Assembly (NCBI GenBank): GCA_016839545.1
Contig: JAEOUB010000124.1
Location: 1-5,171 of the forward strand
Source of the DNA: Candidatus Kariarchaeota archaeon
Lineage (GTDB): Archaea; Asgardarchaeota; Heimdallarchaeia; Heimdallarchaeales; Kariarchaeaceae
DNA: 5,171 bases
Direction of reading: 5' to 3'
How positions within the stretch are numbered: position 1 is the first letter of the stretch; every line of letters begins with the position of its first letter. Below are positions 1-5,171 of this stretch, piece after piece. The translations under genes were made by a program, and so were the position numbers. Under the pieces are notes generated by a model. That model made no database searches. It saw nothing but the letters and a program-made list of their open reading frames with translations, and was not told the DNA's origin.

Positions 1-71
1 GATCATGATGCAATCAATCAAAATGATTGTGTATTTGTTTCTTCAATTTGCCTTCAGATTGGTATATCATG

Positions 72-959
72 TTAGGCTAGTTCAGTCGCAATTCTATCTT
101 TTGCAAGCTGGCAGTAGCTCTTATCAATATCAACCATGATGTAATTACGAGAAGTCTGAATTGCTGCAATGGCTGTTGTTCCTGCTCCTGAAAACGGATC
201 TAGGACGACATCACCAGCAAATGAATACATCTCAATCAGGCGTTTTGGAAGTTCTACAGGAAATGGAGCAGGATGGCCTACCTTCTTGGCAGATGCTGTT
301 GGAAATGTCCAGATACTCTTGGTTGATTCGAGAAAATCATCTTTTGAGATGGTATCAGTTTTATTGTGTTTGGAGTTCTTCCTTGAAAATTCACCCTTTG
401 AGTAAATGAGAATATATTCATGAACATCTCGCAATGTTGGCGAAGATGCTGATTGCCATGATCCCCATGCAGTTGAGGTGCCAGCAGAAGCTGCTTTGTT
501 CCAGATTATCTCCCCTCGCATGAAAAAGCCAAGATCGATCATCATAGAATTGATATACGTACTGAGTGGAATGTATGGTTTTCTTCCGACATTTGCAACA
601 TTAATACAAACACGTCCACCTCTGATTAAGACACGATTTACCTCTTGCATGACCTCTTTGAGCATAGAAAGGTACTCACGAAGGGATAGATCGACATCAT
701 AGTCCTTGGAAACATTGTATGGGGGTGATGTAATTACCAGATGAACGCTATTATCTGGGATCTGTTTCAAATCCCTAGAATCAGCTTGAAGAACAGAATT
801 GACAAGAGAATGTGGTAGGGGCGTTTCTTGTATGTTTTTCTCCTCTCGAAAAGAGTACTCCTGATAGAGATTGGATTCATAGAATACACTGGAATCATGA
901 CGTTCGCGTTTAGAGGACCCAAATGATCTGGTAGAAGTTCCCTTTTTCATGGAAATCAA
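72..959 (-). CDS. DNA methyltransferase, N4/N6 family, beta-class; likely m4C-type; no cognate nuclease in the window
   Basis: 295-aa ORF. Motif IV is VITSPPY (SPPY encoded at 717-728, checked by reverse-complementing). It lies N-terminal to motif I, LDPFSGAGTT, near the C-terminus, and this order defines the beta group. S-P-P-Y/F is typical of N4-cytosine enzymes. The track start at 959 is TTG and overlaps the upstream stop (TTGA). The first ATG is at 950-948 and may be the real start. Confidence 0.85.
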   Translation of the reverse strand: MISMKKGTSTRSFGSSKRERHDSSVFYESNLYQEYSFREEKNIQETPLPHSLVNSVLQADSRDLKQIPDNSVHLVITSPPYNVSKDYDVDLSLREYLSMLKEVMQEVNRVLIRGGRVCINVANVGRKPYIPLSTYINSMMIDLGFFMRGEIIWNKAASAGTSTAWGSWQSASSPTLRDVHEYILIYSKGEFSRKNSKHNKTDTISKDDFLESTKSIWTFPTASAKKVGHPAPFPVELPKRLIEMYSFAGDVVLDPFSGAGTTAIAAIQTSRNYIMVDIDKSYCQLAKDRIATELA

Positions 960-1429
960 CGGTTAAATGCGAATTTACCTGTAAGTAGAGCTAATCCCAG
1001 CGTAAGTGTACCTATAGAACCGATATCACCAGCAGGTACCTGAACAACTTCATTACCCTTCTCGAGATCTTTCCTTCCCAATCCAGGATCATTTCCTCCG
1101 AAAACTGCGACCCACCTCTTTCCTTCAAGGGTGCTCACAAATTCAGAGTCTAGATTTTTCTTCCCATATGGAGGAGGGGCAACTACTATGATAGTTTCGG
1201 GTTGAAGAAGTTCGATTACATCGTCCAAGCTCCCCAGGGAGAAGAAATTGATACCATTTTGCATTGCCAATTTCTGGGCGGAAGGCAGACCCCTCTGTGC
1301 AGCACTTCCCTGGGCATGTGTGATCGCTAATGTCTTGAAACCCATTCCAGCAGCGATTTTAACAAACTCTGAGCAGCTGTTAGAAGATGCTACATTATGG
1401 AGTACTACAATTGGATACTCAACAGGCAT
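956..1429 (-). CDS. Conserved hypothetical protein, possible SPOUT (SpoU/TrmH-like alpha/beta-knot) RNA methyltransferase fold
   Basis: 157-aa ORF with an ATG start (1429-1427) and a TGA stop at 958-956, abutting or overlapping the methyltransferase start. The C-terminal segment VAVFGGNDPGLGRKDLEKGNEVVQVPAGDIGSIGTLTLGLALL resembles SPOUT motifs 2 and 3 (vfG.E..Gl ... v.IP ... SLN...A.ai.l). The coding call is solid. The family assignment is from memory of motif patterns only. Confidence 0.5.
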   Translation of the reverse strand: MPVEYPIVVLHNVASSNSCSEFVKIAAGMGFKTLAITHAQGSAAQRGLPSAQKLAMQNGINFFSLGSLDDVIELLQPETIIVVAPPPYGKKNLDSEFVSTLEGKRWVAVFGGNDPGLGRKDLEKGNEVVQVPAGDIGSIGTLTLGLALLTGKFAFNR

Positions 1430-1463
1430 ACACTCCCTACGGAATACCTGCTATAATTACCTT

Positions 1464-1940
1464 CTATAGTGTTCTATCACCAGCAATTTCCTGTGATCGC
1501 AGACGAGTAGAGGATATGGGCTCACCATCCACATATATCCAAGGGATAACAACTATATCGAGTATATTGAGGTCAGCTTCCTCTCTCATGGCATTGATGC
1601 GATGGGCTGAAGGTTCTGTTTCATACGAAACTACAATAACTTCAGCATTTGGATCATGAGGAGCAGGTCCCCAAGGATCCAGTAGTTCTCCAACTTCAAA
1701 TCTTACATCGAATTGAGAGAGGAAATCTGAGACACCAGTGGCTCTTTCCTTGTACGATTGAATGAGATGATTGTTGTCTTTTTTTGCAAAGAGGGTTTTG
1801 CCCAATTCATCTCCAACAATACCGACAAACACTTCATCGGCAATATTTGCGGCAGTTCTCAACAATGACCTGTGTGCGTCATGAAGTCGATCGAATGTCC
1901 CTCCCATCATTGCCTTTCGGTACACATGCACACTCATCAT
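1464..1940 (-). CDS. coaD: Phosphopantetheine adenylyltransferase, archaeal/eukaryotic type (cytidylyltransferase fold)
   Basis: 158-aa ORF. It carries the nucleotidyltransferase signature GGTFDRLHDAH (a T/HxGH-type motif) at the N-terminus and ISSTRLR near the C-terminus. Size is about 155-160 aa, as in archaeal PPATs. ATG-ATG start at 1940-1935 and TAG stop at 1466-1464. Confidence 0.8.
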   Translation of the reverse strand: MMSVHVYRKAMMGGTFDRLHDAHRSLLRTAANIADEVFVGIVGDELGKTLFAKKDNNHLIQSYKERATGVSDFLSQFDVRFEVGELLDPWGPAPHDPNAEVIVVSYETEPSAHRINAMREEADLNILDIVVIPWIYVDGEPISSTRLRSQEIAGDRTL

Positions 1941-1960
1941 AAAATGTACAGATTGTGACC

Positions 1961-1966
1961 TTATAA
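1961..1966 (-). promoter_or_regulatory. Candidate TATA box for the PPAT operon
   Basis: TTATAA is centred about 24 nt upstream of the ATG at 1940. This spacing would give a leaderless or near-leaderless mRNA. Motif and spacing only. Confidence 0.3.
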
Positions 1967-2056
1967 GAATCTTGTATCATCTTTATTTTGAAGAAAATGG
2001 AATACCACATTCTAGGAAAGCAGAAGCTTGGTGATGGAGTGTAATCTAAATCTAAG

Positions 2057-2064
2057 TTTAAATA
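2057..2064 (+). promoter_or_regulatory. Archaeal TATA box (TTTAAATA) for the 5S rRNA transcription unit
   Basis: Near-consensus TTTAWATA box preceded by an A-rich segment. The usual spacing of about 26 nt puts the start near G2086-G2088. That gives a leader of about 50 nt ahead of the 5S body. Confidence 0.55.
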
Positions 2065-2114
2065 AGTTGAATTTCAAGAGAGTTTGTGTCTCGCTCACGG
2101 GTGAGTCACAATTC

Positions 2115-2139
2115 ATAGGAGATCCTAAGCGGGAAAGTT
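2115..2139 (+). other. 5' (leader) strand of the BHB processing motif: outer helix 2115-2129, central 4 bp 2130-2133, bulge AAA 2134-2136, inner helix 2137-2139
   Basis: Pairs checked by hand. U2123-A2263, C2124-G2262, C2125-G2261, U2126-A2260, A2127-U2259, A2128-U2258, G2129-C2257. C2130-G2253, G2131-C2252, G2132-C2251, G2133-C2250. G2137-C2249, U2138-A2248, U2139-A2247. The outer stem extends with G2121-C2265, A2120-U2266, G2119-C2268, G2118-C2269, A2117-U2270, U2116-G2271 (wobble) and A2115-U2272. Confidence 0.7.
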
Positions 2140-2255
2140 AAGCCTTTCAGCGGCCGACATTACTATGGTGCGTGAGCCCATGGGAACTTCGGCACGTTGC
2201 ATATTATTGCGGCCATAGCGAGAGTGTGACACCGGGACACATACCGAACCCCGAT
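2136..2255 (+). rRNA. 5S: 5S rRNA, circularly permuted gene. 3' segment 2136-2201, 6-nt linker 2202-2207, 5' segment 2208-2255. 120 nt between the predicted BHB cleavage sites.
   Basis: Hallmark 5S strings are present but in swapped order. GCGGCCAUAGCG (normally the 5' end) lies at 2209-2220. Loop C ACACAUACCGAAC (2237-2249) is closed by CGGG/CCCG. GUUAAGCC...CAGCG lies at 2137-2152. Helix V is GCCGA(2153-2157)/UCGGC(2189-2193). Helix IV is AUGG/CCAU, capped by UGCGUGAGC (2169-2177). GGGAAC lies at 2182-2187. Every canonical helix forms once 2255 is joined to 2136. Confidence 0.8.
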
Positions 2256-2272
2256 ACTTAGGACCTGCCTGT
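2247..2272 (+). other. 3' (trailer) strand of the BHB processing motif: inner helix 2247-2249, central 4 bp 2250-2253, bulge AUA 2254-2256, outer helix 2257-2272
   Basis: Complement of the leader strand listed above. On both strands the 3-nt bulge lies 3' of the central 4-bp segment. This is the same arrangement as in archaeal pre-tRNA and pre-rRNA BHB substrates. Confidence 0.7.
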
Positions 2273-2283
2273 AAAAATTCTAA

Positions 2284-2306
2284 AGCGGTTTTTAACCGCT
2301 TTTTTT
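2284..2306 (+). terminator. Hairpin plus oligo-T terminator of the 5S unit
   Basis: A 7-bp stem AGCGGUU (2284-2290) / AACCGCU (2294-2300) with a UUU loop runs straight into a T7 tract (2300-2306). Oligo-T tracts are the established archaeal termination signal. Confidence 0.65.
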
Positions 2307-2333
2307 ATTTCGAACTTCTTCAAACGATTCAAG

Positions 2334-2340
2334 TTTAAAA
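2334..2340 (+). promoter_or_regulatory. Candidate TATA box (TTTAAAA) for the 2362 gene
   Basis: Centred 25 nt upstream of the ATG at 2362, with no Shine-Dalgarno-like purine run between them. This suggests a leaderless mRNA. Confidence 0.4.
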
Positions 2341-2361
2341 CCAAGGATTCCCTGTCGTACT

Positions 2362-2892
2362 ATGGTCAAAAAGATCCTGATGGGCAGTGTTGTTACCCAG
2401 ATACTTGATGACTTTGCACCTGAGATACCTGAGAATAAACGATATCAAGTAGAAAATGGTGTAAGTTTACGATTACAATCAACGCTTGGTGATAACTGGG
2501 CAGTGATGCCAGTTTCTGGACCTACCATGATCTTGCTTACATTGATCCTAAATTACATGCTTCTTCCCCTGGGTATTACTCCTGTTATGATAGCAGACAA
2601 AGTAATCACAAAGAGTAAAGAGATGGAGCTTGGAGAGAGATTTGCAGACCTTATTGAGTCCGCTAAAGTCACGGCAACCAATACTGGGGAATTCACTCAA
2701 GAGAAACTGAAAGACCTTCAGGACTATTTGGAAGAAAAAGGTGTGACTGAAAAGGTTAGAGAACTTGCTGATAGCTCGGTGGAGATGGGAAAACAAGCAC
2801 TTTCAACTGGAGTTTCAAAGGGAAAACGTATGTTTGACAGTGTGAAAACAAGGTTCCAAACAGAAGAAGAAAAAGACAATGAAACTACGTGA
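2362..2892 (+). CDS. Hypothetical protein with one hydrophobic segment and a charged, helical C-terminal half
   Basis: 176-aa ORF with an ATG start and a TGA stop at 2890-2892. It has a hydrophobic stretch TMILLTLILNYMLLPLGITPVMI, then a Lys/Glu-rich region (EKLKDLQDYLEEKGVTEKVRELADSSVEMGKQ...). I recognise no family. The antisense 82-aa ORF looks like low-complexity noise, so this strand is preferred. Confidence 0.6.
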   Translation: MVKKILMGSVVTQILDDFAPEIPENKRYQVENGVSLRLQSTLGDNWAVMPVSGPTMILLTLILNYMLLPLGITPVMIADKVITKSKEMELGERFADLIESAKVTATNTGEFTQEKLKDLQDYLEEKGVTEKVRELADSSVEMGKQALSTGVSKGKRMFDSVKTRFQTEEEKDNETT

Positions 2893-3115
2893 TTAAAAGA
2901 GTCAATGTCTGCCTTACACCATCTATAGACCTGATTGAATTGGTAACCAGTGTAGTGAGATCTTTTGTCTCCTCAACGGTAACAAGTGCAATTACATCAT
3001 AGGAACCCATAGTGACATGAGCCTCGAGAACTTGAGGAAGAGACAGAATTTGCTTTGATACCTCATCTTCTGTTCCCAAAACTACATTTACAAGGATATA
3101 TGCCTGAGTACCCAC
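2885..3115 (-). CDS. Stand-alone Lrp/AsnC ligand-binding (RAM) domain protein, about 76 aa
   Basis: The pattern AYILVNV...G.EDEV...L..LP.V.EAH.TMGSYDVIALV..E....L...V...IRSIDGV..T.T matches the AsnC_trans_reg/RAM domain (beta-alpha-beta-beta-alpha-beta, G-x-YD-hydrophobic core). No helix-turn-helix domain is present. GTG start at 3115-3113 and TAG stop at 2887-2885. Confidence 0.7.
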   Translation of the reverse strand: MGTQAYILVNVVLGTEDEVSKQILSLPQVLEAHVTMGSYDVIALVTVEETKDLTTLVTNSIRSIDGVRQTLTLLIT

Positions 3116-3194
3116 AAGCTTGAATTCGTTAGCGCCTTTAGAAATATTGCTTCTAGGGAGTAACGAGATGGAGCATTAGACAGTTCAAGTAGGT

Positions 3195-3722
3195 TTATTG
3201 TCTTTTTTCCAGTTCCTGAGATAAGAGATCACGTATTGATTCAAGGTGGAACGAATTAGAATTGACGTCGTCAGCAGGAAGAATGGACTGGCAGACTTGA
3301 CCCTCATGGACAATAACCTCAATTTGTTCTTCTGACATAATGTTTAGAGAAAATGGATAAAGTCTACAAGCAATAGGTTTGATTTCATGGATACTACACA
3401 TCTTCTCCTCAAGAAATGTGCAGGTACCATCGAACGGTTTCTTCTTCAGAATGTAGGCTTTTTGCTGTCGTCCGACATTGCTTGAGGGATTGAGAATCAC
3501 AGGTGAGCTGTCTCTGATTATCTGATCAAGTTCATATCCTGCCTTCACTATCCGGTCAATCTCAGGTTCTGTCACGGGAATGCTCAACCTAGAGCAACAG
3601 TCAACTCTGCTTGTACAGGTGAATTTCATCGGAAATGAAGTGTTAGGTGTCACGCTCCCGGTCAACAGGTTGATCTCACCTATGACTTGACCTGGCTGAA
3701 TGACAGGAAGCTCAACAGTCAC
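3195..3722 (-). CDS. YkgJ/UPF0153-type Cys-rich putative zinc/iron-chelating domain protein
   Basis: The C-terminal signature CTFLEEKMCSIHEIKPIACRLYPF fits the family pattern C.FL....C.IH...P..CR.YPF. The N-terminal motif is CTSRVDCC. The track start at 3722 is GTG. The first ATG (3629-3627, MKFTC...) would put the Cys motif at the N-terminus, as is common in this family, so the start is uncertain. Confidence 0.65.
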   Translation of the reverse strand: MTVELPVIQPGQVIGEINLLTGSVTPNTSFPMKFTCTSRVDCCSRLSIPVTEPEIDRIVKAGYELDQIIRDSSPVILNPSSNVGRQQKAYILKKKPFDGTCTFLEEKMCSIHEIKPIACRLYPFSLNIMSEEQIEVIVHEGQVCQSILPADDVNSNSFHLESIRDLLSQELEKRQ

Positions 3723-3821
3723 AATCGTGTAATTTACTGACTGATAGATAAGCGAACAGGTGTATTCAAGCCTGATTTTACAAGTAGCGTGGTATGAGTT
3801 ACCAACTGGTAAGAAGACCTC

Positions 3822-3828
3822 TTTAATT
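3822..3828 (+). promoter_or_regulatory. Candidate TATA box (TTTAATT) for the YciI-like gene
   Basis: Centred 24 nt upstream of the ATG at 3849, which suggests a leaderless mRNA. Motif and spacing only. Confidence 0.35.
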
Positions 3829-3848
3829 GTGAAGAGTGAATATCACAT

Positions 3849-4157
3849 ATGCCAGAATACTATGCCATTATCAAACCGTATCGAGACGATTTCATGACCA
3901 GGGAGGTCCCCGAAGAATCCGAGATTATGAGACTGCATTTTCAGTACCTCAAAACTTTGATGGACAAGGGAAAACTGATAATGGCAGGACCCACGCTAGT
4001 CCCGACCGATCCATTTGGGGTGTACATCCTTGAGACAGAAACTGAGTCAGAGGCAAGAGCATTAATGGATAATGATCCTGCCGTACTTGCAGGCATCCAG
4101 CAAATTCAGGATTTCAGGCCAATTAGAGTTTCACTGCTGAAATATCGGGATACCTGA
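3849..4157 (+). CDS. YciI-like (YCII-related domain) protein
   Basis: 102-aa ORF. Its layout is typical of the small YciI family: early aromatic/charged strand YYAIIKPY, then HFQYLKTLMDKGKLIMAGP, then FGVYILETETESEARALMDNDPAVLAGI. ATG start and TGA stop. Confidence 0.7.
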   Translation: MPEYYAIIKPYRDDFMTREVPEESEIMRLHFQYLKTLMDKGKLIMAGPTLVPTDPFGVYILETETESEARALMDNDPAVLAGIQQIQDFRPIRVSLLKYRDT

Positions 4158-4231
4158 GCAAACTACTGATTTTGTAGAGAAAAGGCGAAGAAAAATCGAA
4201 ATTCACAAGGCAAACTCTCTCAAAGTAAGTC

Positions 4232-4239
4232 TTTTTTAA
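4232..4239 (+). promoter_or_regulatory. Candidate TATA box (TTTTTTAA) for cdc48
   Basis: About 54 nt upstream of the ATG at 4290. It would give a 5' UTR of about 25-30 nt containing GAGGT (4278-4282) 7 nt before the start. Confidence 0.3.
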
Positions 4240-4289
4240 GGGTGAAGACTCCATGTAATGTAGTACCTTGAGGTCTAGAGGTCAATTGT

Positions 4290-5171
4290 ATGAGCGCAGC
4301 AGATGAAAAGTTACCCCCCAGCGATCGTCCTGAAGTCGAACTCAGAGTAGCCGAAGCAAAGAATCGAGATGTGATTCGAGGGAAAATCCGGCTTGACAAT
4401 GATGCCATGAAGGAAATCGGTATCTCCACAGGTGAAATTGTAGAGATTGAGGGTAAACGCATCACAGCTGCTGTTGCCTGGCCTGCATACCCCGAAGACC
4501 TGAAGAGGAACATTATCCGGATGGACTCTGTTATTCGAAAGAATGCAGGAGTTTCACTCAGTGAGAAGGTAAAGGTACGAAGAGCAAAGGTTGAGAAAGC
4601 AACACATGTTGTATTTGCACCTGCTCAACTCAATGTCTCACTAGAATTCGGATTTGAGAGTTTTGTTAAGAGAAAACTGTTGGGATATCCCCTCACACCC
4701 AATGATACGGTAATGATACCAGTATTGGGAAGAGCAAACCCCTTTGTGGTTGCATCCAGCAAACCAGAAGGAATAGTTCTAGTCACTGATGACACAAAGC
4801 TAGAGGTCACAGATCAACCTATCAAGGAGATCAACGCCAAAACCACAATTAGCTACGAGGATATTGGAGGTATAGATGGCGTTATCACCAAACTCCGAGA
4901 GATGGTTGAGTTACCACTTCGACACCCAATTCTCTTTGAGAAATTGGGTATAGATCCTCCCAAAGGAGTACTCCTCCATGGTCCCCCTGGAGTCGGAAAA
5001 ACATTGCTTGCACGTGCTGTGGCCAATGAAACCAGTGCCCACTTCATAACCATCAATGGACCTGAAATCATGTCCAAATACTACGGTGAAAGTGAGCAGA
5101 CACTCCGCTCCATATTCAGAGAGGCTGAGGAGAAATCACCATCGATAATATTCATCGATGAGATTGATGCA
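4290..5171 (+). CDS. cdc48: CDC48/VCP/VAT-type AAA+ ATPase, 5' partial (N-domain plus start of D1; continues past the window end)
   Basis: My own translation from ATG 4290 gives 294 stop-free codons to the window end, with an in-frame TGA at 4269-4271 just upstream. The product begins [70 protein letters not shown]..., a CDC48 double-psi-barrel N-domain. It continues ...[61 protein letters not shown] (Walker A at 4980-5003) ...[12 protein letters not shown] (Walker B). It is absent from the ORF track only because it lacks a stop in the window. Confidence 0.92.

What the first reader, a model, noticed from the sequence alone, without database searches (positions are those of the whole stretch)
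2136..2255. Circularly permuted 5S rRNA gene: the 3' part is encoded upstream of the 5' part
Segment 2136-2201 reads AGUUAAGCCUUUCAGCGGCCGACAUUACUAUGGUGCGUGAGCCCAUGGGAACUUCGGCACGUUGCA. It carries everything normally found in the 3' half or more of a 5S rRNA. This includes the 3' strands of helices III and II, with the conserved bulged A before GC (A2149). It also includes helix V GCCGA/UCGGC, the loop E region, helix IV AUGG/CCAU with the 9-nt loop D UGCGUGAGC, GGGAAC, and the 3' strand of helix I. Segment 2208-2255 reads UGCGGCCAUAGCGAGAGUGUGACACCGGGACACAUACCGAACCCCGAU and is the normal 5' part. It holds the GCGGCCAUAGCG opening, the helix II 5' strand GCGAGAG (pairing with CUUUC-A-GC at 2144-2151), and helix III CGGG/CCCG around the 13-nt loop C ending CCGAAC. 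The distance from GCGGCC to CCGAAC (41 nt) equals that in E. coli 5S. A canonical three-domain 5S fold forms only if 2255 is joined to 2136. The flanks (2088-2129 and 2256-2280) hold no further 5S-like sequence. This rules out two tandem or truncated copies. Established archaeal precedents for permuted or circularised stable RNAs are permuted tRNA genes, a permuted SRP RNA in Thermoproteus, circular pre-16S/23S intermediates and a permuted 23S in Pyrococcus. I am not aware of a described genomically permuted 5S rRNA gene.
Basis: partly seen in the sequence, partly recalled or inferred. Interest (0 to 1): 0.95.

Follow-up and report, generated by a model that had tools for sequence, protein, structure and literature searches.

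The report
Permuted 5S rRNA gene with splice-site flanks
In this Asgard archaeon the 5S ribosomal RNA gene is written back-to-front (3' part before 5' part). It is flanked by the signal that the tRNA-splicing enzymes cut and re-join, so the RNA is almost certainly made by circularisation, which would explain why 5S genes could not be found in closed genomes of related Asgard archaea.

Summary

- **The two pieces are 5S.** Window 2136-2201 matches Rfam 5S positions 51-116. Window 2208-2255 matches positions 4-51. The pieces abut, in reversed gene order.
- **Independent model test.** I built a covariance model only from three bacterial collinear 5S genes, permuted in silico. It hits 2136-2254 full length (58.5 bits, E about 1e-10).
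- **New here: a bulge-helix-bulge (BHB) motif.** Leader and trailer form a canonical BHB. The outer helix is CCUAAG/CUUAGG, the central helix is CGGG/CCCG, and the bulges are AAA and AUA. The standard cut sites fall at 2135|2136 and 2255|2256, exactly the junction the fold needs, and release a 120-nt RNA.
- **Conservation.** The same architecture occurs in 15 distinct genes from three Asgard groups: Kariarchaeaceae-type, Heimdallarchaeum and Jordarchaeia-type. Both closed Heimdallarchaeum genomes carry two copies each, and their authors could not predict any 5S gene. Compensatory changes are abundant in the 5S helices (23 of 37 pairs) and in the BHB (14 of 17 pairs).
- **Most likely mechanism.** The splicing endonuclease EndA cuts, the ligase RtcB joins, and a circular 5S rRNA results with helix I capped by a short loop.
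- **Not shown.** I could not test cleavage, ligation or the final form (circle or re-opened).
- **Closest precedent.** The permuted, circularised SRP RNA of Thermoproteus. I found no report of this for 5S.

The parts
2057..2064 (+). TATA-like box TTTAAATA, the putative archaeal promoter. It would place the transcription start near 2085-2090.
   Evidence: Read from the sequence. The block is conserved in relative L128 while the following leader diverges. Jord-type genes have TTTATAT about 28-31 nt upstream of the leader helix. The function is inferred.
2085..2110 (+). Leader hairpin UGUGUCUCGCUCACGGGUGAGUCACA. Its role is unknown.
   Evidence: Predicted in the mini-substrate fold and in the precursor fold. 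Relatives also have a 5' leader hairpin.
2120..2129 (+). Outer helix H1 of the BHB, 5' strand (AGAUCCUAAG).
   Evidence: It pairs with 2257-2266. All 10 H1 pairs show changes on both sides across 8 distinct flanks.
2130..2133 (+). Central 4-bp helix h of the BHB, leader strand CGGG. It is a copy of the 5' strand of helix III.
   Evidence: It pairs with CCCG 2250-2253. This helix is 100% paired in the 8 distinct flanks counted, and 3 of its 4 pairs show compensatory change. It covaries with helix III: CGGG, CGGA in L005, CUGG in L135.
2134..2136 (+). 5' bulge AAA. The predicted EndA cut is at 2135|2136.
   Evidence: Geometry. The rule that the cut falls after the second bulge nucleotide comes from established tRNA-intron (37/38) geometry. 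The R1 and Rfam alignments both start at A2136.
2136..2201 (+). 3' part of the 5S rRNA. It holds the loop B 3' strand, the helix II 3' strand with bulged A2149, helix V, loop E, helix IV, loop D and the helix I 3' strand.
   Evidence: Matches Rfam model positions 51-116 at 28.1 bits. Covered by the R1 full-length hit. Pair counts.
2202..2207 (+). Hexaloop UAUUAU that caps helix I, where a normal 5S has its two ends.
   Evidence: The loop is identical in five Kari-type genes while the closing pair covaries (A-U, U-A, G-C).
2208..2255 (+). 5' part of the 5S rRNA. It holds the helix I 5' strand, loop A CCAUAGCG, the helix II 5' strand and helix III with loop C CCGAAC.
   Evidence: Matches Rfam model positions 4-51 at 22.4 bits. 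Covered by the R1 hit. All four helix III pairs are compensatory.
2250..2253 (+). CCCG. It is the 3' strand of helix III in the mature RNA and strand h' of the BHB in the precursor. The two pairings exclude each other.
2254..2256 (+). 3' bulge AUA. The predicted EndA cut is at 2255|2256.
   Evidence: The minimum-free-energy fold of the precursor shows this 3-nt bulge.
2257..2266 (+). Outer helix H1 of the BHB, 3' strand (CUUAGGACCU).
   Evidence: L129 carries CCUGAG/CUCAGG, a compensatory change.
2282..2308 (+). Terminator-like hairpin AAAGCGGUUUUUAACCGCUUU followed by a run of T. This is the likely 3' end of the transcript.
   Evidence: It is conserved in L128 with a different loop. Runs of T follow the trailer in all lineages.

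Best explanation
This is a functional, circularly permuted 5S rRNA gene of an Asgard archaeon of the Kariarchaeaceae type.

Proposed pathway:
1. A small independent transcription unit runs from a TATA-like box near 2057 to an oligo-T terminator near 2305. It yields a precursor of about 215 nt.
2. In the precursor the leader pairs with the trailer to form the outer helix H1.
3. The leader CGGG is a decoy copy of the 5' strand of helix III. It pairs with CCCG 2250-2253.
4. GUU 2137-2139 pairs with AAC 2247-2249.
5. Together these make a canonical bulge-helix-bulge motif with 3-nt bulges AAA and AUA.
6. The tRNA-splicing endonuclease EndA cuts after the second nucleotide of each bulge, at 2135|2136 and 2255|2256.
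7. The ligase RtcB joins U2255 to A2136. This gives a 120-nt covalently closed RNA.
8. The freed CCCG re-pairs with the internal CGGG to form helix III. The molecule then adopts the normal three-armed 5S fold, with helix I closed by the loop UAUUAU.

The circle most probably stays closed and enters the ribosome in that form.

Shown:
- the gene order;
- the 5S identity of both parts;
- the BHB geometry;
- conservation and covariation of both the 5S helices and the BHB across lineages.

Inferred:
- transcription;
- cleavage and ligation;
- that the final form is circular;
- that this is the ribosomal 5S.
For: **5S identity and order**
-. The R1 hit is 58.5 bits, full length.

**BHB at exactly the required junction**
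- Seen in the precursor fold, in the BHB table and in the mini-substrate fold, which gives the full helix-bulge-helix-bulge-helix layout.
- Shuffling the flanks gives a 4-bp central helix plus at least 5 bp of H1 in 6e-5 of trials.

**Conservation**
- The same architecture occurs in 15 distinct genes.
  - Kari-type: window (L127 is identical), L128, L129, L001, L005, L135.
  - Heimdallarchaeum copy A: L053, L026. Copy B: L020, L041, L109, L121.
  - Jord-type: L019, L063, L108.
- Sources.

**Covariation**
- I tested the canonical 5S structure, taken from bacterial genes, on 14 distinct Asgard sequences. 95.3% of cells pair, against 37-46% when the partners are slid. 23 of 37 pairs have compensatory changes. 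0 of 500 shuffles reach this.
- For the BHB in 8 distinct flanks, 83.8% of cells pair, against 31-51% slid. The central helix is 100% paired, and 14 of 17 pairs are compensatory.

**Predicted products**
- The predicted circles are 120-122 nt. In 11 of 12 distinct sequences the unconstrained circular fold is the 5S three-way junction.
- The ligated junction of the Heimdall and Jord types has exactly the spacing of collinear 5S genes.

**Literature**
- No 5S gene could be predicted in the two closed Heimdallarchaeum genomes (PMC8813620). Each carries two permuted copies.
- Asgard archaea have the broad-specificity (alpha-beta)2 form of EndA (PMC5829648).
- A BHB recruits EndA and RtcB and circularises a permuted SRP RNA in Thermoproteus (PMC4731332).
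- A 5S whose native ends are closed by a tetraloop works in E. coli ribosomes (PMC7283268).

**Support for the cap being kept**
- Helix I is only 6-8 bp.
- It is capped by short loops: UUCG, UACG, CACG, AAG or UAUUAU.
Against: - No RNA data could be consulted, so no junction read, cleavage or ligation has been seen.
- The rest of this organism's genome could not be searched for a collinear 5S gene.
- A Jordarchaeum MAG paper reports 'a 5S rRNA gene', with the method unstated (PMC9723677).
- Kari-type genes give a junction one nucleotide longer than the consensus.
- Heimdallarchaeum copy A and the L063 type have relaxed motifs. Copy A has no helix opposite its 3' bulge. L063 has a 3-bp central helix and no inner helix.
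- The window's own unconstrained fold misses helix II, and its folding energy is not unusual (z = -1.1).
- Published work states that archaeal 5S, unlike 16S and 23S, is not processed through circles (PMC12918454).
Confidence: 0.78

Rival explanations
1. The gene and the BHB excision and ligation are as in the best explanation, but the circle is only an intermediate. An endonuclease re-opens it in the helix I cap and produces a conventional linear 5S with normal ends. This is how permuted tRNA genes are matured.
For: - Permuted tRNA precursors are circularised and then opened at the true ends (cited in PMC4267664, and PMC10085705).
- Circular pre-16S and pre-23S rRNAs are normally re-linearised.
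- The Kari-type cap UAUUAU is conserved. UGCAU|AUUAU at 2198-2207 fits the loose A/U-rich motif at which normal 5S ends are cut in Methanococcus (PMC10515664).
Against: - The caps differ between lineages and are only 3-6 nt long. They include UUCG and UACG, which I recall as stable UNCG-type tetraloops, and these do not fit the A/U-rich motif.
- That motif carries only about 5 bits of information.
- Helix I has shrunk to 6-8 bp with G-U pairs. That is weak for holding two free ends.
- In the closest precedent, the SRP RNA, the circle is the final product. Circular 23S is also reported inside mature archaeal ribosomes.
Confidence: 0.22
2. The precursor is cut at the BHB, or trimmed, but never ligated. 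The mature 5S is a linear permuted molecule with ends at A2136 and U2255 in loop B, held together by helix II and the capped helix I. This would resemble the permuted mitochondrial 5S of brown algae.
For: - The break lies in an internal-loop strand, and all helices can form without joining.
- Brown-algal mitochondrial 5S is permuted in the final product (PMC4267664).
Against: - A conserved, covarying BHB is the recognition element of a cut-and-ligate pathway. Known archaeal RNAs excised at a BHB (tRNA introns, pre-rRNAs, SRP RNA) are circularised by RtcB.
- The exact consensus spacing of the predicted ligated junction in the Heimdall and Jord types would have no explanation.
Confidence: 0.08
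3. The locus is not the working 5S gene. It is a rearranged relic, a pseudogene or an assembly chimera, and a normal collinear 5S gene elsewhere supplies the ribosome.
For: - The rest of this MAG could not be searched.
- The Rfam score in genomic order is below threshold.
- One Jordarchaeum MAG is said to contain a 5S gene.
Against: - An independent assembly carries the identical gene.
- The gene occurs in 15 distinct forms in three lineages, with 23 of 37 structural pairs compensatory and a covarying processing motif. This is purifying selection on the structure.
- Promoter-like and terminator-like signals are present.
- Two closed long-read genomes have two copies each, and no conventional 5S could be predicted in them.
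Confidence: 0.03

Closest known systems
Permuted, circularised SRP RNA of Thermoproteus tenax and T. uzoniensis (Plagens et al. 2015, PMC4731332)
   Same: - The 3' part is encoded upstream of the 5' part.
- No canonical gene could be found by standard models.
- The leader and trailer form a BHB that is cut by the tRNA-splicing endonuclease.
- Ligation restores the functional fold.
- The original ends are covalently closed, and the circle is the final product.
   Different: - The RNA here is 5S rRNA, a core ribosomal component.
- The host is an Asgard archaeon, not a crenarchaeote.
- The inner half of the BHB is built from conserved 5S residues. The leader carries a decoy copy of a helix III strand.
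- Here nothing has been shown experimentally.
Circularly permuted tRNA genes of Cyanidioschyzon merolae and Thermofilum pendens (Soma 2007; Chan 2011, PMC3218864)
   Same: The gene halves are in reversed order. A BHB forms at the precursor ends, and the RNA passes through a circular intermediate made by the splicing machinery.
   Different: The tRNA circles are re-opened at the true ends, by RNase P and tRNase Z (from my own knowledge), and an intervening sequence is removed. Here the join of the old ends is a 3-6 nt cap with no evident processing signal.
[quoted passage not shown]
   Same: Archaeal rRNA is excised at a BHB by EndA and circularised by RtcB. The circle can be the form that sits in the ribosome.
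   Different: Those genes are collinear. The BHB lies in the processing stem formed by the normal ends, and any permutation arises only at the RNA level. Here the DNA itself is permuted and the BHB lies inside the molecule, at loop B and helix III. The literature states that 5S is not part of that pathway.
Permuted mitochondrial 5S rRNA of brown algae and other stramenopiles (Valach et al. 2014, PMC4267664)
   Same: It is a 5S rRNA in which helix I is a closed hairpin and the chain ends lie elsewhere.
   Different: It is organellar. The ends lie at the three-way junction, there is no BHB and no ligation, and the final product itself is permuted and linear.
Engineered cp5S rRNA in E. coli (Huang et al. 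2020, PMC7283268)
   Same: The native 5S ends are joined by a tetraloop, and the ribosome remains functional.
   Different: It is artificial. The new ends lie in loop C or D and are fused into 23S rRNA.

Membership tests
5S rRNA (Rfam RF00001) | Three-armed secondary structure: helix I, the helix II-III arm and the helix V-IV arm. | tested here: met
   Met after joining 2255 to 2136. All 32 canonical pairs are standard in the window. 95.3% of cells pair across 14 Asgard genes, and 23 of 37 pairs are compensatory.
5S rRNA (Rfam RF00001) | Conserved sequence motifs in their usual places: loop A CCAUAGC, loop C CCGAAC, AGUUAAGC, the loop E and helix IV region, GGGAA. | tested here: met
   See the Rfam alignments of the two pieces. 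The rearranged sequences also align end to end with true collinear 5S genes.
5S rRNA (Rfam RF00001) | Collinear 5'-to-3' gene order, and a score at or above the gathering threshold (38 bits) in genomic order. | tested here: not met
   The genomic order scores 27.3 bits. Relatives score 30.6-31 bits or give no hit at all. The in-silico-permuted model gives 58.5 bits.
5S rRNA (Rfam RF00001) | Presence in the large ribosomal subunit. | not testable with these tools
   This needs RNA or ribosome data.
Bulge-helix-bulge substrates of the archaeal splicing endonuclease | A central 4-bp helix flanked by two 3-nt bulges on opposite strands, with outer helices. | tested here: met
   In the window the outer helix is at least 7 contiguous bp, the central helix is CGGG/CCCG, the bulges are AAA and AUA, and the inner helix is GUU/AAC. 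The motif is conserved and covarying. It is relaxed in Heimdallarchaeum copy A and in the L063 type.
Bulge-helix-bulge substrates of the archaeal splicing endonuclease | Cleavage by EndA at the bulges, and ligation by RtcB. | not testable with these tools
   Literature only. Asgard archaea have the (alpha-beta)2 form of EndA with the L1 loop.
Permuted non-coding RNA genes expressed through circularisation (tRNA, SRP RNA) | The 3' part lies upstream of the 5' part on one strand in one transcription unit, with the BHB formed by leader and trailer. | tested here: met
Permuted non-coding RNA genes expressed through circularisation (tRNA, SRP RNA) | No conventional copy of the gene in the genome. 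| tested here: inconclusive
   The authors of the closed Heimdallarchaeum genomes report that 5S could not be predicted. The held loci contain no collinear archaeal 5S. Whole genomes could not be scanned, including this organism's.
Permuted non-coding RNA genes expressed through circularisation (tRNA, SRP RNA) | Junction-spanning transcripts or a circular RNA species. | not testable with these tools
   No transcriptome search was available.

The most novel reading that the evidence does not exclude
In at least three Asgard groups (Kariarchaeaceae-type, Heimdallarchaeum, Jordarchaeia-type) the only 5S rRNA genes are permuted at the DNA level. Ribosome biogenesis then depends on the tRNA-splicing endonuclease and RtcB, and the ribosome carries a covalently circular 5S rRNA. 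The breakpoint is the same to within one nucleotide, and the BHB is built the same way, in lineages of different classes. That would point to a single ancient origin within Asgard archaea, near the archaeal ancestry of eukaryotes.
Probability: 0.45. Interest if true: 0.92.

Novelty: new variant of a known kind. Interest (0 to 1): 0.88.

Why it matters
- **5S rRNA is universal, and its gene has been considered trivially recognisable in cellular genomes.** A DNA-level permuted 5S gene in free-living archaea would be the first permuted rRNA gene of a cytoplasmic ribosome.
- **It would make the tRNA-splicing enzymes part of 5S biogenesis.**
- **It gives a concrete answer to why no 5S gene could be predicted in the closed Heimdallarchaeum genomes.** It also suggests why Asgard MAGs may fail the 5S criterion for 'high-quality' drafts. 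Standard models score these genes below threshold or miss them entirely.
- **It predicts a circular 5S rRNA.** This is testable at once in existing enrichment cultures and metatranscriptomes.
- **It adds a lineage marker** in the archaeal group closest to eukaryotes.

Tried and rejected
1. **Synteny first.** Rfam evalue scans of the PPAT-linked loci L001, L004 and L005 found no 5S, and I provisionally concluded that the position was not conserved. That was wrong. Model R1 later found permuted genes in L001 and L005 and in L135. Rfam simply misses them.
2. **Direct scoring of the rearranged sequence with Rfam.** This is impossible with these tools, and Infernal is not in the sandbox. I replaced it with piecewise Rfam searches and with the in-silico-permuted model R1.
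3. **MAFFT alignments.** A1 and A2 are not in structural register for helices I, II and V or for the trailer. RNAalifold on A2 therefore recovers only part of the structure. I used the alignment to the model (A9) and bulge-anchored mini-constructs (A4, A10) instead. A3 was discarded because MAFFT gapped the L063 row. A6 was discarded because E. coli helix I was misaligned.
4. **Two errors of my own.** I gave an unbalanced structure string and mis-specified helix IV pairs. Both were corrected.
5. **Folding energy as evidence.** The window circle's folding energy is not unusual (z = -1.1), so I do not use it.
6. **The A/U-rich processing motif in the cap.** It fits only the Kari-type loop and carries little information, so I keep it only as support for a rival.
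7. **tRNA scan of the window.** It found none.
8. **Literature searches for an archaeal permuted or circular 5S gene.** None was found.
Full report
**1. What is in the window**

The window is a 5171-bp contig. Its proteins are identical to proteins of a MAG named Candidatus Kariarchaeaceae archaeon. That family belongs to the Asgard archaea, kingdom Promethearchaeati.

The 5S-like region lies in the intergenic space between two genes. One is a pantetheine-phosphate adenylyltransferase gene at 1464-1940 on the minus strand. The other is a 176-aa ORF at 2362-2892 on the plus strand.

**2. Is it 5S, and is the order reversed?**

Rfam evidence:
- In genomic order, Rfam 5S_rRNA gives one sub-threshold hit at 2115-2205 (27.3 bits, gathering score 38). 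Only the 3' two-thirds are genuinely aligned.
- Searched alone, 2208-2255 aligns to model positions 4-51 (22.4 bits, E 0.003).
- Searched alone, 2136-2201 aligns to model positions 51-116 (28.1 bits, E 1.2e-4).
- The two pieces therefore cover the model once. They abut at position 51 and lie in reversed order.

I could not feed a rearranged sequence to Rfam, so I ran the mirror-image test:
- Loci fetched by chance contain two true collinear bacterial 5S genes: L034 4542-4658 and L043 4256-4372. They score 104.9 and 109.9 bits with Rfam.
- I permuted these two genes and E. coli rrfH in silico at the predicted junction. I capped them with GAAA and gave them the canonical 5S structure. From this I built covariance model R1. 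No Asgard sequence is in the model.
- R1 finds window 2136-2254 from its first to its last position (58.5 bits, E about 1e-10).
- R1 finds nothing at E <= 0.01 in 658 kb of unrelated loci.
- R1 gives only split hits of 29-42 bits on the collinear bacterial genes.

Two further checks agree. Rearranged sequences from the window, Heimdallarchaeum and a Jordarchaeia-type gene align end to end with the collinear genes. In the 120-nt circle all 32 canonical pairs are standard, and the fold with helix II enforced lies 0.3 kcal/mol above the minimum free energy.

**3.

| Element | Leader side | Trailer side |
|---|---|---|
| Outer helix H1 | AGAUCCUAAG 2120-2129 | CUUAGGACCU 2257-2266 |
| Central helix h | CGGG 2130-2133 | CCCG 2250-2253 |
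| 3-nt bulge | AAA 2134-2136 | AUA 2254-2256 |
| Inner helix H2 | GUU 2137-2139 | AAC 2247-2249 |

- The bulges lie on opposite strands.
- The minimum-free-energy fold of the precursor contains the leader-trailer helix and the AUA bulge.
- A mini-substrate fold gives the complete helix-bulge-helix-bulge-helix layout.
- By the established geometry of archaeal tRNA introns, EndA cuts after the second nucleotide of each bulge. The central 4 bp are flanked by 3-nt bulges, and the intron sits at position 37/38. This rule comes from my own knowledge of the field.
- That rule places the cuts at 2135|2136 and 2255|2256. It releases exactly 2136-2255 (120 nt), the joining the 5S fold requires.
- After shuffling the flanks, a 4-bp central helix plus at least 5 bp of H1 in this register arises in 6e-5 of trials.

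The inner half of the motif is made of conserved 5S residues. The trailer strand of the central helix is the 3' strand of helix III. The inner helix pairs GUU of AGUUAAGC with AAC of CCGAAC. The leader strand of the central helix is a copy of the 5' strand of helix III. BHB pairing and mature pairing therefore exclude each other, and excision frees CCCG to form helix III.

**4. It is a conserved gene type, not an accident of this contig**

How the other genes were found:
- A DNA pattern that can only match the permuted order had 0 matches in 200 shuffles of the window. I ran it over one genome per GTDB species and over JGI metagenomes.
- Most hits were chance bacterial matches.
- The real hits were:
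  - two copies in each of the closed genomes of Ca. Heimdallarchaeum aukensis (L020, L053) and Ca. H. endolithica (L026, L041);
  - a Jordarchaeia MAG (L019);
  - a gene about 90% similar to L019 in a MAG labelled Thermoproteota (L063);
  - four metagenome contigs (L094, L108, L109, L121).
- Contigs fetched through PPAT homologues, screened by pattern or by R1, added five relatives of the window lineage: L128, L129 (L130 is the same), L001, L005 and L135.
- An independent JGI assembly, L127, is 99.9% identical to the window over 3137 nt and carries the identical gene.

In all there are 15 distinct genes. All have the same breakpoint to within one nucleotide. Each is preceded by a TATA-like box and followed by runs of T. 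In the window there is also a terminator-like hairpin at 2282-2302.

**5. Covariation**

*5S structure.* The structure came from bacterial genes and was counted on 14 distinct Asgard sequences aligned to R1. The alignment is fitted to that model, but neither the model nor the structure derives from these sequences.
- 95.3% of cells form standard pairs, against 37-46% when the partners are slid.
- 23 of 37 pairs show changes on both sides.
- 0 of 500 shuffles reach the observed values.
- Helix III reads CGGG/CCCG, CGGA/UCCG, CUGG/CCAG, UCAG/CUGA and CCGU/ACGG in different genes.
- RNAalifold on the plain MAFFT alignment independently recovers helices III, IV, V and inner helix I. 15 of its 25 pairs are compensatory.

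*BHB.* This was counted on 8 distinct flanks in a bulge-anchored alignment.
- 83.8% of cells pair, against 31-51% slid.
- The central helix is paired in every sequence.
- All ten H1 pairs and three of the four central pairs show compensatory change. In total 14 of 17 pairs do.
- H1 is unrelated in sequence between lineages but always complementary. Examples are CCUAAG/CUUAGG, CCUGAG/CUCAGG, AUCUUGGG/CCCAAGAU, ACUCAUUUAC/GCAAAUGAGU, GCGCCAUGA/UCAUGGCGU and GUGGU/ACCAC.
- The leader copy of the helix III strand changes together with helix III: CGGG, CGGA, CUGG.

*Predicted products.*
- The predicted circles are 120-122 nt.
- In 11 of 12 distinct sequences the unconstrained circular fold is the 5S three-way junction.
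- In L019 and L063 the motif is shifted by one nucleotide on both strands, yet it predicts the same ligated sequence, CCGAACACGGAAGUCAAGCC.

**6. Mechanism**

The most likely pathway has four steps:
1. A precursor of about 215 nt is transcribed.
2. The BHB forms and EndA cuts it.
3. RtcB joins U2255 to A2136.
4. The product is a covalently closed 5S rRNA.

Support from the literature:
- A BHB is what recruits EndA and RtcB. It does so for a permuted SRP RNA in Thermoproteus, where the circle is the functional product and the canonical gene had also been 'missing' (PMC4731332).
- Asgard archaea encode the broad-specificity (alpha-beta)2 form of EndA (PMC5829648). That makes the relaxed motifs of Heimdallarchaeum copy A and of L063 plausible substrates.
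- The authors of the closed Heimdallarchaeum genomes wrote that 5S rRNA genes 'could not be predicted' (PMC8813620).
- E. coli ribosomes tolerate a 5S whose native ends are closed by a tetraloop (PMC7283268).

I think the circle is final rather than an intermediate, but only moderately so. Three observations point that way:
- Several of these are, as I recall, stable tetraloops.
- Helix I has shrunk to 6-8 bp.

None of transcription, cleavage, ligation or ribosome incorporation has been observed here.

**7. Caveats**

- This organism's full genome could not be scanned for a collinear 5S gene.
- One Jordarchaeum MAG is reported to contain 'a 5S rRNA gene', with the method unstated (PMC9723677).
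- Kari-type genes give a junction one nucleotide longer than the consensus. The exact cut may therefore differ by one nucleotide.
- Heimdallarchaeum copy A has a leader insertion of about 30 nt opposite its 3' bulge.
- The window's own unconstrained fold misses the weak, G-U-rich helix II. Relatives carry compensatory changes that strengthen it.

**8. Comparison with what is known, and novelty**

The mechanism class is known: permuted non-coding RNA genes rescued by BHB splicing and ligation. It covers the Thermoproteus SRP RNA and the permuted tRNA genes.

Related cases differ in the following ways:
- Archaeal 16S and 23S rRNAs are circularised at BHBs from collinear genes.
- Pyrococcus and Thermococcus 23S is permuted only at the RNA level.
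- Brown-algal mitochondrial 5S is 'permuted' in a different sense: the ends lie at the junction, there is no BHB and no ligation.
- Low-level circular 5S forms without a BHB were noted in Sulfolobus and Pyrococcus.

Eight full-text searches found no report of a genomically permuted, BHB-flanked 5S rRNA gene. A 2023 survey of natural RNA permutations lists none either. I therefore rate this a new variant of a known kind, with high interest.

Noticed in passing
window 2085-2110: There is a leader hairpin just downstream of the putative transcription start. Relatives L128, L129 and L001 also begin their leaders with a hairpin carrying ACGGG (L001: GUCC-UACG-GGAC). Heimdallarchaeum leaders have a hairpin directly 5' of the BHB. 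The role is unknown.
   Followed up: partly
window 2202-2207; L001, L005, L128, L129: The hexaloop UAUUAU that caps helix I is identical in five Kari-type genes, while its closing pair covaries (A-U, U-A, G-C). L135 has an AAG triloop instead. The conservation suggests a function, either binding or a processing site. The loop loosely fits the A/U-rich motif for 5S end processing described in Methanococcus.
   Followed up: partly
L053 6538-6698, L026 5742-5902, L020 6478-6638, L041 7121-7281: Each closed Heimdallarchaeum genome has two paralogous permuted 5S genes with unrelated leaders and trailers. Copy A lacks a helix directly opposite its 3' bulge and is followed about 140 nt downstream by a tRNA on the same strand. 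Copy B lies next to a divergently oriented tRNA.
   Followed up: partly
L063 3909-4070; L108 1946-2107: The MAG labelled 'Thermoproteota archaeon S9B3_HD70' carries a permuted 5S and flanks about 90% like the Jordarchaeia gene in L019. Either the label is generic or wrong, or the trait extends beyond the Asgard archaea.
   Followed up: no
L001 6081-6199 (-), L005 4194-4314 (-): An Rfam scan with permissive E-values reported no 5S in these loci, although both carry a permuted 5S found by R1. Standard annotation can miss these genes completely, which bears on the 5S criterion used for MAG quality.
   Followed up: yes
window 72-1940 (-); L127, L128, L135, L001: There is a conserved gene cluster of PPAT (CTP_transf_like), a DUF2122/SpoU-like 'RecB-family nuclease' and an N6_N4 DNA methylase. 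The permuted 5S lies divergently next to PPAT, or within 1-4 kb of it, in most Kari-type relatives.
   Followed up: partly
window 2282-2308: A bidirectional terminator-like hairpin, AAAGCGGUUUUUAACCGCUUU followed by T7, lies between the 5S unit and the downstream ORF. It is conserved in L128 with a different loop.
   Followed up: partly
window 1980-2057: There is a weak Rfam match to a C/D-box snoRNA family (snoR116, 19 bits, E 5.6) just upstream of the TATA-like box. It is probably chance. I note it only because a C/D-box sRNA gene lies next to the permuted SRP RNA gene in Thermoproteus.
   Followed up: no

What the first reader, a model, noticed from the sequence alone, without database searches (positions are those of the whole stretch)
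2196..2213. Helix I, normally carrying the 5S termini, is a closed hairpin capped by UAUUAU
The 3' strand of helix I, GUUGCA (2196-2201), and the 5' strand, UGCGGC (2208-2213), are separated by only 6 nt (UAUUAU, 2202-2207). They pair as G-C, U-G wobble, U-G wobble, G-C, C-G, A-U. The natural 5' and 3' ends of 5S rRNA are therefore covalently joined in the gene, through a short A/U loop on a shortened 6-bp helix I. After BHB excision and ligation, two outcomes are possible. The RNA could stay as a covalently closed circular 5S in the ribosome. Alternatively it could be re-opened in this A/U loop to recreate conventional ends. Either route would be an unusual 5S maturation pathway. The helix I terminus is solvent-exposed in known ribosome structures, so a capping loop is structurally plausible.
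Basis: inference. Interest (0 to 1): 0.7.

Follow-up and report, generated by a model that had tools for sequence, protein, structure and literature searches.

The report
Circularly permuted 5S rRNA gene in Asgard archaea
An uncultured Asgard archaeon (Kariarchaeaceae) encodes its 5S ribosomal RNA back-to-front, with the usual ends joined by a small capping loop and a tRNA-intron-type splice signal in the flanks that should cut the RNA out and close it into a 120-nt ring; standard gene finders cannot see such a gene.

Summary
Such a hairpin is not rare by chance. Its meaning comes from context. 2208-2255 matches Rfam 5S positions 4-51 and 2136-2201 matches positions 51-116, so the two strands are the helix I strands of a permuted 5S gene lacking the three terminal pairs. 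Leader and trailer form a canonical bulge-helix-bulge (BHB) motif. Its cleavage sites (2135|2136, 2255|2256) excise exactly 120 nt, which fold into the classic 5S shape once rejoined.

I found six diverged lineages, all linked to a syntenic PPAT gene, and the window's strain is named Ca. Kariarchaeaceae at NCBI. Across them, 26 of 46 pairs show compensatory changes. Helix I pairs in every lineage and its loop-closing pair is A-U, U-A or G-C. The BHB outer helix covaries at 8 of 10 pairs. The leader, helix III 5' strand and shared 3' strand co-vary three ways.

Rfam's curated threshold misses all six genes. Closed Heimdallarchaeum genomes were published with no detectable 5S. The closest precedent is the permuted, circular SRP RNA of Thermoproteus.

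Whether the mature 5S stays circular, is re-opened, or is never ligated remains untested, as does whether this is the only 5S gene.

The parts
2044..2065 (+). Promoter-like block; TATA-like box TTTAAATA at 2057-2064
   Evidence: The block ATCTAAAxxTAAGTTTAAATAA is conserved upstream of the gene in the window, L004, L005 and L001. Its function as an archaeal promoter is inferred.
2088..2119 (+). Leader of the precursor (approximate 5' end), with conserved motif YACGGG (CACGGG at 2096-2101)
   Evidence: ACGGG is invariant in four lineages. The transcription start is inferred from its distance to the TATA-like box. The role of the motif is unknown.
2120..2129 (+). BHB outer helix, 5' strand (core UCCUAAG 2123-2129)
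   Evidence: It pairs with 2257-2266. 8 of the 10 pairs show compensatory double changes across six lineages.
2130..2133 (+). BHB central 4-bp helix, 5' strand (CGGG); copies the helix III 5' strand
   Evidence: It pairs with CCCG 2250-2253. It becomes CGGA/UCCG in L054 and CUGG/CCAG in L058, and the helix III 5' strand changes identically. RNAalifold predicts this helix independently.
2134..2136 (+). 5' BHB bulge AAA; predicted cleavage between 2135 and 2136
   Evidence: Invariant in six lineages. The cleavage position follows from the standard BHB rule (established knowledge, not tested).
2136..2201 (+). 3' part of 5S rRNA (loop B 3' side, helix II 3' strand, helices V/IV, loops E/D, helix I 3' strand)
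   Evidence: RF00001 model positions 51-116, 28.1 bits, E 1.2e-4.
2196..2201 (+). Helix I 3' strand GUUGCA
   Evidence: Aligned to RF00001 positions 111-116. Paired in 6 of 6 lineages.
2202..2207 (+). Capping loop UAUUAU, joining what are normally the 3' and 5' ends of 5S
   Evidence: Invariant in five lineages. It is UAAGA in L058.
2208..2213 (+). Helix I 5' strand UGCGGC
   Evidence: Aligned to RF00001 positions 4-9. The closing pair covaries as A-U, U-A or G-C.
2208..2255 (+). 5' part of 5S rRNA (helix I 5' strand, loop A, helix II 5' strand, loop B, helix III, loop C)
   Evidence: RF00001 model positions 4-51, 22.4 bits, E 0.003.
2247..2253 (+). AAC (BHB inner helix, pairs with GUU 2137-2139) plus CCCG (shared 3' strand of the BHB central helix and of helix III)
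   Evidence: This stretch has two mutually exclusive partners. Three-way covariation is seen in L054 and L058. The BHB conformer is favoured in the precursor by 1.3-17 kcal/mol.
2254..2256 (+). 3' BHB bulge AUA; predicted cleavage between 2255 and 2256
   Evidence: Invariant in six lineages. It is left unpaired in the MFE and RNAalifold folds.
2257..2266 (+). BHB outer helix, 3' strand (core CUUAGGA 2257-2263)
2282..2306 (+). Terminator-like hairpin (2282-2302) and T-run (2300-2306)
   Evidence: Found by the consensus scan. All six lineages have an oligo-T run shortly after the trailer.

Best explanation
Window 2136-2255 is a stand-alone, circularly permuted 5S rRNA gene of a Kariarchaeaceae (Heimdall-group Asgard) archaeon.

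It is transcribed from its own promoter as leader, 3' part of 5S, helix I capped by UAUUAU, 5' part of 5S, trailer, then an oligo-T terminator. Leader and trailer pair into a canonical hBHBh' motif: an outer helix of 7-10 bp, a 4-bp central helix, two 3-nt bulges (AAA and AUA), and a 3-bp inner helix.

The tRNA splicing endonuclease (EndA) should cut at 2135|2136 and 2255|2256. RtcB should then join U2255 to A2136, giving a 120-nt covalently closed RNA.

Loss of the leader frees CCCG 2250-2253 to pair with CGGG 2233-2236 as helix III. The RNA then adopts the normal 5S three-way junction. The only difference is that helix I has 6 bp and is closed by a loop instead of carrying the termini.

Shown here:
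- The permuted gene order.
- The homology of both parts to 5S.
- The BHB geometry.
- The capped helix I.
- Conservation of all of these, with compensatory changes, in six lineages.

Inferred:
- Cleavage, ligation and ribosome incorporation.
- That the mature form most likely stays closed at helix I, that is circular. A 6-bp helix with two G.U pairs is short for an open terminal helix, and the closest precedent, Thermoproteus SRP RNA, stays circular.
For: - Both halves match RF00001 separately and abut at model position 51.
- The collinear scan finds only the 3' part, at 27.3 bits, below the gathering score of 38.
- The rejoined 120-mers of three lineages fold by MFE into the 5S three-way junction.
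- Six diverged copies were found: window/L011, L004, L005/L006, L001-3, L054 and L058. They come from independent assemblies (JGI, ENA, Logan, NCBI) and pairwise precursor identity falls to 53.5%.
- For the mature pairs plus the outer helix, 96.4% of cells pair, 26 of 46 pairs have double changes, 0 of 500 shuffles reach this, and slid controls pair 37-43%.
- For the BHB plus helix I, 97.1% of cells pair, 11 of 24 pairs have double changes, and 0 of 500 shuffles reach this.
- RNAalifold recovers the BHB central helix on its own, although that helix was not in the model used to build the alignment.
- The bulges AAA and AUA are invariant.
- The BHB conformer is favoured in all six precursors.
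- A promoter-like block and oligo-T runs are conserved.
- Precedents: permuted circular SRP RNA (PMC4731332); a cp5S engineered in E. coli by joining the native ends with a tetraloop (PMC7283268).
- 5S could not be predicted in closed Heimdallarchaeum genomes (PMC8813620).
Against: - There are no RNA data, so cleavage, ligation, circularity and ribosome incorporation are all inferred.
- Only 5-48 kb contigs were available, with at most about 20 kb read around each gene. A second, collinear 5S gene elsewhere in these genomes cannot be excluded.
- With only six sequences, relatedness inflates the shuffle statistics. Alignments A3 and A4 were fitted to the model structure.
- The invariance of UAUUAU in five lineages could equally mark a processing site, which would favour re-opening.
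- A 2026 paper states that archaeal 5S, unlike 16S and 23S, is not processed through circles (PMC12918454).
Confidence: 0.6

Rival explanations
1. Same permuted gene and the same BHB excision and ligation, but the circle is only an intermediate. An endonuclease opens or removes the UAUUAU loop to recreate conventional 5' and 3' ends on helix I. This would parallel the permuted tRNAs of Cyanidioschyzon, or the re-linearised 16S/23S circles.
For: The loop sequence is invariant in five lineages while the adjacent closing pair covaries, as expected for a recognition site. Re-linearisation of circular pre-rRNAs is the textbook archaeal pathway (PMC12918454).
Against: Opening the loop would leave a terminal helix of only 6 bp with two G.U pairs. 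The duplex energy is -5.3 kcal/mol, and the Rfam consensus helix has 9 pairs. The loop differs in L058 (UAAGA), so there is no universal signal. The circle is exactly 120 nt, a typical 5S length, which suggests the loop substitutes for the missing three pairs.
Confidence: 0.2
2. The BHB is cut but the ends are not ligated, or only partly. The functional 5S would then be a linear permuted molecule with termini at 2136 and 2255, in the strand linking helix III to helix II. It would be held together by helices II and III.
For: A nick at this position would leave every 5S helix intact (structure). Naturally permuted linear mitochondrial 5S rRNAs exist in brown algae (PMC4267664).
Against: Every characterised archaeal BHB product, including tRNA introns, pre-16S/23S and Thermoproteus SRP RNA, is ligated (PMC4731332; PMC3326292). 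The junction restores the conserved GAUAGUUAAG strand of loop B.
Confidence: 0.1
3. The locus is not the ribosomal 5S. It would be a 5S-derived RNA with another role, or a decaying rearranged copy, while a normal collinear 5S gene elsewhere supplies the ribosome.
For: Whole genomes could not be examined. My two collection scans were too narrow to settle the distribution.
Against: Every 5S helix and the universally conserved loop sequences are maintained by compensatory substitutions over a divergence down to about 55% identity, together with a conserved promoter, BHB and terminator. This is incompatible with a pseudogene. No collinear 5S appeared at the Rfam gathering score in 115 kb of related loci. 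Closed genomes of the related genus Heimdallarchaeum have no detectable conventional 5S.
Confidence: 0.07
4. Assembly artefact: a chimeric join of two 5S fragments.
For: None beyond the unusual gene order.
Against: The same arrangement appears in at least seven independently assembled contigs from different samples and assemblers. They have diverged sequences and conserved synteny.
Confidence: 0.01

Closest known systems
Permuted, circular SRP RNA of Thermoproteus tenax / T. uzoniensis (Plagens et al. 2015, eLife, PMC4731332)
   Same: An archaeal housekeeping ncRNA gene that is permuted at the DNA level. It has a stand-alone promoter. Leader and trailer fold into a BHB cut by the tRNA splicing endonuclease. 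The canonical terminal helix is lost or shortened and replaced by continuous sequence. The gene is invisible to standard gene finders.
   Different: A different RNA (SRP RNA, not rRNA) and a different phylum (Thermoproteota hyperthermophiles). There the circular mature form and protein binding were shown experimentally. Here nothing is shown at the RNA level.
Circularly permuted tRNA genes of Cyanidioschyzon merolae (Soma et al. 2007, cited in PMC4267664)
   Same: The 3' half is encoded upstream of the 5' half. The natural ends are joined by a short linker. A BHB-like motif at the new ends gives a circular intermediate.
   Different: It is a eukaryotic nuclear system. The linker is removed afterwards to recreate normal acceptor-stem ends, so the circle is only an intermediate. 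This corresponds to rival 1 here.
Circularly permuted 23S rRNA of Pyrococcus/Thermococcus, and circular 23S in archaeal ribosomes (PMC7758197; bioRxiv 10.64898/2026.03.23.713588; PMC12918454)
   Same: BHB-dependent circularisation of an rRNA, with a circular or permuted form ending up in the ribosome.
   Different: Those genes are collinear and only the RNA becomes permuted or circular. Here the gene itself is permuted, and circularisation is needed to restore the normal 5S connectivity. The 2026 paper states that 5S is not processed this way.
Permuted mitochondrial 5S rRNA of brown algae (Valach et al. 2014, PMC4267664)
   Same: A natural 5S in which helix I no longer carries both termini and a hairpin takes its place.
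   Different: There the ends sit at the open three-way junction. There is no BHB, no ligation, and no swap of gene halves. Here the break lies between helix III and helix II and is expected to be resealed.
Engineered cp5S rRNA in E. coli (Huang et al. 2020, PMC7283268)
   Same: The native 5S ends are joined by a small loop, with new ends elsewhere.
   Different: It is artificial and bacterial. The new ends are in loops C or D and are grafted into 23S, so it is not a free circle.
Low-level circular forms of conventional 5S in Sulfolobus and Halobacterium (Danan et al. 2012, PMC3326292)
   Same: A roughly 123-nt circular 5S species seen in archaeal RNA-seq.
   Different: The gene is collinear, the species is minor, it was not validated by RT-PCR, and it may be a degradation or processing by-product.

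Membership tests
5S rRNA (Rfam RF00001) | The collinear sequence reaches the family's gathering score (38 bits) | tested here: not met
   The best collinear hit is 27.3 bits in the window and 29.2 bits in L004. None of the six genes is reported at gathering threshold. The failure is due to the order of the halves, not their content.
5S rRNA (Rfam RF00001) | Sequence homology of all domains (loop A CCAUAG, loop C CCGAAC, GUUAAG, loop E UGGGAA) | tested here: met
   2208-2255 matches model positions 4-51 (22.4 bits). 2136-2201 matches model positions 51-116 (28.1 bits). The two abut at the predicted junction.
5S rRNA (Rfam RF00001) | Three-way junction of helix I, helices II-III and helices IV-V, supported by covariation | tested here: met
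   The MFE fold of the rejoined 120-mers gives this shape. 96.4% of cells pair and 26 of 46 pairs show double changes.
5S rRNA (Rfam RF00001) | The 5' and 3' termini lie at the end of helix I | tested here: not met
   In the gene, helix I is closed by a 5-6 nt loop in all six lineages. The termini of the mature RNA are unknown.
5S rRNA (Rfam RF00001) | Component of the large ribosomal subunit | not testable with these tools
   This needs ribosome purification or cryo-EM.
Archaeal BHB-processed, circularised RNAs (tRNA introns, pre-16S/23S, permuted SRP RNA) | hBHBh' geometry: two 3-nt bulges on opposite strands separated by exactly 4 bp and flanked by helices | tested here: met
   The parts are the outer helix 2120-2129/2257-2266, the central helix 2130-2133/2250-2253, the bulges 2134-2136 and 2254-2256, and the inner helix 2137-2139/2247-2249. 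The geometry is identical in six lineages.
Archaeal BHB-processed, circularised RNAs (tRNA introns, pre-16S/23S, permuted SRP RNA) | The helices of the motif are maintained by compensatory change | tested here: met
   Outer helix: 8 of 10 pairs with double changes. Central helix: 2 of 4. The inner helix is invariant, which is uninformative.
Archaeal BHB-processed, circularised RNAs (tRNA introns, pre-16S/23S, permuted SRP RNA) | Cleavage by EndA and ligation by RtcB, with junction-spanning reads | not testable with these tools
   No transcriptome or enzyme assay was available.
Brown-algal type permuted mt-5S (mtPerm-5S) | Helix I is replaced by a 5' hairpin, the termini lie at an open three-way junction, and domain order is otherwise unchanged | tested here: not met
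   Here the gene halves are swapped at the helix III / helix II linker, and a BHB flanks them. Compare the description in PMC4267664.

The most novel reading that the evidence does not exclude
The permuted gene is the only 5S rRNA gene of Kariarchaeaceae, and divergent versions exist in other Heimdall-group Asgard archaea. The product would enter the ribosome as a covalently closed 120-nt circle with a capped helix I. That would be the first natural circular 5S rRNA and the first rRNA gene permuted at the DNA level in archaea. It would explain why closed Heimdallarchaeum genomes appear to lack 5S.
Probability: 0.4. Interest if true: 0.9.

Novelty: new variant of a known kind. Interest (0 to 1): 0.8.

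Why it matters
- 5S rRNA is universal, and its gene order and helix I termini are thought to be invariant outside organelles. A DNA-level permutation that depends on the tRNA-splicing machinery would make ribosome biogenesis in this lineage dependent on EndA and RtcB in a new way.
- It offers a concrete, testable answer to a published puzzle: no 5S gene could be predicted in complete Heimdallarchaeum genomes (PMC8813620). These genomes belong to the archaeal group closest to eukaryotes.
- It exposes an annotation blind spot. All six genes fall below Rfam's threshold, so MAG quality calls that require 5S will wrongly fail these genomes.
- A naturally circular or capped 5S would be a natural counterpart to engineered cp5S ribosomes.
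- The three-way covariation (leader, helix III 5' strand, shared 3' strand) is a clean natural example of a processing-coupled RNA conformational switch.

Tried and rejected
1. The whole-window Rfam scan finds only the 3' part, below threshold. The gene had to be split into halves to be recognised.
2. A genome-contig scan used GGTGNGNGANCNNNTGGGAAN{14,44}CCATAGC. It gave three hits, all chance matches inside bacterial ABC-ATPase genes. In hindsight this pattern matches only the window/L004 lineage, so the null result says little about GTDB genomes.
3. A metagenome-contig scan used a broader signature and returned 38 loci. Apart from two matches that look like coding sequence (L018, L044), the rest are ordinary collinear bacterial 5S genes with a chance TGGGAR in the upstream spacer. 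The exception is L035, which is the same contig as L006. That pattern also misses L001, L054 and L058.
4. A homologue search with the flanking ORF 2362-2892 found only the ORF itself.
5. An exact look-up of the 158-aa PPAT ORF failed because the called gene starts one codon later.
6. PPAT relatives L007, L012, L051-53 and L055-57 have no permuted 5S within the DNA held. The 15.6-bit hit in L055 is a gapped false positive.
7. Treating the hairpin as significant on its own was rejected.
8. Assembly chimera and pseudogene readings were rejected because of the independent assemblies and the compensatory evolution.
9. Literature searches for an archaeal permuted or circular 5S gene found none. The library covers only open-access papers and bioRxiv.

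Full report
**Observation**

The window reads GTTGCA (2196-2201), TATTAT (2202-2207), TGCGGC (2208-2213). On its own this is not remarkable. The + strand of the window contains 59 hairpins of equal quality, against 50.7 +/- 8.4 in shuffled sequence. The case therefore rests on what the two strands are.

**What it is**

A whole-window Rfam scan reports only a sub-threshold 5S hit covering the 3' part (27.3 bits; gathering score 38). I then scanned the two pieces separately.
- 2208-2255 aligns to RF00001 model positions 4-51 (22.4 bits, E 0.003).
- 2136-2201 aligns to model positions 51-116 (28.1 bits, E 1.2e-4).

The two pieces abut at one model position. UGCGGC falls on helix I positions 4-9 and GUUGCA on positions 111-116. 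The gene is therefore a circular permutation of 5S rRNA. The order is 3' part, helix I closed by six nucleotides, then 5' part. The three outermost helix I pairs of the consensus are missing. When the pieces are rejoined at U2255->A2136, the 120-nt sequences of three lineages fold by MFE into the classic three-way junction.

**The flanks**

Leader and trailer form a canonical hBHBh' motif with these parts:
- Outer helix: 2120-2129 with 2257-2266 (core UCCUAAG/CUUAGGA).
- Central 4-bp helix: CGGG 2130-2133 with CCCG 2250-2253.
- Two 3-nt bulges on opposite strands: AAA 2134-2136 and AUA 2254-2256.
- Inner helix: GUU 2137-2139 with AAC 2247-2249.

The standard rule is cleavage after the second bulge nucleotide. 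This is the geometry that places archaeal tRNA introns at 37/38 (established knowledge).

A TATA-like box (TTTAAATA, 2057-2064) lies in a conserved block upstream. A hairpin and T-run lie downstream (2282-2306). The locus is therefore a self-contained transcription unit lying between a PPAT gene and an orphan ORF.

**Relatives**

The neighbouring PPAT protein led to related contigs. A covariance model built from the first three copies (R1), then a second built from five (R2), found permuted 5S genes in six diverged lineages:
- window, identical to L011
- L004
- L005/L006
- L001-L003
- L054
- L058

Scores range from 87 to 189 bits. Pairwise precursor identity falls to 53.5%. The contigs come from independent JGI, ENA, Logan and NCBI assemblies, which excludes an assembly chimera. 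The window's own strain and L054 are named Candidatus Kariarchaeaceae archaeon at NCBI. This is a Heimdall-group Asgard family.

**Covariation**

On the six-lineage alignment I counted pairs for two structures.
- Mature 5S pairs plus the BHB outer helix: 96.4% of cells pair and 26 of 46 pairs have changes on both sides. None of 500 shuffles reaches this, and slid-partner controls pair only 37-43%.
- BHB plus helix I: 97.1% of cells pair and 11 of 24 pairs have double changes, again with 0 of 500 shuffles reaching this.

Helix I pairs in every lineage.
- The pair next to the loop is A-U (four lineages), U-A (L001) or G-C (L054).
- The second pair is U.G, C-G or U-A.
- The first pair is G-C or G.U.

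Helix II, whose two strands lie in different halves of the gene, shows five double changes. This shows that the halves function together.

The BHB outer helix covaries at 8 of 10 positions. The bulges AAA and AUA are invariant.

There are caveats. Six related sequences inflate the shuffle statistics, and the alignment was fitted to the model's structure. However, it is almost gap-free. RNAalifold also predicted the BHB central helix independently, although that helix was not part of the model.

**A conformational switch**

CCCG 2250-2253 is both the 3' strand of the BHB central helix and the 3' strand of helix III, where its partner is CGGG 2233-2236. In L054 all three strands change together (CGGA, CGGA, UCCG). 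In L058 they do so again (CUGG, CUGG, CCAG). Both pairings are therefore under selection.

In all six precursors the BHB conformer is 1.3-17 kcal/mol more stable than the conformer with helix III formed. The likely sequence of events is that the leader holds the 3' strand in the BHB until cleavage. Once the leader is gone, helix III forms.

**The capping loop**

UAUUAU is invariant in five lineages whose precursors are 62-97% identical, even though the adjacent pair covaries. In L058 the helix has 7 bp and the loop is UAAGA. The loop is therefore constrained within a subclade but is not universal.

I cannot tell whether it is a protein contact, a stability element or a cleavage signal. Three points favour a loop that stays closed:
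- The shortness of helix I (6 bp, two of them G.U).
- The exact 120-nt length.
- The Thermoproteus SRP RNA precedent, where the terminal helix was likewise replaced by continuous sequence in a stable circle (PMC4731332).

Huang et al. 2020 engineered a cp5S in E. coli by joining the native ends with a tetraloop. They report that those ends lie at least 50 A from the nearest 23S site (PMC7283268). A cap there is therefore sterically plausible.

**Comparison with known systems**

This works like the permuted SRP RNA of Thermoproteus and the permuted tRNA genes of Cyanidioschyzon. It is related to the BHB-dependent circular or permuted 23S of Thermococcales and other archaea.

It differs from the "permuted" mitochondrial 5S of brown algae, which has no half-swap, no BHB and no ligation. 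Low-level circles of conventional 5S were seen in Sulfolobus and Halobacterium but were not validated. A 2026 paper still states that archaeal 5S, unlike 16S and 23S, is not processed through circles. Eight full-text searches of open-access papers and preprints, six of them aimed at a permuted or circular archaeal 5S, found no description of such a gene.

**Why it may be the real 5S**

None of the six genes reaches Rfam's gathering score, either in the window or in 115 kb of related loci. Wu et al. [quoted passage not shown] This fits a hidden, permuted gene in the wider group, but I could not test it.

My single genome-collection scan used a pattern that, in hindsight, only the window/L004 lineage satisfies. 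The metagenome pattern misses three of the six lineages. The distribution I report is therefore a lower bound, and the absence of a collinear paralogue is not established.

**Verdict**

The finding is a new variant of a known kind of system: a BHB-dependent permuted archaeal ncRNA gene, here applied for the first time to 5S rRNA and found in Asgard archaea. Three things remain open and need RNA-level data: whether the mature RNA is a circle (my estimate is about 0.6), is re-opened in the loop (about 0.2), or is left unligated (about 0.1).

Noticed in passing
window 2096-2101 (CACGGG); L004, L005 and L001 leaders (alignment A5): A motif YACGGG is conserved in the leader between the promoter block and the BHB in four lineages. 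It sits in a small potential hairpin (C-UACG-G in L001). It contains the same CGGG as the BHB central strand and the helix III strand, so it could be a third competitor for CCCG. Its role is unknown.
   Followed up: partly
window 2130-2133 vs 2233-2236 vs 2250-2253; the same columns in L054 and L058: In every lineage the four leader nucleotides of the BHB central helix are identical to the helix III 5' strand (CGGG, CGGA or CUGG). This suggests either an origin by duplication or strict co-evolution of a processing-coupled switch.
   Followed up: yes
window 72-1940 (- strand); L001, L004, L005, L011: There is a conserved gene string: PPAT, then a DUF2122/SPOUT-like protein, then an N6/N4 DNA methyltransferase, often followed by an Exo_endo_phos nuclease. 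The permuted 5S lies 0.1-3.8 kb upstream of PPAT in all six lineages. A SPOUT-like methyltransferase next to an rRNA gene may or may not be meaningful.
   Followed up: partly
window 2362-2892 (+): A 176-aa ORF lies immediately downstream of the 5S. It has no Pfam domain and the search found no homologue except itself. L004 has a 179-aa ORF in the same position.
   Followed up: partly
window 4290-5171 (+), runs off the end: This is the N-terminal part of a CDC48/VCP-type AAA+ ATPase (CDC48_N, CDC48_2 and AAA domains). The - strand ORFs listed there are antisense artefacts.
   Followed up: yes
L055 7063-7150 (+): A tRNA hit spans 88 nt (54.5 bits). That is long enough to contain an intron or a long variable arm. 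No 5S was found on this 20-kb stretch from a more distant PPAT relative.
   Followed up: no
L001 11626-11687 (-); L005 5241-5289 (+): Two sub-threshold C/D-box-like hits (SNORD31 at 26.6 bits, SNORD39 at 23.1 bits). They may be archaeal C/D sRNAs or chance matches. The L005 hit lies inside the DUF2122 gene.
   Followed up: no
L008, L009, L010: The first 5S signature pattern matched the antisense strand of bacterial ABC-transporter ATPase genes by chance. This is a reminder that about 21 specified bases still give a few random hits in 596 Gb.
   Followed up: yes
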